Shown: positions 1-64,000, numbered from the stretch's first letter. The stretch is 64,000 nucleotides of DNA from Ostrea edulis (GCF_947568905.1 NC_079170.1:84196001-84260000), one strand, 5' to 3'. The notes: a model not told the origin generated them from the sequence alone. Numbers and translations are program-made.

Positions 1-2
1 GG

Positions 3-620
3 ACTCTTGAGTCGGATATTTGCGACAGTTTAGACAATGAAGAACTGGAGTGTTCCATGAAGTCCTTGTTCCCGGAACCACTTCAACCTGTTAAGTACAA
101 ACTCCCAAAGAGGGGAATGCTTTCCAGATATGACAGCAACACCAAATCGAGTGATCTATGTCTTGAAGATGACATGTATGTTGTCTTCAAATCCCAGCGT
201 ATTAATGTTGATGAATAGATAGAGAATCCAATGCATTATCAGCCATACATTTGCTATAATGACCTACTGAATCTACCTGGAATCAGTGGCAAATTGTTAA
301 GCAATACCAATTGGTGTGATCCGTTTCTTAGAGATGACAAATACGTTGTCTTCAATTCACAGCATTGTATTGTCAGTGAAAAGAGAGAGAAACCAATGCA
401 TTACCAGCCATACAGTTGCTACAGTGGCTTACTGAGTCTATTTGGAATCAGTGGCGATTTGTTGAGCAACACCAAATGGAATGATCAGTTCCTTGGAGAT
501 GACAAGTCTGTTGTCTCCAATTCATTACATTGTAATGTCAGTGGAAAGAGATACCAAGTCGCTATCAGTTATACAATTGCTACAATTACGTATTGAGTCT
601 ATTTGGAATCAGTGACAATA
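3..620 (+). pseudogene. Decayed coding-like tandem repeat, ~165-bp (55-aa) unit, about 3.5 copies
   Basis: Frame 3 is open from base 3 to 596 except TAG at 216-218. The unit MHYQPY..C...LL.L.GISG.LLSNT.W.D.FL.DDK.VV.NS.HC.VS recurs. Product not recognised. Confidence 0.4.
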
Positions 621-1000
621 TCCTGAACAAATTCAGCTTTGCAATAATACTTGAGTTCTCTTCCTATCTCATGAGCTATGAAACATATTGAGACTGGTGG
701 GTTTTTTTTTCATGACGTCCACTTCGACAGGCTGGAATATAGAGTCTGATGGAGACCAGCAATCACATCTCGACGTTGTCAAAATCACCATGACAACACC
801 AGCGATTGGCTATTTGACCACCCACATCTGCTTGGTCCAGGTTGTTATGATGGAAAGGACAAATATCCAGGAAAGGATTGTGTGTTGGCCCCCGACGCAT
901 TCCAGGACACCTCCCCTATCCAGCGGCTCTCTGAATCCAACCCGACTAACGAGACTCGGCTATTAAGCAAGTGCCATACTTTTACAGCAATAATATAGGG

Positions 1001-1114
1001 TTATTGAACTTATATTGGTGAATATTGGCACGAGTTGGCTGTAAAAATGCACGAGCTTGCGAGTGCATTTTAACAGCGAACGAGTGCCAATATTCACTTA
1101 TATATGTTCAACAA
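1001..1114. repeat. Long imperfect palindrome, probably part of a non-autonomous DNA element (Crypton-like style) extending to ~1565
   Basis: TTGAAC-TTATATTGGTGAATATTGGCACGAGTTGGCTGTAAAAATGCAC pairs with GTGCATTTTAACAGCGAACGAGTGCCAATATTCACTTATATATGTTCAA around a ~10-nt loop. Family assignment is inference. Confidence 0.6.
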
Positions 1115-2619
1115 GCCTTTTATTATATACCTAAAGTATTTAGTTGTTAAATGATATCCCTTTGCACTCAAACTACTCCAGAATAGACGAAAATTCATCA
1201 ATATTGGCAGTATGCAATAACAGTATGCATTTCTTAACTATTTAATATTTAACCCGTCATTAATACATGAAGCAAACTGATTTTGTAAATGGGGACATCA
1301 TAATTTATGTACAGTAAAACATTTCGCTTACTTATATATAAAATACCGGCTCTGTCGGATTCGGAGGACCGTCGTCTGCCATTTTGACTTGTTTACGTCG
1401 TTACAGTAACGTCAATATTGATCGCCCATACTCGGAATGTTTCGGGCGCATACAATTTACCCAATGCAAAGTCAGCGTTCAACAAATTCTTAGGATATTG
1501 AACGCTAACATTCTCTAGATTTTACGCAGATTTTATATTAGACTATTTATTAGCTATATAATAATACTGTTTTCTTGTATCGACTGGTGTTTCATACTTT
1601 ACTAAAGAACATTTAATAGTAGAAATTATATACTAGTATTGTCATCAGTGATGTTAAAATTAATGTATATGTTGGTTTCTTTACTATTTGTGTTTGAAAT
1701 GTAAATGTAAACATGTTATTGTGAGCACAAGGAGAATGTTCAGTATTACAGCAACAATAATCTGATAAATTGTAAGTTGTAAATCGCATCATATTTATGC
1801 AATTATGATTTTGTAGGTTACACTTGTATGTTTTTTCTATGTGCAAATTGTACAGTGTGTTTTATTTGGAGATTTTCAGTTGATACTTTAAATTGATATT
1901 GTATTGTATTTTTACTGTGCAAGAACAGTTAGTTAGTATACTGATGCAGTGGCGTAAATATAATTTAAACTTTCTGTATGTTTTTTATGTGTAATGTGTA
2001 ATGGCACTGCATTGTGTTTTATTTGGAGAATCACTGTTGGTATTTTGTGTGATTCAAATATGCTGACTTTCAATTGAAATCCATTGTAAAATACATAGAC
2101 TCAAACTATAATAGTTGGGTATTGAAGTAGTTTGCATTTATGCATAAATGCACAATTGTTTAATTGAGTGTCACATGCAAAGTTGATAGGTAACCTATAT
2201 GTAAGGATCTGATTTTAATAAAAATGGTATTTCAATAATTAAAATAATGATTTTAATAATTTATTATGGAAATACAACTATGATATGAATTGTGCATTTA
2301 ACTTAGTATTTTACAACTAGTTGTCATATGTAAACACTGTACAGTGTACAATTATTGTGTCATTCATTATTGTACAATTCATTATATGAAATAAGTCATT
2401 ATGCTAATTTCATATAATTATGCATGATGTATACATGTAAGTAAGAGAGTATTTTAAACCATGTTAGAGAAGTCAGATCCATGATGTACATATTGTGATT
2501 TTTAACTGAATGAACTGTGGTATACATGTTAGCTCTGAATGTGAGTGATGAGAGTAGACTGATATGAAATGGAAAGGTTTATTTGACCATGATAATATTG
2601 TGTTGTATTCAGGCACACG

Positions 2620-2915
2620 TCTATAAATAGATTGAGAACAAATAGATAAGAACCCCTAATTGTGCATTTCCTAATTTCCTAGATACTATATAGTACAGCA
2701 GAGATGGGCGGATATTGATTTAATGATTATGAATAAATCAGACTGAATGACTTAGGTCTACCTTTCAGTTTGGGTGTCCATGAAAGACGAAATCCATTAC
2801 CCCCACCTCGATATTTACCAGGCTCGGAAGTACTTTCGTTTTGGTACACACTCCTTAACTGCGCAAGCTCTTCACATATACAAAATTATTCCTCTTTGTA
2901 CACCACCATGTGTGT
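2620..2915 (+). repeat. Dispersed repeat, copy A (copy B at ~25450-26255)
   Basis: Shares TCTATAAATA.ATTGAGAACAAA, GAAAGACGAAATCCAT.ACCCCCACCTCGATATT.ACCAGGCT and TTAACTGCGCAA..TC.TCACATATACAAA with copy B. Confidence 0.8.
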
Positions 2916-3135
2916 ATTTTTCATGGGCACAGGAAGTTAATGTATACGGTGTGTGCATGTATAAATCAAAGTACTGAAAGTACTGATGGGAGTTGATTTA
3001 TGTAGGTTTGCATCAGATGCTTCTGGGATCAAACATTATTTTTTTAAATTAAAAAAATTGAAAATTATCCTCAAAAGTCATGAACTTATGCATAAATGTA
3101 TGTTGTCTCTATAATAATCAAAGCGCGGTTATTTC

Positions 3136-3300
3136 TGTAACGTCGCCGTAGCGATCTCAGAGAGATGACCATATATTCTAGTCCTCTGGATAAAGTACAT
3201 AAAAGTTCGTTTACAAGTTTATTTACACATCATTAAAGTTCACCACAAACATTCTAGAATCACACACATTTTCATGTAAAGTAATTCACAATCCAACACA
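3136..3300 (-). mobile_element. 3' LTR (165 bp) of a Gypsy LTR retrotransposon, preceded by a polypurine tract at 3301-3314
   Basis: Minus strand reads AAGAAAGGGGGATA then TGTGTTGG...GACGTTACA (TG...CA) with an internal AATAAA. Same strand as, and downstream of, the Gypsy pol at 4652-7065. Confidence 0.75.
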
Positions 3301-3319
3301 TATCCCCCTTTCTTATATT

Positions 3320-4533
3320 CACTACGTTACTTTCTACTACTACTGCTACTCTCTACTACTGCTACTGCTACTCTCTACTACTGCTACTGCTCTACTACTG
3401 CTATTCCTCTACTACTGCTACTCCTCTACTACTGCTATTCCTCTACTACTGCTACTCCTCTACTACTGCTACTCTCTACTACTGCTACTGCTCTACTACT
3501 GCTATTCCTCTACTACTGCTACTCCTCTACTACTGCTATTCCTCTACTACTGCTACTCCTCTACTACTGCTACTCTCTACTACTGCTACTGCTCTACTAC
3601 TGCTATTCCTCTACTACTGCTACTCCTCTACTACTGCTATTCCTCTACTACTGCTACTCCTCTACTACTGCTACTCTCTACTACTGCTACTCCTCTACTA
3701 CTGCTACTCCTCTACTACTGCTACTGCTCTACTACTGCTACTCCTCTACTACTGCTACTCCTCTACTACTGCTACTGCTCTACTACTGCTACTCCTCTAC
3801 TACTGCTACTCCACTAGACTGAGAAAATTCCCCTATATATAGTCACTAGGCATTGCTCGCGAGGAGCAACGCATTTTTGACCGATACATAATAATACGAC
3901 ATTGCTCGCGAGGAGCAATGTTATGTAAACAAATGACTAGTGTTATAAGATATAAACAAAACACAATGAAGTAATTAAATACCTTGACAACTTCCCCCCA
4001 CTTAACTTTTGACTCCGATCAAAAAGAAATTGACCAACATACAACCACAAGATATTCTGTAAATAGAAATAACGATAAACATGATCAATAATATGTTGTA
4101 CGGTGTGACCGTTGAGACGAGCGAAGCCCATTTTAAACATCTTACAACACGACTTTTATCCGCCTCTTCATTTAACGCGGGAAATATAACGCGCTTGGTG
4201 TAAACAGTTACAAAGTGTGACGTCATATTAGCTGCAATGTTTTTTCTTTTCTCAAACCAAGAAAAAACAAAACGTTTGAAGCTATGAGAAAGCTTTTCTA
4301 TAATTAAAAACGTTAATTGTACTTTCTAAACAATCTAATTATTTTAATTACGGGATTGTCAATGAAGTATACCGCAGTGACGGCGACATTTTTCCGGAGG
4401 CATTATGGGTAGTCCCCAACATTTTTCAGCTGATGAAAAGCAAACCACGTGACTCAATTGCGTAATCATTGGAGCGAGCATTCGTGACGCGAGCTTCGCT
4501 CGCTATAATAGTTACTCAGCGGACATATACCTA
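3320..4533. mobile_element. Unclassified ~1.2-kb insertion between Gypsy integrase and its PPT (possibly Helitron/Helentron-type)
   Basis: Minisatellite at one end, two TTGCTCGCGAGGAGCAA hairpins (~3852, ~3901), and a GAGCGAGC...GCTCGCT hairpin followed by CTAG at ~4530. Boundaries uncertain. Confidence 0.35.
3333..3811. repeat. Compound CTA/CTG/CTC minisatellite (~15-17-bp CTCTACTACTGCTACTC units)
   Basis: Directly visible tandem array of about 480 bp. Confidence 0.95.
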
Positions 4534-5132
4534 GAATAAGACTTCAAGTTAAGATTCTAAATATAACATTTTCTTTATGTTCTAAAAGCAATATAAATAA
4601 TTACAAGTCTCCAATTACAAGTCTCACAAATCATCTGGGTAATTACTGTCTCTAAGACGAACTGGCCTTTTTATCACTCGTCCATGTCGGGTAGTTTTGA
4701 TTCTGGCTTCTGATTGGCTGTCGTAACTGATCCTGCTGGCCAAGTCCAAGGCGCGTGTCTGCCGGCAACTTCAAACGTTCGCTCCTCGTCGGTGCGCGCC
4801 TCTCATGAACACGTGCGCTGACTGTCCGGTCATTTGTGCATTCCGTTGGTGTCACGGGGTGTTGTTTATTCCCTCGGTATGACTTTAAGTTATCAGCATG
4901 AACAATGCCGGGTTTTGAAGTTTTTGAATGTCTGATTTGGTAGAGTACGTCACTCAATCGTTTCACAACATACCAAGGACCAGTCCAATTTCTTGCTAAC
5001 TTTGATTTTGTTTCCGATATCGTAATTTACTCCTCGCACATTTGTCATAATAGCGTGTTTGGCGATTTGCGTCTTTTCCAGTCACATCTCCCACAATTTC
5101 ATATAATTCACTAACGGAATTTTCCATGGTAC

Positions 5133-5256
5133 GTATATAGCTTTAAAACTTCATTGTTATTTCGGATTTCAAATATTTCGGTTGAGCATCACTGAAGAGA
5201 CATTGTTTGTCGAAATGCACATCTGGTGCATCAAAATTGGTACCGTATAAGTTTTA
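5133..5256 (+). mobile_element. Truncated copy of the ~340-bp repeat at 41285-41626, inserted in the Gypsy integrase C-terminal region
   Basis: Near-identical to the reverse complement of ~41285-41405. Interrupts the Gypsy frame between ..RISTPIE and MENSVSELYE. Confidence 0.8.
5192..5232 (+). ncRNA. Hammerhead-ribozyme-like core motif
   Basis: CUGAAGA, stem II GAC/GUC, GAAA, stem III AUGCAC/GUGCAU, then C. All conserved core nucleotides are present, but stem I is not evident next to the core. Confidence 0.5.
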
Positions 5257-7089
5257 CATACATTCGATAGGTGTAGAAATACGCTGTTCTTGATGATTTA
5301 CATTTTCCGTCACTAATTCAACAGGTAACCGCATTTCTTCCCCAAACACCATTCTGTACGGCGTAATCCCAGTTGCACCATGCACTGTACTGTTATATGC
5401 AAATACAACTCCATCTTTGAATTTATCCCAGTCGTTTTGATGTACAGAAATGTACTTAGATAACACATCTTTCACAGTTCTGTTTAGCTGTTAAATCATT
5501 CCGTCTGACTGAGGATGATAAGCGGTAGTACGCGTTTTGTTTATCTGTAACATTTTGCACAATTCTTGAAATATGTGGCTTTCAAACTGTACTCCTTGGT
5601 CTGAATGTAATCCCTGGGGACAGCCATATCTCTTGATCCAGCCTCGAAATATGGTATTTGGTACTGTCTCAGCTTCAATGTGGGAAAGAGGGAATATTTC
5701 CGTAAATTTAGTGAAATAGTCCGCAATCACTAAAATATACAGAAATCCGTTGTTTGTTTTGGGGAACGGGCCAGCTATATCCACAGCTATTCGCTTGAAT
5801 TTTACTCCACTTAGATATGTTTTCATGTATGCGCGTTTCTTCTTACTGGGATGTTTTCGTTCCTCGCATATGTCACAAGAAGTCACATAATCATATACAC
5901 TTTTCCTGAGATGGGGCCAATAATACTTACCTTTATTCATCTTGCCAAGAGTTCTTCTGACGCCCATGTGTCCTGCTGTTTGTGCACCATGCAAATTCCA
6001 CATATCATTGTCCCTCAATTTTTTTGGCAAACAAATCCGAAATCGCTCACCGTCACTTCCAATCCATTTTATACACAGTACACCTTGTTTCACTGTTAGT
6101 AATTCCCAGCGAGCATAAAGGAATTTACTTTCAAATCCCAAAAATGATATCGAACTAATTGACGGTTTCTTAAAGTCAGAATCATCTTTCCATTTAAGAA
6201 ATCTAAACATTTCCTTGTCAGTCAATTGCGCCTCCCTAGTATTTTCCAATGTTAAGGACTCCTCTGGTTGTTTATTATGTCTTGCTCGTAATGGTCGTTT
6301 TGCTAGTACATTGACACTACTTGAATTCACATTTGATTCATCGTCATGAAACAAACCATGAAGCGAAAACACGCTGTTGCATGCTTTTACAGGCAAAGTT
6401 CTTGGTTCCTCTACATGATTATATATTGGGCCTGAATGCTCTTTTGTAACATCTTGTTTACATTGTCTGCTCAGACTATCGGCATTTCAGTGGCACTTCC
6501 CAGGTCTATGCTGTATGTTAAACATAAACGCAGCTAACTGCTGTAACCATCTCGCGATCTGACCATCTGGGTCTTTAAATTTGTGCAACCATACTAGGGA
6601 TCCGTGATCTGTCCTTAATGTGAATTCGCGGCCAAGTAAATATTGTTTGAAATGTTTGATGAAAAACACAAGTGCTTGCATGTGTTTGCGTGTAACACAG
6701 TAATTCCTTTCTGCTGTTGATAATGTTCGGCTGTCATAAGCAATCACTCTTTCGTTCCCATCTTGTATTTGAGATAAGACAGTTCCTATGGCGTCACTAC
6801 CTGTATCCATATCCAGAACAAAGGTCCGTCCATTGACGTCTGGATAACCAAGAATAGGCGCACTCACAAGTTTACTCTTTAGCAAACAGAAAGCGTCATC
6901 ACACTCTTAAGTCCAAGTCCAAATCTTAGTTTTGCTAGTAAGTGCACGTAAGCATCTTACTATTTTTTGCAAAGTCTTTAATAAATCGTCGGTAATAAGA
7001 CACAAGGCCTAGAAAACTTTGGAGTTCACTGACATTTGTTGGCGTTTTCCAGTTTTGCAGGAGATCAGTCCTTTTTCTTTACGACAATG

Positions 7090-7580
7090 ATATAAATGTT
7101 TATATATACATGAATATTTAAATATACGTATAGGAGAACAGTCTTCCATTTTCATTACGAGAACAGTCTTCCATTTTCATTACGAGAACAGTCCTCCGTT
7201 TCCATGACAAATAATGATCAAATGTTAAATATGTTATACGTGTAAGTGAGCAGTCCTCCATTTCCATGACAACCGATGAACAAATGTTAATATACATATA
7301 GGAGAGCGTTCCTCCATATCTGTGACAACCAATGAACAAAGGTTATATATGTTAATATACATGTAGGAGAGCAGTCCTCTGTTACAATTACAACCAATGA
7401 TTAAATGTTATGTATGTTAATATACATGTAAGAAACCATGACAACCAATTAACAAACGTTATACAGTGCATATGCTAATATAATGTAGGAAAGCAGTCTT
7501 CTGTTTCCATAACAACCAATGATCAAACGTTATTATATAATATTATGTTAATATACATATAGAAGAGCAGTCCTCCGTCA
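7090..7580. repeat. Degenerate ~60-70-bp tandem repeat
   Basis: Recurring TAATATACAT.TAGGAGA.CAGTCCTCC.TTTCCATGACAACCAATGA.CAAA.GTTA. Confidence 0.8.
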
Positions 7581-7959
7581 AATGGATAGCAGCCATACAT
7601 TAATTAACGTAAAATACCCAAAGTGCAGTCTTTCACGCTGTTGTTCTTTGGTATCTATTCTAGAATTACTGTTAAAGTTTTCATCTGCAAAAATGCTTTT
7701 CGATCCAAGGGAAAAAATATTTCTTAGGATCTTTGAACTTACGAAAATCTATGATAAACCAATCAAAATTCATGCCAGAAAAATGGCTAGCTACATGTAT
7801 TTGTTAGCGTTGTAAAATCAAAAGACTGGTTCATCCCGAGAAGGCGCGTTTGAAATCAAAGTAGATAACTTTCTAGTTGCAATATGAACAAACCGGACTA
7901 AATGCAAATTTGCAGGAAGTTACCCAACCATACACGCTTTTAATCTCTCCAAGTGTTAA

Positions 7960-8480
7960 TCTTAACACGTAATTATCATGGTTTTTCCAATATGATTTTC
8001 TGCTATGCATAAAACTTTATTCCGATGACGGAGAGCTTTTTTCTCAGAATTATACGACGAGAATGGAATAGACGATTCAGCACAAGATAACAGTATTAAC
8101 GATAGCTCATTAGCGAAATCATCAATAACTTTGTCGTCTGTGAGTACAGTGTGAAAAAAATTTTCCAAGTTGTTCTGAACAAGATTTCTATATTCTACAA
8201 CAGATTCAGGGGTAGCCTTATGCCATGCGGGTAATTTTGATTGAGAATTTCTTAAAGAGTGTTTTTGAATTTCGAAATTAAAAATCCTTTGATTGGTAAG
8301 TGATCTGCTGTAATGGAAATAAACCTTTCTTAAATATGTTTTTTAACTTTTTATTTATTTAAGAACATGTTTTTCAAACAAAATATCATCAAGAATAGTT
8401 CCCTTTGGGATGAAGGAAAATGTTCACCCTCAATCACAAAGTCTGTTTTGGATGCATCTTGAGACAAAAGTTGATAATAA
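7960..8480 (-). mobile_element. Relic of a non-LTR retrotransposon: end of the APE endonuclease and linker
   Basis: Minus strand reads ITADHLPI (SDHLPI-type motif, 8291-8305), then LPAWHKATPESVVEYRNLV and LSLILLSCAESSIP. Confidence 0.55.
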
Positions 8481-8517
8481 ATGAGCCTTGGTAGGGTTTG
8501 TGTTACATGTATCAATT

Positions 8518-8734
8518 ATCTCTCCCTCTCTTCTATCCCCCTTTTTTCTCCTCCTCTTTTTTCTTTATCTCCTTTTTCTGGCCCCCTCTCTCTCTCCTCT
8601 TTATCTCTCCCTACCTTCTATCCCCTTTTCTCTCTCCTCTCTTTTCTTTATCTCTTTTTTCTGTCCTTTCTCTTTCTCCCTACCTTTATCCCCTTTTCTC
8701 TCTGCTCTTTTTTCTTTATCTCCTTTTTCTGTCC

Positions 8735-8770
<36 letters not shown>

Positions 8771-9267
8771 CTCTTTATCCCTTCCTCTCTTCTCTCCACC
8801 TTTTATCTCTTTTTTCTTGACCTCTTTTTTGTCCTTTCTCTCACTCTCATTATCTCTCCCCACCTTCTATCTCCCTTTTCTCTCCCCTCTTTTCTCTCCT
8901 TTCTTTCTTTCTCTCTCTCTCTCTCCTCTTTATCTCTACCTCCCCTTTTCTCTATCCTTTCTCTCTCTCGTCTTTATCTCCCCATCCCTTCAATCCCCTC
9001 TATTTCTCTCCCCCTCTTTTTCTGTCCTTTCTCTCTCTCATCTTTATCTCTCCTTACGTTCTCTCCCTCTTTTTTCTCCCCCTCCTCTTTCTGTCCTTTC
9101 TCTCTCTCACCTCTTTATCTATCCCACATTTTTGTCCTTTCTCTCTCTCATCTTTATCTCTCCCTACCTTCTCTCCCTCTTTTTTCTTCCCCTTTTTGTC
9201 CTTTCTCTCTCTTTCTCCCCTCTTTATCTCTCCCTACCTTCTATCCCCCTTTTCTCTCCCTTCTTTT
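8518..9267. repeat. ~750-bp polypyrimidine (CT-rich) low-complexity tract
   Basis: Almost exclusively C/T on the plus strand, with recurring CTCTCTCTCCTCTTTATCTCTCCCTACCTTCTATCCCC and TTCTGTCCTTTCTCT modules. Confidence 0.95.
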
Positions 9268-10184
9268 CTAGAACAAATTAAATAATCTTGAATTTACTTT
9301 CAATTTTATTATTGATTATGGCTAAAGTTACATACACTATCATAAATGCACATTTTTAAAACAAACAGATTTAGAGTTGATATTATTTTGAAGTAAACTT
9401 ATATCTTATCATTTCATATTAAAACATTTATCATTGGAATTATATTGAAATGATGTTTCCTTCTTGAAGTTTAGAAATGCAATTTCATGATGTCCCATTA
9501 CATACAATGATATTGGAATTTCTTTTCAAATCAAAATCAGATATACAACTAGAATTAAATCATTATAGATTATACAAAAAGTAGTCCCCCTGCACGGGAC
9601 CCTCCAGCTAAATCTGATTATATCACTACATGACTACAAAGTTCTAAAACAGGGAATAAAACAAAGAACAATCAAACATATCATGAGGCCCATGGTTCTC
9701 TTTAATAAATTTTACTCTTGTATTTCCAAACTTTTACAGATCTGACAAGGAGGGCAGGTCTCCACTGATCTTTAACACACCGCCGAGGTACATGTTCTAC
9801 CACATGCCACGCTTCATTAAACAGGAAATTGTGAAAAAACAGATCAAATTCACTATGATGATAGGATAGATTCTTTTCATCACTCATTAGCGATGATGAT
9901 AGGATGCATACTTACATGGGCGGACTATGACAATTTCACAAACATGTACCACTTGTGTATGTGCATGTACTTCCTTGGACTGCAGGTAGACACATCCAGA
10001 ATAAAACAAGATTGAATAGTCATTTTAACACCTTGGGTTAAAATTATCAATGTTCAAATTTACAAAAAAGAAGACGTAACAATGAATGAATATACTGTTG
10101 TGTAAATACCACTAAAATATGCATGTATCAAGAGCAATGTGTGAATTCTGTCATTATCTGCTGTCTGTATGTGATATCATGTGT

Positions 10185-11840
10185 TTATTTCATGTACTGA
10201 ATCACTTTCACTTTTCCTGAATGAACTAACCCTACCCACAACCTCCCCTCACTGTCCACGCTCAGTCCATCAGGATAATCTAGTCCACAATTATCCACAC
10301 ATCTCAGGAACTGTCCGTTCTGATCCAGGATGTGTAGACAGGCATTGTTGAAATCTGTCACAATGATCTGACCCATGGAGTCTGTCACTATATGTACAGG
10401 ATCAAATGATTCCTTCCTCCTGGCTGGTGTACCATCGTATCGGAATCGGACTCTTCCTGTCTTGTCAACCACGACCACAACCTTAGCATTACCATCAGAG
10501 GCACAGATGTCTCCATTGTTGTTCTCCACCACATACAGTGCATGTTTCCCTTCTTTATAGATTGATTTTCCATCTTCAATTATTTCCTGTTTCACTGTAT
10601 GTCCCTGATAACGGACAATTTTATGTTGGCTAAAATCAGTAGTACGCATACTGACCAGGATGTCCCCTGACTTAGTACAGCATAGTTTGACTGGACCCCA
10701 GCCCTGTGGTGTGGTTATCAGTGTCTCTGTTCTCCCGTGTCTGACAAGGTTCACAGTTCTATTGTAACCATCACTGTATACCAGTTCTCCTTGTCTGGTC
10801 ACTGTGATGTCATTAGGCCAGCCTGGACATGTGGAGGTGACAGTGTCCCGTACAGACCCGTGTATGTCAACACGTCTTATGGTTTTATCTTTACCACTAA
10901 CCCATACTTTATCCACTCCCACACAGGCAACACTGTATAGAGGATTAACTCCAGTAGGAATGGTTATAATTGATTTGGCTTGCTCTAACAGCTTTTGTAA
11001 AGATAAATAGGGGACTTCCTCTGTCAGACTGGACGGTGTTGTCTGTGTCAAGCTAGCCTTGTATTCTCCTAATTCCAGGCTGAGTTCTCTCCCTTGGACT
11101 GTGTTGGTTTTTAGTGATGGCAGTTTGATATCAATATCAGTAGGCATGTTTCTGTATTCCTGGAGTTTGGATTTGTAGTTAGTGACTGCAGACACATTGT
11201 TGGACTTCAGAATTTCTTTGTTTTGTTGAACTGTTTGGGTCATGTCTGGAATTTGATTTTTTATTTTGGATTGGTGAGAGTTTAGAGCAGCCAGGAGATT
11301 CTCTTTTATGGACTTCATCAAAGAACCGAGATGATTGAAAATGGTGTCGACTTCTTGGTGCCAGGATTTTCTGTGCTTTTCTTTTTCTTTGTCCAGTTCA
11401 TCAAATTCGGCCATTATAATAGATAATTTGCTTTTTGTTTCTTCGTTTTTCTTCTTGTACTGTGAAATAATGGTGGATTCAATTTCTTTGGTTTCCTTTT
11501 CAATATCATTTTTTTGTTTGTTGAAGATATCAGACATATCTCCATATTTGTGTCCATTATGGAGACCAAGCATGCACTTCAGGCAAACTGGAATATCACA
11601 TTGCTGGCAGTGGGCCTCACATCTCTGGTTTGTGTGAAATTCACACTCGGGAAAAACAAGTTGTATCTTTCTGTCTTTGAAATGAACGATGTCATGTGGT
11701 TGGTACTTGAACTTGTCCACGTGTTTACTAACACAGTCCACACACAAACTGAGTTGACAGTTGTTACAGAACTGCTGGGTAGGCTTGACACAAATGTCAC
11801 AGGTGATGACCTCCTGTGCTTGGGAGTTGGGCGTGGCCAT
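10185..11840 (-). CDS. TRIM-like protein without RING: 2 B-boxes, coiled coil, C-terminal NHL-type beta-propeller (551 aa, single coding exon)
   Basis: Uninterrupted ORF from MATPNSQ (ATG 11840). B-box motifs CDIC..FCNNC..LCVDC..H..H and CEFH..C..HCQQCDIPVCLKC..H..H. Propeller repeats (PNDITVTRQGELVYSD, DPVHIVTDSMGQIIVTD, PDGLSVDSEGRLWVG). Splice acceptor TTTATTACAG just upstream of the ATG. Confidence 0.92.
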   Translation of the reverse strand: MATPNSQAQEVITCDICVKPTQQFCNNCQLSLCVDCVSKHVDKFKYQPHDIVHFKDRKIQLVFPECEFHTNQRCEAHCQQCDIPVCLKCMLGLHNGHKYGDMSDIFNKQKNDIEKETKEIESTIISQYKKKNEETKSKLSIIMAEFDELDKEKEKHRKSWHQEVDTIFNHLGSLMKSIKENLLAALNSHQSKIKNQIPDMTQTVQQNKEILKSNNVSAVTNYKSKLQEYRNMPTDIDIKLPSLKTNTVQGRELSLELGEYKASLTQTTPSSLTEEVPYLSLQKLLEQAKSIITIPTGVNPLYSVACVGVDKVWVSGKDKTIRRVDIHGSVRDTVTSTCPGWPNDITVTRQGELVYSDGYNRTVNLVRHGRTETLITTPQGWGPVKLCCTKSGDILVSMRTTDFSQHKIVRYQGHTVKQEIIEDGKSIYKEGKHALYVVENNNGDICASDGNAKVVVVVDKTGRVRFRYDGTPARRKESFDPVHIVTDSMGQIIVTDFNNACLHILDQNGQFLRCVDNCGLDYPDGLSVDSEGRLWVGLVHSGKVKVIQYMK

Positions 11841-12159
11841 TATCTGTCTCACTGTAATAAAGAAAATCAATGATTCTTTAAAACCTAAAAACGGGAAATT
11901 GTAGAGCACAAGCTGGTGCTGAATTCACATTTTTGTTAAAAATTGTTCGATCGGGGGGGGGGGGGTATTACAGCCTCCATAGCTCTTCTCATGATATCTA
12001 CATGTAGCCAGAAGAAATCATCCTATGACTGGCAGTATGAACATCATTATAAACCCCTGCTCCTCCATTAGTTTAAACCAAATAGAAAATAAGGATCATC
12101 ATTTTCATTTAATCACTCATTTTAATACATGTATTCAGGTGCTTCCACATCATTTTGCA

Positions 12160-12730
12160 AAAATAAGAGGCCCATGGGCATCAATGCTCACCTGAGTGAC
12201 ATCGACTTTATACTGTTCTTTATCAGAAGACTTTTAAAGATTTTGTTACTCTCTTTATTCCCACGGAAAATTTTGACCCCATATCATGGTAATGACTTAA
12301 CCAAATTTGAAGCCACACAGCATAGGAAGGCATATATAGCCGTGTTATTAACAAGGTATTGCTGGCCTGTTCTAAAGGATGGGACTTTTCTATGGATTGT
12401 TTCGTTGATATTCATGTACGTCATAGTATTTCATTTCTGATTCCTGCCCTAACTACACTCAGAGTCTATGATTTCTTTTGTTGGAGGGGTGTGTGTCTAC
12501 ACAACCTGGGAATATTTGCATATTGATAGAATAATGTGTGGCCCTGTAAGTCTTTAAAATTCCCTAAATGAACCCATATAGACCCCACCCTAGCCTCAGG
12601 GGCCAGGATCTGAACAAACCTGAACATGTACTACATTGGAATTCTTGCAGATATACATATGTCTCATCAAAGCCATTGGTTCTTTTTAAGATTTTTGAAT
12701 GTTATAATGTGCACATGCAAGAGAAGCTCT
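12160..12730 (+). mobile_element. Non-autonomous Helentron (HINE)-type repeat of bivalves; second terminal fragment at ~12975-13030
   Basis: Terminus AAGAGGCCCATGGG...GCTCACCTGAG occurs at ~12165 and ~12976. Internal GACCCCACCCTAGCCTCAGGGGCCAGGATCTGAACAAACC units. Family name is from recall of oyster repeats. Confidence 0.6.
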
Positions 12731-13479
12731 TAATCTCAACAACACCAAGTACCTAAAAGTGTCAAATTCACAAAGTTCATGCAAGGTCAATCATCAAATA
12801 CAAATAGTATCTAAAGCACTAAACTGACCAACAACATGAGCAGTTAAGATTAATTGTCATATTTTTGGCACAATTATTACCTGTCCCTTCCTCAGTACAA
12901 ATAAAGAAAGTTTTACATTAGCAAAATATGTTTAAAAAATAAATATATAAAAAATGCTAACACTAAATCTATAGCAAGAGGCCCATGGGGCATATCGCTC
13001 ACCTGAGTCACCTTGGCTCATATTTAAACTGTAACTACATCTGTTGTTTGAAATTGGACTAGATCTAGCTATATTTGAAAATTCAAATACTGTACTCAAT
13101 AAGTCTTTTTATTTCCTGTTGGATTTGAAAACTTTCTTGTGTCTCCACCCCCAACACGATGATGGGCTCCATTGGAAGTGTGATATCAAACACAATATAT
13201 ATAAGTTGTTGGGCATCTTTCTTCCAATTTGAAGCACAATATTGATTTCGTGAAAAAAATTACCTCCCTTTATTTTCAAACACATATTATCTACGTAAAA
13301 TTAAAATTAATTACCAATTACATATCGTCTCTAACAAAATAACAAACACAAAAACGAGTCATAAAAGAGACATTTTATTTCTTTTTAAATATTTTTCTTA
13401 TCAACATGATAAAATTCAACCGCGATAGTTCAGCAGCAAATGGCGTGACGGGCGGGTGTAAAAGCCGGAATGGGGCTGG

Positions 13480-14330
13480 AATGGGAGTAGTGACATGAAT
13501 TAAAATCACAATATCTCCGCTAATACTTGACATATTTTCATTGGATAAAGTTTCCGAACATCCGTGAAACAAGGACTATTAGAATATATGAAATATTTGA
13601 AATAAATTAATGCGGTATATTTAAAAACCTTGCCAGAATGGACCGAGCTCGAAAAAAATACTAATCTAAAATGAAGGAATAGACTCGTTTAACTGGCAAT
13701 ATCTCCTACACTACTTTGAGTATCTTCATTCGGTAAAGATTCCACATATCTGCAGATCCATACCGTCTAGAAAATATAAAACTGTTGAAGATATCTTATA
13801 GATAAATATACGAAAATCCTGCCGGAATGAAGAACGGTGTGCAATTTTAACAAGAATTCTGAGTAGTCCTTCTCGTGTAAACTACAATATCTCTTTTATA
13901 TTTGAATATTTTTTCATTCGGGAAAGTTTCCATTCATCTATGATACTACAGCTATCAGAATATATACAGTTTAATTATATTTACCTTTATCTATGGATGA
14001 AAACCCTGCCGGAATGGGAAAATATGGACCATTTTTTAGGTAAAATCATAGGTCGGAATGGAGGTAGTGACATAAACAAAATCGCAGTATCTCCGTTATT
14101 ATTCTATATATTTTCATTCGGTAAGGTTACACTACATCTGTAGAACCAGGGCTATTAGAATATATAAAACTCGTTTAAATAAATTAATAAGGTATTTTCA
14201 TAAATCTTGTCGAAATGGACCGAACTCGACAAAAAGCGTATCTAAAGTACTGCAGGGGATCTCAATAAAATGTAAATATCTCCTATTAGTACTTTAAATG
14301 CTTTCATTTGGTAAAGTTTCCACTCATGTA
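13480..14330 (+). repeat. Left subterminal degenerate tandem repeats of the MULE (~190-bp spacing, ~575-bp higher-order period)
   Basis: TTCATT.GGTAAAG and CCGGAATG motifs recur. 13480-13760 resembles 14055-14330. Confidence 0.7.
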
Positions 14331-14679
14331 TGGACCCAAAGTGTCAGGTAATTATAAACTGTGATATTTTGTGTGAATTCTTTTTTACAAAACTTCGTAC
14401 CGGAATGAACAGAGAATGTGCCAGCGAGAAAGCCTGTGAGCAAAAGTGTTTCTGCCCCCGGGATGAGGAGTGTGTCTGCGAGTGCGATGTGGATAAAAAT
14501 CACCAGCAAAATGAAGAATCGCGTCCTTAAAACAATCCATGCCATCAACCGGGATGGACATGCATCATGTGAGAGAGAAGAAACAAGCCTGCAAATGCTA
14601 ACAACGGAACCCGATGTGTGTGCTTATGTAAAATCGTTTGACAGCCATGGGGGTGTTGTGAAGAGTGCGTGCAGAAGCA

Positions 14680-15550
14680 CCCATAAAAAAGGTTGTGAGA
14701 GTGATGAGAAGAATGTGTGCAGAAGCACTCAGAATAAAGTTTGTGAGAGTGTTGAGAAGAATGTTTGCAGATGCACCCAGAAGAAAGTTTGTGAGAGTGA
14801 TGAGAAGAATATGTGCAGAAATATACAGAATAAAGTTTGTGAGAGTGGTGGGAAGAATGTGTGCAGATGCACCCAGAAGAAAGTTTGTGAGAGTGATGAG
14901 AAGAATATGTGCAGAAGTATCCAGAATGAAGTTTGTGAGAGTGATGAGACGAATGTGTGCAGAAGCACCCAGAGGAAAGTCTGTGAGAGTGTTGCGAAGA
15001 ATGTGTACAGAAGCACCCAGAAGAAAGTTTGTGAGAGTTGTAAGAAGAATATGTGCAGAAGTACCCAGAAGAAAGTTTCTGAGAGTGTTGAGAAGAATGT
15101 GTGCAGAAGCACCCAGAATGAAGTTTGTGAGAGTGATGAGAAGAATGTGTGCAGAAATATCCAGAAGAAAGTTTGTGAGAGTGATGAGAAGAATATGTGC
15201 AGAAATATCCAGAAGAAAGTTTCTGAGTGTTGAGAAGAATGTGTGCAGAAGCACCCAGAATGAAGTTTGTGAGCGTGATGAGAAGAATGTGTGCAGAAAT
15301 ATCCAGAAGAAAGTTTGTGAGAGTGATGAGAAGAATGTGTGCAGAAGCACCCAGAAGAAAGTTTGTGAGAGTGATGAGAAGGATGTGTGCAGAACTATCC
15401 AGAAGAAAGTTTGTGAGAGTGATGAGAAGAATGTGTGCAGAAGCACCCAGAAGAAAGTTTGTGAGAGTGATGAGAAGGATGTGTGCAGAACTATCCAGAA
15501 GGAAGTTTGTGAGAGTGATGAGAAGGATGTGTGCAGAACTATCCAGGAGA
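14680..15550 (+). repeat. 48-bp tandem repeat encoding Cys-rich 16-aa units (QKKVCESDEKNVCRST), about 18 copies
   Basis: Directly visible in ORFs 14418-15233 and 14665-15633, with a 2-nt deletion near 15228 switching frames. Confidence 0.9.
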
Positions 15551-15633
15551 ACGTGAAAGTGTCTAGCGACAAGAGTGATTCCGATTGTGAGAATAATGTG
15601 AAAGTGCTGAAAGGTGGCGGTGTTTTAACGTAG

Positions 15634-17950
15634 TCTGTAAACGAACCGATGGATCAAATCCAGATTACTGCTGCGCTTAAAAATCCGGATCCCGCTAAAA
15701 TTTGCGAAATTCCACCAGTGAAACCGGAGAGAAACCTATATGATAATCAGAAAAAACGCCGACGACTGTAGATGCGACCAGTATCAATGGTTAAACAATG
15801 GCAGTTCTTGTGTGTCGTCCGAGGGAGATATTCTACACCGTAAATATTTCAAGATTAAAATAGGTTGTCCCAAGTCTTCGTGAAACAGAAAAGCCGCAAG
15901 CTCAACGCGTTTCACCCGTAGCGCTTATTTTATGGAGTCCAACAAAGATCTAGTGCTAGTGCGTTATATCGGTGACGAATCCGTCTACATTCCGCTAACT
16001 TATGGTAACAACAAGAATAAAGAAAAGTGTGATTTTGTGCGTACGTGTCCGTCCGTCATGGATCAAATTAAGGAGGTATGTATACTACACCAGAGAAATA
16101 TGATATGGATGAAAAGTGGAGGAGATGTACAACAATATTTTGAAATTGAAAACTTTCAAATTTACTATATTTAGTCAAAACGTGGAGTTTTAGTTGTTAG
16201 CAATCCGGGGAAAAAATTAAAACCCTTGCTGGACTCGTACTCGCGATCTACAGTTCAGCAGTCGACGCGCTAACCTACTGAGCTATTCATCTATGCGATG
16301 ATTAAAGAAATGAATAGACAAAAATTTCTGATATTTATATTTTCATCCATATGTTAAAAGGAAGTCAGCCATTATGACGATGTAGAGTACCCCCTTAATG
16401 AGGATTCCGAAAGTGATGTCTCCCATGCAAATTTTCGATAAATTGAACGCGGCCAATAATGTTCCAAGTGTCGAATACATCGGTGTTATGAATGCGCGTG
16501 ATGTGAACCAAGTAAAGAACATTTCTAAACATGTGCGTGCTACTAAAAAACTGACTAAAGACGAAATTTATAACTTGGTGTTATTAGGTTATCATTTGGA
16601 GAGTTTCATACACGAAATCAGAAAATTTTTCTGATCTTGTTACTATTCTGGGTTTACCAGAAATATTTGAGATTTTCAATCAGTTACTGGATGTTGATGA
16701 TGCTAGTATTTCTATATGTTCAGGGTACGATACCACATTTAATTTGGGTGATTTTTATGTAACGCCTTTAATTTTCAGGCAGATACTTTTCGAGAGCAAA
16801 CCAGCAATCCCTTTAGCATTTCTAATCCACGAACGTAAGTATCAAAAATGTCACGAAAGGTTATTTGATTATATTGCAGAGAAAATTCCAAAAATCAAAC
16901 CCCCAAAAAATTACCATAGCCACCGAGAGGGAAAAGGGGGTTTCAAATGCTATTGCTAAAAGTTTGCCAAATTTTGTAAATCTGTTTTGTTGGAATCATT
17001 TAAAGCGTGATTTTAAGTTTTGGTTGCAAAAAGAAAACGGGCCTCAAGGTAACGAAATTGCTATTTACATTCAGGATTTGAGTAGTATTTTACAAAGCGA
17101 TAAAGAAAATGCCGAAAATATTATTACCGAAGTTGCATCGAAATGGTCACAGGCAGCAGTTCAATATTTCGATATACATGTACATTTGAAATCAGATATA
17201 TTAGCAAAATGAGTCATCCAGCAATTTCCTTGTCTGTACAATCCGTTTTCCGGGATAACAAACAACGCGTCAGAGAGTATAAATAACATTTTAAAACTAC
17301 ATGTTAGCGGCAAGGAACTTCCTGTAGATGCATTAGCTTTAAGTTTACAGTTACTACAATATCGGTATATTTATAATATTCAGTGTGGTTTGGCGGGTAT
17401 CGGGCCTTAGAAATTATTAGACATGTTTTCTGGCATAAAAATTACAAAAGACGAAATCATAATTCCAAACAAATTGATAGAACCAAGTAAAATTATAGAA
17501 TATGTTAAGGGTACTTTAGAAAAAAATACCCTGTTTGCGCTGCCGAAGATACTATTACTAGTACTTTTACAAATTCAGATTGTTCTTCCGAGAATTTAGA
17601 AGTAAATAATGAAAACCTAATTCAGGAACCAGTTCGAGGCGAACCAAAACAGAATATGTCACAAGCGTGTTTAGCTAAATTAACTGTTGAAAATAAGGGT
17701 GTTACATTTGTTGACGACCAGAAATCATTTATGATAAACGGTAGTACCAATAAAAAATACGCAGTTACTTTATTTCCTAAAGAAACTTGTCAATGCCCAG
17801 TTGCCGGTACTTGTTATCATATTTTAGCAGCGCGGTTAAAAATGGGGGATATTTCCGATACTAAAAGAGTTGTTAATTTGAAACAATTATCCGAAAATAA
17901 TTTGAAACGTAACGAAAAAAAAAAGCTGGTAAGAAAAAACTGCGACCTAA
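15634..17950 (+). pseudogene. MULE transposase (DDE) with SWIM zinc finger; multiple stops and frameshifts
   Basis: YDTTFNLGDFYVTPLIFR..PAIPLAFLIHERK (first D, ~16726); TEREKGVSNAI..LFCWNHLKRD (second acidic site and CxxH); ITNNASESINNILK (E, ~17270); CQCPVAGTCYHILAA (SWIM, ~17785). Confidence 0.9.
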
Positions 17951-18094
17951 CGATTATGATAAGGAAGTAATACCCGTGTCCAATTCTGCCATTGTTTTAG
18001 ACGAGAAAGACGATTTATGTCCATCGAAAAAAAGTAAAAAAAAATCGCCACCGATAGAAAGTGATAGACGGATCTAAGTCATAAAGCTAATATT

Positions 18095-18629
18095 TTGGAT
18101 TCCCGTGGTTGGTTATGTTCAAATATAATAAATAAGTCTTTAGAAATAATTTCGAAACAATTTAAAAATATAAACGGTTATCAACTAACAAATCTTGCTC
18201 CCGTATTTGATAAAGATTTAAACTCGTGGAAATGCAAAAAGGGATTCCAGCCTTCAAATTTGCCATCTGCACAAATTCACCACACAGGTCGTGATCACTG
18301 GGTTATTTCATTTCAAAATAAAGAAAACGAAATTTGTATTTTGGATAGTTTAAGCAGCACTAAAAACCATACCACTAACACACCGTCTCTCGAAATTCAA
18401 TTGTCTTTTATGGAAACAATAAACCGTCTGTGCAGTTAATTTATTTTAGAAAACCAGCAACAAAAAAATGGTTATGATTGTGGTTTATTCGCTATCGCCA
18501 ACTTAGTAGAGTTTTGTTTTAACGATGCGACATTTGAATTTAAAACCGAGTTTGTTGTAAATAAAATGCGAGAACATTTAATCAGTTGTTTAGAACATGG
18601 TCAATTTACTAAATTTCCACAAGAAACCA
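18095..18629 (+). pseudogene. Ulp1/SENP-type (clan CE) cysteine protease domain carried by the MULE
   Basis: GWLCSNII..QIHHTGRDHWV..ILDSL and, after a frameshift, QQQKNGYDCGLFAIA: His, Asp and Gln-x5-Cys catalytic pattern. Confidence 0.85.
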
Positions 18630-19039
18630 TAAATAATGAGATTGGTAAAGTTGGCTACTAGTAACCAGCTACTAGTAACTGGCTACTTAAAAAGAGAAAA
18701 GTTGGTTACTAGTAGCCAGCTACTTGAACCAGGAAAAGTTAGCTACTAGTAGCCAGTTACTAGTAGCTAGCTACTAAAAGTAAGAAAAGTTAGCTACTCG
18801 TAGCCAGCTACTACAAAATATAAAAGTTATAATTACTGATAACCAGCTACCAGATAAAGGTTAATGAGTTTGAAAATTATTATCTATCAGATTTATTTCT
18901 AAAGAGGACGAGGAGTCGTATGATATTTCAAGCTCAATTATCCCCAATTACATAACGTTGCAATACAAAATACGAATAAACTTTTTCAACTGAGTGTTTA
19001 CTTTAAAAATGATACGGATTGAATTCAGACCTTCATTCA

Positions 19040-21455
19040 TTTGATATACCATCCATTTGGAGATATCTGCTACTTTTACAATTTGATTCGAGTTACCCTG
19101 AAATTTCAACATTTGTATGAATACCGTAAGAAACTTTATGTTTGTATTAGATATCTGACGAATTTACAACTATACATATGGCAAGAAGTGATAGATTGTG
19201 TTTTGATACGCCACGTATTTTCAGATATCGCTCTTTAGGAAATCAGTTACTTACACATTTTGATTATCGGTACAATGAAATTTCAAGATCTGTGTGAATA
19301 CTCCGTGTTTATATCATATATTTAACTAACTTACAACGATACGTATGGCGAGTAGTGATATTGGGTATCGTGATATGTCATGAATTTTCAGATGTCACGC
19401 TTAAGGAAGTCAACTACTTATACCTTTTGATGGCAGGTAACCTGAAATTTCAAGTTTTTCGCAAATATCTTAAGGCACGTTATGTTTGTATTAGATATCT
19501 CATTAATTTACCAATATTCATGTAAAGAGGAGTGGTATTAGATATCTTCATCAGCCATCAAGTTTCAGATATCACCATTAAGGAAGTCAGCTACTTATAC
19601 CTTTTGATTCCTGGTAACCTGAAATTTCAAGATTTTCGTAGATATCTTAAGGAAATTTGTGTTTATATTAGATATCTGACTAATTTACAACTATCAAAGT
19701 GAAGAGGAGTGATACTAGGTATCTTGATATGCAATCAATTTTCAGATATCACGTTTAAGGAAGTCAGCTACTTATACCTTTTGATTCCGGGTAACCTGAA
19801 ATTTCAAGTTTTTCATAAATATCTTAAAGAACTCCTTGTTTGTATTAGATATCTGACTAATTTACAACTATCCATATGAAGTGGAGTGGTATTAGGTATC
19901 TTGATATGCCATTAATTATCAGATATCACCCTTAAGGAAGTCAGCTACTTATACTTTTTGATTGAAGGTAACATAAATTTCAAGTTTTTTATCAATATTT
20001 TAAGGAAGTCTGTGTTTGTATTAGATATCTGACTAATTTACAATTATCCACGTGAAGAGGAGTGATATTAGGTATCTTGACATGCCATCAATTTTCAGAT
20101 ATCACGCTTAAGGAAGTCAGCTACTTATACCTTTTCATTGCAGGTAACCAGAAAATTCAAGTTTTTAGAAAATATTTTAGAAGCTCCGTGTTTGTTTTAG
20201 ATATCTGATTAATTTACCAATGCACATATGACAAGATCTGATATTAAGTATCTTGATATAACATCAATTTTGAGATATCACGCTTAAGGAAGTCAGCTAC
20301 TGATACCTTTTCATTCCAGGTAACCTGAAATTTCATTATTTTCATAAATATCTTAAGGAACTCCTAGTTTGTATTAGATATCTGACTAACTTACAACTAT
20401 CCACGTCAAGAGGAATGATATTAGGTATCTTGATATGCCAACAATTTTCAGATATCACGCTTAAGGAAGTCAGCTACTTATACCTTTTGATTCCCGGTAA
20501 CCTGAAAATTGAAGTTTTCCATATATATCCTTAGGAACTCTGTGTTTGTATTAGATATCTGACTAATTTACAATTATCCATGTGAAGAGGAATGACATTA
20601 GGTATCTTGATATGCCATCAATTTTCAGATATCACGCTTAAGGAAGTCAGCTACTTATTCCTTTTCATTGCAGGTAACCTGAAATTTCATGTTTTTCATA
20701 AATATCTTAAGGAACTCCTAGTTTGTATTAGATATCTGACTAACTTACTACTATCCACGTCAAGAGGAATGATATTAGGTATCTTGATATGCCAACAATT
20801 TTCAGATATCACGCTTAAGGAAGTCAGCTACTTATACCTTTTAATTTCAGGAAACCTAAAATTTAAAGTTTTTAGCAAATATTCTATGGAACTCTGTGTT
20901 TGTATTAGATATCGTATTAATTTACCAGTGCACATATGACAAGGAGTTATATTAGGTATCTTGATATGCCATCAATATTCAGATGTCACGCTTAAGGAAG
21001 TCAGCTACTTACACCTTTTGATTCTAGGTAACCTAAAATTTCAGGTTTTTCGAAAATATCCTAAGAAACTCTGTGTTTGTGTTAGATATTTCATTGATTT
21101 ACCATCTCACATATTACAAGGAATGATATTAGGTATCTTGATATCACCCTTAATGAAGTCAGTTACTTATACCTTTTGATTCCTGGTGACTTGAAATTTC
21201 AACTTTTTCGTAAATATCTTAAGTAACTCTGCTTTTGTATTAGATATCTGACTAACTTACAACTATTCACATGAAGAGGAGTGATATTAGGTATTTTGAT
21301 ATACAATTTATTTTCAGATATCACCCTCAAGGAAGTCAGCTACTTATACCTTTTGATTCAAGTTGTCCGTAAATATCTTGAGGAATTATGCGTTTGTATT
21401 AGATATCTGACTAACTTACAACCATCCACGTGAAGAGGAGTGATATTAGGTATCT
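19040..21455 (+). repeat. ~177-bp satellite array, left arm (about 14 monomers)
   Basis: The C of the recurring TCAGATATCAC motif falls at 19566, 19743, 19920 and 20096 (spacing 176-177 bp). Confidence 0.95.
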
Positions 21456-24000
21456 TGATACCTATTATCACACCTCTTCACGTAGATAGTAGTTAACTAG
21501 TCAGATATCTAACAAAAACACAGAGTTCCTTAAGCTATATACAAAACAATTTAAATTACAGGATGTCTGGAATGAAAAGGTATAAGTAGCTGACTTCGTC
21601 GAACGTGATATCTGAAAATTGATCGCATATCAAGACAGTTCATATAAACCCCTGTAATATCAGCAAAAAAAATTAGTCAGATATCTAACATATCTATCTG
21701 AAAATTGATGGCATATCAAGATACTTGATATCACTCCTCTTCACGTGGATAGTAAATAATTAGTCTGATATGTAATACAAACACAGTTCCTTAAAAGATA
21801 TCTACAAAACATTTGAAATTTCAGATAACCAGGAATCAAAAGGTATAAGTAGCTAACTTCCTTTAGCGTGATATCTGAAAATTGATGGCATATTAAGATA
21901 CTTAATATCACTCCTTGTAATATGTGAGATGGTTAATTAATGATGTATCTAATACAAAAGCAGAGTTCCTTAAGATATGTACGGAAAACTTGAAATTTCA
22001 GGTTGCCTAGAATTAAAAGCTATAAGTAGCTGACTTCCTTACTCCTGATATCTGAAAATTGATTGATGGCATATTAAAATACTTAATATCACTCCTTGTC
22101 ATATGTGTGATTGTAAATTAATGAGATATCTAACACAAACACAGAGTTCCTTAACATATTTGCGAAAACCTGACATTTTAGGCTATCTGGAATCAAAAGG
22201 TATATGTAGCTGACTTCCTTATGGGTGATATCTGAAAATTGATGGCATATCAAGATACCTAGTATCACTCCTCTTGACTTTGGTAGTTGTAAATTAGTCA
22301 GATATCTAATACAAACGCAGAGTTCCTTAAGATATGTACGGAAGACTTGAAATTTCAGGTTACCTAGAATCAAATGGTATAAGTAGCTGACTTCCTTAAG
22401 AGTGATATCTGAAAATTGATGGCTTATAAAGATATCTAATACCACTACTCTTCATGTGAATATTGGTAAAATAATGAGAAATCCAATACAAACATGAAGT
22501 GCCTTAAGATATTTGCAAAAACTTTGAAATTTCATGTTACCTGCAATCAAAAGGTATACGTAGTTGACTTCCTTAAGGGTGATATCTGAAAATTGATGGC
22601 ATATCAAGATATCTAATATTCCTTCTCTTCGCGTGGATAGTTGTATGTTAGTCAGATACAACTGTATCTAATACAATCACAGAGTTCTTTAAGATATTTA
22701 TTAGAAAACTTGAAATTTCAGGTTACCAGGAATCAAAAAGTATAAGTAACTGACTTCTTTAAGCCTGATATCTCAAAATTGATGTTATAACAAGATACCT
22801 AATATCAGATCTTGTCATATGTGCATTGGTAAATTAATCAGATATCTAAAACAAACAGGAGCTCCTCCTTAAAATATTTTCTAAAAACTTGAAATTTCTG
22901 ATTACCTGCAATGTAAAGGTATAAGTAGCTGACTTCCTTATGGGTGATATCTGAAAATTGATGGCATATTAAGATACCTAATATCACTCCTCTTCACGTG
23001 GATAATTGTAAATTAGTCAGATATCTAATACAAACAAGTTCTTTAAGATATTTATGAAAAACTTGAAATTTCAGGTTACCCGGAATCAAAAGGTATAGTA
23101 GCTGACTTCCTTAAACGTGATATCTGAAAATTGATGGCATATTAAGATACTTAATATCACTCCTTGTCATATGTGAGATGGTAAATTTATGAGATATATA
23201 ATACAAAGACAGAGTTCCTTAAGATGTTTGCGAAAAACCTGAAATTTTAGACTACCTGGAATCAAAAGGTATATGTAGCTGACTTCCTTATGGGTGATAT
23301 CTGAAAATTGATGGCATATCAAGCTAACTAGTATCACTCCTCTTCATTTTGATAGTTGTAAATTAGTCAGATATCTAATATAAACACAAATTTCCTTAAG
23401 ATATCTACGAAAATCTTGAAATTTCAGGTTACCAGGAATCAAAAGGTATAAGTAGCTGACTTCCTTAATGGTGATATCTGAAAATTGATGGCTGATGAAG
23501 ATATCTAATACCACTCCTCTTTACATGAATATTGGTAAATTAATGAGATATCTAATACAAACATAACGTGCCTTAAGATATTTGCGAAAAACTTGAAATT
23601 TCAGGTTACCTGCCATCAAAAGGTATAAGTAGTTGACTTCCTTAAGCGTAACATCTGAAAATCCATGACATATCACGATACCCAATATCACTACTCGCCA
23701 TACGTATCGCTGTAAGTTAGTTAGATATATGATATAAACACGGAGTATTCACACAGATCTTGAAATTTCATTGTACCGATAATCAAAATGTATAAGTAAC
23801 TGATTTCCTAAAGAGCGATATCTGAAAATACGTGGCGTATCAAAACACAATCTATCACTTCTTGTCATATGTATAGTTGTAAATTCGTCAGATATCTAAT
23901 ACAAACATAAAGTTTCTTACGGTATTCATACAAATGTTGAAATTTCAGGGTAACTCGAATCAAATTGTAAAAGTAGCAGATATCTCCAAATAGATGGTAT
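21456..24000 (-). repeat. ~177-bp satellite array, right arm, opposite orientation (about 14 monomers)
   Basis: Monomers are reverse complements of the left-arm monomers (GTGATATCTGAAAATTGATGGCATATCAAGATACC...). Confidence 0.95.
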
Positions 24001-24405
24001 ATCAAATGAATGAAGGTCTGAATTCAATCCGTATCATTTTTAACGTAAACACTCAGTTGAAAAAGTTTTGGTATTTTGCATTGCAACGTTATGTAATTGG
24101 GAATAATTGAGCATGAAATTTCATACGACTCCTCGTCCTCTTTAGAAATAAATCTGATAGATAATAATTTTCAAACTCATTAACCTTTATCTGGTAACTG
24201 GTTATCAGTAATTATAACTTTTATATTTTGTAGTAGCTGGCTACGAGTAGCTAACTTTTCTTACTTTTAGTAGCTGGTTACTAGTAACTGGCTACTAGTA
24301 GCTAACTTTTCCTGGTTCAAGTAGCTGACTACTAGTAGCCAACTTTTCTCTTTTTAAGTAGCCAGTTACTAGTAGCTGGTTACTAGTAGCCAACTTTACC
24401 GATCT

Positions 24406-24600
24406 TAAATAATACTTCAACTTTAAAATACAAAACAATGAAAATTGGTTGTAATTGTTCCTGTAACTTTCCAGACTGGATTGATGAAATGATAGGTTGT
24501 GAAAAGCAGTGCAATATATGGAAACATTGTAAATGTGCAATTGTGCCTGATTATTGTAAAGAAGTGGATTTGTTCGGAGCATGATCGTGAATAAAAGATG
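24406..24600 (+). pseudogene. PHD-like finger: C-terminal continuation of the Ulp1 ORF beyond the foldback insertion
   Basis: CNCSCNFPDWIDEMIGCEKQCNIWKHCKC, then KKWICSEH after a 1-nt frameshift. In frame with ..FPQETINN once the insertion is removed. Confidence 0.8.
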
Positions 24601-24943
24601 TTTCTGTTGGTTTTGTGTTGATTTGATATGGTAATTATCTTCAAGTGTCAGTGTGCAATATATGGAAACATTGTAAATGTGCAATTGTGCCTGATTATTG
24701 TAAAGAAGTGGATTTGTTCGGAGCATGATCGTGAATAAAAGATGTTTCTGTTGGTTTTGTGTTGATTTGATATGGTAATTATCTTCAAGTGTCAGTGTGC
24801 AATATATGGAAACATTGTAAATGTGCAATTGTGCCTGATTATTGTAAAGAAGTGGATTTGTTCGGAGCATGATCGTGAATAAAAGATGTTTCTGTTGGTT
24901 TTGTGTTGATTTGATTATTTGGTAATTATCTTCAAGTGTCAGT
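24509..24943 (+). repeat. Near-perfect 144-bp tandem triplication covering the PHD end, stop codon and AATAAA
   Basis: Unit starts at 24509, 24653 and 24797. Confidence 0.95.
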
Positions 24944-25214
24944 CCCTGTGCACCTTGTTTTTCACACCTTTTGAGTTTTGGGGAACGTTAAGCCTAACCG
25001 TGTTATCCTGGCCTAGCGGAGTATTGGCGGAGATATTGCGATTTTAATTAATTTACTCCCATTCCGGCTTTTACACCTTACCTGGCGTGACGTCACACAA
25101 AAACTTATGGAGAGTTAATATTTTCGAAAGTGTGTTTATTTTTAATTTTAGTGTAAATGACGGCAATTAAAAGGGTGACCGATCCAGAAACCAGGTGGGG
25201 CACATCGACTGATG

Positions 25215-25280
25215 TTATTTATACCGGGTACTGCTGTTATTTATACCGGGTACTGCTGTTATTTATACCGGGTACTGCTG
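25215..25280. repeat. 22-bp tandem repeat x3 (TTATTTATACCGGGTACTGCTG)
   Basis: Three exact copies. Confidence 0.95.
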
Positions 25281-25449
25281 TGTTTTTACCGCAATATATC
25301 ACCGGAGCAGATTTTGTCGAAATCGCGTTGCATTCCTGTCGCGTTGCATTCCTGTCGATTCGCTCGCTATGCTCGCGAAGCTCAGTGGTAGTATTTATGC
25401 CCATTTCTCATATATTTCTACTTTATTGATAAAATTGCCGACTCCTGTG

Positions 25450-26255
25450 ATCTATAAATAAATTGAGAACAAAATAGATAAGAGCCCCTGCATTTCCTAG
25501 ATACTGTATAATAGAGCAGAGATGCGCAGATATTGATTCAATGATACTTGAATGATTTACCTTTCAGTTTGGATGTCAATGAAAGACGAAATCCATGACC
25601 CCACCTCGATATTCACCAGGCTGGGTCGCATTCTCTATCCAGAGTTCCGTGCGCTCCTCGCACTGTGAAGCTTGTGTAGCGCGCCCTCTGGTGAGGGAAT
25701 GCCTGACAGGCTGGGAAATTTTTTAAATACTTTCGTTTTGGTTACAGACTACTACCCCTATTTCAAGCAGTGCCAATTTATAAATAGAGGGGGTTTTTTC
25801 TTAAAAATTCCTGGGGATGTCTGTGGGGTGGAATTATGTTATTCTAGGGCATAGATGGAAAGGAGAGGTCTGAACAAAATTTAAAAAAATTATAATAATG
25901 GGAAATGATGTATAATGAGTATAGTAAGAAGGGTGTAAATAGGCCACTCTTTACCTGCTTCTCAAAGGGAAAGGGAAATATGCAGGGTAGGGGTTACTTG
26001 CGGTGTCATAACAGGACTTGTGTACGGTAGATTTTCCTGACATTCACAAATATTTTTTGGACTTGAATTGCCCTAAGTCTGTACTAGATTCCAGGTAAGA
26101 TGAGGCGGTGGAAATTTTCATATTAATTTTTATGTTATAGCGGAATGTGTAGTAAAATAATTGGTAGTCTGTGTCCTTTTGGTACGCACTCTTAACTGCG
26201 CAATCTCCTCACATATACAAAGAGTTATACCTCTTTGTTCACCACCAAGTGTGTT
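25450..26255 (+). repeat. Dispersed repeat, copy B, interrupted by two small insertions (~25625-25715 and ~25745-26175)
   Basis: Collinear with 2620-2915 apart from two extra segments, each bounded by short inverted repeats and short direct repeats. Confidence 0.7.
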
Positions 26256-26929
26256 TTCTGTTAGTCAAATTTTAATATTGGCAAACCCTCGCCAATTTTT
26301 AAAGAAGTTTTAAAGATATAAGTTCGATGTGAGAAATGAATACATTGTCATATATTGAAGGATTAACCTCCTCCTAAATTCCAATTTTGGCTATGTACTG
26401 TTATCTGCAACGCGTTGCATATACGTTTTGGGGTACTAAAATCCCTAGTATATTACGATACCAAAATATACATCGTGTTCGTGTCTTCGATACAAAATAT
26501 TAAACTGAAAGAAAAATTTTCAATGAATATCAAGGAAATTGCCTAAAATATAGAGAGATTTATGAACAATATCGTATGCTTCATGCGGCTTATTCTGATA
26601 TACCATTTCTCTTTTTAATTCATTTATTTCTCTTTCATATGTACATGTCTATATCAACATTTTAACAAAACATGTGCCCTAATTATTATCAATATTATTT
26701 ACGAAATTAAAATATTACCACCATGCTATTATAGCATCTAACATCAAGACGTTGCAGGCAACGCTCCACAGTTAAATCCCCGATTTTCTCGTAGAACATT
26801 GCAAATAACAGGAGTATATTAAGAATCAATATAAAATGTACATAAAGGGGAAGTTTCCCCGGGAAGAGGGTTTTCTTGGGGGAACCATATCAGAGAAAAC
26901 GGGGCTTGGTTTCTTTTTGGGGGATCAAG

Positions 26930-27747
26930 CTAAATAAGTTTATTTCCTTCGACAGTGTACTTTCTTTTAAAAATCATATTAGTTCCATCTCTCGTTCTTG
27001 TTATTATCATCTGCGGAATATTGCACGGATTAGTTCTTTCATCAATGATGACGCCTGCAAGACACTTGTATGTTCTCTTGTGTTATCACGCTTAGACTAT
27101 GGAAATGCACTATTTAAAGGGCTATGGGGTAGCAGATCTGAGCAGGCTACAGACAATCCAAAAATCAGCAGCTCGACTTGTTGCCCGGGTCAGGAAGCAT
27201 GACCATATATCACCGGTGCTTGTGTCCTTGCACTGGCTTCCGATTGATTCCCGTGTTGAATACAATATTTTACTGCACACATACAAGGCACTAAACGGAT
27301 TGGCACCGGCCTATATCAGCGACCGCATCACTGTGTACGAACCAAAACGATCTCTGCGTTCATGCAATTCACGATTGCTAGAAAAATCCCGCGTTCGTAC
27401 AAAGACCTATCGAGATCGAAGGTTTGATGTAACAGCTGCCACACTATGGAACAGTTTACCGATAGACATCCGTTTGTCTGGCACTGTCAAAAGTTTTAAG
27501 ACAAACCTCAAAACATATCTTTTTATGAAATCTTATAACCATATTTTGTAATATATTATTTTTTAAAGTATAGGCTGGTTTGTCGCATGAACTCGTAATG
27601 TTTAAATTGTTTTATTTTATTTGGATGTTATATTTTATGCTCTGATTAATCTTATCATGTTTTACATTTTACATTGTTAAAGCGCTTAGAGTAATTACAA
27701 ATTATATAATGCGCTATATAAATGCCGCACATTATTATTATTATTAG
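26930..27747 (+). mobile_element. 5'-truncated L2-clade LINE: RT C-terminus, 3' UTR and (TTA)n tail
   Basis: FDSVLSFKNHISSISRSCYYHLRNI..LVLSRLDYGNAL..LQTIQKSAARLV..HISPVLVSLHWLPI..LWNSLP..FKTNLKTYLF, ending GCGCTATATAAAT..ATTATTATTATTATTAG. Confidence 0.9.
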
Positions 27748-27971
27748 ACGGAATAAAGCCCTTCTCTATAACTCACGCATTGCATGCACAGTAAAACAAC
27801 CGATTTATGAAAACCAACGCGTGCAACGTTTTTTAAGGGGTTTTAGAAAAGAAAAAATGTAAGTTCTCCCAATAAAATTAATTCAATAAATCAATCCTTA
27901 AATCCCCCGGTGCTGGAATATGTTAAGTCGAATTTTATCAACAGATGGCATGTTGCTCCAGAGTTTACATC

Positions 27972-28180
27972 CACTGATTTTGACTGCGGATAACTCCGTT
28001 TACCTGATCAGGATATGGGGCTCGCGGCGGGTGTGACCGGTCAACAGGGGATGCTTACTCCTCCTAGGCACCTGATCCCACCTCTGGTGTGTCCAGGGGT
28101 CCGTGTTTGCCCAACTATCTATTTTGTATTGCTTGTAGGAGTTATGAGATTGATCACTGTTCGTTATCTTCACCTTGCAT
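27972..28180 (+). mobile_element. Penelope-like (Naiad-type) 3' end fragment (pseudo-LTR)
   Basis: Identical in sequence pattern to the 3' UTRs at ~28750-28986, ~52505-52714 and ~56330-56539, ending CTTCACCTTGCAT. Confidence 0.85.
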
Positions 28181-28316
28181 CCATAAAGCACTAATGGTAG
28201 TTCGATCGATTTGTACAAATGAGACATTGTCATTGGGATAAGAAATGGTGTTTCTGGGATTGAGAATTATCCCCCCTCCCCCCCCCCCCAAAAAAAACCC
28301 CCTAAATTTTGAAGTA

Positions 28317-28986
28317 CATTCCCTGTGAGCTCGAAATAAAGGACACCACAGAGTCGTCCATTTCTGCTTCATACTTAGATATTTTATTGAAAGTAGACAT
28401 CAACGGCAAACTGACAACTCAACAGTATGACAAACGGGATGATTTCAGCTTCTCCATCGTCAACTTCCCATATTTATGTAGCAATATTCCATTATCACCT
28501 GCATATGGTGTGTATATATCTCAACTGATTCGATATGCAAGAGCTTGTTCTGCGTATAGTCAGTTTTTAAATCGAGGTAAGCTACTGACAAACAAGTTGA
28601 TGGTGCAGGGATTTCAACAGTCTCGATTGAAGTCAGCATTTCGCAAATTCTATGGTCGTTATAACGATCTACTTCGTCAGTACAACCTCGCATTGGGTCA
28701 AATGCTGTCTGACGTGTTTCATACCGATTGTTAAGCCGTTCTTGGCACACTGATATTGACTGCGGATAACTCCGTTTACCTGATCAGGATATAGGGCTCA
28801 CGGTGGGTTTGACCGGTCAACAGGGGATGCTTACTCCTCCTAGGCACCTGATCCCACCTCTGGTGTGTCCAGGGGTCCGTGTTTGCCCAACTATCTATTT
28901 TGTATTGCTTGTAGGAGTTATGAGATTGATCACTGTTCGTTATCTTCCCCTTACATTGATGACTGTTCGTTATCTTCACCTTGCAT
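28317..28986 (+). mobile_element. Penelope-like (Naiad-type) RT C-terminus plus 3' UTR
   Basis: PCELEIKDTTES..SASYLDILL..YDKRDDFSFSIVNFP..SNIPLSPAYGVYISQLIRYARAC..FHTDC stop, with no C-terminal GIY-YIG domain. Confidence 0.9.
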
Positions 28987-29992
28987 CCAAAGCATGAACA
29001 CAAGGGTTTGTAGCGAAATTCATTCGATATCACTTACTATAAAAAAAATGTGATTTTTTTGGGAAGTGTATTTTTGATTTCTACATTGAAGGATAATTTT
29101 GAAATTAAAAAGAAAAAATGGGGTCGCAACGATTGTTATTGAGCTATAGTGTTCTAAACATGACCTTTTTCCACTTGAAATTTATTCAATTAAACTTGAC
29201 ATTTCTGTTGGTGTCAACACAACATAAGGAACACAAATCAATCATTACATAAAATAAATACACAATCATGTCTTCTAACACTACAGATGAAAATAATAAA
29301 TTAATATTAGTAATGGAAATAAATAATGACCTTTTTGCACTTGATATACGAAAAACTTCATGATATCAAAATTGATGGTTTATCAATTTCTAAAATTTTA
29401 CACAATTTCCAAGGTCTGGTCTTACAAATTAAAAAAGTGGGATTAGGAGATCAAATTTCTTAATTATTGGCAAAAATACTGAATTTTTATACAAAATTCC
29501 GAGTGAATAAATTAAAACATTTTTAAGAATCGGTGTTCTGCTTGGAAAAATATATCAACCAAGTTAATAAATTACAACATTTGAACTAGTTCCATGTCTC
29601 AACTACCTGTATCATAAATCATATAACTGAAATACATGTATAGGGGTATAAGAATAAAAGATACATTGGATGAAACAGAAACTGTAATATGCAGAATGAG
29701 AACTTTTTGATTAATAAATCCTTCCGCCACAAAATATAGTCCCTGCCAAACCATTTCAAAATTTGAATTGACACAAAAAATTTCAACTGGATAGGGTTCA
29801 TTAATAAATGTGTAATATGTTTGCACCAATGGGATCAGTATTGAACCAGTGAATACTTAGTTGTAGCATCCTGCGCAGTTATACTCAAAAGCTCAGGAGC
29901 TAGCTTCCTTAAATGTATAGAATTCGTATACGAGAAAAAAACATGCTTAAATAGTTATATGACAGCTAATAGTGTGTTTCTCAATGTTATTT

Positions 29993-30234
29993 TTAAAAAT
30001 GTGTTGAGCCTCCCTCGATTTCACTCTGAGTCTCTTTGGCTGTTTTTTTCTCTATATCGCTCTCTGAACTAAAAGCAGAATTTGTTTCGCCAGTTTGATA
30101 TTTTTCTCTGTCTCCATCTCCGGATTTACTCCTTTTTGATGAGATGCGCATGCTTATAATAACCAGGAACTGCAAGAGAACAATTCCCGCCAGAACGACA
30201 ACAACTACGTAGAACCTATCCATAGGGATTGTAT
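29993..30234 (-). CDS. Last exon of the laccase gene: transmembrane helix and cytoplasmic tail
   Basis: Acceptor TTTTCTATTTCAG at 30235-30247. Phase 1 matches the donor at 31260 (G|AT = Asp). Encodes FYVVVVVLAGIVLLQFLVIISM followed by RISSKRSK. Confidence 0.85.
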
Positions 30235-30266
30235 CTGAAATAGAAAAAAGAATGTGCATTTCCATA

Positions 30267-30650
30267 ATGAAATATAAAGATAATGAACAGTGATCAATCT
30301 CATAACTCCCACAAGAAATATAAAATAGTGAATTAGAAAACAGACTTATACCTATGGTGGGGTCAGGTGGCCAGAAGGAACAAGCATCCCAGTCGACCGT
30401 TCACACTCATCGTGAGACCTATATCTTAATCAGGTAAGCCAAGTTGTCCGTAGTCAAAATCAGGGTGCCAAGAACGGCCTAACATTCGGTATGAAACACG
30501 TCAGACAGCATTTGACCCAATGATAGGTTTTATTAGCAAGCTAGATCATTATAACGACCATAGAATTTGCAAAATTCTGACTTTAAACAAGACTTGAATC
30601 CCCTGTATAATCAACTTATTAGTCAGTAGTCTGCCTCGATTTGAAAAATG
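30267..30650 (-). mobile_element. Naiad-type fragment inside the laccase intron
   Basis: Reverse complement of the shared 3' UTR and RT end (GAACAGTGATCAATCTCATAACTCC..GGTATGAAACACGTCAGACAGCATTTGACCCAATG). Confidence 0.85.
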
Positions 30651-31260
30651 ATGATATTATGACATACATTTTCTATATACAGTACGTTATTTTACTTAAA
30701 AGTCACCCACACGACATCGTGCCGCTATAATGGTACTGCGAACACGCTCTGTCACGTGCATTATTTCAAGTGGAATAAAAGTAAGAATGTTTAATCAAGC
30801 TTCACAGCGCTTTCCTCCTCCGTAAGTCAATAGACTGATACAATTTCAAGTTTTATATGTTGGCGTAGGGTGTATTGCTATATGAAGGAATGGCAATTTA
30901 ATATGCATTTTTACATCCTCTTTAAATCCCAAAAAACCACGAATGCTGTGTGTTTCTGAAATAGAACTATGGCGTTTCTCACACAAATCATGACTAAGAT
31001 CAAAGGTTCGAAATTCAGGGAAATTGCATGTCTCTGGTGCATAATTCACTCTCTAAAGTTCTTCTTTATTTATTTACGTGATTTTGAAATACCGTTGCTT
31101 CGTTAAGAGCTGTTTAAATGTTATTATATGTAGATTTCTCAATTAGCACTGAAAGTGTATATATGCTTCATAAAACAAATCGACGCTTCTCTAATTGCAA
31201 GTCTTCAGTAATGCTTTTAGTTATACGACTTTCTTTTATTAAAAAAGATACATTTTTTAC

Positions 31261-33229
31261 CTTCTTGTATCTCTGGAATAGTGATGTCATTCTTATCAAT
31301 TTCCAAGGTATCGGTTAATTCAAAATTTCTGCAAGTTGGGAAATTTGAAGGACTTTTAGGGAGACGTGGAAAAGATTCGTTAAGAAGCATAGCCATTCCA
31401 TTAGAAGAGTGGAGTTCAATATGGCAGTGCATTATCCACAATCCAGGGTTATTGGCCTTGATTCTCACCACAACATAACCTCCGCTAGGGACAATAACTG
31501 TATCCTTACGAGGTGGGTTCTGAAGCTCTAAACCAGGCACATTTCCGTTCCGCCAAGATCCATTCCTCCAGGTAGCATCGTTACAGAAACTTTTCTGTTG
31601 AGGCACACCACCTCTGCAATCAACGTCTGCATTTTGTGATATAATTTCACCAGTACTTTCATTATATGTTGGGTAACCCATTTTCAAAACATAAAAAGAA
31701 TGCCCGTGCATATGTACTGGATGCGCCCATCCCGAGCCTACACCCATGTTTAAGAACACCATTTGAATTGTGTCGCCATGACGCAGACTTATGGAATGCG
31801 TACAGTTACATAGTTTCTGTTCCCCACACCCTGCCTGTTCACATTGAGATTTGATTTCTTGTGGTTGTGTTAGACCAGACACGGTGGGTAATTCTAACGA
31901 CCTGCCATTGACAGATCCTGGAAAGGTATCGATGCCCGGAAAAGCAAAATTCAAAAAATATTCCTGAAACTTTCCTTCAATAGCAGGGGGAGCTGGATCG
32001 TCCGACGCTGCCGCCCGAAGGTGATCAAACCGAAAACATTCCATGTGTTCGTTTTCAGGAAAATAGGTAAAAGGACAATTTAAGACAATGCATATATTTT
32101 CTGCTGTGCATTGTTTTTGAGTTGTCGTGGGATCTTCCTCGGGCGCTCCGTGATATCTTAAAATAGCTTCAGCGACTGTTATTCGAGTAACTTCCAAAGT
32201 TTTCCCTCGAATCCAATAATTTCCAACCGACTGGTTTGCTACGATTATAAAATCATATCGCTCGCCAGGGTTAATAATGAAAAAGTCAACAATGGTGGGC
32301 TGCACAGGATATCCATCTGACTCTATAATTGTCATGATATGGTCATCAACAGAAATTCTGAACGGATAAAGAGCCCCTACACCGATCACACGAAATCGAT
32401 AGGTGGTACCCTGTGTGACCCGGAAAACTTCCAGTGGGGCCTCGTTGTGAATTTTCTCTTCAAAGTTTGTATAGTATCGTCCTCTACCGTTGACCAGCCC
32501 TGATTGTGCCTTAAGAAGGCTGAAGAAGCTACCGTCAGTGGATTGCGAAGGTTTATATTTAGTTCTATTTTCTATGATTTTGTTGATCATGTATTGATAT
32601 CCCAAGTCAGCGTCCCAGTCATGATTCCATTCTTGAATTTGCATGATATGTTCTGGAAAAGGATTAGGCTCATATTTACGGATGATAAATGCACCCAACA
32701 AACCATTAATTCGCTGAGACCCTGCATGAGAGTGGTACCAAAACGTACCCGGCGGATAAGCCTTAAATCTATATGTGAATGTTTGTCCCGATTCAATGGG
32801 GCATTGGGACACAAAAGGGACTCCATCCATAAAAGGGGTATTTTCTTGGTGTAAACCGTGCCAGTGAACCGTGACGGAGTCTGAGTGTAAATGATTCTTT
32901 ACGTGTATCACCACAGTTTGTCCTTCGTATACAATGATGTCAGGGCCTGGGAGTGTTCGATTCGCTACAACTATTAATCTTCTTGATTCCCATCCGTCTG
33001 CCGTCACGATCTCGTTGACGGGTATCTGTTCAGCCTGAGATGTATTGGTCACTTTGTAATTGTATAGTTTGCCCTCTTTTGAATATACTGCTCGGTTTCT
33101 AAGATTATTCATTGTTAAGTAATGTTCAATAACCAGTGACGTTTCACAGACTCGTGCTGTCTTCTCGCATGTGTAGCTGAATCCTGACGTCACAGATAAC
33201 ATCAGAACTAGGATATGTTCGATGGTCAT
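31261..33229 (-). CDS. Laccase-type three-domain multicopper oxidase, main exon (signal peptide and whole catalytic region); 736 aa with the last exon
   Basis: Copper motifs HWHG, WYHSH, HPVHMHGH and HCHIELHSSNGM. ATG at 33229 in ACCACCATGA context just after an acceptor AG at 33239-33240. GT donor at 31260. Spliced length 2211 nt is a whole number of codons. Confidence 0.95.
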
Positions 33230-33417
33230 GGTGGTCAACTGTAAACATGATAGAAATTAAGATAATTCATGGTTTCTTTAATCACTTATCACATAGTGTA
33301 CATTTGAATTATCCGTCAATTATGAAAATCAATTCTCGCCAATTATGCTGTCTCAAGACAATGTATTTTGTCTACCATTACAACCTGTCGTTGAGTAGTA
33401 AAATGGTGTCTGGCATG

Positions 33418-34599
33418 TGAAAGGTTAAAATAGCAAACAGTGACCAATCTCATAACTCCTATAAAGGTGAAAATAGCGAATAGTGATCAATCTTATAACT
33501 CCTGTAAGCAATACAAAATAGAGAGTTGGGCAAATACAGACCCCTGGATATGCGTATACCAGAAGTGGGATCAGATGCTGGGGAGGAGTAAGCATCCCCT
33601 GTCGACATATCACATCAGCTGTGAGCCTCATATCTTAGTCAGGTAAACAAAGCTGTCCATAATCAAAATCAGTGTGCCAAGAACGGCCTAACAATCGGTA
33701 TGAAACACATCAGACATCTTTTGAACCAAAGATAGGTTAATATTTTGTCAGTAACCTGTCTCGATTTAAAACTGATTGTACACAGAAAAAGCTCTTGCGT
33801 ATCGAATCAGTTGAGATGCATATTTTTTTGAATCAGAATATTCAAAATCTTCCACGTGAGAAGAAAAAAATATCTTGCTTCAATCTTCAATGAGACATAT
33901 AGATATATCGACTATGTTTTATCTATTAACAATAATCATTTTCATTCCTATGTCCATTCGATACATCCCGGCGAATTCGAAATAAACGACACCATAGAGT
34001 CGTCCACTTTTGCTTCATGCTTAGATATATCATTGAAAATAGATATCTATGACAAAATCTAACAACTGTATGATAAACAGGATTATTTCAGCTTCTCTAT
34101 TGTCAACTTCCCATATTTATTGCAATATTATATTATCACCTCTATTTAGTGTGTATATATCTCAACTGATTCCATACACAAGAGCTTGTTCTGCGTATGA
34201 TCTGGGTTTTTTAACAGGGCAGGCTACTGCCAAACAGGTTGATGGTGCAAGGGTTTCAACAGTCTCGTTCAAAGTCAGCATTTCGCAATTTCTATGGTCG
34301 TTCTAACAATCTAGTCTGCCAATACAACCTATCAATGGATGAAATGCTGTATGACTTGTTTCATACGGATCGGTAGGTCGCTCTTGGCACACTGATTTTG
34401 ACCACGGATAACTCCGTTTACCTCATCAAGATGTAGGGCTCACGACAGATGTGACCTGTCGATAGGGGATGTTTACTCCTCATGGGCACCTGATCCCAGC
34501 TCTGGTATAATCCAGGGATCCATCTTTGTCCAACTTTCTATTTTGTATTGCTTATAGGAAATATGAGATTGACCACTGTTCGTTATCTTCACCTTTCAT
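33418..34599. mobile_element. Two Naiad-type fragments in inverted arrangement (33418-33840 minus, 33865-34599 plus)
   Basis: 3' UTR motif in minus orientation, followed by decayed YRYIDYVLSINN..FEINDTIES in plus orientation ending CACCTTTCAT. Confidence 0.8.
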
Positions 34600-35559
34600 G
34601 ATTTACATCTCAATCTAATTAAAATTGGATTGACATATTCAGTTTGTCTACAACACACTTCGATACATGGAATTGTATCGTAGAGGAGCGGAATATAAAA
34701 GTCCCTTAGCCAACAAATCATAATTTTGACTTAGATGTTAGCGGAAACACAACAATATATAATTTTGGTTTAAATTTGAAATCGGGAATACGTATTTCTG
34801 TATGTGTCTGTTTTCACGTTACCTTTTTTGGAAATTGGAGTTGTTCATCACCCTTACAAGAAAATTTGAAATCTCCAAAGCGATTTGTGAAGGTATCACA
34901 TCTTCTTGTAATTGAATACATTGTTTTCAAGATTTTACAGCAAATCATTGTGTCACTACAAAGCAAGATCATTTCATCTGCCTTACAGTTTTGGTCACAA
35001 TCACTCTGCAGATTATTATGTTTCTTGGTACATTGTCATAGTACATTTTATCTTCACATGGTAGTATATGTAATAGAAGTTATAAGATATGTGTTGTATA
35101 CAAAGGCACAAACACAACTTCTACCTCAACATTTTCAAGTCAAGAAATTTAAGATTATTAAGGAGAAGGCTAATAATTGTACATGTATCAGTACCAGAAA
35201 TTGTTAGTTGTTAGACATTTGTCCCATTAAGCAGGAATTCTCAGATAATAAAAGATATATCATTGCTTATGCTGTCACTTTGCCCGTCTTTCTGTCTTGA
35301 CGGAGTATACTTGTACTTTCCAGATGACACATGGTGTTTCTTGGAATACTGAAGCTAAATAATCGACATGTTGTATTTGATATCATAAATTTTTGTTACA
35401 TACCGAATAATTGATTTGTTTCTTCCTTTTAGAAGACATATGTTTGAGCTGTTGTCCAATTAATACTACAGTGTCTGTTCAAATGATGTGCCACACCCTT
35501 TTTGAAGTTGAGATAATCAAGATTTAGTCACACAGAAACGTGTCATCTTTTAAATATCT

Positions 35560-37700
35560 CTCTCAAGAACCATTGAGCCAATTTCAATCAAACTAGACAC
35601 AATTCATCAGTGGGCGACGGAGATTCACGGTCATACACACAAAAGGTTATGCTTCCTCCTAAGGGGAGATAATTACATATTTAAAAAAGACGAAAATTGG
35701 TTGAGGTCATTTGAACATCTCAAGAGCCACTAGGCCAGAAAAGTTCAAATTGATATTAAGGTTTCCTGACATGTGTGAATTTAAGTTTGTTTATATCATG
35801 GCCCCCAGTGGTAGGATGGAGCTACAAAAAGGGATCAAAACTTTACATAGGAATATATCGGAATAATTGTTGAAAAAACTTACAGCAGGACCTTGAATGT
35901 TCATATCAATATACAACCAGGTAGTGCAGTTTATTCAAATCATGGCGCCCGTGTGTAGGATGGGGCCAAAATAAGAGAACATTTTGAAAGAGGATATATA
36001 GGATAAATCTTTTAAAATACTCAGGTCATGTAGATTCGAATGTGTTAAAATTGTGGTCCCCATGGGCAGGTCCTGGTCACATTACGATGTCAAAGTTTTA
36101 CATGGGAATATATAGGACAAATCTACTCAATAACAACAGGGCCATAGATACTCATATCAATATGCAAACACTCCCATGTAGTGCAGATTGAAATATATAT
36201 GAATCACGACCATTGGGAGTAGGTATACGGTGGGTATGGTGGGACTACAATAGAGTATCAAAGTTTTATATATGTGAATATATAGCGAATTATCTTTAAA
36301 ATATTCTCGAGAACAGCAGGCCCATAATTTAGTCATATCTAAAATACACAAAGATCGTCCAGTAGTGCAAATGCAAGTGTGTACAATTCAGGGGCCCCAG
36401 AGGTAGGGTAGAGCCATAATATGAGATCGGAGTTTGATATGGAAATATGCAGGGAATAAATGAAAGCAAATTTTTGTCAAGATAAGCAGGACCACACTAA
36501 ATGCAAATGTTCCTAAGCTTTGTGGATTCAGGTTTTATTATGCCTATGACTGAAGACACAGGGGGGCATATTGTTTTTGTTCTATTTATCTGAAACTTCA
36601 CCTTTGCTCGTAATTTCTGAATGGTTGATGATAGAATTTTCATATTACAAATGCGTATTCCTTGCGAAAAGACCTTTATTGTGGTACAAAAGATTTTGAT
36701 CTTGTGAACTTGACCTTTGAATTTGGTCTATACATTAAAAAACTATATTAAGTGGGGATTAATTGACACCGTTTTCTTTGAATCATTGATATTGATAAAT
36801 TGTAAGTCACATAGTGCGACACTACCATACAGGAGAGATGTTCGTATTCATCACCATGTTATTTGCATAATTATAATTACACTTCGTGAAAAGATATCTT
36901 GCCATGCTTGGCAGTTAAACAACAAAGTTACTAATTTTTAGGCAATTCTATATTTTGCAGTTGGTCAGCTTCCGTCATCGTGTGTCGTTTGTCGTCTGTT
37001 AACAATTGAACATTTTTAATTTTCTCTTGATAATTGTCATTCTAATTTTTTTCAAATTTGGTATGAACCATCTTTGCGACAAGAAGACATACATTGTAAA
37101 TTTCAGGACTCCTTACCCCCTGGGGTTTTATTGGGGGAGCAAAAACTGTCAAAATGAGCAATTTCCAAACATCTTCTCGACAACTGAACATCTGTAAGAG
37201 AAACTTAAAGTATAGTGATGTAGAGTGTGAAAGCCTCTAACAAAATTTCAATTTTCATTATCTCCGGGGTAGTAGCAGTTACTCCAGGGAGATACCAAAC
37301 TTGGTATAAAGTGTCATTTGAACAGGGGTCATAAGTTGTAAATTTCAGTATTCCCGCACCCCTGGGCCTTATAGGCAGGGCAAAAACTCCCCAAAATTCA
37401 CCAATTAAAAACAAATATTCCCAATAACCGAACATCTGTAAGAAAAATTAAATTCATGGTGATATAGAGCAGGAAGACCTCTACCAGATTGTAAATTTCA
37501 TGATCCCCGAAGTAGAGGCACTGATTGGTATAAACAATGTCTATGTGTAAAAAATTTAGATAAAATTTTCTTTGATATTTAGAAGGAGTAGGTAGTCCTT
37601 TACCAAACATGAAAATTTCATGATTCCAGGGGTTCTGGGGTTGGTCCAAGGTGGGACCAAATTCATCATAGTGATGATTGTCGTTATCATTTCAAAGACT
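35560..37700. repeat. Cluster of Helentron/HINE-associated ~160-170-bp degenerate tandem repeats and related non-autonomous elements
   Basis: Recurring CATGGCCCC..GTAGG.TGGGGCCA.AAT and ATTGTAAATTTCA.GA.CCC units, plus a CCGTCATCGTGTGTCGTTTGTCGTCTG microsatellite-like terminus at ~36970. Confidence 0.6.
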
Positions 37701-40700
37701 TCTTTAAGTTTACTGATACGGTATAAGAAGTCAGTGCATATTTAGGAGAAGCAGAAAAGGATGTACTAAAATTGCGAATTTTGCAACACCAGGGTCTTGG
37801 CTCTAGAACAGATTCCAATTAGCCATGTCGTTTTAATGTGGTATATACATGAATTAATTAAAGTCTTTCATTGGTATGGGCACTTTTGGGTGCATGCAAG
37901 TTTTAAGAACACCTTTTGTTTTTATACTGTTGCTGAACATTAGAATATAGCTTAGGTGTGCAGGACAGGGAAGTTGTTTCTAGTGATACTTTTAACTTTA
38001 GGCGATAAGGCCTGTATGCCTCTTCTTTTTTTAAATGAAGACATTTCAATTCAAACACACTTATGCACGATATCAAATGTATTCAGAAGAATCAGTTGAA
38101 CTTCATTATATAGAATATCATGGAGTGGAAGTGAGTTGGATGTCCCAGCTACATTTTCGTTATGTATCTTTTCCCAAATAGCTCAGATATCCAAAAACAA
38201 AAACATTTGGCCCCATCAACTTTCAAATAACGAAGTTTAATTGTAATTGATTAGTCCCTATGACCCATCACATAATTCAAGAGGTAATATATATTTTATT
38301 AGGAAATAGAATTTAGACATGCAAATAAAATTTAGAAAGCTATAATCATTATGATTTTTTTTTTTTTTGGTTTCCAAATATTCACTTTGAGGATATCGGT
38401 GGTATACATACAGTGCACATTCCTAATTGGATTCATCAGTTTGTAACTTTGTATTAAGGATCTACCTGCAAAGCCTGTAATATCGTGTCTGGGATACTCT
38501 AAAGTGCACATTACATATTAAAGTTATAGATATAACTTCTAAGAACTCATTTATCTTTTAAAAGATGTATATAAATATCTACTGGTTTTAGTTTTTACAT
38601 GTACATATCTTGTAAGTGGAGGAATCTTACATGTTTTCTTCAAAAAGTTCACTTCTAATGCAAAATATTTAGTCTTTCCTTTTAAATGACATTGTAGCAA
38701 CATGTATATATTTAGTGCATTGTATTTAAATCTTGGGAAGATATTTGTTTGTTGTTGTTTGGGGGTTATTTGGGGGGGTGGGGGGTCAATTTCTGGCATC
38801 TTCAGTATAATCAATATTGATTGTGTTCATACTGAAGAATGAAACGTGTGTACTAATTAAAAAATCGTAGAATGTTATACACTGTACACGTGTGTACTAA
38901 TTAAAAATTCATAGAATGTTATACACGTAGGTACTAAAATAATAATATTTTTATTGCACACAAAGTGAATATTAATTTATTTTGATTTTGGAATTGCAAA
39001 TAAAAAATGTTTACAAAATTATCAAATAGTTATCTAACATTAGATGCCTTTCTGATCACCTAAAGTAAATCGGAACTCTTAGTGTTATTTAAGAAGAAAA
39101 CATGTTGGGGATTATTTAGGGGAGTGGGAGCATTTGCCTGAAGACTACCTGTGCATGACTGGTCTTTGTAGATAGAGTGCGGATATGTTACAAGATGAGA
39201 AAAATACCCATCCACTCCCACCCCGATGATCAGTCTTGGACACGTTTTCATCTATTGACAAGAAAGCGGTGATGAATGAATACTTATAAAATATTATGTG
39301 GGTAGTTTGGTTTAAAACAATTATGAAGGCGTATGTCATTACGTTATAAGGAAATGTGCTAAAGACTATGGTTTATGGGCTCTATTTTGTTACATGACAT
39401 ACATCTGCGGTTCTAGAGATTTGTTTTCAAAGAATTCTTATTTGCACTCTATATTATTTATAGGAATAACGAAATTCATTAGTGTTCATTTTTTGGTTTC
39501 TTGTAAAGCTGCACATTCTTCTTGTACATGTAGCCTTGATCTTAACCTCCGGGAAAAAACATCAAAGAAAATTTTAAAAAAGGTTCTTAATTAATGCAGG
39601 ATACCTTCATTGTTAAAATTTAAAAAAAAACAACAAAAAAACAAAGAGTATCTATAATGACTACACCTTGTCTTCAGAGAATATGGTGTGAAATAACTTG
39701 GATCTATATATTAGTACGAGGGCATGTTCATTACATGGACACTCGGTCATACTCTTGTCATCTATAAAAAGATTTTTTTCTGTATATTTCAATAAATACA
39801 TTGGTTATCTATTTTCTGTATTCTAGTGCAGTTCATGGTGTAAATAAAGAATTGTATATCATAAAAAAGGACGCCTGATGAATAATGTACAGTTAAAGTG
39901 TGTCATTGGGCGGGTCAGCAAGATTCCGGCTCCCCAAGAGCAAAGGGAGGAAAATAACCTTGCTTTAGGGGAACTGAAATCTTGCCAACTCTCAGTATAC
40001 ATGTACTTTAATCGTTTTACTATACCGATACTAACATTAAAACCAAAATAAAAGTTGAAATTGATACAACCTTTGCAACCGGGACCCAATCACTATGATT
40101 GTTAATTGTCGTTTGCTGCCGTGAACTGGTTCCCCGTACATGTATAAAGAACAAACGAAATCATTTAAAGCTTTAAGTGGGTATTCCTCACAGCTGACAA
40201 TTGTGCATCTAACTGTAATTTAGTTTCCGTGACTTTCGTAGCTCATGCATATCATTCCACATGGATTAATTTGTTCATATGGATGGGGTTTTTCAATATA
40301 TTTTGGGTGATTTATTATTATTTCCACACGGGTCTAGGGTAGAAAATTTAGTTTTCCCTTGACCTGGAGTGCGAGAGTATTAGCTTTTTTTTTTTTTGGT
40401 CAGTGAATCCGTGGGCCGATTTATCTGCGAACTTCTTGTGCGTACTGAACCCTCCATCCAGAAGGCGTCGACTGGCTTTAGGTAATAAGGTGTCGTACAC
40501 CGGACCTTTGGAAACTTGATAGACGGGGATACCTATCTTACAGATCAGCCGAGGCAATACGTTACCGGCTATAGACACGCCGATCACACACCTGCAATTC
40601 CATTTACTGCGATCGCTTACACCTTTTTACTCGAGAGTCGCACTATCTTCAGTCTGATCAATGTTGATCATCACTTCATGGGAATACAATGGTTACATTG

Positions 40701-41284
40701 TACTAACGCATTTCGATATTTTATCTAGGAATTCGGTTTTTAATTCATTAAGTTGACCTGTTGTTTTCTGACTTTCGTTTGGTTTCTTTGCGTTTCACCC
40801 AAGTTCATGCGTTTTAGTAATAGACGCGTGTACTCGCGAGGGACATTAATGGTAAGACCATCATAAACAAGTTATGTTTCGGGATTAAACAATACTACGA
40901 GTCGCAGTTGACACCATTTTAAAATCTACGATGCATATCATACCCATATTATACCCAGGCGGGGTATTTTATTGCGTTACATTTTTAGACTTTCGGCATC
41001 CATAGCGGCCGTCCTCGAGTGGACCTACAGTCAGCGAGGAAGACGACAAAATGTATTAAAGACAGCTTCTCTTTAAATATGTTAATGTAGGAAATACAAA
41101 ATACTATCGAAAGAAATATTTCACTAAAGTAGAATTATAAAATCAGTGTCATATATGTAGCAATATTCTAGATATGATGCGTATCAGCAACGAAATATCG
41201 TAATATAATAAGAATCCCATGCATTTAATTGCTCTCCGAATAATTATCGATTACTAAGTTTGTGTATCAGTTGAATTCATGTGT

Positions 41285-41626
41285 AAAACTTATACGGTAC
41301 CAATTTTGATGCACCAGATGCGCATTTCGACAAATAATGTCTCTTCAGTGATGCTCAACCGAAATGTTTGAAATCCGAAATAACTATGAAGCTTTAGAGC
41401 TAATTATAGCCAAAAACAGCGTGCCAAAAAAGTGGAGCCAAATTCGTCCAAGGGTAAGAGCTATGCATGAGGGAGATAATCCTTAATTTTGAAATGAATT
41501 TCTAAATTTTACAACAGCAATTAAATATACATCCGTATTTTCAAGCTAGTAACGAAGTACTTAGCTACTGGGCTGTAGAGACCCTCGGGGACTAACAGTC
41601 CACCAGTAGAGGCCTCGACCCAGGGG
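41285..41626 (-). mobile_element. ~340-bp short interspersed element with a hammerhead-like core near its 3' end (core 41308-41348)
   Basis: Second copy at 5133-5256. Minus strand reads CACUGAAGAGACAUUAUUUGUCGAAAUGCGCAUCUGGUGCAUC. Confidence 0.65.
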
Positions 41627-42906
41627 TAATGCATCTACGTATTGGAAACTTAATGAGCACATTCATTTATACGTTGATGAGAATGTGCCATACTCCCGCA
41701 TGCAAACAAGTTGTTTCACATCTTACTAAGTACGGGAGTTCTCCAAAGGGAAATAACTTGGACGTATTGAAACGAATTTGGTATTATATCTGTGTGATAA
41801 ATGTATTCCTATATATTCCTTTGTTCGAGCTAAAGTTGTGAATCCGGAAGTGGATTGAAAATTACCGATACATTGACCAATCAAATAGCTAGATTTTAGC
41901 CAATCATAATGCTCAGTCACAATCCAATCAGCTTGAAGCTGTAGGGTATAAATACTGCAAAACAACGCCAGTCTACACACATCTGGACCGAGAAGAACAT
42001 CGATTAAAAGAGAAAGTTTAACAACGGTAAGGTATACAAAGTCAGTAATAATATAACTTTATTAAATACTTTACATTGCTCACCTTTACCCTTACTTCCG
42101 CTACATTATTCTCATTAATACAGACTGAGTCAAATTGAGCAAAGACGAACATTGAGCAATATTGAGTGATTGAAGTGAGTAATTTTGAGTTGATCTAATT
42201 TTGCTATAATTGTACGTGATTTCATTGTTCTTTGTAAAATAGCTAATCATTTGAACTGATCATTGTCTCAAATCATTTTACTGCCAATCACTGTTCAGTA
42301 TCTCGGAATAAAGCCGAGAGGACCCACATCGCTAATCAATATTTTGAGCAAGTAGCTCAGTCTAAATTGAGAAACCACGGTTGCACGCTACAGTATCTCG
42401 AAACATGCGTATTAAAGTATGACTTTACCGTTAAGGTGTACAAAATACGTACGTATCGTCCATATGGTCCGATCTTCAAAAAATACAATGATTTCTCTCA
42501 TCTTCTGCGACCTGATAGGTTTGACGTTTGCGTCCAGTTGTTTTCTTGTTCATTTTGATCAGCGTCTGGAACATTTTCGTGCAATGCTACTCACATCGTG
42601 TGAAAATTTGCAAGCGTAACACGGGTAGTGAATCTGCATACATCAGGCCGACGAATGGTTGGGGAATTTTGCAAGGATTTGAAAAAAAACTTTTTTATAT
42701 TTAAAACAAAAACATGCTGTGTCCGTCAGTATATATACTGGTTTAATATATACATGTACAGAAATTACATCCCAAGGAAACTGTAAATCTGGACAATCCT
42801 CCAAAATTAGTCCCCCACGAATTTGATTCCACAGTTTTTTAAAAGTAAACTGAAGTTCAGAGCTTGCGTGAAACAATTTGGTTACCAAATGCAAAATAAC
42901 ATGATA

Positions 42907-43133
42907 TACCGTATAGCGGGTTATTTTCGAGCGTGATAAATTTGGCTTATTTTGGCGATTAGACAGCTTTCCAACAAAATTTCACTCGCCAAATATTCAC
43001 TCAATTGCGACTTCAGTATTTTCGAGAGAGGTAACTTTTCTCTGTCCGCCAAGATTTATTCCGCTAAAATTATTAGCATACCTTTGAGCCACCAAATTTT
43101 AGACCCGGGAAAGAAAACCGCTATAAGATAGTA
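42907..43133. mobile_element. MITE-like element with TACCGTATAGCGG-type TIRs
   Basis: Left TACCGTATAGCGGGTTATTTTC and right GAAAGAAAACCGCTATAAGATAGTA. Confidence 0.55.
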
Positions 43134-43199
43134 GCATGCAGTGGTTATAGCTCCTTTGCCGAACGCTGAGAACTATCTAGGTCCCGTGTCGTGGTAGGA

Positions 43200-43828
43200 T
43201 TTGGCAAGATAAAGATCCCTTACTGCAACGACCCTAAGACAGGCTACTGACAAACACGTTGATGATGCAGGGGTTTCAACAATCTCGTTTAAAGTCAGCA
43301 TTTCGCAAAGTATATGGTCGTTATAACTATATAGTTTGCCAATACAACTTATCATTGGGTCAAATGCTGTCTGACTTGTTTCATACCGATTGTAAGGCCG
43401 TACTTGGCACACTGATTTTGACTACGGATAACTCCGTTTACCTGATCAAGATATAGAGCTCACGTCGGGTGTGACCTGTCGACAGGGGATGCTCACTCTA
43501 GGTACCTGATCCCATCGCTGGTACAGTGTACTATATAGCAGGGAATAAATTCGCGGAGTTAATTTTTGCTATATTTGCTGAAACAAAATTACCGCGAATT
43601 TGATATTCAGTGAATTAATCTTTCATATTGATACGAAATCGGGTTCAGAATATTAATATTTGTTTTTCTGCGAATTAAACCGACCTAGATGAAAAAAATC
43701 GCGATTTTCCCGACCGCGTTATTATCCTGGTATACATTATATCCAAAGGCCTTGTTTGTCTAACTCTCTATTTTGTATCCTTGTAGGAGTTATGATATTG
43801 ATCACTGTTCGTTATCTTTGCCTTTCAT
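43200..43828 (+). mobile_element. Naiad-type 3' fragment split by a MITE (~43529-43739)
   Basis: MMQGFQQSRLKSAFRKVYGRY..FHTDC, then a 3' UTR interrupted by TACTATATAGCAGGGA...TCCTGGTATACATTA. Confidence 0.8.
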
Positions 43829-43844
43829 GCAGTTGATGATATAT

Positions 43845-44330
43845 AAATATTGCAGGTAGTTGAGCATGTGAGGTTAACATTGAAAATTTTCACCCCGAGA
43901 AAACCATTGACAACCGAGGTGTTTTCACCCCGAGAAAACCATTGACAATGGTTTTCTTGCAGTGAAAATTTTCAATGTTACCCTCAACTACATGCAATAT
44001 TTGTTTTATCATACTGGGTGTTATATGAACAACAAAGCAGGAGGGCTTACGTCTGTTGACATTTGATCAATCACTGTCATGATTATATCGATGCTTGTAT
44101 TTTTATTACAAACGTTCAAACGCCGTCGTCTAACAATCTAACTGTACGCGCATAATTTGACGCATGTTATAATTTTCATAATATCACCAGTTGTCAAATA
44201 CTGTTACCCGTTGTTAGATACTATCACCCTGGAGCGCGTGCTTTCTGTTTTCAGAGGGTAAATGGGTTTTTTTTTTCAAATGCTTCTCGACCGATCAGAT
44301 TCGAGTATTTTGTATGAAAGTGTACTACTG
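43845..44330. mobile_element. Non-autonomous element with a ~155-bp terminal palindrome (Crypton-like style)
   Basis: AAATATTGCAGGTAGTTGAG..GTTAACATTGAAAATTTTCAC pairs with GTGAAAATTTTCAATGTTACCCTCAACTACATGCAATATTT (43845-44002). Family is inferred. Confidence 0.55.
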
Positions 44331-45987
44331 GATATTATTACATGAATATACAAAAAGATGTTCATTTGTTTCAGACATTTGCTGACAACAAAAATCAATA
44401 ATGGGAACTTTGCAATGAAAGGGGAATATATTCAAATACCACATTCTTCCAAATCTGCATCATATACTGAGCAAAGATACAAACGGAAACGAAGAAAATA
44501 GCAATTTATGAAAATATAGCAACATTTCTATCTTTGCAAATGTCACCTGTCATTAGGTCTAATGCTGTCTAGCGTTTTCCATGCCAATTTTTGTTAAGCC
44601 GTTTTTGTATCCCGATATTGACTACGGATTAATTCATTTGCCTTATCGGGATACAGTGTTCACCAGCTGTAAGTGATGTACCACAAAGTTAGATCTACGT
44701 TTGTTGCTCAAGTCCGATAAAAGAAGGAGAATCACATTACGTGTGTGGTATCAGCATTAGCGCCACGTTAATAATGAGACCGGAAACCGAACATAAAACA
44801 CTAAGAGATAAAGTCATAAACCGACAATAAGTTCCGGAGTAAGCAATGTCTGGCGGTAGGGTTAAGGGTTCTAAAACTAGCCTACGCTTCCCGCGACATG
44901 TGACCTTCATTTTTAAGGTATCATTTTTCAATGCCGAGTGTTTCATGCAGGAGCGAACAGTGCCTATTGTTTCGTGTTAGTTTGACATGGCCATGGAACA
45001 AGGAGGATTTGAATTAAAACAAACCTTCTTACAACTGAAGTACTACGATAAAAAAAATCCTTTCATAGATTACTGAAATTAGCATTGCCTATGGCTACTT
45101 TCGTACGAATTGACAATCCTTTTGCATGTCGATTTAACAGTAGTTTCAGCTGCCTTAAACACTTCTGGTCGACCTCCCCAATTATAGGTTAATTTGCTTT
45201 GATAAATGTTAACTATGGACATGGAGTTTAAATTTAGTGTGAAAGATACGGACAGTGACATAATATATCACACTTCACTACACAAGAATCACTTAATCTT
45301 CCTCCTTCGTAAAAAAAAAAAAGATACAGAGTTTGGGAATTTTTCACAACATAGACATATTCATTGAAATGTTCAGTCCAGTTAGTGTAAGAGATACGAT
45401 TCTGATACAGGACCAATGACAACAGAAGTATGAATGGGGCACAATTCAATATATCAAAATACAGTGGACGTGGAGTTCATTTGATAACGATCACAACACT
45501 GCATACGACATGGAGTTTTTCAGAAAATAATGTACCAATCACAACCAGGTGTGACAACAAAACAACGCTGTTTGCCTAACAGTAAGGTACATGATGCTAA
45601 TGCTTCATCTGCAACATCATCGTATCTGGATCAGTGACAATCTCACTCTTGGGCTAGTTCAACTGGGAAGTTAGAGGTACGAAAGTCATTACCAGAAATT
45701 AACATTATGAATAAGATAGGTACCGTATACGTTTTACAGAATATTCTACATTGCTTGTTGGGTGCAAAACCACAGAAGAAATTCATTTCAAATAGAGAAG
45801 ATGGTACGACGAATGACAAGTATTTAGGCATACTTACCAGAGGAATATACGCTAGTGATCATCAGAGCTTCGGACTATTATGGTTATCTGGTTACCCAAC
45901 TTGAACCTGCGCAATATATTTATTATAAAAGTGAAGATAACTTCACACGCATTGCTCAATCTGGTTCTCTTGTATCCTATAAAGAAT

Positions 45988-46188
45988 ACAAAATTAAGAG
46001 TAAGACAAATCCGGACCTCTGTACAGAGACGTGATCAGGTGCCTGGGTGGAGTAAGTATTTCCTGTTGACCGGTCACATCTGCCGTGAACTCTTGATCTT
46101 GATCAGGTAAACAGAGTAATCCGTAATCAAAGAGTGTAAAGAACGTCCTAACAATTGGTATGAAACACGTCAGACAATATTCGACCTA
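45988..46188 (-). mobile_element. Diverged Naiad-type 3' fragment (similar relics at ~44552-44660 and ~47229-47335)
   Basis: GATCAGGTGCCT..GGAGTAAG..CCTGTTGACCGGTCACA..TCAGGTAAAC.GAG motifs. Confidence 0.75.
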
Positions 46189-46460
46189 CCTGTAATGACG
46201 GGTTTTATAATTACAATTCAACTTTATACGGTCAATAATTGAGAGAGAATGTAAACATGCAATAACACCAAAGGATCTAAGACTTCTCAACATCATATTC
46301 CCGCCATGAGAGCCTTACAAAATACTTTCAATTCATGACTCCTAAAGTACTCTAATTATAAAAAATACTCTATTGGATGAAATGTGAAATCTTCATAAAA
46401 AGAATATTGATATGAATTTATGGAACTTTATGTTGCGAGACTGTCAAGGACTAGGGGGAG

Positions 46461-47573
46461 TAGGGGTGTATACCGTTAAGGATGAAACAATACGATATCC
46501 TACTTCTCAAGCGATACGATACTTCTTTACGATACTTTGATCTATAATCAAGAGATAAATCATGCAATAGATAACATACTTCCCGTTTTAACCCTTTTTT
46601 TAAAATAAGAAACAAAGAATTAGAAACAAATAACAGTTAGTCACAAATGGTGAAAAAAAAATAGATAACAATGTTTATAATTTAGTGTGGATTTTATTTA
46701 TTTCACCCTTATTAGCTGAAAAATATTGATGGGGTTCGAATAAATTTCGGGTAGATTGCTTCTTTTGAATTGATTGATCGTTTGCTTCTCTTGATTTTGA
46801 GTTCATCAAATTGCATTTGCTGTACATGAGCATCAGGCATAAAATCACATGTCAAGTCTGCATTTTGAAACCGTGTGATTAGTTGAAAAGATGAACATTA
46901 TATTTCATTCTTTACCTTTTGATCAGTTTTTAAAGAATCAGTAATGACAGTAGAATAAACTCATGTTTTCGTGTTTCTTTTTCACCCTTTCACCTCACGC
47001 GATTTCGTTACAGTTGATTTGTTTACGGTGATACAGTGACACTAATAGACGAAGATACGGGAAAAGCTGATTAATTAATCGCTTCTGTTTTAGCATTCCA
47101 GTATCTAATATAAATGTTCTAAATTAAAGGTTTTAACAAAAAAATAATACTAAATTGACGTAGATTTTATTGAAAATCATATTTTTCAAGTATATATTTA
47201 ATCATTGAAATGTCAAGCAGGGTTATCGTAAGGTGAAGTTAAGGAAGAGTGATCAATCTCATAGCTTCTATAAGCAATACAAAATAGAGAGTTGGGCAAA
47301 CACGGACCCCTGGATATGCCAGTGATTAGGAGGAGTGATCTGCATTTCGTAGATTAGCATAACCTTAAAAGTATGTTTGTAGTTTTCATTGAATCAACTC
47401 GAATATTCAATACAAATGAAAGGAATGGATTAAAACTTTGAGGGATGACTGTATATTTAATGATATATGAATACCAATATCGATACCGGTATGAAATGAA
47501 ACGGCATAGTACCGGTAATTTTGAAACAAATCCTCGGTACGATATTGATACCAAGTACCAGTTTCCAGCCCTA
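46461..47573. mobile_element. Putative non-autonomous hAT-type element (~1.1 kb)
   Basis: Ends TAGGGGTG and CAGCCCTA, subterminal CGATAC/GGTAC repeats at both ends, flanking 8-mers AGGGGGAG and ACAGGGAG (6/8 match). Confidence 0.45.
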
Positions 47574-47574
47574 A

Positions 47575-48370
47575 CAGGGAGTGGAGGGGGCTTGAGATGA
47601 TAAAGGTATGTAATTTACAAAAAAATTGATAAATGTGTAAAAATCCAATCAGGAAGTTCTCTAGGTACTGGCCTTGTAATTCCTGTACTTTTTAGAATAT
47701 TTGATTGATCTGTTTTCGTACAATGCTCAATTTTGCACTTTTTTAGGAATTAAAAGATTGATTATTTTCGTCACCTTCGCTTTTTTCATTTACGTCTGTT
47801 TGGATACATTTAAATGGAAAGGGAACTACACAAACCTCTTTTTGTGAAGGACAGGTTTTATCGTTCGACAATACGTCTTAAATTGAGATTTGTTTTACTT
47901 GAGGCACATCTATATAACAAACTTTTTACATCTGTACAGCACTTAAGGTAAAGGTGATTGAAGCTAAACACATTTCATAATGCAGGTGATAGTGTGTGCA
48001 TACGCATGTGTTCGTCAACATAGCGACTATTCTTAATTAAGGTATAAAGAACAGATGATAAAACAATTAACGTTCTAAATTTTCAAATTGACATACATTC
48101 CCAGAAATACAATCACTAAGACTAATATCAGTAAAATACATTATCTTAGCGTGTATATGAGAGATTTAGAAGGTTGGTGGATATATCAGATTTAGAAGGT
48201 TAGTGCATATATCAAAAAATTTAAAAGGTTATTGAGCATATCAGGTTTAGAAGGTTAGTGTTTATATCAGGTTTAGAAAGTTAGTATATATGTTAGATTT
48301 AGAAGCTTAGTGCATATATCAGATATGCAGAAGATTAGTGTGTACATTAGATATTTAGGTGTCATTTAAA
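47575..48370 (+). repeat. ~800-bp dispersed repeat, copy A, ending in 28-bp minisatellite units (copy B at ~59815-60530)
   Basis: Collinear blocks CAGGGAGTGGAG, AAATCCAATCAGGAAGTTC.CTAGGTACTGGCCTTGT, AATGGAAAGGGAACTACAC.AACCTCTTTTTGTGA.GGACAGG and ACATACATT.CCAGAAATACAAT. Confidence 0.85.
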
Positions 48371-49589
48371 TTGAATATGAAACAAACTGAAAATTCGATG
48401 GAAAAAAGCACACAAAATTCCAAGAGATATGTTGAAACAAAGCATTGCTATTACATAAAACTTTACTCAATCTGAAAAAAAACCCACATTGATTTTACAG
48501 AAAAGTGCGCGATTGATAATAATGGTTGCAGGTGTACAAATGCTATTCTTGCGATCTTTGATAAAAATGCATGCAAATGTATGCAAGCAGAATTAATCTT
48601 CTAAAACAGCAGGATGGAGTTCCATAACTTAAGAATGAGTGGACGAGTGAACATATATGAAAGTTTCTGTGGCAGTCGTGTAAATCAATCGATGCTACAG
48701 AAATTCTTATGACGTCAGCGAGTCGCAGTAAACACAATGAAATAAAACTCATTATTATAATATTCATAAAAAGATATTTTAATAAAAGTTTCAAAATTTG
48801 AAATACTTTTAGACTCTAAAAGTTTATCTCTAAACATTTAACATTTATCTCTAAATGCACATCGAAAGATGTCAAATTAAAAAACAATATAACGGATTTC
48901 GAAATGAATATGCGTCAAGACGAAAAATTAAAGGGGCATTAACTTTCATTTAGTCACCAAAACTCGAATTCAATGGAAATTGTTTTTTTTTTTAATGAAA
49001 TGTATATACTTCAGTAAGAACACCGGTATTTAATGATTTCAAGACCTTTTTTACCTCAAAACAGGCACATGAATTTGTGATTTCGTGATTGAATAATTAC
49101 TGTCTTGCAAGACAATAATTCTTCCTTATATATTTCTTTACACTAAAAGCGGTTATAAAACGTATTTTTATTAGGTTTCTCATGTTTTTGTACCAATTGT
49201 TTTTATTAGTTATCAATATATATTCCTATGCCATTGAGATATTTTGAGAGAAAAAAACTTTCAAAACTAATGCCTCTTTCATTTTTAAGCAAAACTATTT
49301 CCTATAGTTTCAGAATTATACTTTATGTTTCTTTCTTATTTCAAAGAAAACGAAATACTATAATTTCATCAACAGTTTTTCTAACAATCGCTTATAATCT
49401 AATGAAATCAGTGTGTTTACTGTTTATTCAAAGCTGTTAACTTACCACTGTTTTTGCCGTTATCGCTGCGCTTAATAATCGAAAATACCGCTAAAATGTT
49501 TCTATCACGTGGTTTTCTTGATTCGTTCACATATCGTTTTTTTAGGAACAGCAAATATACCTTAATTCGAAACTCTTCCTGCTATAGTG

Positions 49590-50330
49590 TGCATTATCAG
49601 ATAAACCTGTCATTGGCTCAAATTATGTCTGTCGTGTTTCATACCGATTGTTAGGGCGTTCTTTACATCCTGGTTTGAATCCACGAATAACTCTGATTAA
49701 CTGGGGCCAGTTTCTCATGATCTGTCTTAAGACCAGAATTTGTCATAAGATATATCATAGTTGTTTCACAAAACTGTCACATCCTAACATAATCTTAAGA
49801 TTGTTAGAAATCTTAAGACATCAAGATACTTGTCTTAAGTCTATATTGAACATGGTGGTCTATGTTTTGCTAGGATATAAGTAGCTTATCTGGAGGGAAT
49901 ATGGTTTCAGGGACAGAAACAATCTATTTGACTATATGGGGGGTTGTGGACATCATTGATAAGCATCGTATACTTTGTGATGAACTCAATCTGCGTTTAG
50001 AATATCCCACAGACAACGTTTCCCTACTCTTGTAACGAGTATAACAACGCCCTAAGATCTATCTTAGGATTTCTTGAAGTTCAGATAGTTTTGTGAAACG
50101 GAACTGTCGTATCTTAGGATTGTCATAAGTCAGATCTTAAGACACTTTTATGATCTATCGTATGACTAATCTTATGATAGTTTTGTGAAATCCGACCCTG
50201 GTTAAAAATGCATGGCTAAGGGTAGGTGTGACCTGTCAACAGGGGGTGCTTACTTCTGCAAGGCACGTGATCCCACTTCTGATTTTTCCAGCTGTCTGTA
50301 TATGCTCTACTGTCGATTTTTTATTCTTCA
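49590..50330 (+). mobile_element. Old Naiad-type 3' fragment interrupted by a 501-bp MITE
   Basis: GTGTTTCATACCGATTGTTAG before the MITE and GGTGTGACCTGTCAACAGGGG after it. Confidence 0.7.
49701..50201. mobile_element. MITE (501 bp) with CTTAAG-rich subterminal repeats, flanked by TTAA
   Basis: TTAA|CTGGGGCCAGTTTCTCA...TGTGAAATCCGACCCTGG|TTAA. Confidence 0.75.
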
Positions 50331-50632
50331 TAAGATGAACGCAAAAATACTTTTTAACACCCCTCCCTTCCCTGGATGCTCGCTGAATTGTCAATGCGGC
50401 AATAAATTCATGGGTTGTCTTTAATTCTTAGACAAAACTAACCCTCAATTTTGAATCCTGAGATATAGGAGGGAGGAATTGCAAATGGAAACTGAGGAGA
50501 AATAGGTTGCGTAAGGCAGGTTCTGAGGAACTTCCCAGTGAAATACGCACTAATCCTTTCCCCTTTCCCCTTTTACCAATACATGTAAGGAATTCGAGTT
50601 TTCTAATGAATGATTGTAAGTTGTTGAAACAC

Positions 50633-50634
<2 letters not shown>

Positions 50635-50694
<60 letters not shown>
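50635..50694. repeat. (GT)30 microsatellite
   Basis: Directly visible. Confidence 0.99.
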
Positions 50695-50696
<2 letters not shown>

Positions 50697-51174
50697 GATG
50701 GGGATGTTAAAGTAAGTGTGAGAATCATTACTTAAACGTGGCATTTTTTAACTTCCTATTTTGTTAGTTGTAAATGCATTTCCCATCGACAACAGAGTTA
50801 ATTCACGATGATAAAACTGGTTTTTACCTTTTGATTACAGGCCACGCAAACAAAGGCGGCTGATCTGATACGGGGTTTTAAACGTTTCTGCGAATGCAAT
50901 GTTTTCGTTTTGCGGTATCGATGTGAATGTATTTTTAAGTTTTTCCAAAAGTAATGTAATACGTGCTGAATTGCAGACTGAAGTTATTGGGGGGTTTTCC
51001 CTTCTTTTTTTATAATCTATTAATTTTTTTTACTTCAGACATATTGACATAAGACATAAGAACAGATGTCATTTATTAATTAAGGTAGTGATTGCATGGG
51101 TCATTGAAAATTAATGAATCTATGAATTTTTCTGAGTTTTACATATTTTGTAGTTGACTGTATCTGTAACTCAT

Positions 51175-52714
51175 TATGAAACTTTGTAAGGCTCATTATT
51201 ACAACTGTATTTTTAACGAACTTGGCATTAATTCCACTTTTGGTAATCATACTTATACTCCAACTGCCCTTTCAAAAGACGAAATTCTTCAAAACCATGC
51301 TTCAGTTTTAGACACATTTAATATTCCAGTCAATGGGTCGAATGAATATGAGTTACCGTACCTATACTGGATTCCTAAACTACATAAAAACCCTTACAAA
51401 GATACATTGCTGGATCCAGTAAGTGCTCTACCAAGCCCCTATCTTTGCTCCTCACGAAAATGTTAACAGCTGTGAAGGAGAAACTTCAAACTTACTGTGC
51501 GACTACATATGCCAGAAGTGTTCTAAATCAAATGTGGATTTTAAAAGCTTCTAAAGAACTTTTAGTAAACTTGAAATCACAGAATTTTTCCCAAATCAAT
51601 AGCATTAAAACCTATGACTTTTCAACACTATACACGACCATTTATCACGATAAATTAAAGACTAGACTTTTTGACATCATTGACAGTTGCTTCTTCAACA
51701 AAAACGGAAAACGGAAATATTCATATCCAGTGATCAGTCATTCAAAAACTTACTTTGTTAAACACTACTCTGATTCCACGCACAAGTACTCTGAAGTTGA
51801 AATAAAAAATATGCTAGAGTTCTTCATTGACAATATCTTCGTGATCTTTGGTGATCAGGTCTTCCAACAATCTGTTGGAATTCCCATGGGCACGAATTGT
51901 GCTCCTTTGTTAGCTGACCTGTTTTTATATTCATATGAAGCAGAATTTATTCAAAAACCTCTACATGAGAAGAAAAAATCTCTCGCTGTGACCTTCAATT
52001 CGACTTTTAGATATATCGATGACGTTTTGTCTATTTTAAAACAATGATAGCTTTCATTCATATGTCGATTTGATATATCCCTGTGAGCTCGAAATAAAGG
52101 ACACCACAGAGTCGTCCACTTCTGCTTCATACTTAGATATTTTATTGAAAGTAGACATTAACGGCAAACTAACAACTCAACTGTATGACAAACGGGATGA
52201 TTTCAGCTTCTCCATCGTCTGCTTCCCACATTTATGTAGCAATATTCCATTATCACCTGCATATGGTGTTTATATATCTCAACTGATTCGATATGCAAGA
52301 GCTTGTTCTGGGTATAGTCAGTTTTTAAATCGAGGTAAGCTACTGACAAACAAGTTGATGGTATAGGGATTTCAACAGTCTCGATTGAAGTCAGCATTTC
52401 GCAAATTCTATGGTCGTTATGACGATCTGCTTCGTCAGTACAACCTCGCATTGGGTCAAATGCTGTCTGACATGTTTCATACCGATTGTTAAGCCGTTCT
52501 TGGCACACTGATTTTGACTGCGGATAACTCCGTTTACCTGATCAGGATATGGGGCTCACGGCGGGTGTGACCGGTCAACAGGGGATGCTTACTCCTCCTA
52601 GGCACCTGATCCCACCTCTGGTGTGTCCAGGGGTCCGTGTTTGCCCAACTATCTATTTTGTATTGCTTGTAGGAGTTATGAGATTGATCAGTGTTCGTTA
52701 TCTTCACCTTGGAT
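51175..52714 (+). mobile_element. 5'-truncated Penelope-like (Naiad-type) retroelement: most of the RT plus 3' UTR, frameshifted
   Basis: CKAHYYNCI..LPYLYWIPKLHKNPYK..YDFSTLYTTI..GIPMGTNCAPLLADLFLYSYE..FRYIDDVL..PAYGVYISQLIRYARAC. Confidence 0.92.
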
Positions 52715-53952
52715 ATGGTTTTCACGGAAATTGTGATGCTACGGTTGTCATAGTAACCCCTCTTGTTGACTATCTGCAATAAATGGTACAGGTGTGTCAG
52801 ATGGTGTTTAAAAATGACACAAAGAGAGTACGTGATACCAATATTATATCAAATTCAAGTTAAAGCCTTAATTGATATATAATTTGTATCACGATGTCCA
52901 TTTATTTTCATTTGAAGTAATAGCACGGCTCCTTATGAGCAATTGTGCAATTTTTAGAAGGCAATTATTCACCAAAACAGACATATTTTCACCTCCTGAA
53001 AAATAAATGACCAATGAATTCTTTTTATTTTTACGTATGTATTAACATGTGTTAGTAGGATTTTTTTCCTGAAAGTATCAATATTGGTTTTGAGGTTTAC
53101 TATGGCGCTATGAGCACTATAGTTACCCCCTCCTCCTCCTTACATGATGTAGGTGATACATGTATCTATGCATCTTATATGTTTTTATTTTAACTCATGT
53201 TAAAATTATAAATATGTTTTGATGTTTGCTATTGAATTAATTTCACATAGAATGATAATACTGTGGGTTTGGAGATGTTTTTATTACTTTCAGTTTGAAA
53301 TTACTTGCATAATCGTGCTCTGTAAGTGTATGTTAAAAACGCAGGAAATGTAAACTGTGCGTTGTGACGTAGTATTACCTGCGACGATTTTTTTTCTTCT
53401 CATTTCAAACCAAGTGATTATCAAAAACAACAAAACTTTCTTTATTTTTTAAATTATAGGAAATAACTGAACTAATTGAACAAATACATATTAAGAGCAA
53501 CTGCTGTTTTCAAAATTTACACTTTTTGATTTCTCTTAACATCCGCGTTACATAGTAGACTCCCTCGATTCCCTCTTAGCTGACGATCTCAAAATGGACA
53601 ATTGGAATATTTGTAGCAAAAAAACTGTTTTAAATCTATGTATAGTGCACTTAGGAAAGATATGATTAAAATAATCAATATTGTTTGCTTAAAATGATGC
53701 GTTTACATAACCCGTGTTTCCTCGGCCTAACGGTTTCCCTTGGATATTATCTATCCAGCACTTTAGATTTATGTGCACTAACACCATATACATTTTATGA
53801 AATTTATAGCATTATATATTTTAATTCTAATAGGCCTAGTGGTTTATGAATTAGAATTACGTTTTCTAAGAGTAAAAATTAACCGGAGAGCGGGGGGGTG
53901 TATGAATTATGGAGACATAAACTATGACTATTGTAGTAGTTAGGGCTATACG

Positions 53953-54027
53953 GACCGTGGATAGCTCAGTGGTTAGAGCACTGGACTAGTAATGCAGGGG
54001 TCCCGGGTTCGATTTCCGGTCCAGCCA
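53953..54027 (+). tRNA. tRNA-Thr(AGT)-derived pseudo-tRNA in LTR1
   Basis: A box TAGCTCAGTGG (53962), anticodon loop CT-AGT-AA, B box GGTTCGATTTCC (54006), 3' CCAGCCA. Acceptor and anticodon stems are imperfect. Confidence 0.7.
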
Positions 54028-54067
54028 AAGAATTTCCTCTCTCTCCTATATATACATGTACTTCATT

Positions 54068-54118
<51 letters not shown>

Positions 54119-54266
54119 TACATTTGGTGCCGTTGACCACCCTTGGTCTTGCAGGTGAAGGTCCTGTCAGGGGCAAATATAACCTGGGTTGTGCGAGTCT
54201 TCGAGGGCGAAGACAAATTAAGGAGGGAGGAATGCAGTAGTTAGGGCTATACGTACCGTGAATATC

Positions 54267-54340
54267 GGCCTGGATAGCTCAGTGGTTTGAGCACTTGACC
54301 AGTAATGCAGGGGTCCCGGGTTCAATTCCCGGTCCAGCTA
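54267..54340 (+). tRNA. tRNA-Thr(AGT)-derived pseudo-tRNA in LTR2
   Basis: GGCCTGGATAGCTCAGTGG...AGTAATGCAGGGGTCCCGGGTTCAATTCCCGGTCCAGCTA, with A and B boxes intact. Confidence 0.7.
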
Positions 54341-54889
54341 AAGAATTTCTCCTCTATCCTATATATACTACATTATTATTCAAAAAATAATTAAAACATA
54401 AGGGATTTCTCATTTGTATTTTATTTTACTTGTATATTTCTAAACATATTTCACTTTATCCTGTGCCTGGTTATATCTGACAGGTCTTTGTTTCCATCGT
54501 CTGTCATTATTACTGATACTTAGCGCTTGACGTATTCCGTTATTGGAAACAAAATAGTCTCTTTTTAGATACTACACGGATAAACCACGTGATACCTTGC
54601 AATCACTACTTTAACAACTTTCACTTATAAATAAAAGTAGTTTCAAACGTAGGACAAAACTTCGCTTAAAATAGCGAAATTATGATTTTTTTATGTTGTC
54701 AGAAAGTGTTTTCCATACATACCATGTATTGTTGCAAATGTTTTGTATTTCTAAATCCTGATATGCTATACATTTTTCAACCTTGTATTTGTTGTATAGA
54801 TATCACAATAATTCAAATAATCTTGGCAATTCGCTTTTTTTAAACAAGAAAAAATATATTGTTTTGTACATAGGAAAAGGAAGTTTACA

Positions 54890-57190
54890 ATTTCGTTGTC
54901 TTTAGATAATGGGAGTTCACCTAATGAAACATTAATTACATTAACACCTGATCTTTCGGAAATTGTTTAATAAATGTGCAGGTTCAGATTTCTCCAATAA
55001 TATATATTTTTTCACATCCAATGAAAACATATTGAATTGTCTCAACTTCATCATTACAAAAGGTACAACAATTAAAAGACACAACATTGATTGTTTTAAG
55101 ATAATAATTGACAGGCAGAATTCTATGAAGTATTATGTATTGTAACCATTGGGTAGCAGAGGTCTTGGTAGTCTTAAGGTATAAAATAAAAACATCCTTA
55201 ACACATATTTCCATTCCATAAGCTATCAGCTCTAACTTCCACTATGAAACAGAAGTAGGTATATGTATATCATGGTTTACGAAAATGTTAACAGCTGTGT
55301 AGAAGAAACTTCAAACTTACTGTGCGACTACATATGCCAGAAGTGGTGTTAATCAAATGTGGATTCTAAAAAATTTTAAAGAACTTTTAGCAAACTTGAA
55401 ATCGCAGGATTTTTCCCAAATCAATAGCATTAAAACCTATGACTTTTCAAAACTATACACGACCATTCCTCGCGATAAATTAAAGACTAGACTATTTGAC
55501 ATCATAGACAGTTGCTTCTTCAACAAAAACGGAAAACGGAAATATTCATATCTAGTGATCAGTCATTCAAAAACTTACTTTGTTAAACACCACTCTGATT
55601 CCACGCACAAGTACTCTGAAGTTGAAATAAAAACAAAATATGCTAGAGTTCCTCATTGACAATATCTTCGTGGTCTTTGGTGATCAGGTCTTCCAACAGT
55701 CTGTTGGAATTCCCATGGGCACGAATTGTGCTCCTTTGTTAGCTGACCTGTTTTTATATTCATGTGAAGCAGAATTTATTCAAAAACTTCTACATGAGAA
55801 GAAAAAATATCTCGCTGTGACCTTCAATTCGACTTTTAGATATATCGATGACGTTTTGTCTATTAACAATGACAGCTTTCATTCATATGTCGATTTGATA
55901 TATCCCTGTGAGCTCGAAATAAAAGACACCACAGAGTCGTCCACTTCTGCTTCATACTTAGATATTTTATTAAAAGTAGACATCAACGGCAAACTAACAA
56001 CTCAACTGTATGACAAAAGGGATGATTTCAGCTTCTCCATCGTCAACTTCCCACATTTATGTAGCAATATTCCATTATCACCTGCATATGGTGTTTATAT
56101 ATCTCAACTGATTCGATATGCAAGAGTTTGTTCTGGGTATAGTCAGTTTTTAAATCGAGGTAAGCTACTGACAATCAAGTTGATGGTACAGGGATTTCAA
56201 CAGTCTCGATTGAAGTCAGCATTTCGCAAATTCTGTGGTCGTTATAACGATCTACTTCGTCAATACAACCTTGCATTGGGTCAAATGCTGTCTGACATGT
56301 TTCATACCGATTGTTAAGCCGTTCTTGGCACACTGATTTTGACTGCGGATAACTCCGTTTACCTGATCAGGATATAGGGTTCACGGTGGGTGTGACCGGT
56401 CAACAGGGGATGCTTACTCCTCCTCGGCACTTGATCGCACCTCTGGTGTATCCAGGGTTCCGTGTTTGCCCAACAATCTATTTTGTTTTGCTTATAGGAG
56501 TTATGAGATTGATCACTATTCGTTATCTTCACCTTGCATTTAACTTTTTCTAAACAAATTTGCAAAATCAAATGTTTATAATATAATGTAATATAAGGTG
56601 TAAAAGATCTATTGATGAAACCTTTGTTTTCAAACACTTTCAGATGAGTTGATATTGCACTCAATACACTGTTATATTGTAATATGCAAACTTGAATATC
56701 ATATTTTTGTTGAAAAAAGATTACGTGATAAAAGATCTCCATTGTCATCTAAGAAATCATCAATGAGTTTTACACCTTTTTTATACCAGATTGTGATCAG
56801 CAGTGTTTTCATACACACTCTAATATTTGAATTATACAACACAGAAATACTAATATAGCTTCCCTTATAGAATATTGTTTTCTGGAATAACACATTCAGA
56901 GATAGTGCATCTCCGAAATCAAGTGATTTTTTAACAACATCATGACCATTGATTGCTTCTATCTATCTACCCAGGATTTGTCCCACCAATAACTTTTCAA
57001 CCATGAACATTTTCAAGATATGATAAAATTATTGATTTCCCAATTCCTAGATATCCATGTTCGTGATCTTGAGTTACAATAGAACGTTTTACTTTGTCAC
57101 AATTTCCATTCCAAATAAATTCAAAAATACCTTTACTCAATGATAGCAATAAATGGTTTAAATTCGAAATAATTAATGTTTAACCACTGT
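54890..57190 (-). mobile_element. Decayed Tx1/L1-clade LINE C-terminal region, split by a Naiad insertion
   Basis: FIWNGNCDKVKRSIV (~57100); LYNSNI..WYKKGVKLIDDFLDDNG (~56750); QWLQYIILHRILPVNYYL..CTFCNDEVETIQYVFIGC (zf-RVT, 54984-55214). Confidence 0.8.
55279..56539 (+). mobile_element. 5'-truncated Naiad-type retroelement inserted in the Tx1 LINE
   Basis: ORFs 55357-55659 and 55640-56317 give the RT palm and thumb through FHTDC; shared 3' UTR ends CACCTTGCAT. Confidence 0.92.
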
Positions 57191-58598
57191 AATCCGACCA
57201 ATTGGTGTTAGAACGCATCTTTTCCAATGTTGTTGCATGTTCGTATTGTTAGGAATCTGTATGCTGTAGTTTGAATTTGTAATTTGTTGTAAGTCTACTG
57301 AAATACCTAATAAGTTAAAAGTTGTCGAACCTCAGTCAAGTTTCCATCTAGAATGATGAAAGACCTGCTTTGATTTTTTTTATCCTATCCAAACAATTTT
57401 TGTTTTCGAGCTGTTTAATAAACATGCCGGATTGGACATCTTTTTTGGCTCTGGATTGTACCCTTTCTTAAATGCATGCATTTTTTCTTAGAAATTCCAT
57501 CAGGAACAGACATCTTTAAGCTTAAAAGTTGTGTTCTATTCAATGTCTCCTATTAAGACCATGGTTTACACAAACCTGAAAGAGCACGTTGAGCAAGGGA
57601 CTATCAGTAAGCCGGAACAGACAGCTTCAAACCCTTTAATTGTTTGAGAATTTCACTGTACACATGAATCTAATGTTCTGCCACACGTAAGAAAGAGCCT
57701 TGTTCTTGAAGATCAATAGATAACTTTTTGTTGTTGAAAACTCTTCACCTTGCAGAAGCAAATACATTTATATTGTATACAGTTACCATGTTTGCTTTCC
57801 TTCCACTTAGCGTTTGTGATATCTGCATGGAAGTATTAAAATGGAGCATGCATTGAAGTATAATCATCTCTTCATGCATGATGGTTTACATTTCACAAAG
57901 CTGTCCAATGACAATTATGACAATAAGATGTTGAGGTGTTCATGATTTCAATGCTTAATCGTTTGTCCCCAGACACTTGTATCTATCATATGTTTACTTC
58001 TACTGGAACCGGTTTTGATTGCTAAAGCGGGATTTATTTTCTTTTGAAAACATCTCTATTATTTTAATTCTAATTATATCAGTGCATATGGCATGCATGA
58101 TATCGAGGTCAACTCACTTACAATGATAATTACTTACTAGAAAGTGTTTTGTGGAATGTAGTAAATATCAACATCTTTGTATTTCAAAACTTTTTGTTTC
58201 TTGTAATTACATTGAATTTAACCTTATAGTGCATATACGGATGAAGAAAATAAAAAGACATTTGTCAGAAATTTGCAATGCCACTCCTGTTGCTGAGATA
58301 TGAACCTTCATGAAAAGCAGTTCTGTCCAAGGTGGGTTTTTTCAATATTTGCTCTGATGAGCGTTTTCTACAGAGAATACTCTCCAATACAATATTTTTC
58401 TAGTTTTGTAATCAGTTCAATAAATCCGCAGTAACATTGAAATATAATCAATAACAAGCAATAGTTAAGAACACTTCTGGTTCAATGAAATAACAAATCA
58501 ACGTAAGTAAAAATCACTGTAAAAGATTAACAGTATCTCTGTAGGGCTGTCATGGTACATGCATGCACCTCGTGTATTCAGAATACTATGTAAAATGT

Positions 58599-58742
58599 TC
58601 ACAATGTGTAAAAGCGTGTGTTGCACTGGCAACAAATGAATGACAATTTCTCTGGTTGATGTTTCATTTTTACATGTCTACGCAATCCAAAATTGGTCTT
58701 GAATTCCTGACCACAGGTTTCGCACATTCGAATTGTACCCAT
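58599..58742 (-). pseudogene. Relic C2H2 zinc-finger coding exon (not in the ORF track)
   Basis: MGTIRMCETCGQEFKTNFGLRRHVKMKHQPEKLSFICCQCNTRFYTL stop: a canonical Cx2Cx3Fx5Lx2Hx4H finger and the start of a second. Acceptor TTTGTTTCAG ~30 nt upstream. Confidence 0.75.
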
Positions 58743-59639
58743 CTCATGGAATCAAGTTCAAGGGCTTGATACCTGAAACAAAGCAGAAAATCTGTTTGGA
58801 ACTTGGGAATATGTAAACAGGACAATTGAATTCAGGAAACTTCGAATTTACATTGTTACAGAGGATTATAAAATTATGAAAATTTCTCACGTGTTTTATA
58901 GGTCAAAATGACCTTATAGGTCTTGGATACAAACAGACAACGTTACATCTGTCGTAAGCAAAGTTTGATAATCCATGTATTTGCTATTGTTCAATTCGAA
59001 TGTTATAGCCAATCAATACTAGCCATTGTTGTCGTTGGGAACTTAAACGACGATGTAATTTGATACCAGTAAAAACAAACTTCATAATACAGCATGTTCA
59101 TGTTGGAAATGTCTAAAACCCTCAGCTAAATTAATCAAATCAAAATATGATGGAGAAGTCGAGATTCGAAAATATAACGAAATGTGAAAAAGAGCTAAAA
59201 AAACGGGGGGGGGGGATCCAGAACCAAAATCAAGGTCCAATCCGGCACTTGTTTCGTGGAAACGACCATATTCAATCCTCTTTTTGAAGAGTTATATGTC
59301 CTTCGTATTTGTAAGAAGAATCTGATTTCCTAAAAATATGTACAGTAAATGATTAATTTCATTTCATAAAGAGAAAATATGTGTAACTTTTTACCAAGAG
59401 AATTGTATGAAAATGTGATTTCTTTTAGAAATAATTTGAGAAATCATGATCTTCCCATAGACTTCAATGTAAAATTCTATGTGAAATAAATCAAACAGCA
59501 ATAGAAATTTTGAAAATTCCTATGGTGGATTATTTTTATTTGATGATCTCTTCAAAATGATACTATGATTACAGTACATCCCATCATCCATTTACTAGAT
59601 ATGAAATATGCTCATTATACATTGAGTACCTTAAAGCCC

Positions 59640-59712
59640 TCACCGGTCTTATTGACGTCTCGATATGAGTGACGAATTCTCCAGGGGGTGTTAAACAAGA
59701 TACAATCAATCA
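59640..59712 (+). mobile_element. 3' end fragment of a SINE
   Basis: CACCGG..TGACGTCTC.ATATGAGTGA..AATTCTC followed by a CAATCAATCAA tail; similar to the reverse complement of 60523-60600. Confidence 0.55.
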
Positions 59713-59814
59713 ATTAAAGCTTTTAAAGTTGGTGCACAGGATTGAAATTTTGTCATTAAAATATGATAGTTTGTGAACAAGAGCTATATTCTATACCCCA
59801 ATGCAAGTTTTATC

Positions 59815-60530
59815 AGGGAGTGGAGTAGGGCTTGAGACGATAAAGGGATGTAATCTACAAAGAGCTTGATAACTGTGTAGAAATCCAATCAGGAAGTTCA
59901 CTAGGTACTGGCCTTGTCATTGCTTTCATTTTTTAGAACATTTGATGTGTCTCTGTTTGTCCAATTCTCAATTTTGCACTTTTTTAGGATTTAAAATATC
60001 GATTATCTTAGTCATATTCTCCTTTTTTCAGTGATGTCTGTATGGAACCATTTCAATGGAAAGGGAACTACACGAACCTCTTTTTGTGATGGACAGGTTT
60101 TATTGTTCAACAAAACGTCTTAAATTAAGATTTTTTTTATTTGAGGCATATCCATATTACAAAACTTATACACTTGTACATCACATGAAATAAAGGTATT
60201 TGAATCTAAACACATTTTATAATACGGGTAACAGTATGCGCTCACACTTGAATTCGTTAACTATTCTTGATTAAGGTATAAAATGCAGGTGATCGAAAAT
60301 AATTACTATTCTAAATTTTTAAAACGACATACATTTCCAGAAATACAATAAACCAGGACTAATATCAGTAATTAAAGATTTAGAAGGTTAGTGAACATAT
60401 CCGATTGGCAAGATTGGTGTATATACCAGATTTAGAAGGTTAGTGTATATGTCAGGTTTAGAAGGTTAGTGCATATATCAGATATTTAGAAGGTTAGTGT
60501 GTATATTAGATTTAGAAGGTTAGATTGAAT
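59815..60530 (+). repeat. ~800-bp dispersed repeat, copy B, running into the 28-bp minisatellite
   Basis: Collinear with 47575-48370. Confidence 0.85.
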
Positions 60531-60900
60531 GATTGTTTTACGTACCTCGAGAATATTTCACTCATATGGAGACGTCACCACTGCCGGTGATGGACTGTAA
60601 AATTTAAACCTATCCTCGGCGCTTATAGCCATTGAGCAGGGGGGATCTTTATCGTGCCACACCTGCTGTGACACGGGGCCTCGGTTTTTACGGTCTCATC
60701 CGAAGGACCGCCCCATTTAGTTCCCTCTCACGACAAGTAAGGGGGTACTGAGGACCTATTCTAAACCGTATCCCCACGGGATTAATGTACACATTATATT
60801 TAGAAGATTAGTGTATATATCTGAGATTTAGAACGTTAGTGTGTATATCAGCGAATTAGAAGGTTGGTTTGTATATCAGAGAATCAGAAGGTTAGTGTAT
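60377..60900 (+). repeat. 28-bp minisatellite, left part (interrupted by a SINE)
   Basis: GATTTAGAAGGTTAGTGTGTATATCAGA units on both sides of the SINE. Confidence 0.85.
60523..60781 (-). mobile_element. 5'-truncated SINE (central domain, 3' end and CAAT-type tail)
   Basis: Minus strand TCCCGTGGGGAT..GAATAGGTCCTCAGTACCCC..GTGTCACAGCAGGTGTGGCACGATAAAGATCCC..GACGTCTCCATATGAGTGAAATATTCTCGAG..AAAACAATCATTCAATC. Family is recalled from bivalve SINEs. Confidence 0.7.
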
Positions 60901-62590
60901 ATGAAAGATGGATATAATGAACAGTGATCAATCTCATGACTCCTATAAGCAATACAAAATAGTGAGTTGGGCAAATACGGACCCCTGGATATACCAAAGG
61001 CGGGATCAGGTGCCTAGGAGGAGTAAGCATCCATTATCGCCCGGTCACATCCGCCGTGATCCCTACGTGTATATCTTGATTAGCTAAACTGGGCTATCTG
61101 TACTCAAACTTAGTGTCCCAAGAACTGCCTAACAATCGGTATGAAACACGTTAGACAGCATTTGACCCAATGATAGGTTGTATTGGCAAACTAGATTGTT
61201 GTAAGAACCATATAATTTAAACGACTTTAAACGAGACTGTTGAAACCTCTGTACCATCAACTTGTTTGTCAGTAACCTGTCTCGATTTAATAACTGATCA
61301 TACGCAGAAGAAGCTCGTCCGTATCGAATCATTTGAGAGATATTAACACCATATACAGGTGATAATGGAATATTACTACATAAATATGAGAAGTTGACGA
61401 TGGAGAAGATGAAATCATCCCGTTTATCAAAAAGTTAAGTGGTTTGTTTGTCATTGATATCTATTTTCAATCAAATATCTAAGTATAAAGCAGAAGTGGA
61501 TGACTCTGTGGTGTCTTATAATGAGGTCACGGAGTTATATCGAATGGACATGTGAATGAAAATTAACATTGTAAATAGATAAAACGTCGTCGATATATCT
61601 AACTGTCCCATTGAAGGCCACAGCAAGAAATGTTTTCTTCTCCAGAGAAGTTTCTTTTAATAAATTCTGCTTCATATAAATATAAAAACAGGTCAGGTAA
61701 CAAAGGAGCACAATTCGTGCCAATGGGAATCCCAACAGACTATTGGAAGACCTGATCACTTGATATTACGAAGATATTTTCAATGGGGAACTCCAGCATA
61801 TTTTTTATTTCAATTTCAGAGTACTTGTGCGTGAAATCAGAATGGCGTTTAACAAATTATTTTTCTGGATGACTAATCACTAGTTATGAATATTTCCGTT
61901 TTCCGTTTTTGTTGAAGAAGCAACTGTCTATGATGTCAAACAGCCAAGTCTTTAATTTATCGTGAGGAATGGTCGTGTAAAGTGTTAAAAAGTCATACGT
62001 TTTGATGCTGTTGATTTGAGAAAAGTTTTGCGATTTCAAGTTTACTAAAAGTTCTTTAGAATTCTTTTAGAATTCATATTTGATTTCCACCACCTCTGGC
62101 ATAAATAGTGGCACAGTACGTTTGAAGTTTTTCCTTCACAGATGTTAATATTTTCGTGAGGAGCAAAGCTAGAGACTTGGTAGAGCACTTACTGGATCCA
62201 ACAATGTATCTTTGTTTGTAAGGGTTTTTACATGTATAACGTTTAGGAATCCAGTATAGGTACGGTAATTCATATTCATTCGACACATTAACTAGGATAT
62301 TAAATGTGTCTAAAACTTAAGCATGGTTTTGAAGAATTTCATCTTTTGAAAGGACAGTTGGGGCATAAATACATTTACCAAAAGTGGAATTAATGCCAAG
62401 TTCGTTTAAAATAAAGCGGTAATAATGAGCCTTACAAATAAAGACATTGTTGTTACCAGCTTTGTCAGCTGGAACGAAAACATCTTCCTCATGTAATATA
62501 TCTACATGTAATTCTTTTATCACTTCTGGTTTACTAAAAACATAGGGATAGATGGTACGTAATTTTGTTTTGATATGTCTAATGCGGTAT
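60901..62590 (-). mobile_element. Diverged 5'-truncated Naiad-type retroelement inserted in the 28-bp minisatellite
   Basis: VIKELHVD..VFVPADKAGNN..CKAHYY; LPYLYWIPK; GIPLARIVLL; VRYIDDVL; 3' UTR ends CTTTCAT at 60901. Confidence 0.88.
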
Positions 62591-62594
62591 TTTA

Positions 62595-63969
62595 ATATTT
62601 AGAAGGTTAGTGTGTATATCAGAGATTTCGAAGGTAAGTGTGTATATCAGATATTTAGAAGGTTAGTGTATATATCAGAGATTTTGAAGGCTGTATATAT
62701 ATATCAGATTTAGAAGGTTGGTGTGCATATCAGAGATCTGGAAGGTACGTGTGTATATCAGAAATTTAGAAGATTAGTATATAGATAGATAGATAGATAG
62801 ATAAAGAAGATTAGTGTGTATATCAGAGATCTGGAAGATTATTTTGTATATCAGAGATTTAAAAGTTTAGTTCGTATATCAGAGATTTAGAAAGTTAGTG
62901 TGTTTATCAGAGATTTAGAAACTTCGTGTGTATATCAGAGATTTAGAAGATTAGTGTGTATATCAGAGATTTAGAAGGTTGGTGTGTACATCAGAGATTA
63001 AGAAGGTTAGTGTGTATGTAAGAGATTTAGAAGGTTAGTGTGTATATAGGAGATTTAGAAGGTTAATGTGTATATCAGAGATTCAGAATATTAGTGTGTA
63101 TATCAGAAATTTACAAGGTTAGTGTGTATATCAGAGATTTAGAAGGTTAGTTTGTATATCAGAGATTTAGAAGGTTAATTTGTATATCAGAGATTTAAAT
63201 GGTTATTTTGTATATCAGAGATTTAGAAGGTTAGTTTGTATATCAGAGATTTAAATGGTTATTTTGTATATCAGAGATTTAAAAGGTTAGTGTGTATATC
63301 AGAGATTTAGAAGGTTGGTGTGTATATCAGAGATTTAGAGGGTTAGTGTGTATATCAGAGATTCAGAATATTAGTGTGTATATCAGAAATTTACAAGGTT
63401 AGTGTGTATATCAGAGATTTAAAAGGTTAGTTTGTATATCAGAGATTTAAATGGTTATTTTGTATATCAGAGATTTGGAAGGTTAGTTTGTATATCAGAG
63501 ATTTAGAAGGTTAATTTGTATATCAGAGATTTAGAAGGTTAGTGTGTATATCAGAGATTTAGAAGGTTAGTTTGTATATCAGAGATTTAGAATATTAGTG
63601 TGTATATCAGAAATTTACAAGGTTATTGTGTATATCAGCGATTTAGAAGGTTAGTTTGTATATCAGAAATTTAAATGGTTATTTTGTATATCAGCGATTT
63701 AGAAGGTTAGTTTGTATATCAGAAATTTAAATGGTTATTTTGTATATCGGAGATTTAGAAGGTTAATTTGTATATCAGAGATTTAAATGGTTATTTTGTA
63801 TCTCAGAGATTTAGAAGGTTAGTTTGTATATCAGAGATTTAGAAGGTTAGTTTGTATATCAGAGATTTAAAAGGTCGGTGTGTATATCAGAGATTTAGAA
63901 GGTTAGTGTGTATATCAGAGATTTAGAAGGTTAGTGTGTATATCAGAGATTTAGAAGGTTAGTGTGTAT
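62595..63969 (+). repeat. 28-bp minisatellite array (about 48 units, GAGATTTAGAAGGTTAGTGTGTATATCA) with a short GATA run
   Basis: Directly visible tandem array. Confidence 0.97.
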
Positions 63970-64000
63970 ATGCAAGATGAAGATAACGAACAGTGATCAA
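63970..64000 (-). mobile_element. 3' terminus of another Naiad-type element (continues beyond the window)
   Basis: ATGCAAGATGAAGATAACGAACAGTGATCAA is the reverse complement of the shared 3' end. Confidence 0.85.

What the first reader, a model, noticed from the sequence alone, without database searches (positions are those of the whole stretch)
13441..25091. Complete Mutator-like transposon encoding transposase-SWIM-Ulp1 protease-PHD
Seen: an exact 9-bp TSD (TGGCGTGAC), ~65-80-bp imperfect TIRs starting GG, and in order the MULE DDE motifs, a SWIM finger, a His/Asp/Cys protease and a PHD-like finger. Established: MULEs make 9-11-bp TSDs, and some carry Ulp1-type SUMO proteases. Inference: a deSUMOylase coupled to a histone-reader-like finger could counter SUMO-dependent transposon silencing. 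Without the foldback insert the element is about 5.9 kb. This copy is dead (stops, frameshifts, second catalytic Asp reads Glu in TERE).
Basis: partly seen in the sequence, partly recalled or inferred. Interest (0 to 1): 0.7.

Follow-up and report, generated by a model that had tools for sequence, protein, structure and literature searches.

The report
Dead oyster Mutator transposon, CAMTA-type domain
This is a broken copy of a known type of cut-and-paste "jumping gene" (a Mutator-like element whose enzyme also carries a SUMO-protease and a histone-reading finger); what may be new is that its DNA-binding front end is the same domain used by the CAMTA calcium-signalling transcription factors.

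Summary
Window 13450-25082 is a Mutator-like element (MULE) with an exact 9-bp target duplication and imperfect terminal inverted repeats. Its one broken reading frame encodes DDE transposase, SWIM, a Ulp1/C48 protease and a PHD finger.

- **Protease and PHD belong to the transposase:** a sister copy with its own 9-bp duplication carries SWIM-C48-PHD in one 368-aa frame. Intact public relatives, such as a 1034-aa intronless ORF, carry everything in one protein. pN is about 0.2 against pS about 0.7.
- **Possibly new:** the N-terminal DNA-binding domain is a CG-1 domain, the CAMTA DNA-binding domain. Pfam scores pass the curated cut-off in the sister-lineage copy and eight relatives, and the predicted fold matches CAMTA best. 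I found no paper linking CG-1 to transposases.
- **Module swapping:** related elements replace or add Macro, OTU and CXXC modules.
- **Untested:** the anti-silencing role proposed for the protease.

Other agents of this scan had noted different Mutator and Ulp1-bearing transposons in this genome.

The parts
13441..13449 (.). left copy of the 9-bp target-site duplication TGGCGTGAC
   Evidence: identical to 25083-25091
13450..13527 (+). left terminal inverted repeat (begins GGGCGGGTGTAAAAGCCGGAATGGG)
   Evidence: alignment with the right end; the same terminus occurs in sister copies
13502..14350 (+). left subterminal arm: 4-5 units of a ~188-bp repeat, each carrying the GCAATATCTCC motif (candidate transposase-binding sites)
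   Evidence: families D12, D17; motif found only in the element's arms: 4 hits against 0.86 expected; sister copies have this arm inverted at both ends
14555..15668 (+). 48-bp minisatellite, ~23 units, upstream of the likely start codon; open in the transposase frame but probably 5' leader
   Evidence: (D1); intact relatives start 3-45 aa before the CG-1 domain
15592..16075 (+). N-terminal CG-1-like (WRKY/GCM1-clan) DNA-binding domain, broken by one frameshift (15726/15731) and stops at 15631 and 15881; DxxxW motif CDQYQW at 15773-15790
   Evidence: The domain is 58-68% identical to the L010 copy and P0001, whose domains pass the Pfam CG-1 cut-off.
16076..16399 (.). nested ~320-bp high-copy interspersed repeat (SINE/MITE-like), boundaries +/-8 bp, flanked by TTAAGGAG / TTAATGAG
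   Evidence: absent from sister copies; depth 1e5-1e6 in public runs; no tRNA or Rfam match
16416..17527 (+). MULE DDE catalytic core: D1 16729-31, second Asp replaced by Glu 16925-27, CWNH motif 16988-99, E 17273-75; frameshifts near 16628 and 16896, stops at 17210 and 17408
   Evidence: (MULE E=2.3e-4 on a piece); relatives pass the cut-off (P0044 34.4 bits, P0093 37.4 bits)
17788..17832 (+). SWIM zinc finger (CQCPVAGTCYH)
   Evidence: E=0.095 on the piece; P0036 25.2 bits, P0047 27.6 bits, cut-off 19.6
18071..18637 (+). Ulp1/SENP-type C48 cysteine protease: His 18296-98, Asp 18344-46, Gln 18461-63, Cys 18479-81; in-frame stop at 18437
   Evidence: 30 bits, cut-off 20.7, on the sister ORF; invariant H, D, Q, C; Ulp1 7e-14, SENP1 6e-12, SENP8 5e-11
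18638..24405 (.). nested foldback element (arms of 177-bp tandem repeats), 8-bp duplication TAAATAAT at 18630-37 and 24406-13; splits the ORF between C48 and PHD
   Evidence: (I1, I14); absent from six sister copies
24405..24591 (+). C-terminal PHD finger (Cys4-His-Cys2-His variant, first pair CxC), with a 5-codon deletion and a frameshift at about 24563; stop codon at 24592-24594
   Evidence: invariant C, C, C, C, H, C, C; profile against PDB: Spp1 6e-12, CFP1, DIDO1, TAF3, BPTF, ING
24509..24940 (+). 144-bp tandem triplication covering the ORF end; a single copy in sister elements
   Evidence: (D10)
25020..25082 (-). right terminal inverted repeat; the right arm is reduced to ~65 bp compared with 580-900 bp in sister copies
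25083..25091 (.). right copy of the 9-bp target-site duplication TGGCGTGAC

Best explanation
**What it is.** Window 13450-25082 is a dead, nested-into copy of a low-copy Mutator-like (MULE) cut-and-paste DNA transposon of a bivalve. Notes from other agents of this scan call the genome flat oyster.

**The protein.** The active form of the family encodes one intronless protein of about 1000 aa. In order it carries:
- a CG-1-type (WRKY/GCM1-clan) DNA-binding domain;
- a MULE DDE catalytic core with a CxxH motif;
- a SWIM zinc finger;
- a Ulp1/SENP-type C48 protease;
- a PHD finger.

**How it most likely works.**
- Inferred: the N-terminal domain binds the repeated motifs in the long subterminal arms.
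- Established for MULEs: the DDE core cuts and pastes the element and makes 9-bp duplications.
- Inferred, about 50%: the PHD finger tethers the transposase to histone H3 tails of active chromatin.
- Inferred: the C48 protease removes SUMO, or NEDD8, from nearby proteins. I give about equal odds to the two target sets, silencing factors and DNA-break repair factors.

**State of this copy.** It cannot do any of this. It has at least 7 frameshifts, 5 stops, Glu for the second catalytic Asp, two nested insertions, a tandem triplication and a shortened right arm.
For: **Ends.** Exact 9-bp duplication and inverted repeats. A second copy has its own 9-bp duplication, GTAAATGTA.

**Family in this genome.** At least 9 coding copies and about 25-30 ends.

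**Domains.**
- MULE and Transposase_mut score above the Pfam cut-off in relatives (P0044, P0093, P0115).
- C48 scores 30-49 bits against a cut-off of 20.7, with invariant His/Asp/Gln/Cys and Ulp1/SENP as the best PDB matches.
- The PHD profile hits H3K4me3-reader PHD fingers down to 6e-12, and Pfam PHD passes its cut-off in P0047, P0101 and P0115.
- CG-1 passes its cut-off in the L010 copy and in P0001, P0003, P0005, P0037, P0085, P0093, P0130 and P0140. The language-model neighbours are CG-1. An AF2 model of pLDDT 81.5 is closest to CAMTA in the ESM Atlas (TM 0.57-0.63), and to NAC, SSR4, WOPR and WRKY in PDB.

**One protein.**
- L003:1309-2412 is a 368-aa SWIM-C48-PHD frame.
- P0115 is a 1034-aa ORF at L050:169-3273.

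**Selection.** pN is about 0.2 and pS about 0.7 over C48 and PHD between two oyster lineages.

**Real DNA.** The copy itself is present, letter for letter, in contigs of four public runs from two studies.
Against: - The window's own pieces score below the Pfam cut-offs because they are broken: MULE 22 bits, SWIM 12.7, C48 13-21, and PHD and CG-1 give no hit. Their assignment rests on 58-90% identity to sister copies and relatives.
- No intact copy was seen among the nine copies examined in this genome.
- The oyster family's PHD lacks the usual aromatic residue before the first Cys pair, so H3K4me3 reading is uncertain.
- No RNA run holds the stretch.
- The roles of the DNA-binding domain, the protease and the PHD finger are all inferred; none was measured.
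- The inverted repeats of the foreign intact relatives were not captured on their contigs.
Confidence: 0.92

Rival explanations
1. One reading: the Ulp1-type deSUMOylase, aimed by the PHD reader, strips SUMO from silencing machinery on the element's chromatin and so counters SUMO-dependent transposon silencing.
For: - The C48 catalytic residues and the PHD zinc ligands are conserved under purifying selection in a transposon setting.
- The best PDB matches are SUMO proteases Ulp1 and SENP1/2/5.
- Other transposons carry chromatin 'eraser' enzymes thought to escape silencing, for example TET/JBP in fungal DNA transposons (PMC12730594).
Against: - No functional data exist.
- SENP8 (NEDD8) matches almost as well as SENP1, so the substrate is open.
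- Related elements carry Macro (ADP-ribose) or OTU (ubiquitin) modules in the same position. ADP-ribose, ubiquitin and SUMO together are hallmark marks of DNA-break signalling rather than of silencing.
- Bao et al. 2010 proposed the repair reading.
- PHD fingers of this subclass read active chromatin, not silenced chromatin.
Confidence: 0.3
2. The protease and PHD are captured host gene fragments (a Pack-MULE-like cargo) and are not part of the transposase.
For: MULEs are known to capture host fragments (PMC6446971). The window copy alone shows the modules only as broken pieces separated by a 5.8-kb insert.
Against: - There are single uninterrupted frames from SWIM through C48 to PHD in a sister copy, and from CG-1 through MULE to PHD in the 1034-aa and 1088-aa relatives.
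- The same order recurs in mussels, pearl oyster and metagenomic relatives.
- pN is far below pS.
Confidence: 0.03
3. The element belongs to another SWIM/Ulp1-bearing superfamily, such as Zisupton or Ginger1, rather than to MULE.
For: Zisupton and Ginger1 transposases also carry Ulp1, and Ginger1-9_HM also carries PHD.
Against: - The duplication is 9 bp in two copies, whereas Zisupton makes 8 bp (PMC12730594).
- Pfam MULE and Transposase_mut pass their cut-offs in relatives, and no integrase-type domain was found.
Confidence: 0.03

Closest known systems
Ulp1-bearing Mutator transposons (hydra and lancelet MuDR entries of Repbase; plant KI-MULEs), as summarised by Bao, Kapitonov and Jurka 2010 (PMC2836005)
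   Same: A MULE transposase with a C-terminal Ulp1/C48 domain. That paper's Figure 1e aligns Ulp1 and PHD domains of Ginger1 and Mutator transposases.
   Different: This is a bivalve lineage with long subterminal-repeat arms. It has an N-terminal CG-1-type DNA-binding domain that is not mentioned there. Relatives also carry Macro, OTU or CXXC modules.
Rehavkus group of MULE-like elements (Repbase; Dupeyron et al. 2019, PMC6446971)
   Same: 9-bp duplication, inverted repeats of up to hundreds of bp, one ORF with a PHD finger, and minisatellites inside the element.
   Different: Rehavkus is reported from arthropods and annelids, with the minisatellite before the 3' end. Here the large 48-bp array is 5' of the ORF. 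No Ulp1 is listed for Rehavkus, and sequence kinship could not be tested because no Rehavkus sequence was at hand.
CG-1 DNA-binding domain of CAMTA transcription factors (Pfam PF03859; placed in the WRKY/GCM1 clan by Holm 2022, PMC9252788)
   Same: The sequence matches nearly the whole model (positions 7-114 of 116) above the curated cut-off. It has the DxxxW motif, the predicted fold is closest to CAMTA, and it shares CG-1's structural kin (NAC, SSR4, WOPR, WRKY).
   Different: There are no TIG, ankyrin or IQ modules, and the domain is fused to a DDE transposase. It scores 28-36 bits against 84 bits for the oyster's own CAMTA exon, so it is a distant relative and not a recent capture.
WRKY/GCM1-type N-terminal DNA-binding domains of MULE transposases, and the transcription factors derived from them (FAR1/FHY3 and others; Babu et al. 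2006, cited in PMC9252788)
   Same: The same position in the protein and the same clan of fold. The only sequence matches in PDB are WRKY domains (E 0.15).
   Different: This is a zinc-less CG-1 flavour rather than the zinc-binding WRKY or FLYWCH types.

Membership tests
MULE / Mutator superfamily | 9-11 bp target-site duplication | tested here: met
   9/9 TGGCGTGAC in the window; 9/9 GTAAATGTA in copy C6a
MULE / Mutator superfamily | terminal inverted repeats, often long | tested here: met
   about 63-78 bp in the window; 580-900 bp inverted arms in sister copies
MULE / Mutator superfamily | DDE transposase matching the MULE / Transposase_mut profiles, with a CxxH motif after the second Asp (the motif is from my own knowledge of Yuan and Wessler 2011) | tested here: met
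   Relatives pass the cut-off: P0044 MULE 34.4 and Transposase_mut 25.6 bits, P0093 37.4, P0115 33.2. The window piece scores 22 bits (E 2.3e-4), below the cut-off because it is broken. D, (D to E), E and CWNH were located.
MULE / Mutator superfamily | zinc finger (SWIM or CCHC) downstream of the DDE core | tested here: met
   SWIM 25.2 and 27.6 bits in P0036 and P0047 (cut-off 19.6); the window motif at 17788-17832 is weak (E 0.095)
Peptidase C48 (Ulp1/SENP) | match to PF02902 above the curated cut-off | tested here: met
   30 bits on the sister ORF L003:1309-2412; 49.4 bits in P0115; profile against PDB gives Ulp1 7e-14
Peptidase C48 (Ulp1/SENP) | catalytic His-Asp-Cys with oxyanion Gln | tested here: met
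   invariant H81, D97, Q137, C143 in A7; all four are present in the window copy
Peptidase C48 (Ulp1/SENP) | isopeptidase activity on SUMO (or NEDD8) | not testable with these tools
   Needs an enzyme assay. SENP1 and SENP8 match nearly equally.
PHD finger | Cys4-His-Cys3 ligand spacing | tested here: met
   Invariant C, C, C, C, H, C, C, with a last ligand of C or H. The variant has a CxC first pair, as in ING/BPTF-type fingers.
PHD finger | profile match to known PHD fingers | tested here: met
   The family profile A2 hits 80 PDB PHD chains, best 6e-12. Pfam PHD passes its cut-off in P0047, P0101 and P0115. The oyster sequences alone give no Pfam hit.
PHD finger | aromatic cage for H3K4me3 | tested here: inconclusive
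   The Trp of CxxWxH is conserved, but the aromatic residue before the first Cys pair is N, C, S or D in most members.
CG-1 domain (CAMTA DNA-binding domain) | match to PF03859 above the curated cut-off of 23.5 bits | tested here: met
   L010 copy 35.3 bits. P0001 28.2, P0003 29.5, P0005 32.1, P0037 28.8. P0085 36.5, P0093 29.4, P0130 29.7, P0140 32.7. The window's broken pieces give no hit but are 58-68% identical to these.
CG-1 domain (CAMTA DNA-binding domain) | fold of the CG-1 / WOPR / NAC / SSR4 subgroup with the DxxxW motif (Holm 2022) | tested here: met
   AF2 model pLDDT 81.5. The top three ESM Atlas hits are CAMTA, TM 0.57-0.63. PDB hits are NAC, SSR4, WOPR and WRKY at E about 1e-3. 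The CDQYQW motif is present.
CG-1 domain (CAMTA DNA-binding domain) | sequence-specific binding of CGCG-type boxes | not testable with these tools
   The arms carry a repeated GCAATATCTCC motif and no CGCG box. Binding was not measured.
CAMTA transcription factors (whole protein) | CG-1 followed by TIG, ankyrin and IQ modules | tested here: not met
   CG-1 is followed by MULE, SWIM, C48 and PHD. This is not a CAMTA.
Rehavkus | 9-bp duplication, PHD finger, minisatellite before the 3' inverted repeat | tested here: inconclusive
   The duplication and PHD criteria are met. The 48-bp array is on the 5' side, and a 144-bp x3 array near the 3' end exists in this copy only.
Rehavkus | transposase sequence kinship to Rehavkus entries of Repbase | not testable with these tools
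Zisupton | 8-bp target-site duplication | tested here: not met
   9 bp in two copies; the 8-bp rule is from PMC12730594

The most novel reading that the evidence does not exclude
The CG-1 DNA-binding domain of the CAMTA transcription factors shares direct ancestry with, or was derived from, the N-terminal DNA-binding domain of a clade of metazoan Mutator transposases. That clade carries CG-1, DDE, SWIM and a swappable 'eraser plus chromatin reader' tail. CAMTA would then join FAR1/FHY3, WRKY and GCM1 as a transcription-factor family whose DNA-binding domain is tied to MULEs. The tail appears as C48 with PHD, as Macro, or as OTU with CXXC. This would point to a general transposon strategy of pairing a remover of SUMO, ubiquitin or ADP-ribose with a reader of active chromatin.
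Probability: 0.35. Interest if true: 0.7.

Novelty: new variant of a known kind. Interest (0 to 1): 0.45.

Why it matters
As first described, this is an ordinary dead transposon of a published kind, a Mutator with Ulp1 and PHD.

Two things make it worth a note:
- **A sequence-level bridge to CG-1.** It links Mutator transposases to the CG-1 domain, which so far had been tied to the WRKY/GCM1 clan only through predicted structures. This makes the origin of the CAMTA DNA-binding domain testable by phylogeny.
- **A natural series of swapped modules.** The clade offers C48, Macro or OTU together with PHD or CXXC, and intact public relatives exist. With these one could ask experimentally whether such enzymes serve anti-silencing, break repair or integration targeting.

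Tried and rejected
**Searches that gave little or nothing**
- Pfam on the window's own stop-free pieces gave only sub-threshold hits. I therefore moved to sister copies and relatives.
- The profile of the N-terminal domain against PDB sequences gave only weak WRKY hits, at E 0.15 and 1.1. No CG-1 structure is solved.
- Foldseek against PDB gave no hit below 1e-3, but the top rows are exactly CG-1's known structural kin.
- The contigs of the intact foreign relatives (L050, L051) do not reach the element ends, so no inverted repeats or duplication could be read there.
- ARAGORN and Rfam found nothing in the element. My by-eye impression that the 320-bp nested repeat is tRNA-derived is therefore not supported.
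- The search for RNA runs found none on record. The four runs laid are DNA-like contigs and say nothing about expression or splicing.
- Literature searches for CG-1 or CAMTA together with transposase, MULE or WRKY-GCM1 found no paper making the link. The library lacks most subscription journals and Repbase Reports.

**Hypotheses rejected**
- Zisupton and Ginger membership, and the captured-cargo (Pack-MULE) reading, were considered and rejected; see the rival explanations.

**Steps not taken**
The more distant CG-1/MULE lineages with long open frames at C6:42.47 Mb, C4:94.26 Mb, C7:82.84 Mb and C5:29.43 Mb could therefore not be read.


Full report
**1. The observation**

The window is one 64-kb stretch of a chromosome-scale piece, C7:84196001-84260000, of an 895-Mb, 35% G+C genome. 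Notes from other agents of this scan call it flat oyster.

The nine bases TGGCGTGAC stand at 13441-13449 and again at 25083-25091. Just inside them the sequence begins GGGCGGGTGTAAAAGCCGGAATGGG on the left. Read in reverse complement, the right end begins GGTAAGGTGTAAAAGCCGGAATGGG. The two ends align over about 63-78 bases with one 15-bp indel. A 9/9 match at fixed positions next to inverted ends is not a chance event, at about 4e-6. The same structure recurs elsewhere in the genome: copy C6a (C6:48.97 Mb) has the same termini and its own 9-bp duplication, GTAAATGTA.

**2. Anatomy of the window copy**

From left to right the copy contains:
- **Left arm, 13502-14350.** It is made of 4-5 units of a ~188-bp repeat. 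Each unit starts with a GCAATATCTCC-like motif. In the whole window this motif occurs only in the element's arms: three times on the left, once inverted on the right, against 0.86 expected by chance.
- **48-bp minisatellite, 14555-15668,** about 23 units.
- **Coding region, 15592-18637 and 24405-24591,** on the + strand.
- **144-bp unit repeated three times, 24509-24940**.
- **Right end.**

Comparison with nine other copies shows what is peculiar to this one.
- The 5768-bp foldback at 18638-24405 is an insertion with an 8-bp duplication, TAAATAAT. Six sister copies read straight across the empty site.
- A ~320-bp interspersed repeat at about 16076-16399 is a second insertion. It is absent from sister copies and present at huge depth in public runs. 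ARAGORN and Rfam do not recognise it.
- The 144-bp triplication is a single copy elsewhere.
- Sister copies carry the ~188-bp-repeat arm inverted at both ends, over 580-900 bp. The window copy's right arm has shrunk to about 65 bp.

The reading frame is broken by several kinds of damage:
- at least seven frameshifts, near 15726, 16628, 16896, 17527-17596, 17922-17943, 18074 and 24563;
- stops at 15631, 15881, 17210, 17408 and 18437;
- a five-codon deletion in the PHD finger;
- Glu in place of the second catalytic Asp (ATEREKG here, VTDREKG in relatives).

It is real DNA and not an assembly artefact: contigs of four public runs from two studies match it without a difference over several stretches.

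**3. What the protein is**

The window's pieces alone give only sub-threshold Pfam hits, so I used longer frames from sister copies and public relatives.
- **One frame in a sister copy.** Copy C6a has one uninterrupted 368-aa frame from the SWIM finger through the protease to the PHD finger and the stop (L003:1309-2412). It scores 30 bits on Peptidase_C48, against a cut-off of 20.7.
- **A more divergent lineage.** This copy (L010, 68-72% DNA identity) keeps four long pieces.
- **Relatives in other animals.** Word searches found relatives in mussels, pearl oyster and hard clam, plus an octocoral hit (P0048) that aligns over the SWIM and protease regions only and ends before the PHD finger. A third search found 668 proteins in the length range allowed.
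- **Intact full-length members.** P0115 is 1034 aa, encoded by a single intronless ORF at L050:169-3273. It reads CG-1 (weak), MULE 33.2 bits, C48 49.4 bits, PHD 28.9 bits. P0093 is 1088 aa and reads CG-1 29.4, MULE 37.4 and a weak PHD. P0044 has MULE 34.4, Transposase_mut 25.6 and SWIM.
- **Protease.** Its His, Asp, Gln and Cys are invariant in the alignments. A profile of the domain finds yeast Ulp1 (7e-14), SENP1 (6e-12) and SENP8 (5e-11) in PDB. It is therefore a Ulp1/SENP-type enzyme, and whether it acts on SUMO or NEDD8 is open.
- **C-terminal finger.** It has invariant C, C, C, C, H, C, C plus a last Cys or His. Its profile finds 80 solved PHD fingers, led by the H3K4me3 readers Spp1, CFP1, DIDO1, TAF3, PHF2, BPTF and ING.
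- **Selection.** Between the two oyster lineages, non-synonymous differences are far rarer than synonymous ones over both modules: pN about 0.2 and pS about 0.7. Synonymous sites are near saturation, so the ratio of 0.11-0.19 is rough.

Protease and finger are therefore working parts of the transposase and not captured cargo.

**4. The N-terminal domain**

- **Pfam.** The N-terminal piece of the L010 copy matches CG-1, the DNA-binding domain of the calmodulin-binding transcription activators (CAMTA). The match covers model positions 7-114 of 116 at 35.3 bits, against a cut-off of 23.5. Eight relatives from different sources also pass the cut-off. In P0001, P0085, P0093 and P0140 the CG-1 match lies on the same protein as the MULE domain.
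- **The window copy.** It has the same domain at 15592-16075, 58-68% identical to the L010 copy and P0001, but split by a frameshift and a stop.
- **Independent leads.** The language-model neighbours of the domain are CG-1 clusters; their score of 0.84 makes this a lead only. An AlphaFold model of pLDDT 81.5 is closest to three CAMTA clusters in the ESM Atlas, with TM 0.57-0.63 over 110-123 residues. In PDB it is closest to NAC, SSR4, WOPR and WRKY domains. Those are exactly the families that Holm (2022, PMC9252788) joined with CG-1 inside the WRKY/GCM1 clan.
- **Motif.** The DxxxW motif that paper highlights is present, as CDQYQW.
- **PDB sequence matches.** The only ones for the domain profile are WRKY domains, and they are weak.
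- **Distance from the host gene.** In the oyster genome the host's own CAMTA exon scores 84 bits, and the transposon copies score 29-36. The transposon domain is thus a distant relative and not a recent copy of the host gene.

MULE transposases are known to carry WRKY/GCM1-type N-terminal domains (Babu et al. 2006, cited), so the position is as expected and only the CG-1 flavour is new. Four literature searches found no paper linking CG-1 or CAMTA to transposases. The searchable library is incomplete, however.

**5. Relatives swap the tail**

- P0092 carries Macro, C48 and PHD, and P0055 carries MULE and Macro.
- On a marine metagenome scaffold, the MULE-SWIM ORF P0044 is followed by frames for a CXXC finger (5.9e-15) and an OTU protease (2.2e-10). 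Whether these belong to the same transcript is not shown.
- The clade thus pairs removers of SUMO, ubiquitin or ADP-ribose with readers of active chromatin (PHD, CXXC).

**6. How it most likely works**

- **Established for MULEs:** the DDE core excises and reinserts the element and makes 9-bp duplications.
- **Inferred:** the CG-1-type domain binds the repeated motifs of the long arms.
- **Inferred:** the PHD finger tethers the enzyme to H3 tails. One aromatic cage position is not conserved here, so H3K4me3 reading is uncertain.
- **Inferred:** the protease removes SUMO or NEDD8 from nearby proteins.
- **Anti-silencing versus repair:** The Macro and OTU variants fit the older proposal of Bao et al. 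2010 equally well, namely that such enzymes modulate break-repair signalling. The PHD subclass points to active rather than silenced chromatin.
- **Insertion site:** the element sits about 1.5 kb upstream of a TRIM/B-box-NHL gene (10185-11909, minus strand). This agrees with a 5'-of-gene preference but is a single case.

**7. Comparison and novelty**

- Ulp1 in Mutator transposons of hydra, lancelet and plants, and an alignment of Ulp1 and PHD domains of Ginger1 and Mutator transposases, were published in 2010 (PMC2836005).
- Rehavkus elements share the 9-bp duplication, PHD finger and minisatellites (PMC6446971). Kinship to them could not be tested.
- Zisupton is excluded by its 8-bp duplication.
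- The CG-1-type front end and the module swapping are, as far as I could check, undescribed, so I rate the whole as a new variant of a known kind with moderate interest.

**8. Limits**

- No RNA data were available.
The intact natural relatives make that unnecessary.

Noticed in passing
own genome: C2:165-181 kb, C10:520-561 kb, C9:3.268-3.279 Mb (query = window 13510-13830): The ~188-bp subterminal repeat unit of this transposon also forms long tandem arrays, with hits stepping every ~190 bp at 75-81% identity. Two of the arrays lie near chromosome ends. The transposon arm and a satellite DNA therefore share a unit; which came first is unknown.
   Followed up: partly
L049:3589-3804 and L049:4419-5000: On a marine metagenome scaffold, a related MULE-SWIM ORF (P0044) is followed by frames for a CXXC zinc finger (E 5.9e-15) and an OTU protease (E 2.2e-10). 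They stand where the oyster family has C48 and PHD. Whether they are one transcript is not shown.
   Followed up: partly
proteins P0092 (aa 535-652) and P0055 (aa 681-798): Relatives of the same transposase clade carry a Macro (ADP-ribose-binding or hydrolase) domain, with E values of 1e-33 to 1e-34. P0092 also has C48 and PHD.
   Followed up: partly
window 16076-16399: A ~320-bp very high-copy interspersed repeat is inserted in the transposase gene (3444 first-look candidates in the genome; depth 1e5-1e6 in public runs). It is flanked by TTAAGGAG / TTAATGAG, and ARAGORN and Rfam do not recognise it.
   Followed up: partly
window 18638-24405: The foldback element is built of 177-bp tandem repeats, with arms 95-97% complementary and an 8-bp duplication TAAATAAT. 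Its terminal 340 bp carry short TACTAGTAGCCAGC-type repeats. It is the subject of another finding of this scan.
   Followed up: partly
window 14665-15633: The 48-bp minisatellite stays open (322 codons) in the same frame as the transposase. A single 46-bp unit changes the encoded 16-residue repeat half-way through. Intact relatives start just before the CG-1 domain, so the array is probably leader sequence, but this is not settled.
   Followed up: partly
window 10185-11909 (-) and 31217-33238 (-): The flanking genes are a 574-aa B-box/TRIM-NHL-type ORF, whose start lies ~1.5 kb from the transposon's left end, and a 673-aa multicopper-oxidase (laccase-like) ORF.
   Followed up: no
own genome: C6:42472677, C4:94257533, C7:82836444, C5:29428092: More distant CG-1/MULE lineages (33-39% identity to the N-terminal query) sit in open frames of 424-622 aa; the C6 and C4 matches have no internal stop, while the C7 match holds one TGA and the C5 match two TAA.
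   Followed up: no
window 25208-25286: A short 22-bp tandem repeat of three units lies just outside the right end of the element.
   Followed up: no

What the first reader, a model, noticed from the sequence alone, without database searches (positions are those of the whole stretch)
18639..24405. 5.8-kb satellite-built foldback element with a 2-nt hairpin centre, behaving as a single insertion
Seen: two ~2.8-2.9-kb arms in opposite orientation meet at AGGTATC-TT-GATACCT (21448-21463) with no internal gene. Each arm has ~400 bp of unique and short-repeat terminus plus about 14 monomers of a ~177-bp satellite. The outer ~1.1 kb are near-identical mirror images, including divergent monomers. A diagnostic variant monomer at ~20160-20290 reappears mirrored at ~22770-22900, while some inner monomers are shuffled. 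The block is flanked by TAAATAAT direct repeats, and removing it restores one open frame (..CLEHGQFTKFPQETINN|TSTLKYKTMKIGCNCSC..). Inference: a mobile giant palindrome that carries a satellite, similar to FB-type Mutator relatives, and so a possible vehicle for satellite dispersal. The loop-less centre suggests origin by fold-back DNA synthesis.
Basis: partly seen in the sequence, partly recalled or inferred. Interest (0 to 1): 0.82.

Follow-up and report, generated by a model that had tools for sequence, protein, structure and literature searches.

The report
Satellite-armed foldback transposon in an oyster
This 5.8-kb block is one inserted copy of a roughly 270-copy oyster "foldback" jumping gene whose two inverted arms are arrays of a 177-bp satellite; the design is already known from flies, nematodes and sea urchins, so it is a solid but unsurprising new family that shows how this satellite is spread around the genome.

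Summary
Window 18639-24405 is a 5,767-bp foldback element. Each arm has a ~500-bp structured terminus and 14-15 monomers of a 177-bp satellite, and the arms meet head-to-head at AGGTATC-TT-GATACCT.

It is one insertion. The target duplication is 9 bp, not 8 (TAAATAATG/TAAATAATA, 8 of 9). At least six paralogues of the host Mutator-like element have the two flanks contiguous, with a single target copy.

The genome (an oyster, 895 Mb) holds 532 such termini and no control matches. Perfect 9-bp duplications flank 6 of 9 copies checked. Two sister copies on other sites are 99% identical to this one over their whole length, including its arm asymmetries, so the palindrome moves as a unit.

One 23.1-kb copy with the same termini and a perfect 9-bp duplication carries the genome's only intact 1,246-aa ORF. 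Its predicted fold is closest to the Drosophila NOF-FB protein and to MULE transposases.

All long copies share the same centre, a junction at a micro-palindrome inside the monomer. Arm identity is lowest there, which argues against recent fold-back synthesis.

Verdict: a new member of the known Foldback / MULE-NOF kind. The scan has already reported this family elsewhere in this genome (s1-274680).

The parts
18630..18638 (+). Left copy of the 9-bp target-site duplication (TAAATAATG)
   Evidence: Matches 24406-24414 at 8 of 9. Empty paralogous sites hold a single copy.
18639..24405 (.). Complete non-autonomous foldback element, 5,767 bp, termini AGATTGG...CCGATCT
   Evidence: 99.0% and 99.2% identical over its whole length to copies at C7:73.1 Mb and C1:33.7 Mb.
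18639..19139 (+). Left flanking (terminal) domain. Subterminal short repeats of 14/37/51/88 bp lie at 18647-18829, with five TACTAGTA octamers. These are presumed transposase-binding sites.
   Evidence: The first 422 bp is 97-100% identical in at least 40 copies.
19140..21460 (+). Left arm: 14 units of the 177-bp satellite (354-bp dimer periodicity). Units are irregular or truncated near the centre.
21448..21463 (.). Centre AGGTATC-TT-GATACCT, with the orientation switch at monomer position ~76. Intact monomers read TATC-TT-GATA at this point.
21451..23906 (-). Right arm: 15 units of the same satellite in inverted orientation
23907..24405 (-). Right flanking (terminal) domain with subterminal short repeats at 24215-24397
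24406..24414 (+). Right copy of the target-site duplication (TAAATAATA)
13441..25091 (+). Host: a decayed Mutator-like element (TIR core GGTGTAAAAGCCGGAATGGG at both ends). Its Ulp1-protease / zinc-finger tail is split by the foldback insertion.
   Evidence: Its TIRs are unrelated to the foldback termini.

Best explanation
The block is one copy of a non-autonomous Foldback-type DNA transposon of an oyster.

Each end has a ~500-bp terminal domain dense in short subterminal repeats, presumed to be transposase-binding sites. An array of 177-bp satellite monomers follows on each side. The two inverted arrays abut with no middle domain.

The element moves as a whole by cut-and-paste and makes 9-bp staggered target cuts. 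It landed in the Ulp1/zinc-finger tail of an unrelated, already decayed Mutator-like element.

The enzyme is most likely supplied in trans by a NOF-FB-like (MULE-superfamily) DDE transposase. The only intact gene for it sits inside a 23.1-kb family member on the same chromosome (C7:10354188-10377294).

Array length changes in whole monomers by unequal exchange or slippage. The spacer-less centre arose once, as a junction between a left-arm and a right-arm monomer at the monomer's own TATC-TT-GATA micro-palindrome. That event removed the coding middle, and every long non-autonomous copy inherited it.

Shown here: structure, copy number, target duplications, empty sites, unit mobility, the shared centre, and the transposase fold.

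Inferred: which transposase mobilises it, that the subterminal repeats bind it, and how the centre formed.
For: Structure.

Family size: 532 termini against 0 control matches. At least 40 termini are 97-100% identical over 422 bp, from 722 first-look candidates. Terminus read depth is about 300 against 3-8 on the flank in an independent Illumina run.

Target duplications: perfect 9 bp in L032, L033, L035, L036, L004 and the 23.1-kb copy. The window copy has 8 of 9 and L031 has 7 of 9.

Empty sites: in six paralogous host copies the hits for the left and right flanks overlap by exactly 8 nt, which is one TAAATAAT. Contigs of four runs read flank-TAAATAAT-ACTTCAAC....

Filled junction: a contig of an independent sample spans 18604-18668 without a mismatch.

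Unit mobility: the window copy is 99.0% and 99.2% identical to L032 and L031 (reverse complement), differing by 177-bp and 352-bp indels. Its own arms are only 95.4% alike over the outer 1,300 bp. Orthologous arms across copies are 98.9-99.4% alike, against 97.1-98.2% within a copy, over the outer 1,000 bp.

Satellite location: of the 10 best-scoring satellite loci that could be checked against the listed perfect termini, 7 lie between a pair of them and 1 lies 2.3 kb inside a single one. Most scored loci show + then - monomers within a few kb.

Transposase: a 1,246-aa ORF with a single intact copy in the genome, inside a copy with arms 99.9% identical and the duplication TGTTTTCTC. There are no separate TIRs around the 13.4-kb interior. 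The interior next to both arms is essentially single-copy. It has 1,858 relatives, with invariant D..D..CxxH..N-x3-E. The AF2 model has pLDDT 85. The nearest Atlas fold is '120.7 kDa protein in NOF-FB transposable element' (TM 0.69 over 516 residues), followed by Pfam-MULE clusters. PDB neighbours are Hermes, P element, ISCth4 (which I recall, unchecked, belongs to the IS256 family, the bacterial kin of MULEs), RAG1 and Transib transposases. The embedding search gives MULE at 0.96 and NOF-FB at 0.94.

Centre: at monomer position ~76 in all seven long copies. The right half is colinear with the 23.1-kb copy's right arm from ATACCT outward, while that copy reads on as a normal monomer.
Against: No Pfam MULE (PF10551) hit for the ORF at E up to 10, nor at E up to 0.01 for any of 93 relatives scanned. 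Superfamily placement therefore rests on fold and embedding, not on a curated sequence model.

The ORF-bearing copy belongs to a different subfamily: its arms are 93-94% identical to the window copy's. The genome also holds other NOF-like ORFs, for example on C9 at 28% identity. Mobilisation by this particular gene is unproven.

A degenerate second copy of the interior on C4 lacks these arms.

The window copy's duplication has one mismatch. One copy (L034) has none.

The empty-site reads sit at about 6x single-copy depth. They are paralogues, not a demonstrated empty allele of this locus.
Confidence: 0.88

Rival explanations
1. Assembly fold-back artefact: a chimeric long read or a mis-join produced a false palindrome.
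For: Palindromes with a 2-nt centre are a known artefact shape. No long read spanning the centre could be examined (one search used contigs and short reads of the left junction only).
Against: The same architecture and the same centre occur in at least seven other copies on other chromosomes, with their own 9-bp duplications. The arms differ by 2-5%. Paralogous empty sites fit exactly. A filled-junction contig exists in an independent sample.
Confidence: 0.01
2. Local rearrangement rather than transposition: either two independent satellite-bearing insertions head to head, or an in-situ inverted duplication.
For: Inner monomers are not mirror images.
Against: A single duplication brackets the whole block, and the empty sites lack all of it. 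Two other loci carry the same 5.8-6.3-kb structure at 99% identity, including the non-mirrored inner part.
Confidence: 0.02
3. A Helitron/Helentron-type carrier, the vehicle so far described for dispersed oyster satellites (PMC7492417, PMC8268682, PMC11136912).
For: Oyster satellites are mostly Helitron-linked in the literature, and the arrays here are short and interspersed in the same way.
Against: Helitrons make no target duplication and have asymmetric ends (my own knowledge of the family). This element has symmetric ~500-bp inverted termini and 9-bp duplications. The associated ORF is a DDE transposase fold, not Rep/helicase.
Confidence: 0.02
4. It is a foldback transposon, but it is mobilised by a different transposase than the C7 ORF. 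Candidates are another NOF-like gene such as the 1,936-aa ORF on C9, or an enzyme now lost. The family would then be currently immobile.
For: The C7 copy is of another subfamily, 93-94% arm identity. Several NOF-like paralogues exist. Foldback architecture has evolved with different transposases, for example Galileo with a P-type enzyme (PMC3169594, PMC3573991).
Against: The first 30 nt of the termini are identical between subfamilies, apart from one T/C difference that was itself propagated. The C7 ORF is intact, lies between arms of this very family with a perfect duplication, and has no TIRs of its own. 9-bp duplications fit MULE-type enzymes (PMC3169594).
Confidence: 0.25
5. One reading: the spacer-less palindrome was made by fold-back (snap-back) DNA synthesis that copied one arm into the other.
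For: The centre has a 2-nt loop and lies on a pre-existing micro-palindrome of the monomer, a favoured site for snap-back priming. In one subfamily the two arms of a copy are 99.7-99.9% identical while copies differ by 1-3%.
Against: In this copy and its sisters, identity is lowest and monomer order is not mirrored next to the centre, the opposite of what arm copying predicts. The inverted arms already exist around a 13.4-kb interior in the ORF-bearing copy. One shared centre means at most one such event, in an ancestor.
Confidence: 0.15

Closest known systems
Drosophila melanogaster Foldback (FB) and FB-NOF
   Same: Both have long inverted arms built of tandem repeats with little or no middle, 9-bp target duplications (my own knowledge), and many non-coding copies alongside rare copies carrying a large ORF. 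The oyster ORF's predicted fold is closest to the '120.7 kDa protein in NOF-FB transposable element' cluster.
   Different: The arm repeats here are a 177-bp satellite, not 10/20/31-bp repeats. The oyster ORF shows no detectable sequence similarity to any named NOF entry in the tools used. Its C-terminus looks USP-like (by eye), whereas the NOF-like clusters carry Ulp1/PHD. This is a mollusc, not an insect.
Tetris (Drosophila virilis), PMC4079207
   Same: Same domain order: a terminal flanking domain, then ~200-bp tandem repeats inside the TIRs. Both have 8-10-bp duplications and a MITE-like short relative, and both link a foldback element to a satellite.
   Different: Tetris has only three structurally complete copies, a middle domain, no autonomous partner found, and kb-size free arrays of its repeat. 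Here there are ~270 elements' worth of termini, no middle domain, a candidate autonomous copy, and no large free arrays among the loci that could be checked.
Tm1 of root-knot nematodes, PMC3169594
   Same: Composite TIRs of variable length made of short tandem motifs, 9-bp duplications, MITE-like forms, and a single transposase-bearing copy of the Mutator superfamily.
   Different: Tm1 arms are 14-bp repeats, not a satellite. Its transposase is of the Phantom type (FLYWCH + Pfam MULE). The elements are 1-2.6 kb.
Galileo (Drosophila buzzatii group), PMC3573991 / PMC3688188
   Same: Long, internally repetitive TIRs, structural dynamism, and homogenised arms.
   Different: Galileo has a P-superfamily transposase and 7-bp duplications (my own knowledge).
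Helentron/Helitron non-autonomous carriers of oyster satellites (Cg_HINE, pearl/CvA), PMC7492417
   Same: Same host group and the same outcome: short satellite arrays scattered over all chromosomes by a mobile element.
   Different: A different transposition class: rolling-circle, no duplication, one direct array. Here there are two inverted arrays, duplications and a DDE enzyme.

Membership tests
Foldback elements (structural class) | Very long terminal inverted repeats that make up most of the element, with a short or absent middle domain | tested here: met
   The arms span 18639-21455 and 21458-24405 with a 2-nt centre.
Foldback elements (structural class) | Arms internally built of tandem repeats, with copy number variable between arms and copies | tested here: met
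   14 against 15 monomers in this copy. Copies range from 0.85 to 23 kb, and sister copies differ by 177-bp and 352-bp indels.
Foldback elements (structural class) | Flanked by target-site duplications (9 bp in FB and Tm1, 8-10 bp in Tetris) | tested here: met
   Perfect 9 bp in 6 of 9 copies examined; 8 of 9 in the window copy, 7 of 9 in L031, none in L034. Tm1 and Tetris values are from PMC3169594 and PMC4079207.
MULE-NOF lineage (FB-NOF type transposase) | An autonomous member encodes a protein homologous to the NOF 120.7-kDa protein | tested here: met
   Met by predicted structure (TM 0.69 over 516 residues to the NOF-FB cluster) and by embedding (0.94). No residue-level alignment to a named NOF sequence was possible.
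MULE-NOF lineage (FB-NOF type transposase) | The window's own element encodes the transposase | tested here: not met
   ORFs of at least 100 aa inside 18639-24405 lie within satellite repeats, and no coding region sits between the arms. This copy is non-autonomous.
Mutator (MULE) superfamily | RNase-H-fold DDE catalytic core with a CxxH motif after the second D | tested here: met
   In the 36-sequence alignment A3, D235, D308, C353, H356, N521 and E525 are invariant. Fold matches include Hermes, P element, ISCth4, RAG1 and Transib and Pfam-MULE clusters. The CxxH motif is shared with hAT, P and Kolobok, so it is not specific on its own (my own knowledge).
Mutator (MULE) superfamily | Match to the curated Pfam MULE domain PF10551 | tested here: not met
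   No hit for the ORF at E up to 10, and none at E up to 0.01 in 93 relatives; one relative gave a weak ZSWIM1-3_RNaseH-like hit. The Atlas NOF-FB cluster itself lists no PF10551 among its common families, so the model may simply not reach this clade.
Mutator (MULE) superfamily | 9-11-bp target-site duplication | tested here: met
   9 bp.
Mutator (MULE) superfamily | Demonstrated excision and integration by the encoded enzyme | not testable with these tools
   Needs a transposition assay.
Helitron/Helentron satellite carriers | No target duplication, asymmetric ends with a 3' hairpin, Rep/helicase in autonomous members | tested here: not met
   Symmetric inverted termini, 9-bp duplications and a DDE-fold ORF.

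The most novel reading that the evidence does not exclude
In this oyster a single NOF-like Foldback family is essentially the only home of a 177-bp satellite: about 270 elements and no free arrays. Its arms are kept identical within an element by a process tied to the palindrome itself, either hairpin-templated repair or arm copying at transposition. This would explain why one subfamily shows 99.7-99.9% arm identity against 97-99% between copies, while the window's subfamily has escaped that process and propagates asymmetric arms faithfully. If so, the family would be a natural system for watching a satellite being born, homogenised and dispersed entirely inside a transposon, with the driving transposase gene in hand.
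Probability: 0.3. Interest if true: 0.6.

Novelty: new member of a known kind. Interest (0 to 1): 0.42.

Why it matters
Dispersed satellite arrays in oysters have so far been attributed mainly to Helitron/Helentron carriers (PMC7492417, PMC8268682, PMC11136912). This family is a second, mechanistically different vehicle. It is a cut-and-paste foldback element that plants two inverted arrays at each of a few hundred sites on all chromosomes.

Unlike Tetris, the classic foldback-to-satellite case, a candidate autonomous copy with an intact NOF-like transposase is present. That makes the satellite-transposon relationship experimentally approachable.

Hundreds of 5-8-kb near-perfect palindromes also matter in practice. 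They are potential sites of fork stalling, ectopic recombination and inversions, sources of hairpin RNA, and a hazard for long-read assembly and for satellitome surveys, which would score the arms as ordinary satellite.

Tried and rejected
- **Pfam on the ORF and relatives.** Scans of the 1,246-aa ORF, its C-terminal 277 aa and 93 relatives gave no transposase family. Only accessory PHD, Ulp1, UCH and YqaJ domains appeared in some relatives.
- **Word-index protein searches.** The single-sequence and profile searches found only 2-3 unnamed close relatives.
- **Cluster look-up of the ten best relatives.** It gave no functional names. Sources included Mytilus, Holothuria and probably mis-binned metagenome bins.
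- **hhalign of the ORF family profile against the host element's MULE-like fragment.** No relationship was found (probability 0.6%). This is uninformative because the fragment is short and decayed.
- **Host element as the autonomous partner.** Rejected: its TIRs are unrelated to the foldback termini, and its region was not hit by the ORF search.
- **The degenerate interior copy on C4.** It has no arms of this family within 10 kb, but it has its own inverted repeats and a 17-bp array.
- **Rfam.** There were only sub-threshold miRNA-precursor matches on the central hairpin and on a terminal repeat, taken as generic hairpin hits. No tRNA was found.
- **Reads.** The centre was therefore not examined in reads. 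The empty-site reads turned out to be paralogues, not an empty allele.
- **More satellite loci.** Coordinates were used instead.
- **Literature.** The supplement tables of the oyster satellitome paper are not held. It could not be checked whether this monomer equals a published OedSat/CgiSat entry. A 177-bp, 68.9% AT CgiSat15 without a TE match is listed in PMC8268682.


Full report
**1. What is in the window**

The outermost 338 nt of the two sides are 97% complementary, and the next 981 nt are 95% complementary. Tandem Repeats Finder reports 177-bp arrays, also scored as a 354-bp dimer, on both sides in opposite orientation. It also finds nested 14/37/51/88-bp repeats in the outer 200 nt of each end.

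BLAST with one monomer gives 14 units on the left arm and 15 inverted units on the right arm. The orientation switches at AGGTATC-TT-GATACCT, 21448-21463. The variant monomer at 20160-20290 has its best inverted match at 22756-22889, 93%. The first three monomers of each arm are 98-99% mirror images. Towards the centre the one-to-one correspondence is lost.

There is no tRNA and no credible Rfam family in the block. Its only long ORFs lie within the satellite repeats.

**2. It is a single insertion**

Thirty copies of the terminus all begin AGATYGGTAAAGTTGG, and the base before it is not conserved. The element therefore starts at 18639.

With that boundary the flanks read TAAATAATG | element | TAAATAATA.

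The insertion lies in the Ulp1-protease / zinc-finger tail of a decayed Mutator-like element. That host spans about 13441-25091, and its TIR core GGTGTAAAAGCCGGAATGGG is unrelated to the foldback termini.

I searched the genome separately with the 400 nt to the left and the 400 nt to the right. In six paralogous host copies the two hits abut and overlap by exactly 8 nt, which is one TAAATAAT:

- C6:48971944/51
- C2:106002026/33
- C7:34873866/73
- C1:76211182/89
- C7:35304483/90
- C6:80679463/70

These are empty sites. The left hit stops one base short of the element, so the ancestral ninth base was probably A, and the G at 18638 is a later change.

Translating the two flanks separately gives ...PQETINN and TSTLKYKTMKIGCNCSC..., in phase once the element and one target copy are removed. 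The host frame already carries a stop at 18437-18439. "One open frame" is therefore only locally true.

**3. It is a large, mobile family**

The genome is 895 Mb in 52 contigs, and the window is C7:84196001-84260000. Run labels include "oyster metagenome". From memory, the assembly size fits Ostrea edulis; I did not verify that.

The 30-nt terminus, allowing up to 3 mismatches, occurs 273 times forward and 259 times reverse. The reversed control gives 0 and 0. Among the first 100 perfect matches listed, 29 form +/- pairs 0.85-11 kb apart, mostly 6-7 kb.

Perfect 9-bp duplications flank:

- L032: GGCATAGGG
- L033: CAATCTTTA
- L035: CAAATTATG
- L036: GATAAAATC
- L004: ATAATATTT
- the 23.1-kb copy: TGTTTTCTC

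L031 has 7 of 9 and L034 has none. Copies of ~850 bp consist of the two terminal domains only, a MITE-like form.

In an independent Illumina run, depth rises from 3-8 on the flank to about 300 on the terminus. A contig from another sample covers 18604-18668 without a mismatch, so the filled junction exists outside the assembly.

The contigs that read flank-TAAATAAT-ACTTCAAC... sit at about six times single-copy depth and carry the 18571 G variant. I take them to be the paralogous empty sites, not an empty allele of this locus.

**4. The palindrome moves as a unit**

The window copy is 99.0% identical to L032 (C7:73.1 Mb) and 99.2% identical to the reverse complement of L031 (C1:33.7 Mb) over the full length. 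The differences are indels of 177 bp and 352 bp, one and two monomers.

Its own arms are only 95.4% alike over the outer 1,300 nt. Over the outer 1,000 nt, arms at corresponding positions in different copies are 98.9-99.4% alike, against 97.1-98.2% between the two arms of one copy.

The left-end variant AGATTGG is shared by all three copies. So the arm asymmetry predates at least two transposition events, and the whole foldback was copied faithfully to new sites. This excludes an assembly artefact, an in-situ inverted duplication, and two independent insertions.

A second subfamily behaves differently. It comprises L033, L035, L036 and the 23.1-kb copy, and is 93-94% identical to the window's subfamily. 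Within each of its copies the arms are 99.7-99.9% identical, while copies differ by 1-3%. That points to arm homogenisation within elements.

**5. The satellite lives in these elements**

A dimer of the monomer has 567 first-look places on all large contigs. The 40 scored places mostly show + hits followed within a few kb by - hits.

Ten of these loci lie on the stretch of C1-C3 for which perfect termini were listed. Seven lie between a pair of termini and one lies 2.3 kb inside a single terminus. The count of first-look satellite places (567) is close to the number of termini (532).

"Confined to the element" is therefore likely but not shown.

**6. A candidate autonomous copy**

The termini at C7:10354188 (+) and C7:10377294 (-) bracket 23,107 bp with the perfect duplication TGTTTTCTC. 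The arms are about 5.3 kb and 4.4 kb of the same satellite and are 99.9% identical in the outer kb.

The interior is 13.4 kb with no inverted repeats of its own. The interior next to both arms is essentially single-copy, apart from one small interspersed repeat.

It contains an uninterrupted 1,246-aa ORF. This is the only intact copy in the genome. One degenerate relative lies on C4, and paralogues at 23-31% identity lie elsewhere.

Sequence evidence for its family:

- Pfam finds nothing.
- An exhaustive phmmer search finds 1,858 relatives, 148 of them at E up to 1e-30.
- The named relatives come from a mussel and a sea cucumber.
- Some relatives carry PHD, Ulp1, UCH or YqaJ domains, but none hits Pfam MULE.
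- In a 36-sequence alignment D235, D308, C353, H356, N521 and E525 are invariant.
- The motif around E525 (TN..VE..F..LK) resembles the MULE/IS256 E-block as I recall it. That is a lead, not a test.

Fold evidence: the AlphaFold model of residues 300-919 has mean pLDDT 85. In the PDB it matches Hermes, P-element, ISCth4, RAG1 and Transib transposases. I recall, but did not check, that ISCth4 belongs to the IS256 family, the bacterial kin of MULEs.

In the ESM Atlas the best structural neighbour is the cluster named "120.7 kDa protein in NOF-FB transposable element", with TM 0.69 over 516 residues. Next come clusters carrying PF10551 MULE, with FLYWCH, SWIM, FAR1 or DBD_Tnp_Mut. The feature-based Atlas search agrees, giving MULE at 0.96 and NOF-FB at 0.94.

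I therefore read the ORF as a NOF-type, MULE-superfamily DDE transposase, and the 23.1-kb copy as the likely autonomous member. Nothing here shows that it actually mobilises the window's subfamily.

**7. The centre**

Intact monomers read TTAGGTATCTTGATATGCC, so they contain the 10-nt micro-palindrome TATC-TT-GATA. In all seven long copies the orientation switches at this monomer position.

From ATACCT outward, the window's right half is colinear with the right arm of the 23.1-kb copy (85% over 587 nt). Inward of that point, the 23.1-kb copy continues as an ordinary monomer for 63 nt and then enters the unique interior.

The spacer-less form is therefore best explained as follows. One ancestral event joined a left-arm monomer to a right-arm monomer at the micro-palindrome and removed the interior. 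Possible routes are microhomology-mediated deletion, or a template switch during gap repair after excision. The junction was then inherited by transposition.

That predicts the highest identity and perfect mirror order next to the centre, and the opposite is seen. I give it about 15%, mostly for an old event since blurred by array turnover.

**8. Comparison with what is known**

The architecture is that of Foldback elements: a terminal flanking domain, tandem repeats inside long TIRs, an optional middle, MITE-like short forms, and rare coding copies.

- It matches Drosophila FB/FB-NOF in the 9-bp duplication and the NOF-like protein.
- It matches Tetris in carrying ~200-bp repeats linked to a satellite (PMC4079207).
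- It matches Tm1 in the 9-bp duplications and a single Mutator-type coding copy (PMC3169594).
- It differs from Galileo, which uses a P-type enzyme (PMC3573991).
- It differs from the Helitron/Helentron carriers that dominate the oyster satellite literature (PMC7492417, PMC8268682, PMC11136912).

Three full-text searches found no paper describing a foldback family in oysters. Repbase and Dfam could not be consulted, and the published oyster satellitomes may already list the monomer as a satellite.

The same scan has already reported this family on another chromosome (s1-274680). It has also reported a separate 23.5-kb NOF-like foldback element (s1-301729). I did not re-examine those loci.

**9. 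Verdict**

- The core interpretation is supported, but the origin-by-fold-back-synthesis idea is not favoured.
- This is a well-documented new member of a known kind.
- Its value lies in three things: a second vehicle for oyster satellites, a candidate transposase in hand, and the contrast between a subfamily with homogenised arms and one that propagates asymmetric arms.

Noticed in passing
L033, L035, L036 and C7:10354188-10377294 (outer 1 kb of each arm): In this subfamily the two arms of one element are 99.7-99.9% identical, while different elements differ by 1-3%. In the window's subfamily the arms differ by 2-5% and the asymmetry is inherited. This suggests arm homogenisation (gene conversion or hairpin-templated repair) that one lineage has lost.
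   Followed up: partly
L039:2006-2836:- (C-terminal ~277 aa of the 1,246-aa ORF): By eye the tail has a Cys box (SNTCTIDN) and a His box (YDLYAATLNRHGHF) like USP/UCH deubiquitinases. Pfam finds nothing in it, but two relatives of the family hit PF00443 UCH and others carry Ulp1 instead. Protease modules appear to be swapped on NOF-like transposases.
   Followed up: partly
G000:C4:11596800-11607800 (L052-L054): A degenerate second copy of the 13.4-kb interior (66-71% protein identity, many stops) lacks the 177-bp arms. It has its own inverted repeats and a 67-unit array of a 17-bp repeat, GAAGTTAGCGGTTACTA, which resembles the subterminal AAAGTTAGCTACTAGTA motif. It may be an older sister family with short-repeat arms.
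   Followed up: partly
L034 (G000:C2:280253-287110): A 6.9-kb copy with both termini but no target duplication (TTATTATTT against TACAACTGA). This could mean recombination between two elements or a rearrangement at the site.
   Followed up: no
L004 and L005 (G000:C2:63756649 and C2:63441424): Two ~850-bp satellite-free copies share identical flanks and the same duplication, 315 kb apart. This is a segmental duplication containing the element, not two insertions.
   Followed up: no
window 24509-24943: The 3' part of the host Mutator-like element holds three 98%-identical copies of a 144-bp unit that includes the end of its zinc-finger ORF, a recent local tandem triplication.
   Followed up: no
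window 14418-15633: The 5' part of the host element is a long array of a short coding-like repeat, readable in several frames (KKVCESDEKNVCRSTQ... / RRKFVRVMRRMCAE...), with strong GC and AT skew at 14-16 kb.
   Followed up: no
window 21408-21505: The central hairpin gives a sub-threshold Rfam match to a plant miRNA precursor family (MIR5565, 51.7 bits against an 80-bit gathering score). This is a generic hairpin hit, not a miRNA gene.
   Followed up: yes
P0010, P0018: Two relatives of the NOF-like transposase are filed in NCBI under a Sedimenticola metagenome-assembled genome. These are probably eukaryotic (host animal) contigs mis-binned into a bacterial MAG.
   Followed up: no
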